Positions 1 to 53,838 of a DNA stretch of 53,838 bases are shown in pieces (within the stretch, counting starts at the first letter, position 1; the number at the start of each line of letters is the position of its first letter). The notes under the pieces are model-generated. The model did no database searches. It saw nothing but the letters and a program-made list of their open reading frames with translations, and had not been told where the DNA came from. A program made the translations under genes and the position numbers. The stretch is from Anaerolineae bacterium (lineage in GTDB: Bacteria > Chloroflexota > Anaerolineae > S016-19): assembly GCA_027016315.1 (NCBI GenBank), contig JALWAP010000283.1:1-53838 (forward strand), written 5' to 3'.

Positions 1-590
1 TCAGAAGATTGTACCCGGACATTCCACTCATGGTAGACGCAAACGCCGCCTACACTCCGGAAGACATGGAACACCTCAAAAAGCTGGACGAATTCGGCCT
101 GATGATGATCGAACAGCCCCTGAGCTACGAAGACCTGACCTATCATGCGCGGCTTCAGCGTGAAATCCAGACCCCAATCTGTCTGGACGAAAGCCTGAGC
201 AGTGCCGAGATGGCAAGGCAGGCGCTGGAGCTGGGTAGTTGCCGGGTCATCAATATCAAAGCAGCACGCATGGGGGGACCAAGCCAGGGAATAGCGGTAC
301 ATGACCTGGCATTCATGAAAGGCGTGCCGGTCTGGTGCGGAGGCCTCAACGAAACTGGAATCGGGAGGCTCCACAATGTGGCGCTCTCCACCCTGCCGAA
401 CTTCAAACTCCCCGGCGACGTTTCGGCAAGCCGGAAGTACTACCACCCAGACTTGATCGAGCCGGAGGTGGAAATGGGACCGGACGGGACAATCAAAGCC
501 CCGTCGGAGCCAGGGCTTGGCGCAAGAGTCAGGGAAGACGTGCTGGAAATGCGCCGAGTCCGGAAATGGGATTCTAAAAACGAAGATTGA
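1..590 (+). CDS. Enolase-superfamily enzyme (o-succinylbenzoate synthase / N-acylamino-acid racemase-like), C-terminal part; 5' end lies outside the window
   Basis: The ORF is open to the window edge (track 9..590). The motifs MVDANAAY, IEQPL, CLDES and INIKAARMGG are typical of the MLE/OSBS branch of the enolase superfamily. Confidence 0.8.
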   Translation, partial: RRLYPDIPLMVDANAAYTPEDMEHLKKLDEFGLMMIEQPLSYEDLTYHARLQREIQTPICLDESLSSAEMARQALELGSCRVINIKAARMGGPSQGIAVHDLAFMKGVPVWCGGLNETGIGRLHNVALSTLPNFKLPGDVSASRKYYHPDLIEPEVEMGPDGTIKAPSEPGLGARVREDVLEMRRVRKWDSKNED

Positions 591-636
591 GGGCTTCGGC
601 AAAGCCACGGTAAGGCAATCAAATAGCCTGGCAAAG

Positions 637-832
637 TTCTTGAGCAATCTACTAAGAAAACACTCGTGGGGGCGTTATGTCAACGCAAAGCCGCGAAGAC
701 TCCCAAGGCGCAAAGACCTCTCGAAATTTTTGCGCCTTACGTAGCTTTTGCGTCTTGGCATTCCTTTCAGTCTATCCCGACAGGTTTTCTTCCAGTTTGA
801 GCAGCGCCAACCGCTGTGCACTTACTCATGAG
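637..832 (+). repeat. Dispersed structured intergenic repeat, copy A (GCAAAG/CTTTGC nested hairpin plus conserved tail)
   Basis: About 85-90% identical by eye to 52299..52491 and about 80% to 50176..50356. Nested stems: ACGCAAAGCCGC...GC.GCTTTTGCGT and GGCGCAAA...TTTGCGCC. The reading frame is not preserved between copies. Confidence 0.85.
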
Positions 833-1038
833 CAACCGCTCATCTGGACGTTCCCCGGGAGCAGCTTTCCACCTGCACAAGCTGCCAGAAAAACCCCACA
901 GTCCTCGCCCGCTCTGACAGACTTCTACCGTTCATTCTGCCTGCTACAAGTAGTCTTTGCAACGGAGCAGCTTTCCTTAACCAGATGCTCGAAACCAACC
1001 CGAATCAAAAGAGACCACCTGAGTACCATTCACAAGAT

Positions 1039-1066
1039 TTGACAATCCGAAAAGAACGCTTATAAT
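1039..1066 (+). promoter_or_regulatory. Sigma70-type promoter, TTGACA-N16-TATAAT
   Basis: Exact consensus hexamers at 1039-1044 and 1061-1066, about 55 nt upstream of the Rrf2 gene ATG. Confidence 0.6.
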
Positions 1067-1119
1067 AGTAAGTGCGTATCATTAAAAGGCCGTACAAATA
1101 CTTCCTGGAGCGTTCCGAC

Positions 1120-1584
1120 ATGATAGGCATAAACAGACAGACCGACTACGCAGCACGCTTGATACTGTACCTTGCCTCGAAAGAGCCGGAAGAACGTGCT
1201 ACTGCTCAGAGCATCGCCAAGTACGAGCTGATACCGCCTGCCTTCGTCAGGCGAATCGTCACCAGACTGAGCAACGCCGGCCTCTTGAAGACTACAAAAG
1301 GCCGGACGGGTGGCATAGAGCTGGCCCGACCGGCATCAAAAATCAGCCTGCTGGACGTCATCGAGGCGATAGAAGGGCCGCTGGTGCTGAACGAGTGCAC
1401 CGAAAACCCTGAGATCTGTCCGTTTTCCGATTTCTGCCCGGTGCACAAAGCGTTCGAGGAAGCAAGAGCTTCCCTGGAAGCACAGCTCAGATCATATACC
1501 TTCGATAAACTCGCGGAAGACGAAAAAGCTGCGCTGGAACTCTTGGCGCACAAACCTCCCGCAGAGGTATCGAACGCGGTTTGA
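1120..1584 (+). CDS. Rrf2-family (IscR/NsrR-like) transcriptional regulator with a three-Cys cluster
   Basis: MIGINRQTDYAARLILYLA... wHTH region. The C..(7)..C..(5)..C motif (NECTENPEICPFSDFCP) resembles an Fe-S ligand set. GGAG lies 9 nt before ATG 1120. The upstream GTG 1072 given in the track is less likely. Confidence 0.85.
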   Translation: MIGINRQTDYAARLILYLASKEPEERATAQSIAKYELIPPAFVRRIVTRLSNAGLLKTTKGRTGGIELARPASKISLLDVIEAIEGPLVLNECTENPEICPFSDFCPVHKAFEEARASLEAQLRSYTFDKLAEDEKAALELLAHKPPAEVSNAV

Positions 1585-1787
1585 AATAAGCCGCCGTTTC
1601 GTCCTTTGCTTTTTGTCCGGATTTCCATGAATCTTTCAATCGAGAAAGGAGGTGATGAAGCCCAATATAAGTAGAAGAGAAGATTTCTCGTTCGTATGAT
1701 TGTGTTGGTCTTAAGCGCATTCTGTTTTTCGGTAACATCCCTGGGAAATCGCTCAAGTCATCAACTGACTGAAGGAGGGAATCGACT

Positions 1788-3149
1788 ATGGGTGCAGTAG
1801 GTTTGGCAAGATGGCAGTTTGCCATCACGACAGTCTACCATTTCTTCTTCGTGCCTCTTACTCTGGGACTTTCCATCTTCGTGGCGCTCCTGGAATCCAA
1901 ATACGTTTCCAGCGGCGATGAAACCTACAAACGAATGGCAAAGTTCTGGGGCACGCTCTTCTTGATCAACTTTGCCATGGGCGTCGCCACAGGCCTGGTG
2001 CAGGAATTCCAATTCGGGCTTAACTGGTCCGGATACTCCAGGTTCATGGGCGACATCTTCGGCGCACCGCTGGCGATCGAAGCCTTACTGGCGTTCTACA
2101 TGGAGTCCACTTTCCTTGGAGTCTGGGTCTTTGGATGGGACAAACTCTCCAAGAAACTCCATGCGGCGATGATCTGGCTTGTAGCCATCGGTTCCAACCT
2201 CTCGGCGATCTGGATTCTCGTCGCCAATTCATTCATGCAGCATCCGCTTGGCTACAAGCTCGAGAACGGGAAAGCCATCATGACGAACTTCGTGAAAGTA
2301 GCCACCAACCCCAACGTTCTCTTCCAGTGGCCGCATGTGTTTTTCTCCGGCATGACCACAGCAGGGTTCTTCGTGTTGGCGTTCACGGCTTACCACATGC
2401 TTAGGGGAAGCAAGGACAAGAAATTCTTCGATCTGTCCTTCAAGTGGGCTTCCATCTACGGGCTGATCGGGATCATCATGGTGATCGCTGTCGGGCACTT
2501 CCAGGGGCAGTTCCTGGTTCGGCATCAGCCCACCAAGATGGCCGCCGCAGAAGCCATCTGGGAGACCGAGAAACCCGCATCGTTCTCGCTTTTCGCTACC
2601 ATAGATCAGTCCCATCAAAGAAATCCGGTGGACATCAAGATCCCGTACCTTCTGAGCTTCCTTTCGTACAACAATTTCAGCGGCAAGGTCGTGGGTCTGA
2701 AGGATCTCCAGAAAGAATTCGAGCAGAAATACGGTCCCGGAAACTACGTGCCGCCTGTAGCAATCACCTATTGGAGCTTCAGGCTCATGGTGGGCGCAGG
2801 GCTCCTGATGCTGCTGTTCGCACTCTACGCGGTGGCATTGATCGGGAAGAAAAAGCCTTCCTGGTTCTTGAAAGTGCTCGAGTGGTCGGTATTTCTGGCG
2901 TACCTCGCCACAAGCACCGGCTGGATTATGGCTGAGGTCGGTCGCCAGCCCTGGATCGTCTACGGATTGCTGAAAGTGAAGGATGCAGTCTCGCCAAACG
3001 TGCCCGCGTGGAACGTGGCGTTCTCGCTGATCGCTTTCGGCGTGCTATACGGCCTGTTGATGATCGCGGACGTGTATCTGCTGCTCAAGTATGGGCACGA
3101 GGAGCCTGCCGAAGTAGCCGGCGAGACCTCTGCTGCCATGGCTTATTGA
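1788..3149 (+). CDS. cydA: Cytochrome bd ubiquinol/menaquinol oxidase subunit I
   Basis: 453 aa, polytopic. The N-terminus ARWQFAITTVYHFFFVPLTLG and the motif GRQPWIVYGLLKV are characteristic of CydA. Strong RBS GAAGGAGGG. Confidence 0.95.
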   Translation: MGAVGLARWQFAITTVYHFFFVPLTLGLSIFVALLESKYVSSGDETYKRMAKFWGTLFLINFAMGVATGLVQEFQFGLNWSGYSRFMGDIFGAPLAIEALLAFYMESTFLGVWVFGWDKLSKKLHAAMIWLVAIGSNLSAIWILVANSFMQHPLGYKLENGKAIMTNFVKVATNPNVLFQWPHVFFSGMTTAGFFVLAFTAYHMLRGSKDKKFFDLSFKWASIYGLIGIIMVIAVGHFQGQFLVRHQPTKMAAAEAIWETEKPASFSLFATIDQSHQRNPVDIKIPYLLSFLSYNNFSGKVVGLKDLQKEFEQKYGPGNYVPPVAITYWSFRLMVGAGLLMLLFALYAVALIGKKKPSWFLKVLEWSVFLAYLATSTGWIMAEVGRQPWIVYGLLKVKDAVSPNVPAWNVAFSLIAFGVLYGLLMIADVYLLLKYGHEEPAEVAGETSAAMAY

Positions 3150-3160
3150 GGAGGTAAACG

Positions 3161-4177
3161 ATGAGTCTCAACACTCTTTGGTTCATACTCGTAACTGTGC
3201 TGTTCATCGGGTTCTTCTTCCTGGAAGGATTCGATTATGGCGTCGGTATGTTGCTCGGGTTCTTGGGCAAAGATGATGCCGAAAGGCGCGTGATCATCAA
3301 CACCATCGGCCCAGTCTGGGACGGGAACGAAGTCTGGCTCATCACCGCTGGCGGCGCTTCCTTCGCGGCATTCCCGCAGTTCTACGCGACCCTCTTCAGC
3401 GGGTTCTATCTCGCCCTGGTGTTGATGCTGCTCGCCTTGATCCTGCGCGGCGTCTCCTTCGAATTCCGAAGCAAGGTGGAAAGCCCTGGCTGGCGCAAGC
3501 TCTGGGACTGGGTGATCGTGGTCACCGGGTTCCTCCTGGCGCTGCTCTGGGGCGTGGCGGTCGGCAACCTGATCAAGGGCGTGGCGATCAAAGAGGACAT
3601 GAACTATTACGGCGGCCTGCTGCCCTTGCTGAACCCGTTTGCGCTGCTGGCCGGGCTGGTGTTCGTGTTCCTGTTCGCCATGCACGGAGCCAACTTCCTC
3701 ACCTTGAAGACCGCTGATCCAATCATGAGCAGGGCAAAGAATGCGGCGAAGGCGCTTTGGTTCCCGACCGTGATTCTGACCGTCGCTCTCGTGATATGGG
3801 CTTTCGTCGGCACGGACCTGTTCAAAGGTCCCGCTGCCTGGCTCGCGCTTCTCTCGGCAGCCATCGCAGCGGTCGCCCTGCTCCTGGTGTATTACTTCAT
3901 CATCAAGGACAAACCAGGCTGGGCGTTCGTCATGGGCTCGCTCACCATCGTCTTTGCAACGATCATGGTCTTCGCAGGCAACTATCCGTACCTGCTGAAG
4001 TCCACGCTCAACCCCAAGTGGAGCCTGACGATCTACAACGCATCGTCCAGCCCATACACGCTGAAAGTCATGACGATCGTAGCGTTCCTGCTGGTACCGT
4101 TCGTCCTGGTGTATCAGGCCTGGACGTACTACACCTTCAGGCAGAGGCTCAGCAAGGATACCCACCTGGAGTACTGA
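3161..4177 (+). CDS. cydB: Cytochrome bd oxidase subunit II
   Basis: 338 aa, polytopic, with a FFLEGFDYGVGML N-terminus. Starts 12 nt after cydA, preceded by RBS GAGGAGG. Confidence 0.95.
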   Translation: MSLNTLWFILVTVLFIGFFFLEGFDYGVGMLLGFLGKDDAERRVIINTIGPVWDGNEVWLITAGGASFAAFPQFYATLFSGFYLALVLMLLALILRGVSFEFRSKVESPGWRKLWDWVIVVTGFLLALLWGVAVGNLIKGVAIKEDMNYYGGLLPLLNPFALLAGLVFVFLFAMHGANFLTLKTADPIMSRAKNAAKALWFPTVILTVALVIWAFVGTDLFKGPAAWLALLSAAIAAVALLLVYYFIIKDKPGWAFVMGSLTIVFATIMVFAGNYPYLLKSTLNPKWSLTIYNASSSPYTLKVMTIVAFLLVPFVLVYQAWTYYTFRQRLSKDTHLEY

Positions 4178-4212
4178 GTCTGTTGCAGCATCGATCGTCA
4201 TCGGTTAGAATG

Positions 4213-4241
4213 AAAAGGGAAGGCTTCTCGCCTTCCCTTTT
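4213..4241 (+). terminator. Intrinsic terminator-like hairpin between cydB and cydD
   Basis: GGGAAGGC-TTCTC-GCCTTCCC followed by TTTT. Confidence 0.6.
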
Positions 4242-4277
4242 CGTCGTAGAGGAAGAGCCTAGCATTCGGACAACGGA

Positions 4278-6011
4278 ATGAACTTAGACAAAAGACTGCT
4301 TCGGGAAGCATCACGGGTTCGGTTGGAATTTACCATGACCGTGTCGCTGGGGTTCCTCGGCGGCATACTGACCGTGCTCCAGGCCCGGTATTTCGCAAAG
4401 CTCGTCAACGGCGCTTTCCTGGGAAAGTTACCGCTTAGCGCTCTCTGGGGAACGGTAGAGCTGATCATCGGTGTGATACTGCTCCGATCGATCGTCCTGT
4501 GGGCGAGCGAGGTTTCTGCCGCAAGGATGGCCGGAGTCGTCAAACAAGAACTCAGGGACAGGTTGTTCTCTCACATCCTGAAGCTCGGACCTGCTTACGC
4601 TCACAGTGAACGAACCGGCGAGCTGACCAACACCGCTGTAGAAGGAATCGAGGCGTTGGACGCGTATTTCAGCCAGTACATCCCCCAGCTTGCCCTGGCG
4701 GCGCTGATTCCGCTGACGATATTCATCTTCGTGCTGACCCGGGATCGCCTATCCGCGTTCGTGCTGCTCGTCACCGCCCCTATGATCCCGATCTTCATGA
4801 TGCTGATCGGAAGCATAGCCGACTGGCTCACGCGCAAGCAATGGAACACGTTGAGCCGCATGAGCGCGCATTTCCTGGACGTCCTACAAGGCCTCACCAC
4901 GCTGAAAATATTGGGCAGGAGCAAAGAGCAAACGCGCGTAATCGCCGAAATAAGCGACAAGTTCCGCCGGACCACTTTGGGCGTGCTCAGGGTGGCGTTC
5001 CTGTCGGCGCTGGTCCTGGAACTCGTTGCGACGATAAGCACGGCAATCGCCGCTGTGGAAATCGGGCTGCGGTTGCTGTACGGGCACATGGAATTCGAAC
5101 AGGCTTTCTTCGTGCTGCTGCTGGCCCCGGAGTTCTACCTGCCGCTGAGGCTCCTCGGAACAAGATTCCACGCGGGGATGTCAGGTGTGGCCGCCGCCAG
5201 GAGGATTTTCGAGGTGCTCGAGACGCCCGTGCCGGAGCCGCCAGCTACGGTTCTGCCGCATGTCCCTGCCGATCTCAGGTTCGACGTAAGCTTCACGAAC
5301 GTGCATTACGCCTACGAAGACGGCAAACGGCCCGCCCTAAAAGGCGTCTCGTTCGAGATCCTCGAGGGGAGCAAAACAGCGCTGGTCGGGCCCAGTGGCG
5401 CTGGGAAGAGCACCGTAGCGAGCCTGCTTCTGAGGTTCATATCGCCGGACGAAGGCGAGATACTCGTCGGTGGCATCCCGCTGAGAAACCTTCCGGTGGA
5501 AGGATGGCGGGAAAAAGTTGCGTGGGTTCCGCAAAACCCCTACCTTTTCCACGGCACGGTGGCAGACAACATCAGGCTCGCCAGGCCAAACGCAACCGAG
5601 GATGAGGTGAAGCGAGCAGCGGCCCTGGCACACGTGAGCGAGTTCATCCCCGAATTGCCGCAAGGCTACGACACCATCGTGGGTGAAAGGGGAGCAAGAT
5701 TGAGCGGAGGTCAGGCGCAGCGGATCGCGCTCGCAAGAGCGTTCCTCAAAGACGCACCATTCCTGATCCTGGACGAAGCCACGTCTAACCTCGATCCCGA
5801 AAACGAGGCCCTGATAGAGGAAGCAACGAAGCGACTGATGGAAGGTAGAACGGTGCTGATCATCGCCCACAGGCTGAGCACCGTGATGGACGCCGACAGA
5901 ATCGTCGTCCTTTCCGGCGGCAAGGTGCGGGAGATCGGAACGCACGAGGATCTGCTGTCGCACGGTGGAATCTACGCCCGCATGGTGACTCTCTACGGAG
6001 GTGCCGCATGA
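4278..6011 (+). CDS. cydD: ABC transporter (fused permease/ATPase) for cytochrome bd assembly, thiol-reductant exporter
   Basis: 577 aa with a six-TM domain and an ABC domain: Walker A GPSGAGKST, signature LSGGQAQR, Walker B FLILDEA. Sits directly after cydAB. Confidence 0.9.
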   Translation: MNLDKRLLREASRVRLEFTMTVSLGFLGGILTVLQARYFAKLVNGAFLGKLPLSALWGTVELIIGVILLRSIVLWASEVSAARMAGVVKQELRDRLFSHILKLGPAYAHSERTGELTNTAVEGIEALDAYFSQYIPQLALAALIPLTIFIFVLTRDRLSAFVLLVTAPMIPIFMMLIGSIADWLTRKQWNTLSRMSAHFLDVLQGLTTLKILGRSKEQTRVIAEISDKFRRTTLGVLRVAFLSALVLELVATISTAIAAVEIGLRLLYGHMEFEQAFFVLLLAPEFYLPLRLLGTRFHAGMSGVAAARRIFEVLETPVPEPPATVLPHVPADLRFDVSFTNVHYAYEDGKRPALKGVSFEILEGSKTALVGPSGAGKSTVASLLLRFISPDEGEILVGGIPLRNLPVEGWREKVAWVPQNPYLFHGTVADNIRLARPNATEDEVKRAAALAHVSEFIPELPQGYDTIVGERGARLSGGQAQRIALARAFLKDAPFLILDEATSNLDPENEALIEEATKRLMEGRTVLIIAHRLSTVMDADRIVVLSGGKVREIGTHEDLLSHGGIYARMVTLYGGAA

Positions 6012-7762
6012 AGAAACGTACGCTCTGGCGGCTGCTCCGGCTGGCCTCGCCTTACCGATGGTGGATGGCGCTTTCCGCGCTGCTTGGGTTCGCCACGGTT
6101 GGCAGCAGCATCGGATTGATGTCCACATCCGCTTTCATCATAGCCAAAGCAGCCCTACACCCGAACATCGGCGACCTCCAGGTCGCCATCGTGGGGGTGC
6201 GGTTCTTCGGAATTTCGAGGGGCGTGTTCAGGTACGCCGAACGGCTGGTATCTCACAACACGACTTTCAAGCTCCTGGCCCGGCTGCGCGTCTGGTTCTA
6301 CGAGGCGCTGGAACCGCTGGCACCAGCCCGGCTGATGGAGTACAGAAGCGGTGACCTGCTGTCACGCATCGTCGGCGACATCGAAACGCTGGAAAATTTC
6401 TTCGTGAGGGTGATTGCACCTCCGGCCGTGGCGCTGATCACCACGGTGGTGATCTGGTTCTTCCTTGCCATGTTCGGCAAGAACGTGGCGAATACGCTCG
6501 TGCTGTTCCTGGCGCTGTCCGGGCTCGGAATACCGATCCTCGCAAGGATTCTCGGCCGGGAAGCGGGGAAAAAGCTGATCACGGAAAGAGCGAAGCTGAA
6601 CACGGGAATCGTCGATGGAATCCAGGGGCTGGCAGACCTGCTGGCATACGGCCGCGCCGGCGAGCAACGACAGCTCGTCAGAGAAAGCAGCAAAAGGCTG
6701 ATCGCGGCTCAGCAGAAAATGGCGTTCGTAACGGCGCTCCAGGACGGCATGGGCGTTCTGCTGGCCGGATTGGGAATGCTTGCGGTCTCCGTGGTGGCGA
6801 TACCTCTGGTCTCGTCCGGAAGCATCACCGGGGTAGATCTGGCGGTGATCGCCCTGGCGGCGCTTTCCAGCTTCGAAGCGGTCCAGCCGCTTCCACTGGC
6901 CGCGCAATACCTGGAGAACAATATCGAAGCTGCAAGGCGGCTGTTCGAGGTCGTCGACGAAAAGCCGGAGGTGGTCGATCCACCGAACCCGCTTCCCCTT
7001 CCGGAAAAGCACGACATCTCCGTTTCCGGCCTGCGGTTCGGATATCCAAACGCAAACAGGCTGGCGCTGGACGGCGTCGACTTCCATGTCCGGGATGGAG
7101 GCAGGCTAGCGGTGGTAGGGCCGAGCGGTGCAGGAAAGTCAACGCTGGTGCACCTGCTGCTTCGGTTCTGGGAATTTCACGAAGGCCGGATAGAGATCGG
7201 CGGCGGAGACATCCGATCCTACCGCCAGGACGACGTGAGGAAGATGATCGGCGTGGTCTCTCAGAACACTTACCTCTTCAACGCTACCGTGCGGGAAAAC
7301 CTTCTGCTCGCCAGGCCGAACGCGTCCGAGGAAGAAATCTTCGAGGCGGCGAGACGAGCTCAGATCCACGATTTCATCCTTTCCCTGCCGAAGGGATATG
7401 ACACATGGATCGGCGAGCAAGGGGTTGGGCTGAGCGGCGGCGAGCGCCAGCGGCTCGCTATCGCCAGGGCATTGCTCAAAGACGCACCGATCCTCATCCT
7501 GGACGAAGCTACCGCCAACCTGGACGCCGTAACCGAGCGAAAGGTGCTGGATGCCATCCGGGAACTCATGGAGGGCAGGACGACTTTGATGATAACCCAC
7601 CGGCTCGTGGGCATGGAGTCGATGGACGAAATCATCGTGCTAAGCCACGGCAAGGTGGCGGAGCGGGGAACGCACAAGGAGTTGCTCAGGTCGGGCGGGC
7701 TCTATCGGCGGATGTGGGAACTTCAGAACCAGGTCCTGCCTGCGGAGATTTCCCCGGGGTGA
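6008..7762 (+). CDS. cydC: ABC transporter (fused permease/ATPase), CydC partner
   Basis: 584 aa. Its start overlaps the cydD stop by 4 nt. Walker A GPSGAGKST, signature LSGGERQR, Walker B ILILDEA. Confidence 0.9.
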   Translation: MKKRTLWRLLRLASPYRWWMALSALLGFATVGSSIGLMSTSAFIIAKAALHPNIGDLQVAIVGVRFFGISRGVFRYAERLVSHNTTFKLLARLRVWFYEALEPLAPARLMEYRSGDLLSRIVGDIETLENFFVRVIAPPAVALITTVVIWFFLAMFGKNVANTLVLFLALSGLGIPILARILGREAGKKLITERAKLNTGIVDGIQGLADLLAYGRAGEQRQLVRESSKRLIAAQQKMAFVTALQDGMGVLLAGLGMLAVSVVAIPLVSSGSITGVDLAVIALAALSSFEAVQPLPLAAQYLENNIEAARRLFEVVDEKPEVVDPPNPLPLPEKHDISVSGLRFGYPNANRLALDGVDFHVRDGGRLAVVGPSGAGKSTLVHLLLRFWEFHEGRIEIGGGDIRSYRQDDVRKMIGVVSQNTYLFNATVRENLLLARPNASEEEIFEAARRAQIHDFILSLPKGYDTWIGEQGVGLSGGERQRLAIARALLKDAPILILDEATANLDAVTERKVLDAIRELMEGRTTLMITHRLVGMESMDEIIVLSHGKVAERGTHKELLRSGGLYRRMWELQNQVLPAEISPG

Positions 7763-7798
7763 TTGCTTCTGCGACGTTGGCTTTAGTTGCACAGCGCC

Positions 7799-8317
7799 TC
7801 AATCCAACCTGGCGTCGCAGATCTCCCTGTACGGGCAATGGGCGCACTTTGCGGGGTTGGAATGTTGCGGTAGCGGAGCCGCGGTCGTAGAAGCCTCTCT
7901 GATCTCCTCCAGCAGCCTAAGCAGATTGTCCCTGGACTTTTCGTCGTACTCGATCTCGAACTCCCGATCCTGATAGCGCAACACGCCGTAAGGCGGAGCG
8001 TGTCCCGAACTCTCCTCCACCAGCAAGCAGTACGCCAGAAGCTGGAACCGGTGGGCACGGTAAGGTTTCCTGGGAGCGCGTCGGCTCTTGATCTCCACCG
8101 GGATGAGCACCCCACCCCGCTGTATCAGGTAATCCGGCTTCCCAACGAGCATGTATCGTTCACTCACGATCGCCCCGTGCGGAGTCCCCATTCCCACGTC
8201 CTCGTATACGATCCGGCCGGCCGGAAGCCCGCTGCGTCGTCTTTGACCTGCGGAAACTCGCAGCAACGCAAGCCCCAGAGCGAAAATCGCCAAAGCGAGG
8301 ACTATCAGCAGAGACAT
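7799..8317 (-). CDS. Membrane-anchored PD-(D/E)XK nuclease core, Cas4/DUF83-like (lacks the N-terminal Cys motif)
   Basis: 172 aa counted from ATG 8317. N-terminal hydrophobic helix MSLLIVLALAIFALGLALL, then GKPDYL, PVEIKS (ExK), FQLLAY (QhxxY) and C-terminal CAHCPYREIC (CX2CX5C). GGGAGGTGA (stop plus SD) lies immediately upstream. Confidence 0.8.
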   Translation of the reverse strand: MSLLIVLALAIFALGLALLRVSAGQRRRSGLPAGRIVYEDVGMGTPHGAIVSERYMLVGKPDYLIQRGGVLIPVEIKSRRAPRKPYRAHRFQLLAYCLLVEESSGHAPPYGVLRYQDREFEIEYDEKSRDNLLRLLEEIREASTTAAPLPQHSNPAKCAHCPYREICDARLD

Positions 8318-8318
8318 T

Positions 8319-8984
8319 TCACCTCCCGCAGTTGCACGGCGTGATGAGGATAGCGGCTCCTTCCGGATTCCACTCCCTGAACCACCTGGCATCCCCGGGG
8401 GCGAGCCTTATGCAGCCGTGAGAAGCAGGCTCCCGGCCAAGCGACTCGGCACCCATGTACACTTTCTTGCCGTTCACCATGCGGTACGGAAGGCTGTGGA
8501 TGAGGAACGTTCCGCCGTGCCTCACGAAAAGCAGCCAGCCGTCGTCGGCGTAAGAGCCATCGACGCCCACGAACGTGCCGTAAAACTTCCCTATGCGGCC
8601 TTTCCAGAATGGGGTTTCACTCACGTGGGGGACTCCGGTGCTCACCGGCATTTCCCTCAAAATCTTCCTGCCGATCCCCACCAGCATCACCTGGCGGCTC
8701 TGGCACACCACCACCCACTTGCCGCTCATGTCGAGCCGGTACTCCTTGGCTTTCTCGAGGCACAACTGCATATCCTCGTCCCGGACGCCGTACGTGGGAG
8801 ATGGGAACGGGGTCGGCGTTGGAGCGCTCGTAGCCGTAGGCGCAGGAGACAAAACTTCGACGCTGACTGTCGGAAGCGGTGCAGGGGTACCAGTCGGCCC
8901 GCCCAAACGGCGACCGCCGGTGCAAGAGGTCAGCAACAGGAGGAGCAAGAGAGCGATCCAACCGACTCTGGACACGGACTTCAT
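8319..8984 (-). CDS. L,D-transpeptidase (YkuD domain) lipoprotein
   Basis: 221 aa counted from ATG 8984. Signal peptide with an LLLLLLTSC lipobox-like Cys, a Pro/Thr linker, and the catalytic motif SHGCIRL. Confidence 0.85.
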   Translation of the reverse strand: MKSVSRVGWIALLLLLLLTSCTGGRRLGGPTGTPAPLPTVSVEVLSPAPTATSAPTPTPFPSPTYGVRDEDMQLCLEKAKEYRLDMSGKWVVVCQSRQVMLVGIGRKILREMPVSTGVPHVSETPFWKGRIGKFYGTFVGVDGSYADDGWLLFVRHGGTFLIHSLPYRMVNGKKVYMGAESLGREPASHGCIRLAPGDARWFREWNPEGAAILITPCNCGR

Positions 8985-9235
8985 ATCGCCCCGACCGATA
9001 CCATCAGCCAGACCACGGCGAGCAGCAGTGCAAGGGCGATCAAGATCATCGCCGCTTTTCGGGCGATTTCGCCATACATCACCGCCTTGCCATGCGCCCG
9101 ATGGACCGCTGTCCCGCGGGAAAGGTCTTCCAAGTTCTGCGGGTCGATCCCGCGCACGCGATGAAACCACCACGCGCGCCTGCAGTACACGTATTCGCCG
9201 ATCTCACTTGCGCTTATCAGCCTATTTCCGCCCAT
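8981..9235 (-). CDS. 84-aa miniprotein: Cas4-type N-terminal helix/Cys motif plus a C-terminal transmembrane helix
   Basis: ISASEIGEYVYCRRAWWFHR resembles the Cas4/DUF83 N-terminal motif. The C-terminus AAMILIALALLLAVVWLMVSVGAI is hydrophobic. There is an ATGA overlap with the downstream gene and a 14-nt overlap with the upstream gene. Confidence 0.6.
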   Translation of the reverse strand: MGGNRLISASEIGEYVYCRRAWWFHRVRGIDPQNLEDLSRGTAVHRAHGKAVMYGEIARKAAMILIALALLLAVVWLMVSVGAI

Positions 9236-9860
9236 TCATCCGCTCTTCGAACTCGGCCAAAGCCTGGCGGAGCTTCTGCTGCTGACTGATGACCGTCAGC
9301 TCGCCTCTGGTTCGCTCCATGACGGAACGGAGGATATCGGTATGCCGCCTCAACCCGCCGGTGATCGCATCGGGGAAATCGATGGTCACCAGGTAGCTGT
9401 AGATATCGTCCATGGCGTCCAGCATCTCCTCCGCCTTTTCCAGCTTGCCCCTGCGAACCAGGTCCAGCGCGTGCCTGCGCAATTCGGTAGCAGCCTCCGA
9501 CAACCCGCCCAGGTACGTGGCGTCCGGCACCCCGAGATCCTCAGGCGTAGGTATCGGATCACCCCTGACGATGGCAAAGGTGATCGAGGCTTCGGCCAGC
9601 TCTTTCAGGGAATCCTGGGTGTATCCGGCGTAGTAAATGGTGGGATGGTCCTCCAGGTCCCTGGTCATGGTCTTTGCCGCTTCGGAGGCTTTGCGCAACA
9701 GTTCTTCCGCCTTGTCGAATTCCTCCCGATGGATAGCCCTGATCGTGTGTGCACAAAACCTGATCAGCTCCCTCGAGCGCTGAAGCGCAATATCTCTCGC
9801 CTGGTTCTGGACTTCTATCCTGCTCCGAATTCTTTCAACGATGCTTTCCAGTTTTTCCAT
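9222..9860 (-). CDS. Translin/TRAX-family protein (C3PO-like)
   Basis: 212 aa counted from ATG 9860, with RBS GGGAGGA 9 nt upstream. All-helical. Motifs LKELAEA and YLGGLSEAATELRR align with TRAX QEYVEA and YLLGVADLTGELMR. Confidence 0.75.
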   Translation of the reverse strand: MEKLESIVERIRSRIEVQNQARDIALQRSRELIRFCAHTIRAIHREEFDKAEELLRKASEAAKTMTRDLEDHPTIYYAGYTQDSLKELAEASITFAIVRGDPIPTPEDLGVPDATYLGGLSEAATELRRHALDLVRRGKLEKAEEMLDAMDDIYSYLVTIDFPDAITGGLRRHTDILRSVMERTRGELTVISQQQKLRQALAEFEERMNGRK

Positions 9861-9888
9861 TCGTTTGTTTTCCTCCCGTTGCGCTCCC

Positions 9889-9918
9889 ATTATAGACGCC
9901 ATCTGAGCCCATGAGCAA
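9889..9918 (-). promoter_or_regulatory. Candidate promoter, TTGCTC-N18-TATAAT, for the translin operon
   Basis: TATAAT is the reverse complement of 9889-9894 and TTGCTC the reverse complement of 9913-9918. It lies about 30 nt upstream of ATG 9860. Confidence 0.4.
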
Positions 9919-10047
9919 GCCGGGGATAGAACAGCTACCGAGGGGAAAGCAAGCGTACGGGTACCCTAAGATTCGACCTCCTATGCAGGAAATTCCAAAG
10001 ATACTCCGATCGTCTTAAACAATCTTACCAAAGCAAAACAGCAAGAA

Positions 10048-10076
10048 TTGCAATAATCCACCTATGAAGCTATCAT
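10048..10076 (+). promoter_or_regulatory. Candidate promoter, TTGCAA-N17-TATCAT
   Basis: Hexamers at 10048-10053 and 10071-10076, upstream of the DUF1232 gene. Confidence 0.45.
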
Positions 10077-10109
10077 AAAACCGTAGCAATAGCATTGAGG
10101 TGGACGGAA

Positions 10110-10475
10110 ATGGGCGGGAAAAGATTTCGATCCTCACCGAAGCAAGATGAATCCTGGTTTAGAGAACTGTGGACGGATCTACGGCTGGCGCTTTCTTTGC
10201 TGTTCGACAGCAGGGTGCCGCTCCTTTACAAAGCCATCATACCGCTGGTATGGGTGATCTATCTGCTGTTCCCATTAGACCTAATCCCTGACGTGATCCC
10301 GATCCTTGGCGAAATGGATGATCTGGCTCTGCTCGTGCTCGCGGCGCAGCTACTCGTTCTGCTCTCGCCAAAGTACGTGGTCGAGGAGCACCTGAGGAAG
10401 ATTCGTGGAGAAAGGCCTACCGGGGGCAAGGACGAGGGCGACGTGATAGATGGCGAATGGCGCGTGATGGATTAA
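10110..10475 (+). CDS. DUF1232 (YkvA-like) small membrane protein
   Basis: 121 aa. The motif LFPLDLIPDVIPILGEMDDLALL is typical of the family. RBS GAGGTGG precedes ATG 10110. Confidence 0.75.
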   Translation: MGGKRFRSSPKQDESWFRELWTDLRLALSLLFDSRVPLLYKAIIPLVWVIYLLFPLDLIPDVIPILGEMDDLALLVLAAQLLVLLSPKYVVEEHLRKIRGERPTGGKDEGDVIDGEWRVMD

Positions 10476-11791
10476 TCCACCACCTCGCCATACAGGTCGT
10501 ACTCCGAAGAATCCAGGACCTTAGCCCTCACCATGGTCCCTGCGGCAATGGTCTTGTTGAGGTACACGAGCCCGTCTATCTCCGGCGCGTCCCTGTAAGT
10601 TCTTCCAAAACTGCCCTCCTCATCGGCGCCTTCCACGAGCACGGCCATCTCTCGCCCGACCTGAGCGGCGTTTCTCTCGGCTGATATCTTCCGCTGAAGC
10701 TCCATCAAACGGCCGTACCGCTCGTGCTTGACCTCTTCCGGAACCTGATCCGGCATCTCCGCGGCAGGAGTGCCGGGCTCCGGGGAGAACTCGAACGCGC
10801 CCACGTGGTCGAACTTGATCTCCTCGAGAAACTCCAGCAGCGCACTGAATTCCTCCTCCGTTTCCCCGGGGAATCCAACGATGAACGTCGAGCGCAAAGC
10901 AATGTCCGGCATAGCCTCTCTCAGGCTCCCGATGGTGAAAAGCACGTCGTCGATCCTGTTCGGGCGCCTCATCCGCTTCAACACCTCCGGGTGCCCATGC
11001 TGAAGCGGGATGTCCAGGTAGTGACATACCTGATCGTGCCTTGCCATCGTCTCGATCAAAGCAGGGGTCACGTGCGACGGATAAGCATACATGATCCTGA
11101 GCCATCGAAGCTCCGGAACAGCCTCCAATATCGCCTCCACCAGGCGGGCGAGGCCATCGGACATGCCAAGATCGCGTCCGTAATCGGTGGTATCCTGGGC
11201 CACAAGCACGATCTCCTTCGCTCCGAGCCCGACAAGCTCCATCGCCTCTCGCACGATGTCAGGCATTGGGCGACTCTTGAGCCTTCCCTTGAAACTGGGG
11301 ATCGAGCAGAAAGCGCAGTTTGCGTTGCAGCCGTCGCTGATCTTCAGATACGCCGTGCCACCGACGACGCGGCTCCTGGGGAAAGGGCCTTTCCAAAGCC
11401 GATCCGGCTCGCCGAGGAGTTCGTACTTAGCATGGCGGCGATCCCGCAGTTTGGAGAGTATCCTCGGAAGCTCCGACCAACGGTAAGTTCCCAGAAGCAC
11501 ATCGACTCCCGGCACACCCGACTCGATTTTCTCGGGATTTCTCTCCACCATGCACCCGGCAGCCACCAGCGTCTGCCCAGGACGTTTGATCGAGGATAGC
11601 GCGCCGAGGGCCTCGAGCGCTTCCTTTTGAGCCGATTGGAGGAAGCCACATGTGTTGACTATCAGCACATCGGCTTCGCTGGGGTCGGCAACGCCACGGT
11701 AGCCAGACCGCTCCAACAGCATCGCCATCGCCTCGCTGTCCACCAGGTTCTTGGGGCAACCCAGGCTGTGGAGGTAGTACTTCCCTTTCAT
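10472..11791 (-). CDS. rimO: Ribosomal protein S12 methylthiotransferase (radical SAM, MiaB family)
   Basis: 439 aa counted from ATG 11791. LGCPKNLVDSE N-terminal domain, radical-SAM CNANCAFC motif and a C-terminal TRAM domain. The long upstream extension of the track ORF overlaps rodZ and is rejected. Confidence 0.9.
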   Translation of the reverse strand: MKGKYYLHSLGCPKNLVDSEAMAMLLERSGYRGVADPSEADVLIVNTCGFLQSAQKEALEALGALSSIKRPGQTLVAAGCMVERNPEKIESGVPGVDVLLGTYRWSELPRILSKLRDRRHAKYELLGEPDRLWKGPFPRSRVVGGTAYLKISDGCNANCAFCSIPSFKGRLKSRPMPDIVREAMELVGLGAKEIVLVAQDTTDYGRDLGMSDGLARLVEAILEAVPELRWLRIMYAYPSHVTPALIETMARHDQVCHYLDIPLQHGHPEVLKRMRRPNRIDDVLFTIGSLREAMPDIALRSTFIVGFPGETEEEFSALLEFLEEIKFDHVGAFEFSPEPGTPAAEMPDQVPEEVKHERYGRLMELQRKISAERNAAQVGREMAVLVEGADEEGSFGRTYRDAPEIDGLVYLNKTIAAGTMVRAKVLDSSEYDLYGEVVD

Positions 11792-12738
11792 TGGGTCGGC
11801 GTGACCGTGACGGTAGAAGTGACCGTTGTGGTGATCGTCGGCGTGCTCGTGGGAGGCATGGGTGTGGCGGTGGCTTCGATGAGCTTCCCATCCTGACGAG
11901 TCCACACCATGTGGATTACCTCGCCCGGCTTTCCAAAAGGAGCGTACTCCCTGCCATCCACTTTCACATTGACGTGCCCGGCGTTCCCCACGACAAGCTC
12001 CATCTTTCTCTGCGCGACCCACTTCGCGTGTGTCCCGTCGGGCAGCGTGCTCGCCTGCTTCGTTTCTCCGTCGGCCACTACCTGTATCCACGAACGATCG
12101 CCGACGATGTCTATTTCGAGGACGATGGGACTGGGAGTAGCCGTCGGCGTACTGGTAAAGGTAGCCGTCGGGCTTGGAGTAGCGGTCGACGGCACAGGGG
12201 TGGCCGTGGCGGGTGCCAACGTGGGAGTGGGAGCTTCGGTAGGAGCCGCAGTCGGGTGCCTGGGAACAGCAATCGGCTTCAAATGGATGGAAGGCAAGCG
12301 AACATTCCCGAAATCCGGTGGAGGGAACCTGCCTGACTTGACCAAAAACCACCCGGCCAGAGCAAGCAATGCCATTATCACTATGAGGGCGGTAACGGCT
12401 CGCGACCCGTGTCCAAACGAATCCCGGAGGCGGACTTCGATAGGGCCCCTTCCGAAGAGTTCCTCATCCGTGCCGATGTGAATTTCTGGTTCCTCCCCCG
12501 GGGAAGCGGCGGATTTGAAAATTTTCAGCATTTCGTTCACATCGAGTCCAAGGAACCCCGCGTAGTTACGTAGAAAACCTTTTGCGGTAACGAAGTCTGG
12601 GAGCTCTTCGAACCTCTCCTCCTCCAGCGCCCGCAAGTATTTTGGTCTGATGCGAATTTCCTCAGAGACCTGCTCCAACGTAAGCTTTTTCTCTTCTCTC
12701 GCTGCGCGAAGCCGATCCCCCAGGCCCGATTCACTCAT
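11788..12738 (-). CDS. rodZ: RodZ-like cytoskeleton/HTH protein (XRE HTH, TM segment, Pro/Thr linker, DUF4115-like C-terminal domain)
   Basis: 316 aa counted from ATG 12738. LGDRLRAAREEKKLTLEQVSEEIRIRPKYLRALEE HTH region, then a TM helix. ATGA overlap with rimO. Confidence 0.75.
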   Translation of the reverse strand: MSESGLGDRLRAAREEKKLTLEQVSEEIRIRPKYLRALEEERFEELPDFVTAKGFLRNYAGFLGLDVNEMLKIFKSAASPGEEPEIHIGTDEELFGRGPIEVRLRDSFGHGSRAVTALIVIMALLALAGWFLVKSGRFPPPDFGNVRLPSIHLKPIAVPRHPTAAPTEAPTPTLAPATATPVPSTATPSPTATFTSTPTATPSPIVLEIDIVGDRSWIQVVADGETKQASTLPDGTHAKWVAQRKMELVVGNAGHVNVKVDGREYAPFGKPGEVIHMVWTRQDGKLIEATATPMPPTSTPTITTTVTSTVTVTPTQ

Positions 12739-12781
12739 CAAAACGCGCCTCCCCTTCTTTTTGGCGAAAAACCGCCTCCCT

Positions 12782-12810
12782 AATATAATCGGAAACCCTT
12801 TTCGTGTCAA
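12782..12810 (-). promoter_or_regulatory. Promoter, TTGACA-N17-TATATT
   Basis: The hexamers are the reverse complements of 12805-12810 and 12782-12787, upstream of rodZ. Confidence 0.55.
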
Positions 12811-12886
12811 AGCACCCGAGAAAACCGGTTACCAGCCAACACGTGCCATTCTTAGTTACTCAAGTCACCCTATACCAGAGCCTGTC

Positions 12887-12915
12887 TTGACCTTATCACC
12901 AAGACATGCTATATT
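12887..12915 (+). promoter_or_regulatory. Promoter, TTGACC-N17-TATATT
   Basis: Hexamers at 12887-12892 and 12910-12915, upstream of the MFS gene. Confidence 0.5.
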
Positions 12916-12996
12916 TTGCCTTGCTTAGTGCTTCCCGTTTTATCCCGTTGTTTTCGGAATTCGTTCAGATTCATTTATTTTCGAAAGGAGCAGACG

Positions 12997-14334
12997 ATGG
13001 AAACAAGTCCTCAACTTCAGAAACCTCCCAGCCTTTGGAGTTTGCTCAAACGCAAAGAGGTTTTCGCCTGGACAATGTACGACTGGGCGAACTCGGCCTT
13101 CCCCATGATTATGATGTCATCAATTCTGCCGATTTATTACTACAAAGTGGCTGGAGCCCATCTCCCCGGCAACCGCGCCACGGTGTACTGGGCGTACACC
13201 ACGTCTATCGCGTTGCTGATAGTTGCCCTCATCAGCCCGATCATCGGAGCAATGGCGGATTTCAGCGGCGCCAAGAAGAAATACCTCGCCGGATTCGCCA
13301 TGCTCGGAATTTTCGGCTCGGCATTGCTCTATGGAGTTTACGAAGGCGATTGGGTGAAAGCGTCGATCTTCTTCATCATCGGAAACGTGGGCTTTGCTGC
13401 GGCGAACGTGTTCTACGACGGCCTTTTGCCACACGTGGCCGCGGAAAACGAACGAGACATGGTTTCGGCAGCGGGGTACGCCATGGGATACCTGGGTGGA
13501 GGCCTGCTGCTGGCGATCTGTCTTGCCCTGATAATGACCGCTCCGCCGTCCAAGACCGGATTCTACACCAGGCTCTCGTTCATCCTCACGGCGATCTGGT
13601 GGTTCGTCTTCATGTTGCCTTTGCTGAAATGGGTGCCCGAGCCGAAGCGTCGAGTTCTGGCCAATGAAGTCGGGATGAACCCGGTTCAGGCCGGGTTCAG
13701 TAGGCTGGCGCGTACGTTCAGCAAGGTCAGGAAATACGATGACCTGTGGAAATTCCTCCTGGCGTTCTGGATCTACAACGATGGCATCAACACCATCATC
13801 AAGATGGCGACGATTTACGGCACAGAGATAGGGATCAATTCCAATAGCCTGATAGGCGCGCTCCTGATGATCCAGTTCGTGGGCATACCGTTTTCGTTCT
13901 TCTTTGGTTGGCTGGCAGGAAAAATCGGCACGAAGAGAGCGATCTACCTTGCTCTCGGAGTTTACACGCTGATATCCATCGGTGGGTATTTTATGAGCCA
14001 GGCATGGCATTTCTGGGTGCTCGGATTCGCCGTTGCTATGGTGCAGGGGGGATCTCAGGCTTTGAGCCGATCACTGTTCAGCCAGATGGTGCCGAAGAGC
14101 CAATCCGCCGAGTTCTTCGGGTTCTTCAGCGTGAGCGCGAAGTTCGCGGGGATCTTCGGACCGTTACTGTTTGGGCTGGTCGGTGAGATCATGGGCAGCA
14201 GCAGGTTGAGCATAGTCTCCATAGTCATTTTCTTCGTCGTAGGTGGATACCTGCTGACGCTGGTGGACGAAAACGAGGGAATGCGCGTCGCCAGAGAAGA
14301 AGAAGCTGCCATCTCACAAGAAGCGGTGGCGTGA
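12997..14334 (+). CDS. MFS transporter (UMF1/Atg22-like family)
   Basis: 445 aa counted from ATG 12997, with RBS AAAGGAG. About 12 TM segments. The N-terminus [12 protein letters not shown] is typical of UMF1. Confidence 0.8.
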
Positions 14335-14345
14335 CAGCAGAATCC

Positions 14346-14377
14346 AAAATCCGCCCGGAGCATCCGGGCGGATTTTT
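14346..14377. terminator. Bidirectional terminator hairpin between convergent genes
   Basis: AAAATCCGCCCGG-AGCA-TCCGGGCGGATTTTT, with A and T runs on both sides. Confidence 0.7.
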
Positions 14378-14379
14378 CC

Positions 14380-15399
14380 TTACGGACGAATGATGACTGG
14401 CGTGCCTATGTCTGCCCAGTAGTACAGCTCTTTAGCATGATCGGTTCTCAGCATGACGCAACCAAAAGTGATCTTCCTGCCCAGAAGCCCCGCCCAAACG
14501 ATGCTGCCATCCGGATTGATCGGCTGGCCGTGTATTCCGTTCTCCGTGGAACCGGCCCAGTAGATCCCAAGCCAGTAGGGCATCCATATCCTCCACCTGG
14601 AACCGTAAGCGTTCAGGACTTTGCTCTGTACGTGGAAGACGCCGGTGCGGGTTGGGTAGCCATACCTGCCGGTGGATACCACCCATGTGTGGAGCAGTTT
14701 TCCATTCTGGTAAACGTACATCCTCTGCTGGGAGATGGAGACCACAATCTTCTTCCCGCCTCCGGAGGGTGAAGGTGGAACCTGCGTCTGGCTCCCCGGT
14801 ATGACGAGTACTTGCCCGACGTAAATGAGCGATGGATTTCTGATGCCGTTCGCGGATGCAATTCGGGCTACGGTGGAGCCGTACCGGTAAGCTATGGAGG
14901 CGAGCGTGTCTCCGGGGCGAACCACGTAAGTCCTGGAAGTGCTCCCGGAACCGGGATTCGATGGCGTCGGTGAGGCGTTCTTCCCCGGTATCTTTAGCCT
15001 CTGCCCAACGTAGATTAGGTTGGGATTCGAGATACCGTTCGCCGCTGCCAGTGATAGCATCGAAACCCGATACCGCAATGCGATGATCGTCAGGGTATCC
15101 CCTGGCCTCACGACGTACACGCTGCCGGAAGTCGAGCCGCCGCTGCTGGAGCCAGGGATCAGCAGCCTTTGGCCTATCCAGATGAAATTCGGATTTGCCA
15201 GATGGTTCGCTGCTACGAGCCGGGAGAGGCTCACTCCGTAGTGCGCGGCTATTGAGCTCAACGTCTCGCCGGGTTTGACGATGTGCACACCGCCGGTGGC
15301 AGCGTTTGCGTGCCCCGTGAATCCAATCCCAGCAGCGATAGAAACCAGCAGCGTCAATGTGATCAACAGTAGTGCGAATTTCTTTCTGCTTGCGGACAT
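14380..15399 (-). CDS. Secreted protein with three LysM domains and a C-terminal L,D-transpeptidase (YkuD) domain
   Basis: 339 aa counted from ATG 15399. Signal peptide, three V(K/R)PGDTL..IA..Y LysM units, and a C-terminal YkuD-like region ending ...KITFGCVML. Confidence 0.85.
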   Translation of the reverse strand: MSASRKKFALLLITLTLLVSIAAGIGFTGHANAATGGVHIVKPGETLSSIAAHYGVSLSRLVAANHLANPNFIWIGQRLLIPGSSSGGSTSGSVYVVRPGDTLTIIALRYRVSMLSLAAANGISNPNLIYVGQRLKIPGKNASPTPSNPGSGSTSRTYVVRPGDTLASIAYRYGSTVARIASANGIRNPSLIYVGQVLVIPGSQTQVPPSPSGGGKKIVVSISQQRMYVYQNGKLLHTWVVSTGRYGYPTRTGVFHVQSKVLNAYGSRWRIWMPYWLGIYWAGSTENGIHGQPINPDGSIVWAGLLGRKITFGCVMLRTDHAKELYYWADIGTPVIIRP

Positions 15400-15533
15400 G
15401 ATATCCCCCTGGATGACTTCTGAGAAACCGGAAGACGACTTTCCTCGGTTCGTCGGTCGCTGCGTTTGTGCAGGAAAGCTTCCGCGTATGATATACTCGA
15501 ATCCCATAAAACTATACACGAAGAAGGTGGAGA

Positions 15534-16103
15534 ATGTCAAGGGGATGTAAGGATGGCGGCGATGGAGTTTGGAAGGTGGTTTCCAGCACCCTGGTTCTGG
15601 ACCGTAGCCCGTGGATGAGAGTGTGGGATGAGCATGTGGTACTCCCCAACGGTGCGGAGATCCGCGGATACATCCGCACCGAAAGCAGATCTTTTTCGAT
15701 GTGCTTCGCCGTGACTGGAGATAGCCTTGTCCCTATAACGAGGCAGTACAAGCATGGCGTTGGGAAGGAGTTCTACGAGCTCCCTGCAGGGTACCTGGAA
15801 GAAGGCGAATCGCCATTGGAATGTGCACGAAGGGAGTTGCAGGAGGAAACGGGGCTTGGGGGTGGCAAGTGGGAGCATCTGGCGAGCCTTGTCATCAATT
15901 CGAACCGGGGCGATGCTCGCGCTCATCTGTTCCTCGCTATAGGCGTCGAACCGGTTTCCGAGCCGCACCTGGACGAAACCGAGGTGTTGGAGATCGAGTA
16001 TTTCTCCCCAGAGGAGCTGCGTAAGATGATCTGGGACGGCGAGATAGAGTCGTTGGCGACGGTGGCGAACATCTTGCTCGCCTGCGCTCGAATGGGAGAG
16101 TGA
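15534..16103 (+). CDS. NUDIX hydrolase (ADP-ribose pyrophosphatase-like)
   Basis: Nudix box GYLEEGESPLECARRELQEETG. Confidence 0.85.
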   Translation: MSRGCKDGGDGVWKVVSSTLVLDRSPWMRVWDEHVVLPNGAEIRGYIRTESRSFSMCFAVTGDSLVPITRQYKHGVGKEFYELPAGYLEEGESPLECARRELQEETGLGGGKWEHLASLVINSNRGDARAHLFLAIGVEPVSEPHLDETEVLEIEYFSPEELRKMIWDGEIESLATVANILLACARMGE

Positions 16104-16936
16104 TGGAGATCGAATCAAGGCTTGCCACGGCGGAGGACCTGCCAGAAATTCGACACCTTCTTCGCCATAGCAGGCGCTCCTATGCCAGCTTCGGCGGTGA
16201 AGACCTGACGCTCGTGGTGGAGGAGAACCCTTTCGTTGTGGCCGTGACCGGCCCGCTCGTTTGGGGCGTCATTGGGTGCATCAACAGGGAAAACGGGTGG
16301 GCCGACGTCCGGGCGGCTGCGCTGCTCGATGGCTGGCGATACGAGAACGCTGCACAGACGATGATGCCGGTGGTTCGGGAATCTCTGAGGGAGCGCGGCG
16401 TGGATCGAGTTCTCGGCCTTGCGCAGGAGGATTGGCTGAACCGTTTCTACCCCGCGTGCGGGTTCGAGAAAGCCGACGAGATAATCGTCTATGCGAGGCT
16501 GGTTTCGCTCGTTGGAAGGCGTGTGTCGGGGGTGAAAGTGAGGCGAACCGACGATCCAAAACTGCTGGCGGCGCTGGACGGGGAGTGTTTCGAACCGATG
16601 TGGGGCATGACGGAGCGGGAATTCATCCACGTCGTTCTGCTGGGCGGTGCGGTCCCGCTGATCGCTTATGTTGACGGGGTCGCGGCTGGCTATGTCGTCG
16701 TAAGCCCGCATCGGGACGTGTGTGAAGTCGTCAGGCTTGGCGTGGTGGAAGGCCACAGGCACAGGGGTATTGGCAGTGCGTTGCTTCAGGAAGCGATGGA
16801 AGTGTGCGCTTCCAGTGGTACGCTTTCCGTATTGTTGAACACGCAGAAGAGCAATGAGCTGGCCAGGAGGTTGTACGAGAGCTTTGGCTTCAGGAGCTAT
16901 GGCAGGCCTGTTCCGGTGTGGGTGATGGGGCTATGA
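16100..16936 (+). CDS. GNAT-family N-acetyltransferase (apparent tandem GNAT folds)
   Basis: The C-terminal half carries the acetyl-CoA motif HRHRGIGSALL. The start (GTG 16100 or ATG 16103) overlaps the NUDIX stop. Confidence 0.75.
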   Translation: MMEIESRLATAEDLPEIRHLLRHSRRSYASFGGEDLTLVVEENPFVVAVTGPLVWGVIGCINRENGWADVRAAALLDGWRYENAAQTMMPVVRESLRERGVDRVLGLAQEDWLNRFYPACGFEKADEIIVYARLVSLVGRRVSGVKVRRTDDPKLLAALDGECFEPMWGMTEREFIHVVLLGGAVPLIAYVDGVAAGYVVVSPHRDVCEVVRLGVVEGHRHRGIGSALLQEAMEVCASSGTLSVLLNTQKSNELARRLYESFGFRSYGRPVPVWVMGL

Positions 16937-17553
16937 ACGAAACTGCCATCAAGGGGATCGTCTTCGATTTCGGTGGGGTGCTATCCGATCCGACTAAGAG
17001 GATCGAGGTGATGTCGGATTACGAGAAAATCCTCGGGCTTCCGGAAGGGAAGCTCCAGGAGATGCTCTTCAGCGGCCCCGCATGGGAGGCGGCGTCGACG
17101 GGAAAGATCACGGTGGAAGAATTCTGGCATCTTACAGGCGAACAATTCGAGCCGTACCTGCCGCCAGAGTTCGCCGAACTGAAGGAGGACCCCTTCGCCA
17201 TGGAGTCGCTGGTGCCGGAGATGGTCGGGCTTGTGAAGCGTCTTGCCGGGAAATACAGGGTGGGGTTGTGCAGCAATGCTCTGCCGTCGCTGGAAGCCAG
17301 GCTTCGGGAGACGCCGGACCTCCTGAACAGCTTCTCGATCGTAGTGATTTCCGCTCTCGTGGGGCTGAGGAAACCAGACCCGAGGATCTACGATCTGGTT
17401 TCGAAACAGATGGAGCTTCGTCCGGAGGAAATCCTGTTCATCGACGACAAAGAGAGGAACACGAAGGCGGCCGAAGAAGCAGGTATGGTGCCCTGCCTGC
17501 ACCTGAACTATGAGAGCACTAAGGGCTGCCTTGAAGAACTCGGAATCCTTTAG
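16933..17553 (+). CDS. HAD-superfamily hydrolase (subfamily IA-like)
   Basis: Motif I VFDFGGVL and motif IV FIDDKERN. ATGA overlap with the GNAT stop. Confidence 0.8.
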   Translation: MNETAIKGIVFDFGGVLSDPTKRIEVMSDYEKILGLPEGKLQEMLFSGPAWEAASTGKITVEEFWHLTGEQFEPYLPPEFAELKEDPFAMESLVPEMVGLVKRLAGKYRVGLCSNALPSLEARLRETPDLLNSFSIVVISALVGLRKPDPRIYDLVSKQMELRPEEILFIDDKERNTKAAEEAGMVPCLHLNYESTKGCLEELGIL

Positions 17554-17567
17554 CGGAGGAAGTTGAA

Positions 17568-18041
17568 ATGGGGCTGGTGGTGGAAATCCCGGGAAGAGGA
17601 ACTTTGGAGCTGGAATACCTCGTGCTGGATTTGAACGGGACTCTTGCGCTGGATGGCGAGCTGTTGCCCGGGGTGAAAGACAGGATACAGAAGGTGTCGA
17701 GAACGCTCAGGGTGTACATCCTGACGGCGGATACCCACGGCACGGGAAGCGAGGTGGCGAGGCAACTCGGCGTGGAATTGCACAGGCTCGAGCCGCGGAA
17801 TGGGGCTGAGCAGAAAGGCGAGTTCGTTCGCCGGCTTGGCGCCGGAAGTACTGTGGCGATGGGAAACGGGGTCAACGACGTGGAAATGTTGCGTGAAGCG
17901 ACGCTCGGGATAGCAGTGGTTGGGCCGGAAGGCGCTGCTGCAAAAGCGCTGCTGGCGGCCGACATCGTGGCGGGGTCGCCGACTGAAGCCCTGGACCTCT
18001 TGCTTCACCCGAAGCGAGTCGTGGCGACCCTTCGCGGCTGA
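17568..18041 (+). CDS. Small HAD-like protein (soluble P-type-ATPase-like, COG4087-type)
   Basis: 157 aa with motifs LVLDLNGTL and GNGVNDVEML. RBS GGAGGAAG. Confidence 0.7.
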   Translation: MGLVVEIPGRGTLELEYLVLDLNGTLALDGELLPGVKDRIQKVSRTLRVYILTADTHGTGSEVARQLGVELHRLEPRNGAEQKGEFVRRLGAGSTVAMGNGVNDVEMLREATLGIAVVGPEGAAAKALLAADIVAGSPTEALDLLLHPKRVVATLRG

Positions 18042-18135
18042 GAAGGCAGCGTTCCCTGCGTCCCCCGGCTCTCTCCCGCTTTGAGATAGCGTACGACGCC
18101 AACGTGGATGCGGCTGTTACCTCTGTTGGGATTTC

Positions 18136-18164
18136 TTGGTGCGCCTGGGACATTCTGGTATACT
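18136..18164 (+). promoter_or_regulatory. Candidate promoter, TTGGTG-N17-TATACT, with a TGn extended -10
   Basis: Hexamers at 18136-18141 and 18159-18164, upstream of plsY. Confidence 0.4.
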
Positions 18165-18221
18165 TTCCACGAATCACCCTACGCCTTTGGCGAGGGGATT
18201 TTGTGTTGGAGGCGTGCGAGA

Positions 18222-18842
18222 ATGGGTCTTTCCTTTCCCTTGCAACTGGTGATATCGGTGTTGTTGGGGTATTTCTTGGGTTCGATCCCATCGGGGTTCA
18301 TCATAGGGAAGCTCCATGGAGTGGATGTCAGGCAACATGCAAGCGGCAGAACCGGCGGGACGAACGTCTGGCGTGCAGCCGGTCTGAGGGCAGCGCTCAT
18401 CACCGTGGTGGGCGACATCGTGAAAGGTCTCCTCGCCGTGCTGTTGGTGAAGTGGATGTTCGGATGGGAGCTGGCAGCCGCACTTTCGGGAGCCGCTGCC
18501 GTCATCGGGCACAATTGGTCGATCTTCCTCGATTTTCGTGGCGGCGCCGGCGGGATAACCTCCGGAGCAGCGCTGGTGGCGCTGAACCCGCTCCTCGGGG
18601 GAATAGTGGTCGTTCTTGCTTTGCTGGGGCTTTATTTGAGCCATTACGCTTCCGTGGCGACCCTCACGGTGACCGCGGGCGGGTTCGTTGTAGCGGCGAT
18701 AGCGTACCTGCTCTTCCCGGGCTCGGTGCATCTCCCGCTGGTGTACTTCAGCGCGATAGCCGGGGCAGCCGCTGTGTGGTCGTTGAGGCCGAACATAAAT
18801 CGCCTGATTCACGGTAACGAGAGGAGAATCACCCTGTGGTAG
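18222..18842 (+). CDS. plsY: Glycerol-3-phosphate acyltransferase (acyl-phosphate dependent)
   Basis: 206 aa counted from ATG 18222. Motifs LGSIPSGFIIGK, SGRTGGTNVWR and IGHNWSIFL. Confidence 0.9.
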   Translation: MGLSFPLQLVISVLLGYFLGSIPSGFIIGKLHGVDVRQHASGRTGGTNVWRAAGLRAALITVVGDIVKGLLAVLLVKWMFGWELAAALSGAAAVIGHNWSIFLDFRGGAGGITSGAALVALNPLLGGIVVVLALLGLYLSHYASVATLTVTAGGFVVAAIAYLLFPGSVHLPLVYFSAIAGAAAVWSLRPNINRLIHGNERRITLW

Positions 18843-18870
18843 GCTCTGCTGCAAAGGAACGGCCCTGACG

Positions 18871-19791
18871 ATGGAAAGGGACATCCCCGTTTTGTTCGTC
18901 GTAAACCCATACGCCGGGCACTGGCGCGTGCGCCGGGAGTGGCCCGGGCTTCTGGAAAGGTTCCGCTCTTTTTTCACGGATATGCGTTATGAGATGACCA
19001 AATCGCAGGAGGATTTCCTGCGGATCGTGGAGGAGGCGTCCGCGGCAGGAGCCAAGGTGCTGGTGCCGGTCGGTGGGGATGGTACGGTGCATTGGACGAT
19101 AAACGCCGTGGTGAAGCTGGGGTTGCTCGAGGAGATGAGCATCTTCCCGTTCCAGGTGGGCACGGGTGGGGATTGGAGCCGTTCGTTGGGGCTCCCGTCT
19201 GGGTACGAAGCAAGGCTTCGGGCCCTTCCAGCGCTGCGTCCGCACAAGGTCGATCTGCTGAAAGTGGACATCGATTCGGGAACGAGGTACGTGGCAAACG
19301 TCGGGAGCGTTGGGCTCGGCGGGGATGTGGTGGCGGAAGTGCAGGAACATGAAAGGCGGCCGCCGTGGATTTACCTCGGGGCGGTCGTCCATTCCCTCAG
19401 GAAAGCCAATCCTGCACGGATTTCGGTGAGGATCGATGGCAGGGAGTGGTTCGAGGGGGCCATCCTCGCTCTTGCGGTGGCCAACGGCCCGGTTTTCGGC
19501 CGCGGGATTCCGATTGCCCCGCACGCCAGAATGGACGACGGGCTTGCTGATGTAATCCTCATCAGGCACATGCCATTTGCGAAATCCCTCCTTTCGCTGC
19601 CGCTTCTCTACGCTCGCCAGCACCTGCGGTTGAAGGAAGTGTCCTCCAAAAAAGTCGTTTCTGTGGAAGTGAATGAGCTCGATGGAGCCATGAAGATGGA
19701 ACTGGATGGAGAATACGCCGAGGCCTCTCGGGCGGAGTTTTCCATCGTTCCATCCTCTCTTACTGTCTGGCTTCCAGGAGGGAACCCATGA
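18871..19791 (+). CDS. Diacylglycerol/lipid kinase family protein (YegS/BmrU-like)
   Basis: 306 aa. Catalytic-domain motif PVGGDGTV and the N-terminus FVVNPYAG. Confidence 0.85.
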   Translation: MERDIPVLFVVNPYAGHWRVRREWPGLLERFRSFFTDMRYEMTKSQEDFLRIVEEASAAGAKVLVPVGGDGTVHWTINAVVKLGLLEEMSIFPFQVGTGGDWSRSLGLPSGYEARLRALPALRPHKVDLLKVDIDSGTRYVANVGSVGLGGDVVAEVQEHERRPPWIYLGAVVHSLRKANPARISVRIDGREWFEGAILALAVANGPVFGRGIPIAPHARMDDGLADVILIRHMPFAKSLLSLPLLYARQHLRLKEVSSKKVVSVEVNELDGAMKMELDGEYAEASRAEFSIVPSSLTVWLPGGNP

Positions 19792-22346
19792 TCCCGCGAA
19801 AGCTGTACCTGCGAAATTTCATGTCCTACCACGAACCTGTGGAAGTGGATTTCAGGGGGATACACCTGGCTTGCCTTTCCGGGGACAACGGCAACGGCAA
19901 GTCGGCGCTCCTCGATTCCATAACCTGGGCGCTTTGGGGTAAGGCGCGCACCAGGAGCGACGACGATTTGATCCACATGGGCGAAACGGAAATGGAGGTC
20001 GCCCTGGAGTTCGAGATAAATCGGCGGCTCTACAAAGTGGTCAGAAGGCGGGAGAAGCGGGGTAAGACCGGGTACAGTTTCATGGCGGTCTACGGCCACG
20101 ATGGAGAGAAATTCTCACTGCTTTCGGAAGGAGTGCGGGAAACCGAGGAATACATCAGGAACCTCCTCCGGATGGATTACGACACGTTCATAAATTCGGC
20201 GTTCATCCTGCAGGGGCGGGCGGACGAATTCACCACACAATCGCCTGCGAAGCGAAAGGAAATCCTGGGCGAAATCCTCGACCTCGGCATCTACAGCGAG
20301 TACGAGGAGATCGTCAAAGAAGAGCTTGGGGAGCTCAAAGCCAGGCTTCAACTGATCGAAGGCGAACTTCTTTCGATCGAAAAAGAGGTGGAGAAAGAGC
20401 CTTTATGGGCCGAGAAGGAGCAGGAAGCCCGTCGGCTTCATTCCAGGCTGAAGAAAGAGCTCACCAGGGCCGAGAAAGAGCTGGAAGTACTCAAGAAGTC
20501 GGTCAGGGTGCTCGAAGAGCGAAAGAAACTGGTGGACGATCAGAAACGGACTCTCTCCAACCGTCGGAAAGACCTTTCGGAGATCGAGGAGGAGATTGAG
20601 TCTCTGAAAGCCCGGATTGCCGAGGCGGAGTCCGTGATATCCGGGAAAGAAGAGATCGAGAAAAGCTACGCCGTCCTTACCCAGGCGAGAGAGAAGTACG
20701 AGCGGATGAACTCCCTCCTGCAACAGAAAGCCCGGCTCGAAAGGACGCTGGCACGCCAGGAACAGGCCATCGCCGAGGCCAAAGCAGCTTTGGAGGCCAA
20801 CCGAAAGAACCTGCTCGACAAAATCGGGGAACTCGAGGGGGAACTGGCAAAGAGGGAATCCGTCGAGGAGGCGAGGGTGGAGGCGGCGAAGGAGCTCGAT
20901 GGGGTGGCGGAGCTGGAGAAATCGCTGGAAGAGCTGTTGTCCCGCCAGCAGGAGCTACAGCAAGAGCGGGGCGCTCTGGATGCCGCCGAGTCGCAGATAA
21001 AGCAGGAGAAAAAGTCGCTTAAAGAGCGTGCTCGCCTGCTCCAGGAATCCCAAAAGCCGGTATGCCCGGTTTGCGGCAGCCCATTGACGCCTGAACACAG
21101 GCAGAAAATACTGGAGGATTTCGAGGCAGAGCAGCAGGAGCTATCCGAAAGGTACCGTCAGAACCGGTCTCGGATGAAGGCTCTGGACGACGAGATCAGA
21201 GCCCTCTCTGGAAAGATACGTTCCTTACAGGCGGAGATACGGTCTCGGAAGGAGAAAGCGCAGCGGAAACTGAACGGCGCCGAAGTCTCTCTGGAGCGTT
21301 TGAGCCAGGCCGCTGAGGAGCTCGAGAAACGCCGGAAGCAGCTTGCTAGCCTGGAGGAGAAACTGGAGAAAGGGACTTACGCTGAGTTAGCCCAAAAGGA
21401 GCGCCAAAAGGCTTTGGCTTCGCTCGAGAGCCTTGGATACAGTCAGGAGGAGCACGACAGCCTTCGGCAGCAGATCGAGAGCCTGAAAGGCGTGGAGGAT
21501 GCGTACGCGGCTCTGAAGATGGCCGAGGAGAGGCTCGAGCGGGATTCTGCGCTGTTGACTCAGCGTGAGGCTCAGGCTGCAAGGTGGCGGGTGGAAATAG
21601 AAGCGCTGCAGGAACAGATAGAGAACCTGGAAGAGGGGCTGCGAGGGCTTCCTGAGGCGCAAAACGAGTTGCGTCGGAAGGAATCGGAGCTGAAGCGGTT
21701 GGAAAACGAAACCATAGCCGCCAGGGACGAATTGACCAGAGCGCGCCAGCAACTGGATACGATCCAAAAGCAGAAGAAGCGGTATGAAGAGCTTCGAATG
21801 AAGCGGGACGAGCTACGTGAAGAAATCGACCTCTACAAAGAGCTTCAGGTGGCGTTTGGGAAGAAAGGCGTGCAGGCTCTGGTGATCGAGTCTGCCCTCC
21901 CGGAGATACAGGCGGAAGCCAATCAGCTCCTTTCGAGGATGACCGGCGGGCGGATGTCCCTCACGCTGGAAACCCAAAGGGAGACCAAAAAGGGGGAGCC
22001 TAAGGAGACGCTGGACGTGATCATCTCCGACGAACTCGGGCCGAGGAAGTACGAGCTTTTCTCCGGTGGGGAGGCGTTCCGGGTGGATTTCGCCCTCCGG
22101 GTTGCGCTGAGCAAAGTCCTCGCCCGGCGCGCCGGCGCCCAACTCCAGACACTGGTGATCGACGAGGGGTTCGGTTCTCAAGATGCCGTGGGCAGGCAGC
22201 GTCTCGTTGAGGCGATAAACGCCATCAAGGATGATTTCGCCCTGATCCTGGTGATCACCCACATCGAAGAGCTCCGGGACCTCTTCCAGGTGCGGATCGA
22301 TGTCACGAAAGATCGTTCCGGTTCCCACGTGGAGATAGTCGGGTAG
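19788..22346 (+). CDS. sbcC: SbcC/Rad50-family ATPase with a long coiled coil and a CxxC zinc hook
   Basis: 852 aa. Walker A GDNGNGKSALLD, central hook CPVCGSPL, signature FSGGEAFRV and Walker B TLVIDEGFGSQD. ATGA overlap with the kinase gene. Confidence 0.85.
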   Translation: MIPRKLYLRNFMSYHEPVEVDFRGIHLACLSGDNGNGKSALLDSITWALWGKARTRSDDDLIHMGETEMEVALEFEINRRLYKVVRRREKRGKTGYSFMAVYGHDGEKFSLLSEGVRETEEYIRNLLRMDYDTFINSAFILQGRADEFTTQSPAKRKEILGEILDLGIYSEYEEIVKEELGELKARLQLIEGELLSIEKEVEKEPLWAEKEQEARRLHSRLKKELTRAEKELEVLKKSVRVLEERKKLVDDQKRTLSNRRKDLSEIEEEIESLKARIAEAESVISGKEEIEKSYAVLTQAREKYERMNSLLQQKARLERTLARQEQAIAEAKAALEANRKNLLDKIGELEGELAKRESVEEARVEAAKELDGVAELEKSLEELLSRQQELQQERGALDAAESQIKQEKKSLKERARLLQESQKPVCPVCGSPLTPEHRQKILEDFEAEQQELSERYRQNRSRMKALDDEIRALSGKIRSLQAEIRSRKEKAQRKLNGAEVSLERLSQAAEELEKRRKQLASLEEKLEKGTYAELAQKERQKALASLESLGYSQEEHDSLRQQIESLKGVEDAYAALKMAEERLERDSALLTQREAQAARWRVEIEALQEQIENLEEGLRGLPEAQNELRRKESELKRLENETIAARDELTRARQQLDTIQKQKKRYEELRMKRDELREEIDLYKELQVAFGKKGVQALVIESALPEIQAEANQLLSRMTGGRMSLTLETQRETKKGEPKETLDVIISDELGPRKYELFSGGEAFRVDFALRVALSKVLARRAGAQLQTLVIDEGFGSQDAVGRQRLVEAINAIKDDFALILVITHIEELRDLFQVRIDVTKDRSGSHVEIVG

Positions 22347-22351
22347 ATCTC

Positions 22352-23134
22352 TCATGCTCCCGGCAGTATCCCCACAGCTTTCCGAATCTCCTTTTCGTAA
22401 GAAACGAACCCAGGGGATTCGATCACGTCGAGCCCCCTGGGGCGAGGCAGGTCTATCGAAATTTCGCGGATGATCCTGGCGGGACGTGGGGACAGGATCA
22501 ATACCCGATCTGCCAGCATGACCGCTTCCGTGATGCTGTGGGTCACCATCACCACCGTCTGTCCGTAGTGCCTCCAGAGTTTGAGGAGTTCCATGTTGAG
22601 CCGCTCCCGCGTCATCGCATCCAGCGATGCGAACGGCTCGTCCAGGAGCAACATCTTCGGCTTCTGGATAATGACCCGCGCAAGCGCGACCCGTTGTTTC
22701 ATGCCGCCGGAAAGTTGCGACGGATAGGAATGTTCGAACCCCTCCAACCCCACCTGCCTGACGAGCTCCAGAGCCCGTTCCCTTGCCCGTGCTTTCGGGA
22801 CGCCGCGAATCTCGAGCGGCAAGGTTACGTTGCTCAATGCCGTCCGCCAGGGCATCAGGTTGGATTGCTGGAACAGAAACCCTACGTCTGTCCTGGGGCC
22901 GTGTATTGCTTCTCCGGCGAACAAAACTTTCCCCCCTGACGGCCTGAGCAGCCCCCCGAGGATGCGGAGCAAGGTGCTCTTGCCGCATCCTGAAGGGCCT
23001 ATTATCACCAGAAACTCCCCATCCGACGCCCCAAACGTGATGCCGTCCAGCACCGGCAGCGGGTTGTCGTTCTGGTCGAGGAAGTAATGGGAGACTTCCT
23101 CCACGCTCAGTATCCTGTCATCTTCCTGCTTCAT
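22352..23134 (-). CDS. ABC transporter ATP-binding protein (NitT/TauT family)
   Basis: 260 aa counted from ATG 23134. Walker A GPSGCGKST, signature LSGGMKQR, Walker B LLLDEPF. Confidence 0.9.
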   Translation of the reverse strand: MKQEDDRILSVEEVSHYFLDQNDNPLPVLDGITFGASDGEFLVIIGPSGCGKSTLLRILGGLLRPSGGKVLFAGEAIHGPRTDVGFLFQQSNLMPWRTALSNVTLPLEIRGVPKARARERALELVRQVGLEGFEHSYPSQLSGGMKQRVALARVIIQKPKMLLLDEPFASLDAMTRERLNMELLKLWRHYGQTVVMVTHSITEAVMLADRVLILSPRPARIIREISIDLPRPRGLDVIESPGFVSYEKEIRKAVGILPGA

Positions 23135-24111
23135 CTGACGAACTCGTTTGTGTAACAGGATTTCGGATCGACTGGCCTGTCCACGAGATGGGATTTCTCC
23201 ATGAATTTCGTGGTTGCTTCCCACGATGCCGGGTCGGATAAGCCGAGTTCCCCTCCTTTGACTCGCCAGAGCTTCAGCACTTCGTCGAACATCGCCCTGT
23301 TGACTTTTTTCTGCTCTTCGTCCTTTCCAGCTTCCGGCGCGTATTTCAGGCTTATCTTGAAAGCCTCGTCCGGGTTGGAGAGGGTGTCCTTCAGACCACA
23401 CAAAGTGGCGTGGACCATCGCCTTGACCAGATCCGGGTGCTTGCGGATCATCGTTTCGTTGGTGATGATTCCGTTGGATGGCAGGTCGATGTAGTCGGAA
23501 ACGAAGATTACGTTGACTTTCTTGCCCGCCATCCGCAATCGCAGCGGCCCGCTGACGTAGTAGTCCAGTGCGGCATCGACTTTCCCCGTGCTGACAGCGG
23601 TCGCCTGGGTGTATCCGATGGACTCGAGCGTGACTTTGCTCTCGTCTATTCCCGCCGAATAGACCAGCGCTTTCCACCCGATGTAGCTGGCACCGTAAAG
23701 CCCTGGGATTCCCAGTGTCTTTCCCTCCAGGTCTTTGGGTTTGGTTATGCCTTTCTCTTTCAGCGAGAAGACCACGACGGGGAATTTCCGGTACCACTGC
23801 ATGACGTAAGTCACCGGCAAACCCTGACTTCGCCCCAGGACCACCTCTTCTCCGCTGCCGACCATGAAAGGTATCTGATTCGTTCCTACGAGCTTGACCA
23901 GGTCGGACTCCATGCCGTACTTGAAGTTGACCTTGATCCCTTCCTTTGCGTAGTAGCCTTTCTCCACGGCCACGTAGAACGGCGCGAACTGCACGCTCGG
24001 TATGTAGCCCATTGCCAGGGTTGTTTCTTTTGGCTGCTTTTTCCCGCCACATGACGCAGGGAAAAGCATTGCCGATATCAGAAGTGCGACCAACAGTATC
24101 CTTCTGTGCAT
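23131..24111 (-). CDS. ABC substrate-binding protein, NMT1/THI5-like (candidate riboflavin-binding RibY-type)
   Basis: 326 aa counted from ATG 24111, with RBS GGAGGG. Signal peptide with Cys (FPASCGG). NitT/TauT-type SBP fold signature GYIPSVQFAPFYVA. FMN riboswitch context. Confidence 0.8.
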   Translation of the reverse strand: MHRRILLVALLISAMLFPASCGGKKQPKETTLAMGYIPSVQFAPFYVAVEKGYYAKEGIKVNFKYGMESDLVKLVGTNQIPFMVGSGEEVVLGRSQGLPVTYVMQWYRKFPVVVFSLKEKGITKPKDLEGKTLGIPGLYGASYIGWKALVYSAGIDESKVTLESIGYTQATAVSTGKVDAALDYYVSGPLRLRMAGKKVNVIFVSDYIDLPSNGIITNETMIRKHPDLVKAMVHATLCGLKDTLSNPDEAFKISLKYAPEAGKDEEQKKVNRAMFDEVLKLWRVKGGELGLSDPASWEATTKFMEKSHLVDRPVDPKSCYTNEFVR

Positions 24112-24131
24112 CGAACGACCCTCCATTGTTT

Positions 24132-24965
24132 TCATTTTGCCCTCTGCCATCGCAGAAGCACCCTTTCCAGCAGCACCACGGAAAGGTACATCAGCAAAGC
24201 TATCACCACCAGGGTGAAGATCACGACGAAAAGCAGTGGGGTGTCCAGCGTGCCCTTGGCCACGTTGATCAGGAACCCCAATCCTCTATCGGCGCCGATG
24301 AACTCTCCCACGACTGCGCCTATCACCGCCAGGGTCACGCTGACCTTGAACCCGCCCAGGAGCACTGGCATCGAAGCGGGAATCTCCAGCATCGTCAGTG
24401 TCTGCCACCGGGAGGCGTTCAGCGATCTCATCAAATCCCGCAGGTCTCTGTCCACCGATCTTATCCCGACCAAAGTGTTCACCAGAGTCGGGAAGAAAAC
24501 CGTCAGGGCGCAGATTATCACTTTGGACGTGCTCCCGAATCCAAACCATATGATGAAGAGTGGTGCGATGGCGATCACCGGTATGGATTGGGAAGCCACG
24601 ATGTATGGAGCGAGCAGGTGCTCCAGCAGCCTGGATTTTGCCAACAGGTATCCAGTGGCGGTTGCCGTGTCAAGTCCTAGCGCCAATCCAAGGACGATCT
24701 CTTTCAGCGTGAAGACGGTATGGTAGAGCAGGCTCCCATCCTGGAGCATCAAGAGGAACTTCCTGGCCACGTCGGCTGGAGCAGGAAGGACGAACGGGGG
24801 ATAGTGGTAGAAGCTCACCATCCCCTGCCACAGGAGCAGCAACAGAAGCAATCCAACCGGGAATGAGAGGTATTCCCCGTATCTCTCCAGCCACCTTACA
24901 AGTGGCTTGCGCTTTCGGTTTCTGTAGCTTTCCGCCGCCCTGAAAACGATGTCGTTCAGCGTCAT
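24132..24965 (-). CDS. ABC transporter permease (NitT/TauT family; candidate RibX-type)
   Basis: 277 aa counted from ATG 24965, with RBS GGAGGGG. Six TM segments and an EAA-like loop (RSVDRDLRDLMRSLNAS). Confidence 0.85.
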   Translation of the reverse strand: MTLNDIVFRAAESYRNRKRKPLVRWLERYGEYLSFPVGLLLLLLLWQGMVSFYHYPPFVLPAPADVARKFLLMLQDGSLLYHTVFTLKEIVLGLALGLDTATATGYLLAKSRLLEHLLAPYIVASQSIPVIAIAPLFIIWFGFGSTSKVIICALTVFFPTLVNTLVGIRSVDRDLRDLMRSLNASRWQTLTMLEIPASMPVLLGGFKVSVTLAVIGAVVGEFIGADRGLGFLINVAKGTLDTPLLFVVIFTLVVIALLMYLSVVLLERVLLRWQRAK

Positions 24966-24985
24966 TTTCTTCCCCTCCACAAACT

Positions 24986-25013
24986 AAAAAACCCCGGAGC
25001 TTTCCCTCCGGGG
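24986..25013 (-). terminator. Second intrinsic terminator in the FMN leader
   Basis: On the minus strand: CCCCGGAG-GGAAAG-CTCCGGGG followed by TTTTTT, ending about 20 nt before the permease ATG. Confidence 0.65.
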
Positions 25014-25056
25014 TCGAAAGAACATGCGCAGGCGGCTCCTGGAAGTTCCCGCAAAG

Positions 25057-25084
25057 AAAAAACCCGGAAGCGGGAACCTCCGGG
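25057..25084 (-). terminator. First intrinsic terminator (expression platform of the FMN riboswitch)
   Basis: On the minus strand: CCCGGA-GGTTCCCGCT-TCCGGG followed by TTTTTT, about 40 nt after the aptamer. Confidence 0.7.
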
Positions 25085-25122
25085 ATGCCTCGAGCGCGCG
25101 CCAGAACGCCGCTCTTTCTTTC

Positions 25123-25269
25123 ACCTTCTCCCATCCGGACTATACCGTCGGCTCTGGCTTTGCCTGAACGGCGCACCAGATCAGCCCCCGCAGGGGCTCG
25201 CGGGCTCGGTGCTACGCACCCTACCGCCGGTCGGGAATTGGCCGAAAAGCCTCACCCTGCCCCGAAGGT
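25123..25269 (-). promoter_or_regulatory. FMN riboswitch (RFN element) aptamer
   Basis: The minus strand reads ACCTTCGGGGCAGGGTG...AATTCCCGACCGGCGGTA...AGCCCGCGAGC...GCCGACGGTATAGTCCGGATGGGAGAAGGT. This matches the conserved RFN blocks of the B. subtilis ribD leader, with P1 formed by ACCTTC/GAAGGT. Confidence 0.9.
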
Positions 25270-25310
25270 CTCATATTCGGTTGTCTTCCAAAGAATTTGC
25301 TCTGTCCCAA

Positions 25311-25338
25311 ATTATACGTCGCAAGGCGCGGGTGTCAA
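25311..25338 (-). promoter_or_regulatory. Promoter, TTGACA-N16-TATAAT, driving the FMN leader
   Basis: Exact consensus hexamers (reverse complements of 25333-25338 and 25311-25316). Confidence 0.65.
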
Positions 25339-25409
25339 ATTTCCATGACGGAATGCCATGGCACCTCGTCATTCGCCTCGCCGATGGACGGTTTTGGAAC
25401 GTTCTATCT

Positions 25410-25931
25410 TCAGACTTCCCTGCCGCCTTTGAGGGAATCCTGCAGTTCTTTGAGTTCCTCCCACTTGCCTTCGGCGGCAAGCGCAGCCTGCCTGGGCCAG
25501 GTGGTCGGGTCTGCAAGCCTGAACCGCGATCCGGCTTTTTCCAGCACTTCTTTCAGGGTATCAATATCGGCCGAGGCCAGGTCCTTGTACGTGCGAATTC
25601 CGGCTTCGTGGAGGAGTTTTTCGATCTTCGGGCCGATCCCTTCGATTACTTTTAGATCGTCGAACTTCGCCTCGGTTTCTGCTGGGATGGGTTCGGGAGC
25701 GGGCACTTGAGGGATCTCCTCAACACGCTCTACCTCCTCGGCGGGCTTCTCCTTTTTGCTGAGCACCCACATGATCCAGAGCACGATGAGCAAGATGAGG
25801 AGGATTAGCACCACCCAACCCCACCAGGGCGATTCTTTGCTCTGGTCTTTCTGAGCACTTGGGGAAGAAAAGCCTGCCAGCAACGGCACGGCGAAAAGGA
25901 ACAATGAGAACAAACGGGCTTTGTGTTTCAT
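25410..25931 (-). CDS. Membrane-anchored protein with a C-terminal helix-hairpin-helix (COG3743/DUF4332-like) domain
   Basis: 173 aa counted from ATG 25931, with RBS AGGAGG. Signal/TM segment, a second TM, an acidic linker, then LKVIEGIGPKIEKLLHEAGIRTYKDLA. Confidence 0.65.
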   Translation of the reverse strand: MKHKARLFSLFLFAVPLLAGFSSPSAQKDQSKESPWWGWVVLILLILLIVLWIMWVLSKKEKPAEEVERVEEIPQVPAPEPIPAETEAKFDDLKVIEGIGPKIEKLLHEAGIRTYKDLASADIDTLKEVLEKAGSRFRLADPTTWPRQAALAAEGKWEELKELQDSLKGGREV

Positions 25932-25994
25932 CTGTACCTCCTGGTAACAACTCGGCCTAAAAGATGGCCTGTAAGGTTGGTTCACATCGACTGT

Positions 25995-26023
25995 AATATA
26001 CCGTTTGCTTTCAGCATTGTCAA
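25995..26023 (-). promoter_or_regulatory. Promoter, TTGACA-N17-TATATT
   Basis: The hexamers are the reverse complements of 26018-26023 and 25995-26000, upstream of the HhH membrane protein gene. Confidence 0.55.
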
Positions 26024-26061
26024 ATAAAACGGACTCCTGGTCTGTGGTATGGTGCGGAAGT

Positions 26062-26090
26062 TTTACGCGTAAGCAGCTATGTGCTATAAT
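26062..26090 (+). promoter_or_regulatory. Promoter, TTTACG-N17-TATAAT, with a TGc extended -10
   Basis: Hexamers at 26062-26067 and 26085-26090, upstream of tig. Confidence 0.5.
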
Positions 26091-26167
26091 CCCCACGGAC
26101 TTGACTTATTACTCGAAAATAAAGGTGCCGGGCTTCTGAGTCCGGCATCAAGTTTGAGGAGAGAAAG

Positions 26168-27568
26168 TTGGAAAAGCAGCCATTTTTCACGGTGACAAAA
26201 GAGGAACAAGAAGGTCGGCATGCCCTCCTGACGGTGGAGTTCGACGAATCCCAGATACAGGAAAGGGTAAACCAGACCGCCAAACAGATTGGGAGAAAGG
26301 CTCGGATTCCCGGTTACCGTCCCGGAAGGGCACCTGCTCGGGCGATACTGAGGTACATTGGCGAGAATTCCGTCCGTGAGGAGTTGGCGGAACAGCTCGT
26401 CAAAGAGATATATCCGGATGTTTTGAAGCAAGGGGACGTCGAGCCGTCCGCCATGGGCAAAGTGGTGGCGCTTGAGCTAAAGCCCATGAAAATCATATTC
26501 AAGGTTCCTTTGGCCCCGGTTGTCAAGCTAGACGATGGGTACAAATCTGTTCATATCGAGAAGGAAGAAGTCGAAGTCAGCGATGAAATGATTGATGACG
26601 CCCTGGAAGACCTCCGGGAAAAGAGCGCCCAGTGGGTTCCGCAGGAGGAGTCCGGCGCTGAGCCTGGCGACAGGGTGACCATCAATCTAAAAGTGTCGGC
26701 TGATGGAGAAGAATTGTTGAACCAGGAGGAATTCGAATTCGTGCTGGAACCTGGCGAGCTTTTCCTTCAAGAGTTCGTCGATCAGTTGGTAGGGATGAAA
26801 GTTGGGGAAAGCAAGGAGTTCCAGCTCGAGTACCCTGACGATGCCAAGGTTCCGTGGGCCGGTAAGAAGGCAACCTTCAGCGTCGAGCTTCTTTCGGTAA
26901 AGAAGAAAGAGCTCCCGGAGCTCGACGACGAATTTGCGAAGGAGGTCGGGGAGTTCGAGAGCCTGGATGACCTCAAGCAGAAGCTGAGGGATTCTTTTGA
27001 AGCCGAGCTCGAATCCCAGCGAGAGGATAAGTTTATAGACGAGGCTATGAAAGCCCTCCTGGAGCATGTGGAGGTGGAGTACCCGGAGGAACTTCTCGAA
27101 GAAGAGATGGACGTCCTGCTCAATCGGAGAAAAGAGGAAATCAAGAGGGCAGGCTGGGATTGGAATGCATTCCTTCGGATTTCCGGGCAGGATGAGGCCA
27201 GCTACAGAGAATCGCTGAGGGAGGATGCCGAAAGGTTCTTGAAAGAGCGGCTGGCGCTGAAAGAGCTTGCAAAGCGTGAGGGTATTGAGATTTCGGATGA
27301 AGAACTCGACCAGAGAATCGAGGAGCTTGTGGAAAGCTCGTCCGACCCGAAGGAAGCACGACGCCTCTACAAGCAGGACGAAATCCGTGAGATGGTTCGC
27401 GAGGACATGCTGGTGGGCAAAGCTCTGGAACGCTGGCTGAAGATGGTTGCTGGGGAGCCGGAGGAAGAGAAGCCTGAGGCCAAGGAAGGACCGGCTGAAG
27501 AAAGCGGTGAGAAGTCCGAAGAGGAGCCGGAAGAAGAACCCGAAAGCACGGAAGCGGAGGAGAAGTAA
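26168..27568 (+). CDS. tig: Trigger factor with an acidic C-terminal extension
   Basis: 466 aa. The ribosome-binding motif IPGYRPGRAP is a GFRxGxxP-type signature. A TTG start follows GAGGAGAG. Sits directly before clpP-clpX. Confidence 0.9.
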   Translation: MEKQPFFTVTKEEQEGRHALLTVEFDESQIQERVNQTAKQIGRKARIPGYRPGRAPARAILRYIGENSVREELAEQLVKEIYPDVLKQGDVEPSAMGKVVALELKPMKIIFKVPLAPVVKLDDGYKSVHIEKEEVEVSDEMIDDALEDLREKSAQWVPQEESGAEPGDRVTINLKVSADGEELLNQEEFEFVLEPGELFLQEFVDQLVGMKVGESKEFQLEYPDDAKVPWAGKKATFSVELLSVKKKELPELDDEFAKEVGEFESLDDLKQKLRDSFEAELESQREDKFIDEAMKALLEHVEVEYPEELLEEEMDVLLNRRKEEIKRAGWDWNAFLRISGQDEASYRESLREDAERFLKERLALKELAKREGIEISDEELDQRIEELVESSSDPKEARRLYKQDEIREMVREDMLVGKALERWLKMVAGEPEEEKPEAKEGPAEESGEKSEEEPEEEPESTEAEEK

Positions 27569-27571
27569 GCC

Positions 27572-28243
27572 ATGACTCCGAAAATTCCTACTTCTCTGAT
27601 TCCCATGGTCATCGAAAGCACGGGGAGAGGGGAACGGGCTTACGACATTTACTCTCTTTTGCTAAAAGAGCGCATCGTTTTCCTGGGCACTCCGATCGAC
27701 GCTCAGATAGCCAACCTGATTGTGGCGCAGATTTTGTACCTTGATAGGGAAGACCCGGAAAGGGAAATTTCCCTGTACATAAACTCGCCGGGCGGCCAGA
27801 TATACCCCGGGCTCGCCATCTACGATACCATGCAGCTTGTCAGAGCGCCTGTTTCCACCATTGCGGTCGGCTGGACAGCCAGCATGGCGACCGTGCTGCT
27901 TACGGCTGGCGAAAAAGGCAAGCGGTACGCTCTGCCACATTCGACCATACACCTCCATCCGGCAGGTGGTGGTGCACAGGGGTATGCTCCCGACGTCGAG
28001 ATTCAGTTGAACGAGCTGATGAGGATGCAGAGATTGCTTCAGCACCTCATTGCGCGCCATACCGGCAAGCCGCTGGAGGAAGTGGCGAAGGATTTCGAGA
28101 GGGACAGGTACATGAACCCCCAGGAGGCGGTCGAGTATGGCCTTGTCGACGAGGTGCTGGGCGGACCGGACGAGGAAGTGGCGTACCTGACCGGTGGCGG
28201 TAGTAAACAGTGGGAGCCGCCCAAAAAAGAGGAAGATAAATGA
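27572..28243 (+). CDS. clpP: ATP-dependent Clp protease proteolytic subunit
   Basis: 223 aa. Motifs ERIVFLG, INSPGG, catalytic Ser in GWTASMA and His in IHLHP. Confidence 0.95.
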
Positions 28244-29544
28244 GCGATATCTCGCCGCGCAGGTGCTCTTTCTGCGGGAAGACGGAAGACCAGGTCTTTC
28301 GGCTCCTTTCCGGGCCGAACGGCGTTTACATATGCGATGAATGTGTGTCCCTGGCGTACGACGTGATCAAGGAAGAGAAGGCTTCCGCCCTCTCCGGAGG
28401 CGTGGAGAACGCTAATGGCGTGGTGAAGTCCCCGCCGAAGCCTCAGGAGATCGTAAAACGGCTGAACGAGTACGTGATCGGTCAGGAGAGGGCAAAGAAA
28501 GTCCTTTCCGTTGCCGTGTACAATCACTACAAGAGGATCGTCGGCGGCGTTGGTTCGGACGAAGATGTCGAGATCTACAAGAGCAACATCCTGATGATCG
28601 GTCCCACCGGCTGTGGAAAGACCCTTCTCGCCAAGACGCTCGCCAAAATACTCGACGTGCCGTTCGCCATTGCAGACGCGACCGGTATTACGGAGGCCGG
28701 CTACGTGGGCGAGGACGTGGAGACGATTTTGCTCCGGCTCCTTCAGGCTGCCGATTTCAACATCGAGCGGGCTCAGGTGGGAATCGTTTACATCGACGAA
28801 ATCGACAAAATAGCGAGGAAGACCGGCGGAAGCCCGTCGATAACCAGGGATGTCTCCGGCGAAGGCGTGCAGCAAGCTTTGCTGAAGATTATCGAAGGAA
28901 CCGTGGCCAACGTCCCTCCGACCTCCGGGCGAAAGCATCCTCAGCAGGAGTTCATCCAGTTGGACACGACCAACATTCTCTTCATTGCCGGTGGTTCGTT
29001 CGAGGGGCTGGAGGAGATAATCCTGAAGAGGGTGGGCGGGAAGTCCCACGTGGGCTTCCAGTCGATCAAGGAAAGCCAGTTGGAGCGGGAAAAGGAGCGC
29101 GTGAAGCTCCTGGAACAGGTGACGGCGGACGATTTGGTGAAATACGGCATGATCCCGGAGTTCGTGGGCAGGATGCCGGTGGTCGTCAACCTGCACCCGT
29201 TGGATGAGGATGCTCTGGTCAGGATTCTGACGGAACCGAAAGATGCTATCGTCAAGCAGTACCAGAAGCTGTTCGCCCTCGATGGTGTGGAACTGGTTTT
29301 CACGCAGGATGCCCTGAGGGCCATCGCCAGGAAAGCAATGAAAATGACTACTGGAGCTCGGGCTCTCCGTACGATCGTGGAGAACCTGCTGCTCGATGTG
29401 ATGTACGAAATCCCTTCGATGCCGAATGTGGTCCGGTGCGTCGTGAACTCCGAGGTGGTGGAGTCGGGCATACGGCCTATCCTTTTGAACAAGCAGGGAC
29501 AGGCGGTCGAATGGGGAGAAAAGAGCCTCAAGAAGACCGCTTGA
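28240..29544 (+). CDS. clpX: ATP-dependent Clp protease ATP-binding subunit
   Basis: 434 aa. Zinc-binding N-terminus CSFCGK...CDEC, Walker A GPTGCGKT and Walker [10 protein letters not shown]. Confidence 0.95.
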
Positions 29545-29595
29545 GTGCCCGCATGGTGCGGTGCTGACGTGGGTCGTCAGGCGCGGGAGACTGAG

Positions 29596-29940
29596 ATGGG
29601 AAAGCTCGTTCCTAAGTCCAATTTCTGGCTCGAAAACGAGAACGGCGAGGTGGTGCTCAGTCCGTGGCGGATCACCTTGCTCGAGAAAGTTTCGGAAACG
29701 GGCTCCATCAGCGGCGCGGCCAGATCCATGGGGGTGCCGTACCGGCTTGCGTGGCAGCGAATCAGGGAGATGGAAGATCGGTTGGGTGTGAGCCTTGTGG
29801 TGGCTCACACAGGCGGCAGCAAAGGCGGAGGGGCATCGCTGACGCCGGAGGCGGAGGAAGTCATCGATCGGTTCCATCGGTTCTTGCAGGGGCTCGAGGA
29901 TGTGGTAGAGGAACACTTCCGGGAGAGCTTCCTGGAGTGA
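29596..29940 (+). CDS. Small winged-HTH regulator, ModE N-terminal-domain-like (LysR-type HTH without an effector domain)
   Basis: 114 aa counted from ATG 29596. LLEKVSETGSISGAARSMGVPYRLAWQRIREME matches the ModE/LysR-type HTH. Confidence 0.7.
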   Translation: MGKLVPKSNFWLENENGEVVLSPWRITLLEKVSETGSISGAARSMGVPYRLAWQRIREMEDRLGVSLVVAHTGGSKGGGASLTPEAEEVIDRFHRFLQGLEDVVEEHFRESFLE

Positions 29941-30140
29941 TCAACCTTCTTTTACCGCAACTGTTCTCCGATTCGGAGATTCTGGATACGAGGCAAACCG
30001 TGGAGCCTGGCCGATAGGCAGGCCCGGCGTGTGGGGGAGGTTGCTTGCCGTCCCTTGTGCGGGACTGCGCTGGCTCTCTGGCAACGCTCAACCGTCAATG
30101 GTGGCATTCTGTTATCATTTTCGAAGGTGAAAAATACTTG

Positions 30141-32207
30141 ATGGATGTATTGGGGAAACCGATCCCGTTCCGAAGCGCCCTTGCGAGGTTGTGGTCAATG
30201 TTCGCGAGGAACGAGGGGGCTTCGCTGATTTTTGCTGCCACAATCGTGGGGCTCATAACGGGTTACACCGCCGTCGCTTTCATCTGGTTGATCGAGGAAT
30301 CGGAGCACATCGCTTTTGAAGTCATCTATCCGTACCTCTACACGGTAACCCACCTGGGGCATTGGACGATCATCCTCATTCCCGCGCTCGGTTCACTGAT
30401 TTCAGGCCCGCTGATTTATTTCTTCGCCCAGGAAGCCAAAGGGCACGGCGTTCCTGAGGTGATGATGGCAATTGCATTGCAGGGCGGCAAGATGCGCCCA
30501 ATCGTGGCGGTGATCAAGGCGCTGGCTTCCAGCGTCTGCATAGGCAGCGGCGGCTCGGCAGGACGAGAGGGCCCCATCGTGCAGATTGGCTCCGTCATGG
30601 GTTCTCTCCTGGGACAGCTTTTCAAGATGACCACCGAAAAGATCCAAACCCTCGTTGCGTGCGGCGCGGGGGCGGGCATAGCCGCCGTCTTCAATGCCCC
30701 GATCGCAGGCTCCATGTTCGCCGTGGAGATAATCGCCGGGGAGTATTCGGCTTTCTCCTTCGGGAGCGTCCTGGTGGCTTCGGTCACCGCCAGCATCGTT
30801 GCACGCCATTACCTGGGTGCCTCTCCCGCTTTCTCCGTCCCGAAATACTCCATGAAATCGCCCCAGGAATTGATTTTCTTCGCTGTCCTCGGCGTGCTCG
30901 CTGCTTTCATGGCCTACCTGTTCGTGGTGGTTTTGTACGCCTCCGAGGATATTTTCGACAACTGGAAGCTGCATCCGGCGTTCAAACCGGCGGTGGGAGG
31001 GCTGATGCTGGGAGCGATCGGGTTCCTGGCTCCTTACACCCTTGGCACCGGGCTGCCATGGATCGAGAGGGCGTTGGAAGGGGGGCTTTGGTGGAAGCTG
31101 ATGATCGCTGCTGCGTTCATCAAGATAATCGGGACCTCCCTTACCCTTGGTTCGGGCAACTCCGGCGGCATTTTCTCCCCTTCGCTCTTCATGGGGGCGA
31201 TGCTCGGGGGCGCTTTCGGGATGTGGGTGAACACCAACTGGCCCGCTATATCTGCTCCATATCAGGCGTATGCGTTGGTGGGGATGGCAGCGGTGTTCGC
31301 CGGAGCGGCGAGGGCCCCTGTAACCGCAATCCTGATGGTCTTCGAGATGTCGGACGATTATCGGATGATCCTACCGTTGATGTTCGCCACGGCTGCCAGC
31401 GTGCTCGTGTCGGAATACCTGAGCAAGGACAGCATCTACACTTTGAAGCTCACCCGCCGGGGAATCTACCTGGAACGAGGGCATGAGATCGATGTGATGC
31501 AGGGCGTTACGGTGGGGGAGGTAATGAGCAGGAACATGGACGTGGTCGATCCTTCAATGCCCCTGACGGAGCTCGACGAAATGTTCAAGCGGACGTTTCA
31601 CCATGGATTCCCGGTGGTGGACAAGCAGGGCAGGTTCGTTGGCATAGTGACCCTCCACGACCTCATGAAAGCCAGGGAGAAGGGGATTTTCGAACGCCAC
31701 ACCGTGGCGGAGATAATGAACCGTAACCCGATAGTCACTTATCCCGAGGAACCGGTATGGCGTGCGCTCAGGATCATGGGGGAAAGGGACGTGGGTCGAC
31801 TGCCGGTGGTGGATCGAAACGATCCGACCAGACTGCTCGGGATGTTGCGTCGTGGCGATATAATCAAGGCATACCAGCGGGGTATCCAGAAGCGGCTGGA
31901 TGCTCACACCAGTGTAGACCGTGTGAGGCTTGCTCACCTGACCGGGATGGAGATCATGGAGTTCACGATACACCCCGGCGCTCCGCTGGCGGGGAAAGCC
32001 ATCAGAGACGCAAGACTGCCGGAAGGTGCCCTCCTTGTGACCCTGAGAAGGGGCGGAAACGTCGCCATAATCCATGGCGACGTGATCTTACAACCGGGTG
32101 ACAAGGTGACCGTACTGGCGAAGAAATCCTCAGCCGACAAAGTGCGTCAGCTTTTCATGCCAAAGCCCGAAGAAGAAGTCGTGCACCGCAGGGCTCCGTT
32201 CGAGTGA
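30141..32207 (+). CDS. ClC-family chloride channel/antiporter with two C-terminal CBS domains and a TrkA-C (RCK_C) domain
   Basis: 688 aa counted from ATG 30141. ClC motifs GSGGSAGREGP and GSGNSGGIFSPS, then a CBS pair, then a C-terminal region ...GDKVTVLA typical of TrkA-C. Confidence 0.9.
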   Translation: MDVLGKPIPFRSALARLWSMFARNEGASLIFAATIVGLITGYTAVAFIWLIEESEHIAFEVIYPYLYTVTHLGHWTIILIPALGSLISGPLIYFFAQEAKGHGVPEVMMAIALQGGKMRPIVAVIKALASSVCIGSGGSAGREGPIVQIGSVMGSLLGQLFKMTTEKIQTLVACGAGAGIAAVFNAPIAGSMFAVEIIAGEYSAFSFGSVLVASVTASIVARHYLGASPAFSVPKYSMKSPQELIFFAVLGVLAAFMAYLFVVVLYASEDIFDNWKLHPAFKPAVGGLMLGAIGFLAPYTLGTGLPWIERALEGGLWWKLMIAAAFIKIIGTSLTLGSGNSGGIFSPSLFMGAMLGGAFGMWVNTNWPAISAPYQAYALVGMAAVFAGAARAPVTAILMVFEMSDDYRMILPLMFATAASVLVSEYLSKDSIYTLKLTRRGIYLERGHEIDVMQGVTVGEVMSRNMDVVDPSMPLTELDEMFKRTFHHGFPVVDKQGRFVGIVTLHDLMKAREKGIFERHTVAEIMNRNPIVTYPEEPVWRALRIMGERDVGRLPVVDRNDPTRLLGMLRRGDIIKAYQRGIQKRLDAHTSVDRVRLAHLTGMEIMEFTIHPGAPLAGKAIRDARLPEGALLVTLRRGGNVAIIHGDVILQPGDKVTVLAKKSSADKVRQLFMPKPEEEVVHRRAPFE

Positions 32208-32232
32208 TTTCGTGTCCACGGGAAACGAGGGT

Positions 32233-32267
32233 CTTCGCCGAGGCGTAAGCTGCAAGCCTCGGCGAAG
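32233..32267. terminator. 12-bp perfect hairpin between convergent genes
   Basis: CTTCGCCGAGGC-N11-GCCTCGGCGAAG. There is no clear U-tract. Confidence 0.5.
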
Positions 32268-32320
32268 GAACGAAGTCCTACATCCCGATCAAGCCACTCA
32301 CTTGAAGCTTTAACGATTAC

Positions 32321-34030
32321 TCAATGATTCAGTCTCCACAGGACGTTCACCAGGTCAAATGGGAAAAACCGCCAGAAATCCCAACTCCCGTTGCCGGGAC
32401 TAGGTGTCGCCGTAGCCGTGGGTGTTGGGGTGGGATTTGGCTTTGGTGTCGCAGTTGGCGCGGAAGTTGGTGTCGCCGTCGGCGTGGAGGTTGCGGTAGA
32501 AGTTGGCGAAGCCGTCGGCGTTGCTGTCGGCGTGGGCGTCGGCGTAGGCGTTGCTGTAGGAACCTGCCCCGGCGTGGAAGTTGGCGTAGGTGTTGACGTC
32601 CGAGTCGGCGTAGGCTTGGGCGTCTGAGTCGCCGTGGGCTTCGGCGTTTCCGTTGGCTCAGAAGTTGGGGTAGGAGTGGCCGTCGGCTGCTCCGTAGGAG
32701 TCGATGTCGGGGTGGGAGTCGGGCTGGATGGTTTGCTGGCCGTCACGGCTTTCCCCGAATCAAGCCTGCCACTCCCGAGCTTACCTGCGTAGTCAGGATT
32801 CTTGTCGTTTATGTTGTCGGAGTTGTCCTCGAGAGCTTTTTCTACCCTGTCTGGAGTCCATTCCGGGTTCTCTGCAAGCACAAGGGCGGCTACCCCGGCT
32901 ACCAGAGGTGTCGCCATGGAAGTTCCGCTCATGTAATCGTAGTTTTGCTCGTAGCCGTCGTCGTTCATCTTCACATGGTAGGTTGGCATGGTGGAGAGTA
33001 TCGAAACTCCCGGAGCGGATATGTCCACCCAGCTCCCATAGTTCGAGAAAGAAGCTTTCTTGTCATCCCGGTCGGTGGCGGCCACAGCAACGACATGGTC
33101 GTAGGCTGCCGGGTAGTATTTCTCCTCTTTACCGTCGTTCCCGGCGGCGGCTACAACGAGCACGTCGTGATCGTGCGCGTAGTTTATGGCGTCTTCAAGG
33201 GTACTCGATTTGCTCGTAGACCCAAGGCTCAAGCTGATCACATCTGCGCCTTTGTCCACGGCGTGAATTATCCCTTTTGCGATCTTGGATGTGGAAGTGC
33301 TGCCGCTGTTGTCGGGGAAGACTTTTATAGGCATGATGCTGGTGTGCCACCCTGCCCCGGCCACGCCTTTGCCGTTGTTGCCGATGGCTGCGGCTATGCC
33401 CGCACAGTGGGTGCCGTGCCCGTATGTGTCGCTCGGATCGTCGTCGTCCTCACCGTAGTCGTACCAGGTGGAACGGGGCGTCAGGTTATCTTTGAGATCT
33501 GGATGGCCTACGTCGACGCCGGTATCCACGATAGCGACCACGATCTTGCTGTCGCCCTGGGTGATGTCCCAGGCTTTTGGGCTCTGGATCTTCACGTGCG
33601 CCCATTGGTCGCCGTACTTTGGATCGTTGGGCTCTGTATCGAGAAGATTGAATGTGTATTCGGGTTCTACGTACCTGGCGTCGAGCAATTGGGTCAGGAG
33701 CCTGATTACCTCTGCCGGGGGAATATCTATGGGGTAAGAAACCCCGTAAGCATCAATCTGCGGGATTATGTCCGTGATCGTTCCTCCCGTTTCCGAAACA
33801 ACTTCCATAACTACGCTTTGCGGCGTGCCAGGGGCCGGTGAGAACATGAAGTGCGAGCTTTGGCCTGTCCCGTGCGGCATACTTTCCCCCGCTGCTATAG
33901 ATGGCGGGATGAAAACAAAAGGCCCTCCCTCTGACTTCGCTGTAGAGGCAAAAGACGCGCCTGGTAAAACCGCAGACGAAACAACAGAAGCGATCAACAA
34001 AACTGCCAGTAAAACCTTGTATTTCCTCAA
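32321..34030 (-). CDS. Secreted subtilisin-like serine protease (S8) with a Pro/Thr-rich C-terminal region of about 110 aa and an aromatic tail
   Basis: Catalytic triad motifs DTGVD, HGTHCAG and SGTSMATP. The best start is TTG 34030 (AGGAGG-N6-TTG), giving the signal peptide [17 protein letters not shown]. The track start, GTG 34075, is less likely. Confidence 0.9.
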
Positions 34031-34121
34031 AACAAACCTCCTGATATGCTCCTCGGAGCGTTTAATTGCCACCACGATGAGATTTGTCTCCCCGATGGAT
34101 TATCGCAACATCGACTTCCGG

Positions 34122-34150
34122 ATTATCCATAGGCGGGAATCGGTTGTCAA
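34122..34150 (-). promoter_or_regulatory. Promoter, TTGACA-N17-GATAAT
   Basis: The hexamers are the reverse complements of 34145-34150 and 34122-34127, upstream of the S8 protease gene. Confidence 0.55.
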
Positions 34151-34270
34151 ATTATAAGGGGAGTTTTTTAATCCAGGATTGACAAAATCAAATTCTTATG
34201 ATGGGATTGTGACCCGACGGTTCATGACGGTTCGGCTTCGCGGGAAGGAAGGCCGTGGCCGAGAGGGATC

Positions 34271-34856
34271 TTACTTCGATCCCTCGAGCCTCAGCACGAA
34301 AATCGCCACGGTGGAACGGAGGTTCTTGCGCCAGGGATGCCGGAGCACGCGGTCGCCGGACATGTAAACCTGCCGCTCCACCTCGATGCCCATCTCCCGG
34401 CACAGGTTGCCGAAATCCCGCACCGTCATGGGGTACATCCTCGGCGCACGGTACCACGGCTGCGGATGCGATATCGCCTGCGGCACCTGCCCCGTCAGCA
34501 GGAACGAGAGCCTGTTCCGCCAGTGTCCCCAGTTGGGGAAGCTCACCACCGCCCGCTCGCCCACCCGGAGCATCTCCCGCAGGATCATCACCGGGTCCGC
34601 CAAGTACGGCAGCGTCTGGCTCAGGATGACGTAGTCGAAGCTGCGGTCGGGGTAGTCCGCGAGCCCCTCGTCCAGGTTGCCGTGGCGGGCAGAGAGCCCC
34701 CGCCGGACGCATTCCAGCACGCCGGATTCGGAAATCTCCACGCCCCGGCCTTCCACGCCTTTCTCCTTCACCAGGTGCTCCAGCAACTCCCCGTTCCCGC
34801 ACCCCAGGTCCAGGACGCGGCTGCCGGGCGGGATCAGAGAAGCGATGACTTTCAGA

Positions 34857-34870
<14 letters not shown>
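34271..34870 (-). CDS. metW: Methionine biosynthesis protein MetW (methyltransferase fold)
   Basis: 199 aa. [12 protein letters not shown] motif. Overlaps the metX stop, in the usual metX-metW arrangement. Confidence 0.85.
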
Positions 34871-37320
<2,450 letters not shown>

Positions 37321-37350
37321 CTACGCGGGCACGAAGCTTTTTCAACACAA

Positions 37351-37556
37351 GGACGCAAAGAAGCATAAGGCGCAAAGCATTTGATTTTTTCTTTGCGGCT
37401 TTGCTCCTTCGCGTCTCTGCGTTGGATTTGCGTCGGATACAAGAAAACCCCTTTTTTTGTTTTTGACGCAGAGTCGCGGAGACGCGGAGGATTTCAGTGA
37501 TTACCTGCGTCTTTGCGTCTCTGCGTCAAATTCTGCGTCGGATACAAGAAAACCCC
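37351..37556 (-). repeat. Repeat-derived hairpin units inside the metY leader, flanked by a 23-bp direct repeat
   Basis: Unit 37351-37425, read on the minus strand, aligns with the hairpin core of the repeat family (CAACGCAGAG...CTTTGCGCCTTATGC..CTTTGCGTCC). Unit 37462-37530 is a 12-bp-stem hairpin (TTTGACGCAGAG/CTCTGCGTCAAA). The direct repeat TGCGTCGGATACAAGAAAACCCC occurs at 37429-37451 and 37534-37556. Confidence 0.75.
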
Positions 37557-37578
37557 CTTTCGTGTGACGAAAGGGGGT
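37548..37578 (-). terminator. Intrinsic terminator of the SAM-I riboswitch
   Basis: On the minus strand: CCCCCTTTCG-TCACA-CGAAAGGGGG followed by TTTTCTT. Confidence 0.8.
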
Positions 37579-37598
37579 GATCTGCATCGATAGCCGCA

Positions 37599-37714
<116 letters not shown>

Positions 37715-37743
37715 GCAATTCTCGTATTCGGTTGTCTTAGCGG

Positions 37744-37773
37744 ATGATATCACTTCATGCCAGTGCGTGTCAA
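37744..37773 (-). promoter_or_regulatory. Promoter, TTGACA-N18-TATCAT, for the SAM leader
   Basis: The hexamers are the reverse complements of 37768-37773 and 37744-37749. Confidence 0.55.
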
Positions 37774-37809
37774 ATCGTGAGCCAAATGTCCGATCAGGGC
37801 TTCCACTGC

Positions 37810-37839
37810 TTGCCCTATACCTGCCGCAGCACTATAATT
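37810..37839 (+). promoter_or_regulatory. Candidate promoter, TTGCCC-N18-TATAAT
   Basis: Hexamers at 37810-37815 and 37834-37839, divergent from the SAM leader promoter. Confidence 0.45.
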
Positions 37840-37882
37840 GGGCAAACACGAATGCTACAGTCACAAAAAAAGGGAGGCTGAA

Positions 37883-39004
37883 ATGCCGGACACATCGCAC
37901 CAGGAATACGTGGAGAAGCTTAGGGATTTCATCGATAGGGTTTCCTTCGAACGGGTAAGGGGTATCAGGCCGGCCGCCATGCCTCCGGGAAACCTCGAAG
38001 AAATGGAAAAACAGGCCGAAGAATTGCACCTCTACGGGGAAAGGCTTAGCCAACAGTGGGGAAGCGACCTCGCTTCTCCGGTGTTGCGAAAGAGAATGGC
38101 CGCCGAAAAGCGCCTGCTGGCGGAAATGGCCATCGAGACCACGCTGGCGGCGACCCTTGCCAGCTACGCAGCGCCGACAGCGGGGGCATCGGCGGAAAGA
38201 GGCGTGGCACCTCCCTCCATCGAAGTACCGGAATACCTGCTACGCTGGCTGGAAAATCCCTTCGAACCGATAGCCACTTTCAGGGGGGCAATCACTCCTT
38301 CTCCAAGCCTTAGCGCAGCAAAGCTCAACCTGGAACGAGAAGTTCAGAGCGCTATCGCCATCATCCTCTCCAGCACCGACGAGACGGCGCAGAAAGTGCT
38401 GGCGGACTTGCTATCGGTCAACGCTTCTGTGGTGATCGAAGGGCTGTCCCTCATAGGCATCAACCTGGCCGAGAAAGTGGGAGTAGGCGCAACCAGGCTC
38501 ATGCTGAGCGTAATCCGGTTCGTCTCCGGGGCCAGCAGGAGGCTGAGAACCCTCCTGGGAGAGGATGGAATCCACAAAGTCGAAATCGAAATCCAGAAAT
38601 GGGAGGAAGAGCTACAACACGGTACCCTGTTCACCCAGATACTTGAGAAGACCTACGGCCTGAAGAAATTCTCCGAAGAGCGGAAGCGATGGTTTGCGCT
38701 GACCGAAGCTCCAACGAAAGCGCTGGACACGGCAAGGGAAAGGATCATCGATCTCGGGCATGAGTACCCTGGTTCCACCGAAGCGGTCGAGCACGCGCTA
38801 AAGGGGCTCGCCCTGGTGAAAATGACTCCCATGATGGCCTCTCCCGTGGCACAGACGGCGGTCGCTGGGATCTACGCTGGCCTTCTGGGGTACACCGTCT
38901 ACAACGGGTACGATTACATCGGAGCGCGAGGAAAGTTCTTCGACCGGGTCGAGGGAATCAAAGATATCCTCATCAACACGCTACGCGTCCAGGAGCGGGC
39001 CTGA
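37883..39004 (+). CDS. Hypothetical protein, 373 aa, with no domain I can recognise
   Basis: Long ORF with a good RBS (GGGAGG-N5-ATG 37883) and codon usage like its neighbours. Mostly helical/charged, with a hydrophobic segment near the C-terminus (AQTAVAGIYAGLLGYTVY). Confidence 0.6.
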   Translation: MPDTSHQEYVEKLRDFIDRVSFERVRGIRPAAMPPGNLEEMEKQAEELHLYGERLSQQWGSDLASPVLRKRMAAEKRLLAEMAIETTLAATLASYAAPTAGASAERGVAPPSIEVPEYLLRWLENPFEPIATFRGAITPSPSLSAAKLNLEREVQSAIAIILSSTDETAQKVLADLLSVNASVVIEGLSLIGINLAEKVGVGATRLMLSVIRFVSGASRRLRTLLGEDGIHKVEIEIQKWEEELQHGTLFTQILEKTYGLKKFSEERKRWFALTEAPTKALDTARERIIDLGHEYPGSTEAVEHALKGLALVKMTPMMASPVAQTAVAGIYAGLLGYTVYNGYDYIGARGKFFDRVEGIKDILINTLRVQERA

Positions 39005-39046
39005 GAATCGCCCCTGACGGAAATCTTCAAGGAGGAATAGGAAAGC

Positions 39047-39958
39047 ATGTCTCCAATCGACACGATTTACTTTTTCTTGATAAACCCCGTGATAGTTAGC
39101 TTCAAAGTCTTTGGTATCCAGTTCGAGGTGCATTGGTACGGCGTTCTGATCGTCACCGGCATCCTGCTGGCGGCCCTGATAGCCGAGAACATGGCTAAAC
39201 GGAAGGGCGACGATCCGGATCATGTCTGGAACATTTTGATTTATGCACTGATCTTCGGGATCATAGGAGCCAGGCTGTATCACGTCTTCTCCAGACCGAG
39301 CGGAGGGTTCGTCGGATGGCCGTACTACCGCCAGCACCCGCTGGAGATCATCGCCTTCTGGCATGGCGGATTCCGCGGGCTTGGCATATACGGAGCGATC
39401 ATCGGTGGCGTTCTGGCGCTTTGGGTCTACACCAAGATTCACCACCTCGATTTTCTGCGGTGGGCTGACTACGGTGCGCCTGGCATCCTGCTGGCTCAAA
39501 GCATCGGCAGATGGGGCAATTACGTCAATCAGGAACTGTATGGGCCGCCGACGCACCTGCCCTGGGGCATAAAGATCGACGCTGCCCATCGGTTTGGCCC
39601 CTACCTCGATCTCAAAAAGTACCCGGTGGCGACGACAAGATTCCACCCGACGTTCCTGTATGAATCGATCTGGGATTTCCTGGGGTTCGTTCTGCTGTTC
39701 TGGATCAGCAAGAAATGGGACAAAAAGCTCAGAGATGGAGACCTGATACTCATGTACCTGATCTACTACCCGTTCGGTCGGTTCTGGATCGAGATGCTCC
39801 GGCCTGACGCATGGAAGATCGGCAGCATGGCGACAGCGCAGATCGTATCGCTGATTTCGATAGCGGTTGGCGTTATCGGCCTCTATCTGAGGCATCGGAA
39901 CTGGCACCCGGAACCGGAAGCCGCCGTCGAGCAAACGCAGTCCGAGGGAGAAAGCTGA
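39047..39958 (+). CDS. lgt: Prolipoprotein diacylglyceryl transferase
   Basis: 303 aa. Motifs HWYGVLI, GARLYHV and GRWGNYVNQELYG. Confidence 0.9.
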   Translation: MSPIDTIYFFLINPVIVSFKVFGIQFEVHWYGVLIVTGILLAALIAENMAKRKGDDPDHVWNILIYALIFGIIGARLYHVFSRPSGGFVGWPYYRQHPLEIIAFWHGGFRGLGIYGAIIGGVLALWVYTKIHHLDFLRWADYGAPGILLAQSIGRWGNYVNQELYGPPTHLPWGIKIDAAHRFGPYLDLKKYPVATTRFHPTFLYESIWDFLGFVLLFWISKKWDKKLRDGDLILMYLIYYPFGRFWIEMLRPDAWKIGSMATAQIVSLISIAVGVIGLYLRHRNWHPEPEAAVEQTQSEGES

Positions 39959-39959
39959 A

Positions 39960-42365
39960 ATGAAGCAAGTCTCATACGAACAGGCACGAAGACGCTGCAA
40001 TCCCGAAGCACTTGGCTTCAAGCTCACATCCGAAATCCCCCCAGCAGATGTCATCATCGGGCAAGAACGGGCCATCAACGCCCTTAAGTTCGGGCTCGAG
40101 ATACAGAAAATCGGCTTCAACATCTACGCTGCAGGCTCTCCCGGCACCGGTAAGACCACGGCAGTCAATAATTTCCTTCAGAAAGTGGCGAAGAAAAAGC
40201 CTACACCGCCCGACTGGTGCTACGTGTACAACTTCCAGGATCCCTACCAGCCCAAAGCTATCGACCTTCCACCCGGCAAAGGGAAGGAATTCAAGTCGGA
40301 TATGCAGGAACTGGTCAAAGAAGCAAAGAAATCCATACAGCAGGCTTTCGAATCGGAAGAATACAGGAAGAAACGGGAGTCGATACTCGACAGCCTCAAG
40401 CGGCGGCAGGAGGAAATCCTTTCCAACGTCGCGAAGACTGCACAGCAGAACCAGTTCCTTTTGCAGACCACGCCCGTGGGGTTTGCCCTGGTGCCGTTGT
40501 TCAGCGGCAAGCCGATGACAGACCAGCAATTCATGAGCCTCAGCCCTCAAACCAGGGAAGAGATTCAGAAAAAGCGGGAAAAACTTGGAGAATTGCTGGA
40601 AAACGCCTTACGGGAAATACACCAACTGGAAAAAGAGGCGACAAAAGAACTGAAAGACCTGGACGACCGTATAACCCTCCATGCCCTTAGGCACCCGATG
40701 GAGGATATACGCGAGAAGTACAGAAACAACGATAAAATCCTGGCATACCTCCAGGAGGTCGAGGACGACATGGTGAAGAACCTCGACAAGTTCCGGGCAC
40801 AGCCTGCACCTCAACAGCCGCCTGCGCCCGGGCTCACGCCGGAAAAAACGTTTTGGCGGCGGTACGAGGTCAACCTGGTGGTGGACAACTCCGGCCTGGA
40901 TGGCGCCCCCGTGGTGATGGAACTGAACCCAACGTACAATAACCTCTTCGGGCGGCTCGAAAAGGAAGCCAGCCTCGGTACCCTCCACACCGACTTCACC
41001 CTCATCAAACCCGGCGCCATGCACCGAGCCAACGGCGGGTACTTGGTGCTGGAGGTGCTGGAAGTGCTGAACAACCTCTTCTCCTGGGATGGGCTCAAGC
41101 GGGCGCTGCGAAACCAGCAAATCATCATCGAAGAAATGGGCGAGCGATTGGGATTCGTCGCCACCAAAGGGCTCAGGCCGGAGCCAATCCCACTGGATGT
41201 AAAGGTCATTCTCATCGGCGATCCGAGGATTTACTACCTGCTATACAATTTCGATGACGACTTCAACGAGCTTTTCAAAGTCAAAGCGGATTTTTCGGAA
41301 GAAATGCCGTTCTCGATGGAGCACGTGCAGGAATACGCCGCTTTTATAAGCTCCATGGTGCAGAAAGAAAACCTCCTTCCGTTTACGGCGGAAGCCGTGG
41401 CGAAAATCGTGGAACAGGGAGGCAGGGCTGTACAGGATCAAAAGAAGCTTTCAGCGAAGTTCTCGCTCATCGCTGATTTGACGAGGGAAGCCACTTTCTG
41501 GGCCCAGTCGGAAGGCTCTGAGGTCGTGGATGGCAGGCACGTGGACAAAGCAATCGAGGAGAAAGTGTACCGCTCGAATCTGATCGAAGAGCGCTTGCGT
41601 GAGATGACCATCCGCGGCTTCATCAAGATCGACACAGAAGGGTCTGTGGTTGGGCAGGTCAACGGCCTTTCCGTGATCGACCTCGGGGATTACTCTTTTG
41701 GTAAGCCTACGCGGATCACAGCATCGCTGGGCGTGGGACGAGCGGGTGTGGTCGACATCGAGCGGGAAGTGGAACTTGCAGGGCCTATCTACAGCAAGGG
41801 CGTGATGATTCTGGAAGGCTTCCTGCACCAGCGATACGCACAGGACAAGCCGCTGACGCTTTCGAGCCGGTTGGTGTTCGAGCAGAGCTATTCCGAGGTC
41901 GAGGGGGACAGCGCCTCCAGCGCAGAGCTATACGCGCTCCTGTCCCGCCTTTCCGACCTCCCCATACGGCAGGACATCGCCGTCACCGGATCGATCAACC
42001 AAAAGGGGGAAATCCAGGCGATCGGAGGCGTGAACGAAAAGATAGAAGGGTTCTTCGACGTGTGCCGGATAAGGGGGTTAACGGGCAATCAGGGGGTGAT
42101 AATCCCTTCGAGCAATGTGGAAAACCTGATGCTGCGGGAAGACGTAGTCGAGGCTATAAAGGACGGCAAATTCCACGTGTATGCGGTAGACACGGTAGAC
42201 GAGGGAATCGAGATACTGACCGGCGTGCCTGCCGGGGAGCCGGACGAATCCGGAGAATACCCGCCGGATACCGTCAACGGCAAAGTAAACGCCAAGCTGG
42301 CACAGCTCGCAGAGAGGCTGCAGGAGTTCGGGAAGGAAAAGGAAAGCGACGAGGGAAAAGAGTAG
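39960..42365 (+). CDS. Lon-like S16 protease with an AAA+ module split by a large helical insertion (LonC / COG1067-type)
   Basis: 801 aa. Walker A GSPGTGKTT near the N-terminus, a charged helical insertion of about 250 aa, and a C-terminal Lon protease domain with the Ser motif EGDSASSAEL and Lys in GGVNEKIEGF. Confidence 0.85.
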   Translation: MKQVSYEQARRRCNPEALGFKLTSEIPPADVIIGQERAINALKFGLEIQKIGFNIYAAGSPGTGKTTAVNNFLQKVAKKKPTPPDWCYVYNFQDPYQPKAIDLPPGKGKEFKSDMQELVKEAKKSIQQAFESEEYRKKRESILDSLKRRQEEILSNVAKTAQQNQFLLQTTPVGFALVPLFSGKPMTDQQFMSLSPQTREEIQKKREKLGELLENALREIHQLEKEATKELKDLDDRITLHALRHPMEDIREKYRNNDKILAYLQEVEDDMVKNLDKFRAQPAPQQPPAPGLTPEKTFWRRYEVNLVVDNSGLDGAPVVMELNPTYNNLFGRLEKEASLGTLHTDFTLIKPGAMHRANGGYLVLEVLEVLNNLFSWDGLKRALRNQQIIIEEMGERLGFVATKGLRPEPIPLDVKVILIGDPRIYYLLYNFDDDFNELFKVKADFSEEMPFSMEHVQEYAAFISSMVQKENLLPFTAEAVAKIVEQGGRAVQDQKKLSAKFSLIADLTREATFWAQSEGSEVVDGRHVDKAIEEKVYRSNLIEERLREMTIRGFIKIDTEGSVVGQVNGLSVIDLGDYSFGKPTRITASLGVGRAGVVDIEREVELAGPIYSKGVMILEGFLHQRYAQDKPLTLSSRLVFEQSYSEVEGDSASSAELYALLSRLSDLPIRQDIAVTGSINQKGEIQAIGGVNEKIEGFFDVCRIRGLTGNQGVIIPSSNVENLMLREDVVEAIKDGKFHVYAVDTVDEGIEILTGVPAGEPDESGEYPPDTVNGKVNAKLAQLAERLQEFGKEKESDEGKE

Positions 42366-42410
42366 CCAGAACATCAATCGGGGCACTGTCACCGAACTAC
42401 GATCCCGATT

Positions 42411-42440
42411 CTTGACAGATCAAGGCATCGTGGGTATAAT
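42411..42440 (+). promoter_or_regulatory. Promoter, TTGACA-N18-TATAAT
   Basis: Exact consensus hexamers, with the -10 ending 15 nt before tRNA-Leu. Confidence 0.65.
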
Positions 42441-42454
42441 GCGACTTGCAATGT

Positions 42455-42537
42455 GCCCCCGTGGTGGAATTGGTATACACGGCAGGTTGAGGGCCTGTGC
42501 CCATAAGGGCGTGCCCGTTCGAGTCGGGCCGGGGGCA
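42455..42537 (+). tRNA. tRNA-Leu (anticodon GAG), class II with a long variable arm
   Basis: Manual fold: acceptor GCCCCCG/CGGGGGC, anticodon stem-loop GCAGG-TTGAGGG-CCTGT, variable arm GCCC-ATAA-GGGC, T arm GCCCG-TTCGAGT-CGGGC. CCA is not encoded. Confidence 0.9.
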
Positions 42538-42541
42538 CTGA

Positions 42542-42569
42542 AAATCCCGCCATTTAGGCGGGATTTTTT
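42542..42569 (+). terminator. Intrinsic terminator after tRNA-Leu
   Basis: AATCCCGCC-ATTT-AGGCGGGATT followed by TTTT. Confidence 0.75.
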
Positions 42570-42612
42570 GATGTGCAGGGCTTGCCGAGCCCGTGTTTCG
42601 GGTATCAGAATT

Positions 42613-42640
42613 TTGACACGGGCAAAAGTACAGGTATAAT
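42613..42640 (+). promoter_or_regulatory. Promoter, TTGACA-N16-TATAAT
   Basis: Exact consensus hexamers, with the -10 ending 12 nt before tRNA-Asn. Confidence 0.65.
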
Positions 42641-42651
42641 AGCGGCTGTGA

Positions 42652-42724
42652 TCCTCGGTAGCTCAATTGGCAGAGCAGCCGGCTGTTAACCGGCGGGTTG
42701 TAGGTTCGAGTCCTACCCGAGGAG
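42652..42724 (+). tRNA. tRNA-Asn (anticodon GTT)
   Basis: Manual fold: acceptor TCCTCGG/CCGAGGA, D arm GCTC-AATTGGCA-GAGC, anticodon arm GCCGG-CTGTTAA-CCGGC, T arm GTAGG-TTCGAGT-CCTAC. Confidence 0.9.
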
Positions 42725-42842
42725 CTATGCTGGGTCCGAGTTCCACTTCCCTTTTTCTATTATCCTCTTTACTTCCAGGCTCAATGGAGAGATGTTCCTC
42801 AAGCGTAGTTGGTGTATAATCCCTCCGGAGGCCGATCGAATC

Positions 42843-45641
42843 ATGGGGAACGAGAACCAAAAGTATGATGCCCGCGTGCCGGATACCGGCACCTCCGATG
42901 CCCTGCTCCGCAGCCGCGTCCTCGGGTTTGCGGTCGACGCCCTGGTTCTGCTGGCGATCGCCCTCCTCATGTTGCGTCCTCTGGCGTTGACGAACTTGAT
43001 CCCTGGGAGCGGCGATGTATTCGACTATTTCATTCCGTATCGGGCGTACGCCGCTCACGCATTGCGCAGCGGCCGCGTTCCCCTTTGGGACCCGTACCTG
43101 TTTATGGGAGTCCCGTTTCTCGCCAACATCCAGGCGGCGGTGCTCTACCCCCTCCATTGGCCGCTCATTTCCCTGAATCCCGGACGCGCCGTGGCATGGT
43201 CGATGGTTTTGCACATTTACCTGCTCGCGCTCTTCACCTACCTCTACGCCAGGGTCTCTGCAGGGTCGAGCCGAACGGGCGCCCTCACAGCCGGAACCCT
43301 TCTCGCGTTTGGAGGGTTCGTTTCAGGTGCGGCGATGCACCTGAACCAGCTCAACGTTTTCGCCTGGTTCCCGCTCGCCCTGCTCCTGTGGGATGTGGCA
43401 ATCGATGGCAGAGCCTTTGTTGGCACCGTAGGGCTGAGCGTAATCATCGCGATGATGCTGCTCGCTGGACACACCCAGGCCACTTTCATCTCCCTGGTTG
43501 GGATCGGGCTGTACGGAGGATGGCGTGCGTGGGTCTCGCATCGCCTCGCCAAAGGGGAACCGGGCAAAGAACGATCGAGAGCAGATGTGACCAGACGAGG
43601 CAAATGGAGCGTACTTCGATCCGCAGGTTCGGGTGCCTTCGGGAGAGCAGCAACGGCATACCTCGGTGCCGGAACCATTGCTGCACTGCTTTCGGCAGCC
43701 CAACTGCTGCCAACGCTGGAGCTTTCCCGTTATTCGCTCAGGCAAGGCGGACTGACTTACCGCCAGGTGGTTTCCTTCTCCCTCCACCCCACCAAGCTCC
43801 TGTGGACGCTCCTGCCACCCTACGGGGTCGATCTTTCGCAGAAATTCGGCACAGCAGCCTTCAGCGAGTACGTGGCCTACCTGCCGATCCTCGGATGGTT
43901 TCTGGTGGTGGTGGGAATCCTATGGCTGTTCGGCAAATCCAGTGGCAAGGCATCCGCTCTCAGAGATAGCCAGAAGTTCTACCCGATGGTAGCCCTTGTC
44001 GGGTTCTTGCTGGCGCTGGGCGGATACGACCCGGTTTACTACCTCCTCTACAAAGCAGTCCCTGGCTTTGATCTGTTCAGGGCGCCAGCCAGGTGGATGT
44101 TCCTGGCGAGCTTCGGGCTTGCGATGAGTGCCGGGGTAGGAATGGACGCCCTTCCACTGCCGAGCCGGACGAACATCCGCCCTCTCGCGAGGTTGTTGCT
44201 CTTCGCCGCCTTGATCGTGGAGCTGAAAGTCGCCATCCATGCAATGCCGATCTCCCACCCGACCGCACCAGAGGCGCTTAAGTCCATGCGAAACCCGGTC
44301 GCTTTCCTGTTGAGCGATCCTTCCGTAGCCTGGGGTGGAAACAGGGACGATGACGATACCTCAAACGGGATGTCGGGGCCCGGCCGGGTCCTCAGCATCT
44401 CCGGCATCCGATTCGATCCCGGTGACCTGCAGGCGCTAAAGGAGAGCTTTTCTCCGTACCTGACCAGGCAGGGCATGTACGACCTGATCGTGGACACGAA
44501 AGAGAAAGAAATCGTCGCTCCGAACCTATCCCTCTATTTCGGCATCCAGGCCGTCGATGGGTACGACGGCGGACTCCTACCGCTCAAGCGATACAACGAA
44601 CTGCTGCACCTGTTCCTGCCGGAAAAGGAAATCGTGCCGGATGGCAGGCTGAGGGAACAGCTGAAGCGGATTCCCCCACAAAGGCTGCTCGATCTGCTCA
44701 ACGTGAAATATGTGATCACGGACAAAGTCTACGACAAATGGATCGACGGGAAATACTTCGACCTTCAGCAGACGGCGACTGTCGACAGAGCCACAGATCT
44801 GGCTTTGAACGACCTGCCATCCCGCCCCATCACGCACATCGGCGTCGTCTGGAGCGGCGGGGGCGGAAAAGTGGAAGCCATCTCCACCGATGGGCGTACT
44901 TATCGGTGGAATCTGTCCGGCGGGACCGATCGCCGGATCGAGCTTCCGGGCGGTAAGCCCGCAACGCTAACCGTTCTTCCGATTCCTAGTTCCAGCGACA
45001 TTTGCGCCCTCGTGGTCCTGAAAGCAATTCGCATCCACAGTGATGGGCGTGTCGCCATCCACGGGGTCACGGTCTGGGACGAAAGGACTGGATCTCACTG
45101 GGCTGTTTCGATCCCTCGGCCCTCGAACCTGGAAAGGGTGTTCTCCGGGGACGTGAAGATCTATCGAAACCTGGACTTTCTGCCGCGGGCTTACTTCGTA
45201 CGAGAAGTCAGGTGCGTCGAATCGGATGATGAGGCTCTGAAATTGATGGCGGACGTCGGCTTTGAACCGTCCAGGCTGGCTATCCTGGACGCGCCGGAGA
45301 AAGCGTGCGCCGCAGCGAACCGGACGGACGTGAACGCGAGCGTGAAGATCGTGAAATACGAGCCCGAGCGCATCGAACTGATGACTCAATCCGACGAAGA
45401 CGCTTATCTCGTGCTCTCCGATTCGTACTACCCCGGTTGGAAGGCAAAAGTGGACGGCGTCGAGGTCCCAATCGTCAGGGCAGACGTGCTTTTCCGCGCC
45501 GTCAAAGTTCCACGCGGGCAGCACAAAGTGGAGTTCGTGTACGACCCGCGAACGTGGAAAGCGGGAGCAGCGATATCCATCGCCACGGTGCTTTCGCTGG
45601 TGATCGTCGGTGGGTTCTTCCTGCTCCACTCCCGGCGGTGA
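42843..45641 (+). CDS. YfhO-family polytopic membrane protein (putative glycosyltransferase) with a large C-terminal extracytoplasmic domain
   Basis: 932 aa counted from ATG 42843. The N-terminal region (DYFIPYRAYAAHALRSGRVPLWDPYLFMGVPFLAN) and the many TM segments are typical of YfhO. There is a final TM helix at the C-terminus. Confidence 0.75.
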   Translation: MGNENQKYDARVPDTGTSDALLRSRVLGFAVDALVLLAIALLMLRPLALTNLIPGSGDVFDYFIPYRAYAAHALRSGRVPLWDPYLFMGVPFLANIQAAVLYPLHWPLISLNPGRAVAWSMVLHIYLLALFTYLYARVSAGSSRTGALTAGTLLAFGGFVSGAAMHLNQLNVFAWFPLALLLWDVAIDGRAFVGTVGLSVIIAMMLLAGHTQATFISLVGIGLYGGWRAWVSHRLAKGEPGKERSRADVTRRGKWSVLRSAGSGAFGRAATAYLGAGTIAALLSAAQLLPTLELSRYSLRQGGLTYRQVVSFSLHPTKLLWTLLPPYGVDLSQKFGTAAFSEYVAYLPILGWFLVVVGILWLFGKSSGKASALRDSQKFYPMVALVGFLLALGGYDPVYYLLYKAVPGFDLFRAPARWMFLASFGLAMSAGVGMDALPLPSRTNIRPLARLLLFAALIVELKVAIHAMPISHPTAPEALKSMRNPVAFLLSDPSVAWGGNRDDDDTSNGMSGPGRVLSISGIRFDPGDLQALKESFSPYLTRQGMYDLIVDTKEKEIVAPNLSLYFGIQAVDGYDGGLLPLKRYNELLHLFLPEKEIVPDGRLREQLKRIPPQRLLDLLNVKYVITDKVYDKWIDGKYFDLQQTATVDRATDLALNDLPSRPITHIGVVWSGGGGKVEAISTDGRTYRWNLSGGTDRRIELPGGKPATLTVLPIPSSSDICALVVLKAIRIHSDGRVAIHGVTVWDERTGSHWAVSIPRPSNLERVFSGDVKIYRNLDFLPRAYFVREVRCVESDDEALKLMADVGFEPSRLAILDAPEKACAAANRTDVNASVKIVKYEPERIELMTQSDEDAYLVLSDSYYPGWKAKVDGVEVPIVRADVLFRAVKVPRGQHKVEFVYDPRTWKAGAAISIATVLSLVIVGGFFLLHSRR

Positions 45642-45651
45642 GAGAAAACCC

Positions 45652-46308
45652 TCACCCCGGCGGGAGAATCCCCTTTGACGCGAGCACCAGAAACGGGTTT
45701 TCCCTGCGCTCGCGGCCTATCGTGGTCGGCTGACCATGTCCTGGGTAAACCGTGTAGTCATCCGGCAGCGAAAGAAGCTTTTCCTCGATGCTCCGAATGA
45801 GGTCGTGGGCGTTGCCTCCGGTGAAGTCAGACCGCCCGACCGTGTTGTAGAGCAAAGTATCCCCGGTGAAGACAGCTCTTTCTCTGTGCCAGACGAACGA
45901 CACCCCTCCCGGCGAATGCCCAGGTGTGTGCCTGACCTCCAGTTCCTCGTCTCCGAATCGGATTATGTCACCATCTTGAAGGAATCCATCCGGAGGAGGC
46001 AGTGGGCGGAATTTCTGTTGCGTCCACGCTTCCCCCCGCTCATGCGCTATCTCAACGAGGAAAAGATCGCCCCGGTGCACGAAATACGGTGCGCCCGTTG
46101 CTTCCTTCAACGCAGGCACAGCGAGTACGTGATCGAAATGGCCGTGGGTCAGCAGAATCCTGGAAAGCTCGAGCCCGTTTTCCTCGAGCAGGGAGAGAAT
46201 CCCGGCTGGATTGTCCCCAGGGTCCACGACCACCGCCTCGCCAGAGTCAGAAGCGAGCACGTAGCAATTGACTTTCAGCAGCCCGACCACCAGCTTGAAC
46301 AGCTTCAT
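45652..46308 (-). CDS. MBL-fold metallo-hydrolase (glyoxalase II-like)
   Basis: 218 aa with the THGHFDH motif. Confidence 0.85.
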   Translation of the reverse strand: MKLFKLVVGLLKVNCYVLASDSGEAVVVDPGDNPAGILSLLEENGLELSRILLTHGHFDHVLAVPALKEATGAPYFVHRGDLFLVEIAHERGEAWTQQKFRPLPPPDGFLQDGDIIRFGDEELEVRHTPGHSPGGVSFVWHRERAVFTGDTLLYNTVGRSDFTGGNAHDLIRSIEEKLLSLPDDYTVYPGHGQPTTIGRERRENPFLVLASKGILPPG

Positions 46309-46820
46309 GAGCCCTCTTGCTCCCGGTACAACCGACCGTACAGCACGTAATGCTCCGCGTTTTCCCTGGTTCTTGCGGCAAGCTCTGGCGATACCTCTTT
46401 GACGACTTTCGCAGGCACCCCAAGGGCCAGCGTGTGCGGTGGGATTTCCATCCCTTCAGGCACCAATGCCCCCGCACCCACAACCGCCCCCTCGCCGATC
46501 CTGGCACCGTTCAGCACGATAGCTCCTATCCCGATGAGCGCATCGTCCTCCACGATCGCCCCGTGGATGATCGCCCCGTGCCCGACCGTCACCCTGTTGC
46601 CGATTCTGGCCGGCACACCTGCGTCCACATGGACGACGGCGTTGTCCTGGATGCTGGTCTCTTCGCCTATGGTGATGGTATCGATATCGCCCCTGAGCAC
46701 GGCGCCGTACCAGATGCTGGAGCGCGCTCCAATCGAGACATGCCCGAGGACCGTCGCCGTAGGCGCGACGAATGCCGTCTCGTCGATGAGTTCCGGATGG
46801 TGTTTCGTGTCTACTTCCAT
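46305..46820 (-). CDS. Gamma-carbonic-anhydrase-like / hexapeptide-repeat protein (YrdA/PaaY family)
   Basis: 171 aa with left-handed beta-helix hexapeptide repeats. The region IWYGAVLRGD...IGEETSIQDNAVVH is typical of the family. Confidence 0.85.
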   Translation of the reverse strand: MEVDTKHHPELIDETAFVAPTATVLGHVSIGARSSIWYGAVLRGDIDTITIGEETSIQDNAVVHVDAGVPARIGNRVTVGHGAIIHGAIVEDDALIGIGAIVLNGARIGEGAVVGAGALVPEGMEIPPHTLALGVPAKVVKEVSPELAARTRENAEHYVLYGRLYREQEGS

Positions 46821-46878
46821 GCCATTCCCTCCGTACCTCCGAGATAGGCCTAGGCCTGATGCCTACACTGCCGTGGTC

Positions 46879-47136
46879 TCATGTTTCGTCGCCCGTATCC
46901 AGCGATTCTTCCTGATCGTCCGACTCGATCAAAGCCCTCGCCTCGTCCGCCATCTCGGCGGGGACCTGGACTTTCACCGCCCCGAGGCCATCCACGGTGA
47001 CGCCGAAGATAAGGCCCGCGCTTTCGTAACTCAAAAGCACCGGTATCCCTGCGCTTTCCAGTTTGCTCTTGAGCACCTGGGCCGGGAGCATCCCGGAAGT
47101 GACCGCCACAGTTTCCAACTTCAGATCTTCTTTCAT
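46879..47136 (-). CDS. Small DUF2007-like protein (putative signal-transducing fold)
   Basis: 85 aa counted from ATG 47136. ATGA overlap with the DUF72 gene stop. The pattern ...AQVLKSKLESAGIPV... is typical of DUF2007. Confidence 0.55.
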   Translation of the reverse strand: MKEDLKLETVAVTSGMLPAQVLKSKLESAGIPVLLSYESAGLIFGVTVDGLGAVKVQVPAEMADEARALIESDDQEESLDTGDET

Positions 47137-47858
47137 CGTTTTTCCAACATCTCCATGAATCTGGTGGCATCCTCTGCCATGTAAACGTTGTTGAAAAGAC
47201 AATAGACCTCATCGAATTCGCTGCACAAGCCCAGAAGGTGACGTAAATCCTCGTCCGTGTACCTGTAGCGATATCCACCACGCCCGTGCAGCCTGAAATA
47301 AGCAGTGCCCCTGGTCTCCGGCATGCGCTTGAACGGATCGACCACGTCTATCAGATTGAGTTCTTCGTCTATCCTGCGAACCAGCGATGCAGGCCACTTT
47401 CCTCTTGGTTCCCACCCGAACGCGAACCCGTGTCTTTCGACATTGCCGAAGAACCGATAAACATTTTCCACGTTTTCCTCCGTCGGCGCAAAGCTTGCAG
47501 GAGTCTGAAACACCACCACTCTCGCCCGGAGGATGGACGCGACCCGGGCAGTGGTCTCCCACGCTTCCATCACCTCGTCGGTGGGACGGAAATAGCCGAA
47601 TCTATCGGGGGAGGCGGGTAGGTCGATCCCCGCCTTGCGGTAGGTAGGCGAGCTCGGCGGATGGGTGATCAACTGCCACGCTTTCACCGTGAACGTGAAG
47701 TCATCGGGTGCCTGAAGACGCCACCGTTCGGCTGTCTCTACCCTGGGAGGTTTGTAAAAAGTCTTTTGCACCTCCAGCAAGCGGAACGTGGAAAAGTATT
47801 CGCTTTGCCTAAGGCAAAAGCCACAACACCCGACGTGGATGCGATTCCACTCTACCAT
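47133..47858 (-). CDS. DUF72 (YecE-like) protein
   Basis: 241 aa counted from ATG 47858, with RBS GAGGTGG. The motifs IHVGCCGF..., F..LEVQKTFY and YFRLHG are characteristic of DUF72. Confidence 0.8.
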   Translation of the reverse strand: MVEWNRIHVGCCGFCLRQSEYFSTFRLLEVQKTFYKPPRVETAERWRLQAPDDFTFTVKAWQLITHPPSSPTYRKAGIDLPASPDRFGYFRPTDEVMEAWETTARVASILRARVVVFQTPASFAPTEENVENVYRFFGNVERHGFAFGWEPRGKWPASLVRRIDEELNLIDVVDPFKRMPETRGTAYFRLHGRGGYRYRYTDEDLRHLLGLCSEFDEVYCLFNNVYMAEDATRFMEMLEKR

Positions 47859-48035
47859 AATATGTTCCCACCTCGATTGTATCACAAAAAACGGAGATAC
47901 ATGGCAATCAAGATACACACAAGGTATTCGTGTGAAAAGCCTCCTGGCACCTCCACCTCCGTTGAAAAGATTCTATTCCCGTGGGATCGCACTATACCGG
48001 TCTTAAAGCGGCTCGATTCTACAAATCAAACCATA

Positions 48036-48070
48036 AACAGAAAGGAGGCGAAGATCACGAAAACTTCGCC
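48036..48070 (-). terminator. Terminator-like hairpin after the LysM/CBM-like gene
   Basis: On the minus strand: GGCGAAG-TTTTCGTGAT-CTTCGCC followed by the T-rich stretch TCCTTTCTGTTT. Confidence 0.5.
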
Positions 48071-48097
48071 ACCTTTCGATTCCAGAGAGAAGAGCCC

Positions 48098-49996
48098 TCA
48101 CTCGTTTGGGATAAGTATCTTCTCCCCCGGGAAGATGAGATTGGGGTTGAAATTCGGATCCAACGCTTTGTTAGCAGCTATCACATCATCCAGATCGACC
48201 CCGTACCGTGCCGCTATAGCCGTTAGAGTGTCACCGTATTGAACGACATAGTACGCCCCATTCGCCGAAGACGTGGAGCTGCTGGGCGTGGAAGTGGGTG
48301 TGGGTGTGGGTGTGGGTGTTCTGGTCGGCGTAGGGGTACGCGTTGGCGTTCTCGTCGGCGTTGGTGTTGGCCCGCGCGTAGGAGTTGGAGTGCGGGTGCG
48401 GGTGGGGGTTGGGGTACGCGTGGGCGTAGGGGTACGAGTCGGCGTGCGTGTAGGCGTCGGCGAGGCCGTACGCGTGGCCTCGGGGGTAGCTGTGGGTGTG
48501 CTTCCCTCGGCCCCTGGTATCCATATTTTCTGCCCAGGGAATATCAGGTCCGGGTTGAACCCAGGGTTCAGAGACTTGTTGGCTTCTATGACTTTCATCA
48601 GGTCCACGTGATACCTGGCCGCGATGGCGCTTAGGGTATCGCCCGGCTTGACGGTGTAGTAGAATTCCTCCGCGCCTTTGGAGCCAGCAACCGCTTCTGT
48701 GTGGCACGCCACCAGCGAAATATCGTCGAGATCGAGGTCGAACTCCCGGAACGGGGTTGCCCATTTCTTCCATCCCCGGATGAAGATCGTGACGGTCGAC
48801 GACGGAGCCTGGAACCTGACCTTGTAGTCGCTGTACGCCCCGGGCAAGAGCCGATCCGAGCTGGGCTTCCACGGAAGCGTGTACCACTTGCTTACCTCGG
48901 TCCAGTCTGCTGCGCCGGACGCGATACCCCATTGCACCGCGAACCGGTATGGGTCTTCATTGAGATGGGTCGCGAAGTCCCTCTCCCGGATCAGCCCATG
49001 GATGGTTAGTTCATACGTATGACCCGGCACGAGCCCACTCACGGTCTGGGCTATCCCGGCGTATCTATTCGGATCAGGAGCGGGCAGCCCTTTGCTGTTT
49101 ATCTCAATCAACTGGGAATGCTCCCCAGCAAAAACTGCCAGCTTCCAGGTTTCATCGTAGAACCCGAAGCCCGCTTTCCCGCCATTCGTGAATCCGGCCC
49201 AGTCCTTGCCGACCCCATTGGGTTGGAATCCGCTTTCGAAATCCCCGTTGGAAACCAGATTGTTGCCATCGCAGACCAGGGGCGGAGGAGTAGGCTCGGC
49301 GGCCGTGGCCGCCTTGGCTGCCTTCATCGGCCCGGTCAGGCTTACCGAATCGATATCCACATCCAGCTCCCTAAAAGGCACTCCCCATTTCTTCCAGACC
49401 CGGATGAAAAGGGTCAGCTTAGAACCGGACGGGTTGATCTTCAACCTGGCTTCGCTGTAGGAGCCGGGCGAGGTGCGCGGATAGTATGTGTGCCACGGAA
49501 GCACCGTCCAGTTCTTCACTTTCGTCCAATCCGGCGATGGATCGTCTACAAGGTAGCCGACCTGGACAGTATAACGCCAGGAATCAGGATCGTGGTCGTC
49601 CGCCCTGATCATGCCGTGCAAATCGAGGGTGTATTCGTACCCGGGAAGCACCTCGACAGTTTGGTAGATGCCCGCGAATCGGTCAGGGTCTGCGTAAGCA
49701 AGACCTTTGGTGTTGATTTCGATGAGTTGAGCGTGGGCGCCATCGAACACCACCGGCTGCCACTGGTCGTCGTAGAACCCGTAATTGGCAGCTCCTCCGT
49801 TCGTGAAACAATCCCAGCCGTTGGCAACCATGCCACACCCCGGCACGAACCGGAATCCTTCCTCGAAGCCTCCGTTCTGGACTACATCCACGCTGGTAGT
49901 CGCCTGGGGATATGAGGCCACGATAATGGCGTTGAGTGCAAAGATCAACGCAGCGAGGATCGAGAGACTTTTGTACTTGCTCTTCAGTATCAACAT
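48098..49996 (-). CDS. Secreted protein with two tandem jelly-roll (CBM4/9-like) domains of about 200 aa, followed by LysM, a Pro/Thr(Arg) linker and a second LysM
   Basis: 632 aa counted from ATG 49996, with RBS GGGAGG. Signal peptide. An internal duplication (NGGFEEGF...[23 protein letters not shown] versus NGDFESGF...[23 protein letters not shown]). Two Y.V..GDTL.AIAARY LysM domains. Confidence 0.8.
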
Positions 49997-50175
49997 CTGG
50001 GAACCTCCCACAATCAACGGCACTGAGCTTCTCCGTTTAGGGCAGGCCAGGGGAAGCATCAGAGAGTCTTACGGTTCCGAATCGCACAGCCTAATTATAC
50101 ACGGAATTTTATCTGCTGTCAACTGTAGACTTCTTCAATGACGAAGTTACAAAATACTTTCGAACACCCTGATAA

Positions 50176-50356
50176 GAAAAGATTCGTGGAGTGGGCGTTA
50201 TGTCAACGCAAAGCCGCAAAGATGAGCAAGATGCAAAGACTTTTCGAGATTCTTTGCGACCTACGCGGCTTTGCGTCCTAGCGTTCCATTTCACTCCCTC
50301 CCGACAGGTTTTCTTCCTGTTTGAGCAGAGTCGCGCGCTGTGGATTTACTCGGAAT
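50176..50356 (+). repeat. Dispersed structured intergenic repeat, copy B
   Basis: Aligns with copies A and C over the hairpin core (ACGCAAAGCCGC...GCGGCTTTGCGT is a perfect outer stem) and the tail (CCCGACAGGTTTTCTTCCTGTTTGAGCAG). Confidence 0.85.
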
Positions 50357-50494
50357 TTCAACCCTGGGAGATTTTCGGTACTCATGAGTCCGAACTCATG
50401 TCTGAACCCCGGCTCGAAATCCGGCGTAATCCTGCGTGCTATGGTAAAATTAGCCCGTGTTTGGATTACAGAAGAGACGCTGGAAAGCAAGATC

Positions 50495-51538
50495 ATGACC
50501 GACGAAAGGATAACATCTCCGGGTCCGATGCCATCCGACTTCGCTCTGGATGCCGCGATGCGCCCGCGCACGCTGGGAGAAGTGATCGGACAGGACTCCG
50601 TCAAAGTAAACCTGTCGATCCTGCTGGAAGCGGCAAAGAAACGGGGCGAGCCGCTCGACCACATACTATTCTACGGCCCGCCAGGATTGGGGAAGACAAC
50701 TTTCGCCCACGTGATCGCAAACGAGATGGGCGCAAACATCAGAGTAACCGCCGGGCCAGCCATCGAGCGGGCAGGAGACTTGGCGGCCATCCTGACCAAC
50801 ATGCGGAAAGGGGACATACTTTTCATCGACGAAATCCACCGCCTCGGCAAGGCGGTCGAAGAGATACTGTACCCGGCAATGGAGGATTTTTCGCTGGACA
50901 TAGTGGTCGGGAAGGGGCCGGGCGCCCGCTCCATTCGGCTGAAACTGCCGCGATTCACCGTCATCGGGGCTACAACCAGGCTTGCCTTGCTTTCGGCTCC
51001 GCTCCGAACCAGGTTCGGCGTCGTCTATCGGCTCGATTTCTACGACCTGGAAGCGATGCTGACCATCGTAAAACGGGCTTCCGGGCTGTTGCACATCGAA
51101 ACGACCGAATCCGGTGCTATGGAGATTGCCCGGCGCGCAAGGGGAACGCCCAGGGTAGCCATCAGGCTGCTCAAGCGCGTGCGAGACTACGCCCAAGTGC
51201 GCGCCGGAGGGAAGATCACAAGGGACGTGGCGAAGCAGGCTCTGTCGCTGCTGGAGGTGGACGAGCTGGGCCTCGACGAAATAGACCGGAGGGTTCTGAA
51301 AACGGTGATCCTGAAATTCGGCGGAGGGCCAGTCGGGGTCGATACCATAGGCGCGGCTGTGTCGGAAGCTCCGGATACCATCACCGACGTGGTGGAGCCT
51401 TACCTGCTCCAGCTCGGGTTCCTGGAGAGGACGCCGAGGGGCAGGGTGGCCACGAAGCTGGCATATCAACATCTCGGAATCCCGTACCCGGAAGAGGAGA
51501 ATCCCAAACGAGGAACTCTGTGGGAGGACGAGCTGTAG
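50495..51538 (+). CDS. ruvB: Holliday junction branch-migration ATPase
   Basis: 347 aa counted from ATG 50495. Motifs [19 protein letters not shown] and [16 protein letters not shown]. Collinear with E. coli RuvB from the N-terminus. Confidence 0.95.
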
Positions 51539-51541
51539 GAT

Positions 51542-52240
51542 ATGGTGAGCAAGCCCAGGATTGGAATAACGAGCGATCCCCGTAGACTCGACTGGGACGA
51601 TGCAAAGGGGATACATTACATCAAGAGCGTAAGCGCTTTCGGCGGGGAGCCTGTGATACTCCGCCGAAACGGCAAGACCCCAGAACAACTCGTTTCCTCG
51701 CTGGATGGGATCATCTTCAGCGGCGGCGGCGACATCCATCCTCAGTTCTATGGGGAGGAGCCGAACGGTGTCAACATGTCCACGGTCAGTATCGAGCGAG
51801 ACGAATGGGAGTTGGAGCTGTTCGAAATCTCCCTGGAACTGGAGATGCCGATCCTGGGGATATGTAGAGGCTTTCAACTGGTCAACATCGCCCTGGGCGG
51901 CGGGCTGGTGCAGCACATCAGAGGACACAAGCCGTCCAGGCGAACGCCATCCGCCACCCTGTACCACCCGATATGCGGCGAAGCAGGGAACCTGGACGAC
52001 CGCTGCCAGCTCGTCAATTCTTTCCACCACCAGGGGGTGACGGAAGACCGGCTCGCCAGCGGGTTGACGCCATCGGCGCTTTCCCCCGGGGACGAACTGG
52101 TGGAAGCCTTCAGGCATCAGGATGGCATGCCGCTGAGGGGAGTTCAGTGGCATCCGGAGCGCATGCCCGATTACCTGCCCGCCAAGCAGCGGGTCTTCCG
52201 GTGGCTGATCTCCGAAGCGGCGAAGCGGACGCTCCGCTGA
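51542..52240 (+). CDS. Class I glutamine amidotransferase, peptidase C26 (gamma-glutamyl-GABA hydrolase-like)
   Basis: 232 aa. Motifs GICRGFQLVN (nucleophile Cys) and GVQWHPE. Confidence 0.85.
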   Translation: MVSKPRIGITSDPRRLDWDDAKGIHYIKSVSAFGGEPVILRRNGKTPEQLVSSLDGIIFSGGGDIHPQFYGEEPNGVNMSTVSIERDEWELELFEISLELEMPILGICRGFQLVNIALGGGLVQHIRGHKPSRRTPSATLYHPICGEAGNLDDRCQLVNSFHHQGVTEDRLASGLTPSALSPGDELVEAFRHQDGMPLRGVQWHPERMPDYLPAKQRVFRWLISEAAKRTLR

Positions 52241-52298
52241 TCCGATTCCTCATCTGCCACACACTCTCAGTCATTCTGAGGAGCGTCAGCGACGAAGA

Positions 52299-52491
52299 AT
52301 CTTGAGCACTCTTTGAAAACACTCGTGGGGCGTTATGTCAACGCAAAGCCGCGAAGACAATCGAGACGCAAAGACTTTTCGAAATTCTTTGCGCCTTACG
52401 CAGCTCTTGCGTCTTAGCGTTCCTTTCAGTCTCTCCCGACAGGTTTTCTTCCTGTTTGAGCAGCGCATTGCGCTGTGGAGGTACTCAGAAT
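52299..52491 (+). repeat. Dispersed structured intergenic repeat, copy C
   Basis: The closest match to copy A. Bracketed by the 11-bp inverted repeat GTCATTCTGAG (52270-52280) / CTCAGAATGAC (52484-52494). Confidence 0.85.
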
Positions 52492-52562
52492 GACGCGTAG
52501 TGTCCCTGTGCACGAGGACATTGCTCACAATCTCTCGCTCGACAAGCCAGCAGGTCGCGCTA

Positions 52563-52591
52563 TTGAAAAGAGCAACTTTACATGGTAGAAT
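52563..52591 (+). promoter_or_regulatory. Promoter, TTGAAA-N17-TAGAAT, with a TGg extended -10
   Basis: Hexamers at 52563-52568 and 52586-52591, upstream of hsp20-lon. Confidence 0.5.
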
Positions 52592-52637
52592 TACAACAGA
52601 GCCTGGAAAACTTCAGGCCGAGCTTGGAGGACGAGAA

Positions 52638-53027
52638 ATGTCACAGAGAGATCTGTTCGAGTTTTTCATGGGTGGAGGATTCGAACGAGGTGAAGGAAAA
52701 AGCGGCGCCGCCTGGCATCCCCCTACGGATGTCTACGAAGTGGAAGAAGGGGCGACGATAATTCTGGAGATAGCCGGGATGTCCGGCGGGGAATTCAACC
52801 TGATGGTGCGTAACCGAACGATCGTCATAACAGGTCGCAGGCAGGATCTCAACGAAAAACAGGCGTACCGGCAGATGGAGATACATTACGGAGAGTTCAG
52901 AAGCGAAGTGGAACTTCCCTGGCCGGTAGACGTAAACAGCATCGAAACGAGTTACAGCGACGGGTTCTTCAAAGTGGTGATCAGGCGAAGCAAGCCCAAA
53001 AGGATACCCGTCCGTTCCCTGGACTGA
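52638..53027 (+). CDS. Small heat-shock protein (Hsp20/alpha-crystallin family)
   Basis: 129 aa counted from ATG 52638, with RBS GGAGGA. Alpha-crystallin domain (PPTDVYEVEEGATIILEIAGM...GEFRSEVELP). Confidence 0.85.
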   Translation: MSQRDLFEFFMGGGFERGEGKSGAAWHPPTDVYEVEEGATIILEIAGMSGGEFNLMVRNRTIVITGRRQDLNEKQAYRQMEIHYGEFRSEVELPWPVDVNSIETSYSDGFFKVVIRRSKPKRIPVRSLD

Positions 53028-53064
53028 CTTATCAGAGCATACGACAACGCTAACGAGGTGAAAA

Positions 53065-53838
53065 ATGAACAGAGAAGAGGAAATCAGGAAACTTCTCGAG
53101 GATATACTTGACGGAAAAGCGACCGAGGAGGACCTGTTCCAGGACGAGGCATTTTCTGCTTCGGAGGGAGAAAAAGGAGCCGAAGGTGAAAGCGGGGTAC
53201 AAGTGGTGGTCGCAAAAGATGAAGGGGACGAACCGGACATACCGGAAGAGCTGCCCATCCTCCCGCTGAGGGGAGTGGTGGTCTACCCAATGATGTGGCT
53301 ACCGCTGACCATCGGGCAGCCCCGCTCCATCAGATTGATAGATCACGCTGCCCTGGAGAACAGGATCATCGGGGTTGCGGCGTCCAAAGTCCCGGAGAAG
53401 GACGAGCCTACTCCGGAAGAGGTCTATGACGTCGGGACGGCGGTCATGGTGCACAAGCTGCTGAAAGCACCCGACGGCACGATCAGGATAATCGTGCAAG
53501 GCATCCGGCGGATCAAGATCGGCCCTTACACACAGACTGAGCCGTTCCTCAAGGCCAGGGTCACGCCAGCGCCCGAAACAGTCGAAGACGACATCGAGGC
53601 CGAGGCGCTGCACAGGAACTTGCTCGAGCTCTTCCGGAAACTGATCTCCCTCTCCCCCAACATCCCGGAGGAGATGGAAATGGCCGCCATCAACACTGAA
53701 AGCCCGCTCCACCTGGTCTATTTGATAGCGGCTTCCATAAAGATGGATCTGAAGGATTCGCAGGAGATCCTGGAGCTCGACAGCACCAAGGAAAAGATGA
53801 AAAAGCTCACCGCGATCTTGAACAAGGAGATCGAGGTG
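53065..53838 (+). CDS. lon: ATP-dependent protease Lon (LonA), N-terminal substrate-binding domain; 3' end lies outside the window
   Basis: This ORF is open to the window end and so is not in the ORF track. ATG 53065 follows GAGGTGA. LPILPLRGVVVYPMMWLPLTIGQPRSIRLID matches the LON N-domain. Confidence 0.85.
   Translation, partial: MNREEEIRKLLEDILDGKATEEDLFQDEAFSASEGEKGAEGESGVQVVVAKDEGDEPDIPEELPILPLRGVVVYPMMWLPLTIGQPRSIRLIDHAALENRIIGVAASKVPEKDEPTPEEVYDVGTAVMVHKLLKAPDGTIRIIVQGIRRIKIGPYTQTEPFLKARVTPAPETVEDDIEAEALHRNLLELFRKLISLSPNIPEEMEMAAINTESPLHLVYLIAASIKMDLKDSQEILELDSTKEKMKKLTAILNKEIEV

Follow-up and report, generated by a model that had tools for sequence, protein, structure and literature searches.

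A predicted two-piece, membrane-anchored Cas4-family nuclease encoded with a TRAX-like protein in Chloroflexota

The four genes described here probably form one transcription unit, which encodes a soluble, metal-dependent TRAX-like nuclease of the C3PO type and a predicted [Fe-S] Cas4-family nuclease made as two membrane-anchored pieces, with an L,D-transpeptidase (YkuD) gene carried along as a passenger. We put the probability of this reading at about 0.7. The block was found in the window, i.e. the whole stretch of 53,838 nucleotides that was analysed. In related genomes the conserved unit consists of the two Cas4 halves, often together with the TRAX-like gene, in a housekeeping rather than a defence setting. 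The assembly, cluster binding, membrane location and substrate of the two-piece enzyme are what we infer, and we favour a role in processing nucleic-acid ends on the cytoplasmic side of the membrane.

Layout of the gene block

The block consists of four minus-strand genes running from position 9860 to 7799, in the order TRAX-like gene, 84-aa ORF (N84), YkuD gene and 172-aa ORF (the core; Table 1). According to the earlier note these genes are chained by overlapping or abutting stop and start codons, and all coordinates were confirmed when they were re-checked on the sequence. The TRAX-like ORF ends with TAG at 9224-9222, whereas the ATG of N84 is at 9235-9233, giving an overlap of 14 nt. The N84 stop codon (TGA, 8983-8981) overlaps the start codon of the YkuD gene (8984-8982) in the sequence ATGA. 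One base separates the stop codon of the YkuD gene (TGA, 8321-8319) from the ATG of the core (8317-8315), which is immediately preceded by GGGAGG (…GCGGGAGGTGAAATG…). No terminator-like site was found when the block was scanned. That the block is conserved and tightly coupled was borne out by the recurrence of the order TRAX, 84-aa ORF, YkuD and core in seven loci (L003, L029, L033, L034, L075, L088 and L090).

A promoter had been proposed ahead of the set, and its motifs are indeed present (Table 1). However, a sigma-70 consensus scan did not call the site because its -35 element matches the consensus at only three of six positions, and such a scan yields about one site of this kind per region by chance. 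We regard it as a plausible promoter-like site without statistical support. A Shine-Dalgarno sequence (GGGAGG, 9877-9872) lies downstream of the site, 11 nt ahead of the ATG at 9860. If the promoter is used, an ATG at 9902 would fall within it and the real start of the TRAX-like gene would be the ATG at 9860.

Table 1. Positions of the genes and of the promoter-like site in the window.
Feature	Position	Strand	Basis
Promoter-like site	9889..9918	-	TTGCTC 9918-9913, 18-nt spacer, perfect TATAAT 9894-9889; read from sequence
TRAX/translin-like nuclease, 212 aa, no TM segment	9222..9860	-	PDB AfTRAX 3zc1 at E 1.5e-22
N84, predicted N-terminal piece of split Cas4, 84 aa	8981..9235	-	Cas4 TIGR00372 positions 2-47 at E 9e-5
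L,D-transpeptidase (YkuD) lipoprotein, 221 aa	8319..8984	-	Pfam PF03734, 40.3 bits (cut-off 23.4)
Core, predicted catalytic piece of split Cas4, 172 aa	7799..8317	-	TIGR00372 positions 62-179, 85.5 bits (cut-off 65)

Two complementary pieces of a Cas4-family nuclease

The two ORFs cover complementary positions of the Cas4 model TIGR00372, 2-47 in N84 and 62-179 in the core. The core also matched PF01930 (52.6 bits, cut-off 22.7). N84 alone remained below the curated cut-offs (22.4 and 16.9 bits), yet its positions complement those of the core; its matches to Cas4 are individually weak (E 9e-5 to 0.19). In addition, N84 matched PDDEXK_1 (positions 2-44) and the Cas4 models of PADLOC. When the N84 profile alone was searched against the PDB only noise was found. 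A profile of the fused pair, on the other hand, aligned C18 and the GxxxH motif of N84 with the N-terminal cysteine and GxxxH of the type I-C Cas4 8d3l, and was also aligned to 4r5q. The histidine of this motif is a metal ligand in SSO0001 (PMC13621843).

In N84, a predicted cytoplasmic helical part carries the putative first Fe-S cysteine, C18 (9182-9184), and the metal-ligand histidine motif G41xxxH45 (H45 at 9101-9103), and is followed by a predicted C-terminal tail-anchor TM helix at about residues 60-83 (8987-9058). The core starts with a predicted signal-anchor TM helix (residues 2-21, 8255-8314) and a K/R-rich stretch, after which come the catalytic residues D62, E75-x-K77 and Q92xxxY96 and the predicted cluster cysteines C158-x2-C161-x5-C167. 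Each piece therefore has one hydrophobic helix, located at its cut end, with K/R-rich flanks on the nuclease side. Across 72 pairs the residues of the PD-(D/E)XK motifs are all invariant, H45 being contributed by N84 and D62, E75, K77, Q92 and Y96 by the core. The four cysteines of the pattern C…CX2CX5C are likewise present and invariant, on two polypeptides (C18 in N84, C158/C161/C167 in the core). In N84 the residues A9, C18, W22, G41 and H45 do not vary across 72 orthologues, whose hydrophobic segment reaches to within 0-9 aa of the stop codon, while the catalytic and cysteine residues of the core are invariant both in a set of 30 and in a set of 72 homologues. These complementary positions and invariant residues agree with the split Cas4-like nuclease that the earlier note had suggested: it is not encoded as a single soluble Cas4 polypeptide of ~160-220 aa, but by two genes, each with a predicted TM helix.

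The 84-aa ORF had been proposed to be a real gene. A word-indexed search with its product returned only 5 relatives and an exhaustive profile search was needed, in which 303 cluster representatives passed E<=1e-10. Lengths among the best 150 lie without exception between 70 and 133 aa, in support of this proposal. The longer matches either carry extra sequence at the N-terminus or represent a variant with two TM segments, downstream of which the core is still a gene of its own. For the core 667 homologues were found, the best 120 of which are all 164-188 aa, and the genome scan gave at least 586 related loci or Chloroflexota species representatives with a core. The best 80 scan loci, which were kept for study, all belong to Chloroflexota by record title apart from one 'uncultured bacterium'. 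Of 83 non-redundant loci, 73 have N84 upstream of the core and on its strand, and contig ends truncate three of the remaining ten. Seven loci count against the two-piece reading: their core is intact, with DEK, QY and CCC retained, but N84 was absent within 5 kb, suggesting that it is encoded elsewhere or that the core can work alone. The distance from the N84 stop to the core start is at most 40 nt in 48 of 74 pairs, and in 14 pairs the genes overlap. No fused or unsplit (TM-hairpin) Cas4 was found among the best 150 N84 matches, the best 120 core matches or the 74 pairs.

Seen alone, the window resembles an insertional disruption of a Cas4 domain, and the two pieces might be taken for pseudogene fragments split by the YkuD insertion, or for the product of a frameshift artefact. 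However, the same split is found in 73 loci from independent assemblies and with varied junction geometry, and most loci have no inserted gene at all. Moreover, the catalytic, cysteine and TM features are invariant in both pieces, and the homologues of the small ORF number in the hundreds, with the best 150 in the size range given above. Decay or mis-assembly is refuted by this conservation and is extremely improbable.

An AF2 model of an artificial fusion of N84 and the core reached a pLDDT of 86.3 and a pTM of 0.80, with a helical hairpin at 35-81 / 85-112, for the window sequences and an unpaired alignment in which MAFFT partly misaligned the TM region. In a Foldseek search with this fusion model the best match was the full-length Cas4 8d3l_J, over 262 columns.

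The YkuD gene, the TRAX-like gene and their genomic setting

The YkuD protein has a signal peptide with a lipobox (LTSC, C21 at 8922-8924) followed by a Pro/Thr-rich linker, and carries the catalytic motif SHGCIRL at 188-194 (H189, C191). The earlier note held that the operon hard-wires the nucleases to peptidoglycan cross-linking. As a general property this was not upheld: YkuD lies between the Cas4 halves in 6 of the 83 genome-scan loci, while 77 of the 83 have the pair without it. Elsewhere the slot is taken by other genes, 8-9 loci having a HEAT-like protein of ~210 aa and one an FMN reductase (flavoprotein). The HEAT-like insert gave only weak HEAT-repeat matches. The YkuD subfamily comprises 13 loci in all. 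In eight of these it is located between the Cas4 halves and in five the TRAX-like gene and YkuD are retained with both halves gone, which speaks against a hard-wiring of the pair to YkuD. Both halves are thus lost together, and one half alone was never found among the 13 loci. In the TRAX tree all YkuD loci fall into one clade, where they are interleaved with loci that have no YkuD; in two of the latter the halves are separated by 307 and 365 nt without any ORF. In L020 and L061, where the gap between N84 and the core is enlarged, a tblastn search at 1e-3 detected no YkuD remnants. Since YkuD is confined to one subclade, shares its slot with other genes and is found in five loci that have lost the halves, the hard-wiring is unsupported in general, and the YkuD gene looks like a clade-specific passenger. 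In other genomes the Cas4 halves, often with TRAX, are found together widely, but YkuD accompanies them in one sub-lineage only.

The passenger reading alone leaves two observations unexplained, the TRAX adjacency of YkuD and the retention of its sequence at 40-50% identity. The subfamily lies directly downstream of TRAX in 13/13 loci although the outer flanks are scrambled, and every homologue of the subfamily with an examined context was found downstream of TRAX. Same-slot orthologues, kept in eight loci at deep divergence, are 40-76% identical, compared to 26% for the YkuD paralogue in the window. Together with the translational coupling on both sides of the gene in the window, this would fit a functional partnership in which the exported enzyme contacts the outer tips of the TM helices and couples the state of the wall to nuclease activity, or nuclease activity to the wall. 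On the other hand, most loci have the Cas4 pair without YkuD, and a cytoplasmic HEAT-like protein or a flavoprotein can take its place. The five loci without halves indicate that YkuD and the Cas4 pair each work without the other. Furthermore, the outer ends of the TM helices consist of only 0-9 residues and offer little docking surface, and a need of YkuD for the upstream promoter can account for its adjacency. We therefore find a functional partnership quite improbable. The YkuD gene serves as a caution that genes of unrelated function can be perfectly coupled in translation through operon hitch-hiking, without sharing a function.

The TRAX-like ORF also matched NEQ131 (NeTrax, 5jr9) at E 9e-13, and scored just below the cut-offs of NCBIfam NF011160 (277 bits, cut-off 291) and Pfam Translin (PF01997; 24.7 bits, cut-off 25.9). 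Its predicted catalytic acidic residues, which are E87, E90, E122 and E126 in the numbering of the 212-aa protein, do not vary among 45 homologues from Chloroflexota and correspond to E82/E85/D117/E121 of NeC3PO, as defined in PMC5100593. The gene lies directly upstream of the Cas4 pair in 41 of 83 loci (about half). Chloroflexi are the one bacterial phylum known to have a translin-superfamily gene (PMC5100593), and an archaeal TRAX was reported in an operon with SepRS (PMC5424206). Both nucleic-acid enzymes had been described as tied to membrane anchors; this applies to the predicted anchors of the Cas4 halves, but not to the TRAX-like protein, which has none.

The common gene order is SSB, DUF3467, TRAX, N84, core, (HisS), NADK and RecN. 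This SSB … RecN synteny, which is absent from the window, could be plain gene-order inheritance. A CRISPR adaptation module (CAS-Cas4) was rejected: no CRISPR-like array was found in the window, as the earlier note had stated, and the neighbour families of the 83 loci include no recurring cas-gene cluster. Cas Pfam families were also absent from the gene tables that carry Pfam annotation. A known defence system was rejected as well, as PADLOC-DB v2 gave only generic Cas4 and DruK matches and none for TRAX or YkuD. No relatives were found in viral contigs, leaving a phage origin unsupported.

A role in innate defence or surveillance of DNA entry, in which a membrane-tethered Cas4-type exonuclease and the TRAX endonuclease would degrade incoming linear DNA or RNA, is in line with the membership of the Cas4 family, the likeness to DruK-type PD-(D/E)XK models and an active site predicted at the inner membrane face. 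A role in defence or repair has been suspected for solo-Cas4 proteins (PMC5704561), and the Cas4-family protein ACE1 cooperates with another nuclease in defence (PMC12094033). However, all named loci among the best 80 are from Chloroflexota, whose solo-Cas4 was reported to be monophyletic, and the conserved synteny is with SSB, HisS, NADK and RecN rather than with defence islands. In addition, the surroundings showed no mobile-element genes, viral contigs yielded no copies and PADLOC matched no complete known defence system, making such a role rather unlikely.

Proposed function and comparison with known systems

In the preferred reading, the two TM helices would lie antiparallel to each other as a pair, resembling a hairpin whose outer loop has been cut, and thereby join the halves on the cytoplasmic face. 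As a result, the Fe-S cluster and the catalytic metal site would be completed across the subunit interface, making the enzyme an obligate heterodimer with its active site about 15 residues from the membrane. As its homologues Cas4, AddB and Dna2 suggest, it may cut or resect single-stranded DNA ends. More speculatively, its target could be nucleic acid at the membrane, handled jointly with the TRAX-like nuclease. A housekeeping function, in repair or turnover, is hinted at by the frequent neighbours SSB and RecN. YkuD would have entered the operon a single time, in one subclade, and would have persisted there through its dependence on the operon promoter, not as a functional partner. A bolder version, in which TRAX and the two-piece Cas4 form an undescribed membrane nucleic-acid machine widespread in Chloroflexota, with YkuD as a true partner via the TM tips, is very unlikely. 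Were it true, candidate substrates would be entering DNA, membrane-attached chromosome ends or RNA, and in the subclade of the window YkuD would sense or modify the wall, providing a direct wire from the peptidoglycan state to the nuclease.

The combination of genes was called undescribed in the earlier note, and no description of it was found in the literature searched. With YkuD-type L,D-transpeptidases (PF03734) the protein shares the catalytic domain, the SHGC(I/V)R motif, predicted export with a lipobox or signal anchor and the Pro/Thr-rich linker. In contrast to others, this subfamily is found only directly downstream of TRAX (13/13), in eight loci between the halves of another enzyme. 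The TRAX-like protein shares with C3PO/TRAX (AfTRAX 3ZC0/3ZC1, NeC3PO 5JR9) the translin fold, as judged by sequence (E 1.5e-22), and four catalytic acidic residues, but is bacterial, lacks an RNAi context and adjoins a Cas4-family nuclease with which it is predicted to be co-transcribed. Translin was not mentioned together with Cas4 in the literature searched. The only bacterial TRAX/C3PO homologues thus gain a conserved genomic partner.

Hudaiberdiev et al. 2017 described a monophyletic solo-Cas4 group in 'many Chloroflexi', which is very probably the split pair. All its members were said to contain four conserved cysteines, whereas the annotated ~170-aa protein has only three here; the split, the TM helices and the TRAX link are not mentioned in that survey. 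For annotation this means that many Chloroflexota records of a ~170-aa 'CRISPR-associated protein Cas4' are without the first cysteine and the histidine. The companion gene of ~80 aa is unnamed or uncalled in such records, e.g. in L090. Solo-Cas4 gains a predicted location and a partner, both open to testing. ACE1 (PMC12094033) is also a solo Cas4-family nuclease working with a second co-encoded nucleic-acid enzyme, and its structure 9iac is a neighbour of our model. However, its partner is pAgo instead of TRAX, and ACE1 is soluble, unsplit and found in a defence context.

The 'iron-staple' PD-(D/E)XK nucleases AddB/AdnAB, Dna2, MGME1 and Exo5 have the same fold (Foldseek E 1e-5 to 1e-3) and, like the split pair, one cysteine upstream and three downstream of the nuclease core. 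These enzymes are soluble, single-chain and usually fused to a helicase, whereas the split pair has no helicase and is predicted to be membrane-bound. With Cas4 itself (TIGR00372 / PF01930; SSO0001 4IC1, Pcal_0546 4R5Q, type I-C 8D3L) the pair has in common the RecB-like fold, the GxxxH, D, ExK and QxxxY motifs, and one N-terminal and three C-terminal cysteines for a predicted Fe-S cluster. In the literature searched, neither Cas4 nor any other PD-(D/E)XK enzyme appears to have been described with a composite architecture of this kind, apparently joined by membrane helices. In contrast to Cas4, the pair is cut between the GxxxH helix and the first strand, which makes the predicted cluster and metal site composite; it has a predicted TM helix on each piece at the cut, no cas genes or array nearby and an operonic link to a TRAX-like nuclease. 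It would be a natural Fe-S nuclease with its predicted cluster and metal ligands divided between two gene products, and offers a ready-made split-enzyme design.

A Cas4 domain divided over two genes

The 84-aa protein (N84) and the 172-aa core jointly make up one Cas4 domain: N84 covers positions 2-47 of TIGR00372 and the core positions 62-179, the core scoring 85.5 bits (cut-off 65). The core has 667 homologues, the best 120 of which are all 164-188 aa long. When one genome per GTDB species was scanned, at least 586 loci were found and the 80 best were kept; by record title these come from Anaerolineae, Caldilineae, Thermoflexales, Chloroflexia and Herpetosiphon, with one exception titled 'uncultured bacterium'. 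With an iterated profile, 73 of the 83 non-redundant loci showed the small ORF ahead of the core on its strand; in three of the ten others, contig ends cut in. Searching 1.84 billion representatives with the N84 profile and no word index gave 946 matches; 303 had E<=1e-10, and lengths among the best 150 run from 70 to 133 aa. The 84-aa ORF therefore represents a real gene family, as the earlier note had supposed in treating it as a true gene. No fused N84-core form occurs among these best 150 matches or the best 120 core homologues.

Across 72 pairs, A9, C18, W22, G41 and H45 of N84 are invariant, as are D62, E75, K77, Q92, Y96, C158, C161 and C167 of the core. In a profile of fused pairs, C18 and G41xxxH45 align with the N-terminal cysteine and GxxxH of the type I-C Cas4 8D3L, and also with those of Pcal_0546 and the Geobacter Cas4-Cas1 fusion. 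The GxxxH histidine of SSO0001 is a catalytic-metal ligand (summarised in PMC13621843). This division of the motifs suggests that N84 contributes a metal ligand and one of the four cluster ligands, all others coming from the core. From these sequences we infer that N84 and the core form an obligate two-subunit enzyme.

Seven homologous loci from other genomes (L023, L025, L030, L036, L046, L053 and L073) encode an intact core, with all catalytic and cysteine residues and the TM helix, and have no N84 ORF within 5 kb; N84 may be encoded elsewhere in these genomes. In L093 and L094 the small piece is a 107-aa variant with two hydrophobic segments, overlapping by 4 nt a core of 170 aa that has retained a TM helix of its own. 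The N84 ORF of L090 was missed by the public gene call, which left a 334-nt 'intergenic' gap; in many records, the split is probably masked by under-annotation of small ORFs.

Organization of the block and the slot between the halves

The four minus-strand ORFs (9860-7799), described earlier as a chain, are joined exactly as claimed when the coordinates are checked on the sequence, and no terminator was found inside the block by scan. The -35 and -10 elements proposed ahead of the set can be read, but the site was not called by our consensus scan, which missed it because its -35 is weak; the promoter is a plausible candidate. An ATG at 9902 would fall inside it, which favours the 212-aa start at 9860.

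Positions of features in the window and in homologous loci (L numbers)
Feature	Locus	Position (strand)	Detail
Promoter-like site	window	9918-9889 (-)	TTGCTC, 18-nt spacer, TATAAT
GGGAGG	window		11 nt ahead of ATG 9860, downstream of promoter-like site
TRAX-like stop	window	9224-9222 (-)	inside N84 ORF, ATG at 9235
N84 TGA/YkuD ATG	window	8984-8981 (-)	overlap, ATGA
YkuD TGA	window	8321-8319 (-)	GGGAGG immediately 5'; one base, then core ATG 8317
626-aa ORF as listed	window	10472-12352 (-)	RimO/MiaB-type methylthiotransferase
RodZ-like gene	window	11788-12810 (-)	HTH_25 + RodZ_C
Second L,D-transpeptidase	window	14380-15540 (-)	three LysM domains
FMN riboswitch	window	25119-25273 (-)	
SAM riboswitch	window	37600-37712 (-)	
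tRNA-Leu(GAG)	window	42455-42538 (+)	
tRNA-Asn(GTT)	window	42652-42725 (+)	
SSB + DUF3467 genes	L001	4356-5074	ahead of TRAX
HEAT-like insert	L017, L018, L019, L032, L042, L043, L067	~4280-4990 each	
HEAT-like insert	L039	3643-4940	two copies
HEAT-like insert	L012	upstream of 653	
Flavoprotein insert	L063	3623-4195	FMN-reductase type
Gap without ORF	L020	2092-2403	307 nt
Gap without ORF	L061	4629-4995	365 nt
Variant small piece and core	L094	924-1756	
Variant small piece and core	L093	2501-3060	
N84 ORF	L090	2696-2932	

The N84 stop and the core start lie at most 40 nt apart in 48 of the 74 pairs, 14 of which overlap. Among the remaining pairs, a YkuD gene lies between the halves in seven loci; a gene for a ~210-aa HEAT-like cytoplasmic protein does so in eight loci, with two copies in L039, a flavoprotein gene in one, and two loci have a gap without ORF. 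The slot thus tolerates unrelated genes. The HEAT-like insert belongs to one Anaerolineales subclade and weakly matches PDS5/Cnd1 and DVU0298_fam. The two gaps, found in a clade whose relatives carry YkuD, may be deletion scars; this clade shares ACACCGTGACCGACCC(T/G)CG slightly upstream of the core start.

In the window, the slot encodes a 221-aa YkuD L,D-transpeptidase that combines a lipobox (LTSC) and a Pro/Thr-rich linker with the SHGCIRL motif. The YkuD genes in the slot are orthologues (40-76% identity); the LysM-YkuD paralogue of the window has 26% identity to the operon copy. Nine of 32 close homologues in the protein database were examined and all nine shared the context. TRAX lies directly upstream of YkuD in all 13 loci with this subfamily. 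Both Cas4 halves flank YkuD in eight of them (the window, L003, L029, L033, L034, L075, L088 and L090) and both are missing in five (L086, L087, L089, L091 and L092); a single half alone was never seen in the 13. This joint loss supports the interdependence of the halves. The five loci, together with those that have the halves and no YkuD, show that YkuD and the nuclease each persist without the other, so the claim that the transpeptidase is hard-wired to the nuclease lacks support as a general rule. In the TRAX tree, the YkuD loci all fall in one clade, interleaved with YkuD-less loci. The simplest history is one insertion of YkuD into an ancestral TRAX-N84-core operon, followed by repeated loss of YkuD or of the Cas4 pair. 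A functional tie of YkuD to the operon has one point in its favour, namely that the TRAX-YkuD adjacency is unbroken although the outer flanks are scrambled; however, we think that a putative dependence of YkuD on the TRAX promoter would explain this adjacency, at least in part.

The TRAX-like protein and genomic surroundings

Among solved structures, the Archaeoglobus TRAX homologue 3ZC1 comes closest to the 212-aa protein (E 1.5e-22), with Nanoarchaeum NEQ131 next; the 212-aa protein scores slightly below both the Pfam and NCBIfam cut-offs and has no hydrophobic segment. In NeC3PO, E82, E85, D117 and E121 bind two catalytic metals (PMC5100593). Their counterparts E87, E90, E122 and E126 are invariant in 45 Chloroflexota homologues. 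Archaeal TRAX relatives cut single- and double-stranded RNA and DNA, and Chloroflexi are the sole bacterial phylum known to have a translin-superfamily gene (PMC5100593).

Clustering of neighbouring ORFs over the 83 loci gave a recurrent same-strand order: SSB, DUF3467, TRAX, N84, core, (HisS), NAD kinase, a ~174-aa protein with a weak B-box-like (zinc-finger) match, and RecN. TRAX is present in 41 loci, and NAD kinase, the ~174-aa protein and RecN in 33-39 each. SSB and DUF3467 genes precede TRAX in L001 and ~24-27 other loci. The SSB-to-RecN neighbours have housekeeping roles, in DNA metabolism for two of them. No recurrent cas-gene cluster was present among the neighbours of the 83 loci, no relatives were found in viral contigs, and an array search of the 53.8-kb window was negative for CRISPR, in agreement with the earlier note. 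Nor did any defence system described in PADLOC-DB v2 match the gene combination, which that note had been unable to place in one.

Within the 53.8-kb window, none of SSB, DUF3467, HisS, NAD kinase, the ~174-aa protein or RecN occurs, and the block has left this context; two ABC exporter genes lie on one side of it and a divergent DUF1232 gene on the other, so it behaves as a self-contained unit. The riboswitches and tRNAs of the window are ordinary chromosomal content. The domains of the RimO/MiaB-type protein start at residue 191, so its true start lies far downstream of GTG 12352; the upstream part of the listed ORF overlaps the RodZ-like gene.

Predicted membrane topology, proposed mechanism and comparison with known Cas4

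In the 72 pairs, the hydrophobic segment of N84 ends 0-9 residues (median 3) ahead of the stop, and that of the core begins at residue 0-7 and is followed by a K/R-rich stretch. The two helices thus lie exactly at the cut, with positive charges on the nuclease side of both. Helices at the cut and inside-positive flanks suggest that N84 is tail-anchored (N in, C out) and the core signal-anchored (N out, C in). The pair would correspond to a membrane hairpin severed at its outer loop, and the soluble parts of N84 and core would both lie in the cytoplasm, the site of Fe-S cluster assembly.

An AF2 model of an artificial N84-core fusion reached pLDDT 86.3 and pTM 0.80, from an unpaired alignment whose TM region was misaligned in part. 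It has a long helix (35-81) that links the GxxxH region with the first TM, a turn and a second helix at 85-112. Its top Foldseek match was full-length Cas4 8d3l_J (262 aligned columns), and SSO0001, Dna2, MGME1, ACE1 and AdnAB were matched further down. In the mechanism that we propose, the TM helices of N84 and core would pair, the Fe-S cluster and metal site would be shared across the subunits, and the active site would be cytoplasmic, near the membrane, and would cut single-stranded DNA in the manner of Cas4 or resect it 5'-3'. More speculatively, the split Cas4 and the TRAX-like nuclease might cooperate, and their role might be housekeeping (repair or turnover) and not defence.

Solo-Cas4 proteins of 'many Chloroflexi' form a monophyletic group according to Hudaiberdiev et al. 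2017, who also state that every Cas4 protein has four conserved cysteines; their paper makes no mention of a split, a membrane helix or translin (PMC5704561). In the literature searched, we found no report of translin combined with Cas4. The block nuclease has every catalytic feature of the Cas4 family, but it stands outside a CRISPR context and, instead of being a single soluble polypeptide, is encoded by two genes and carries TM helices.
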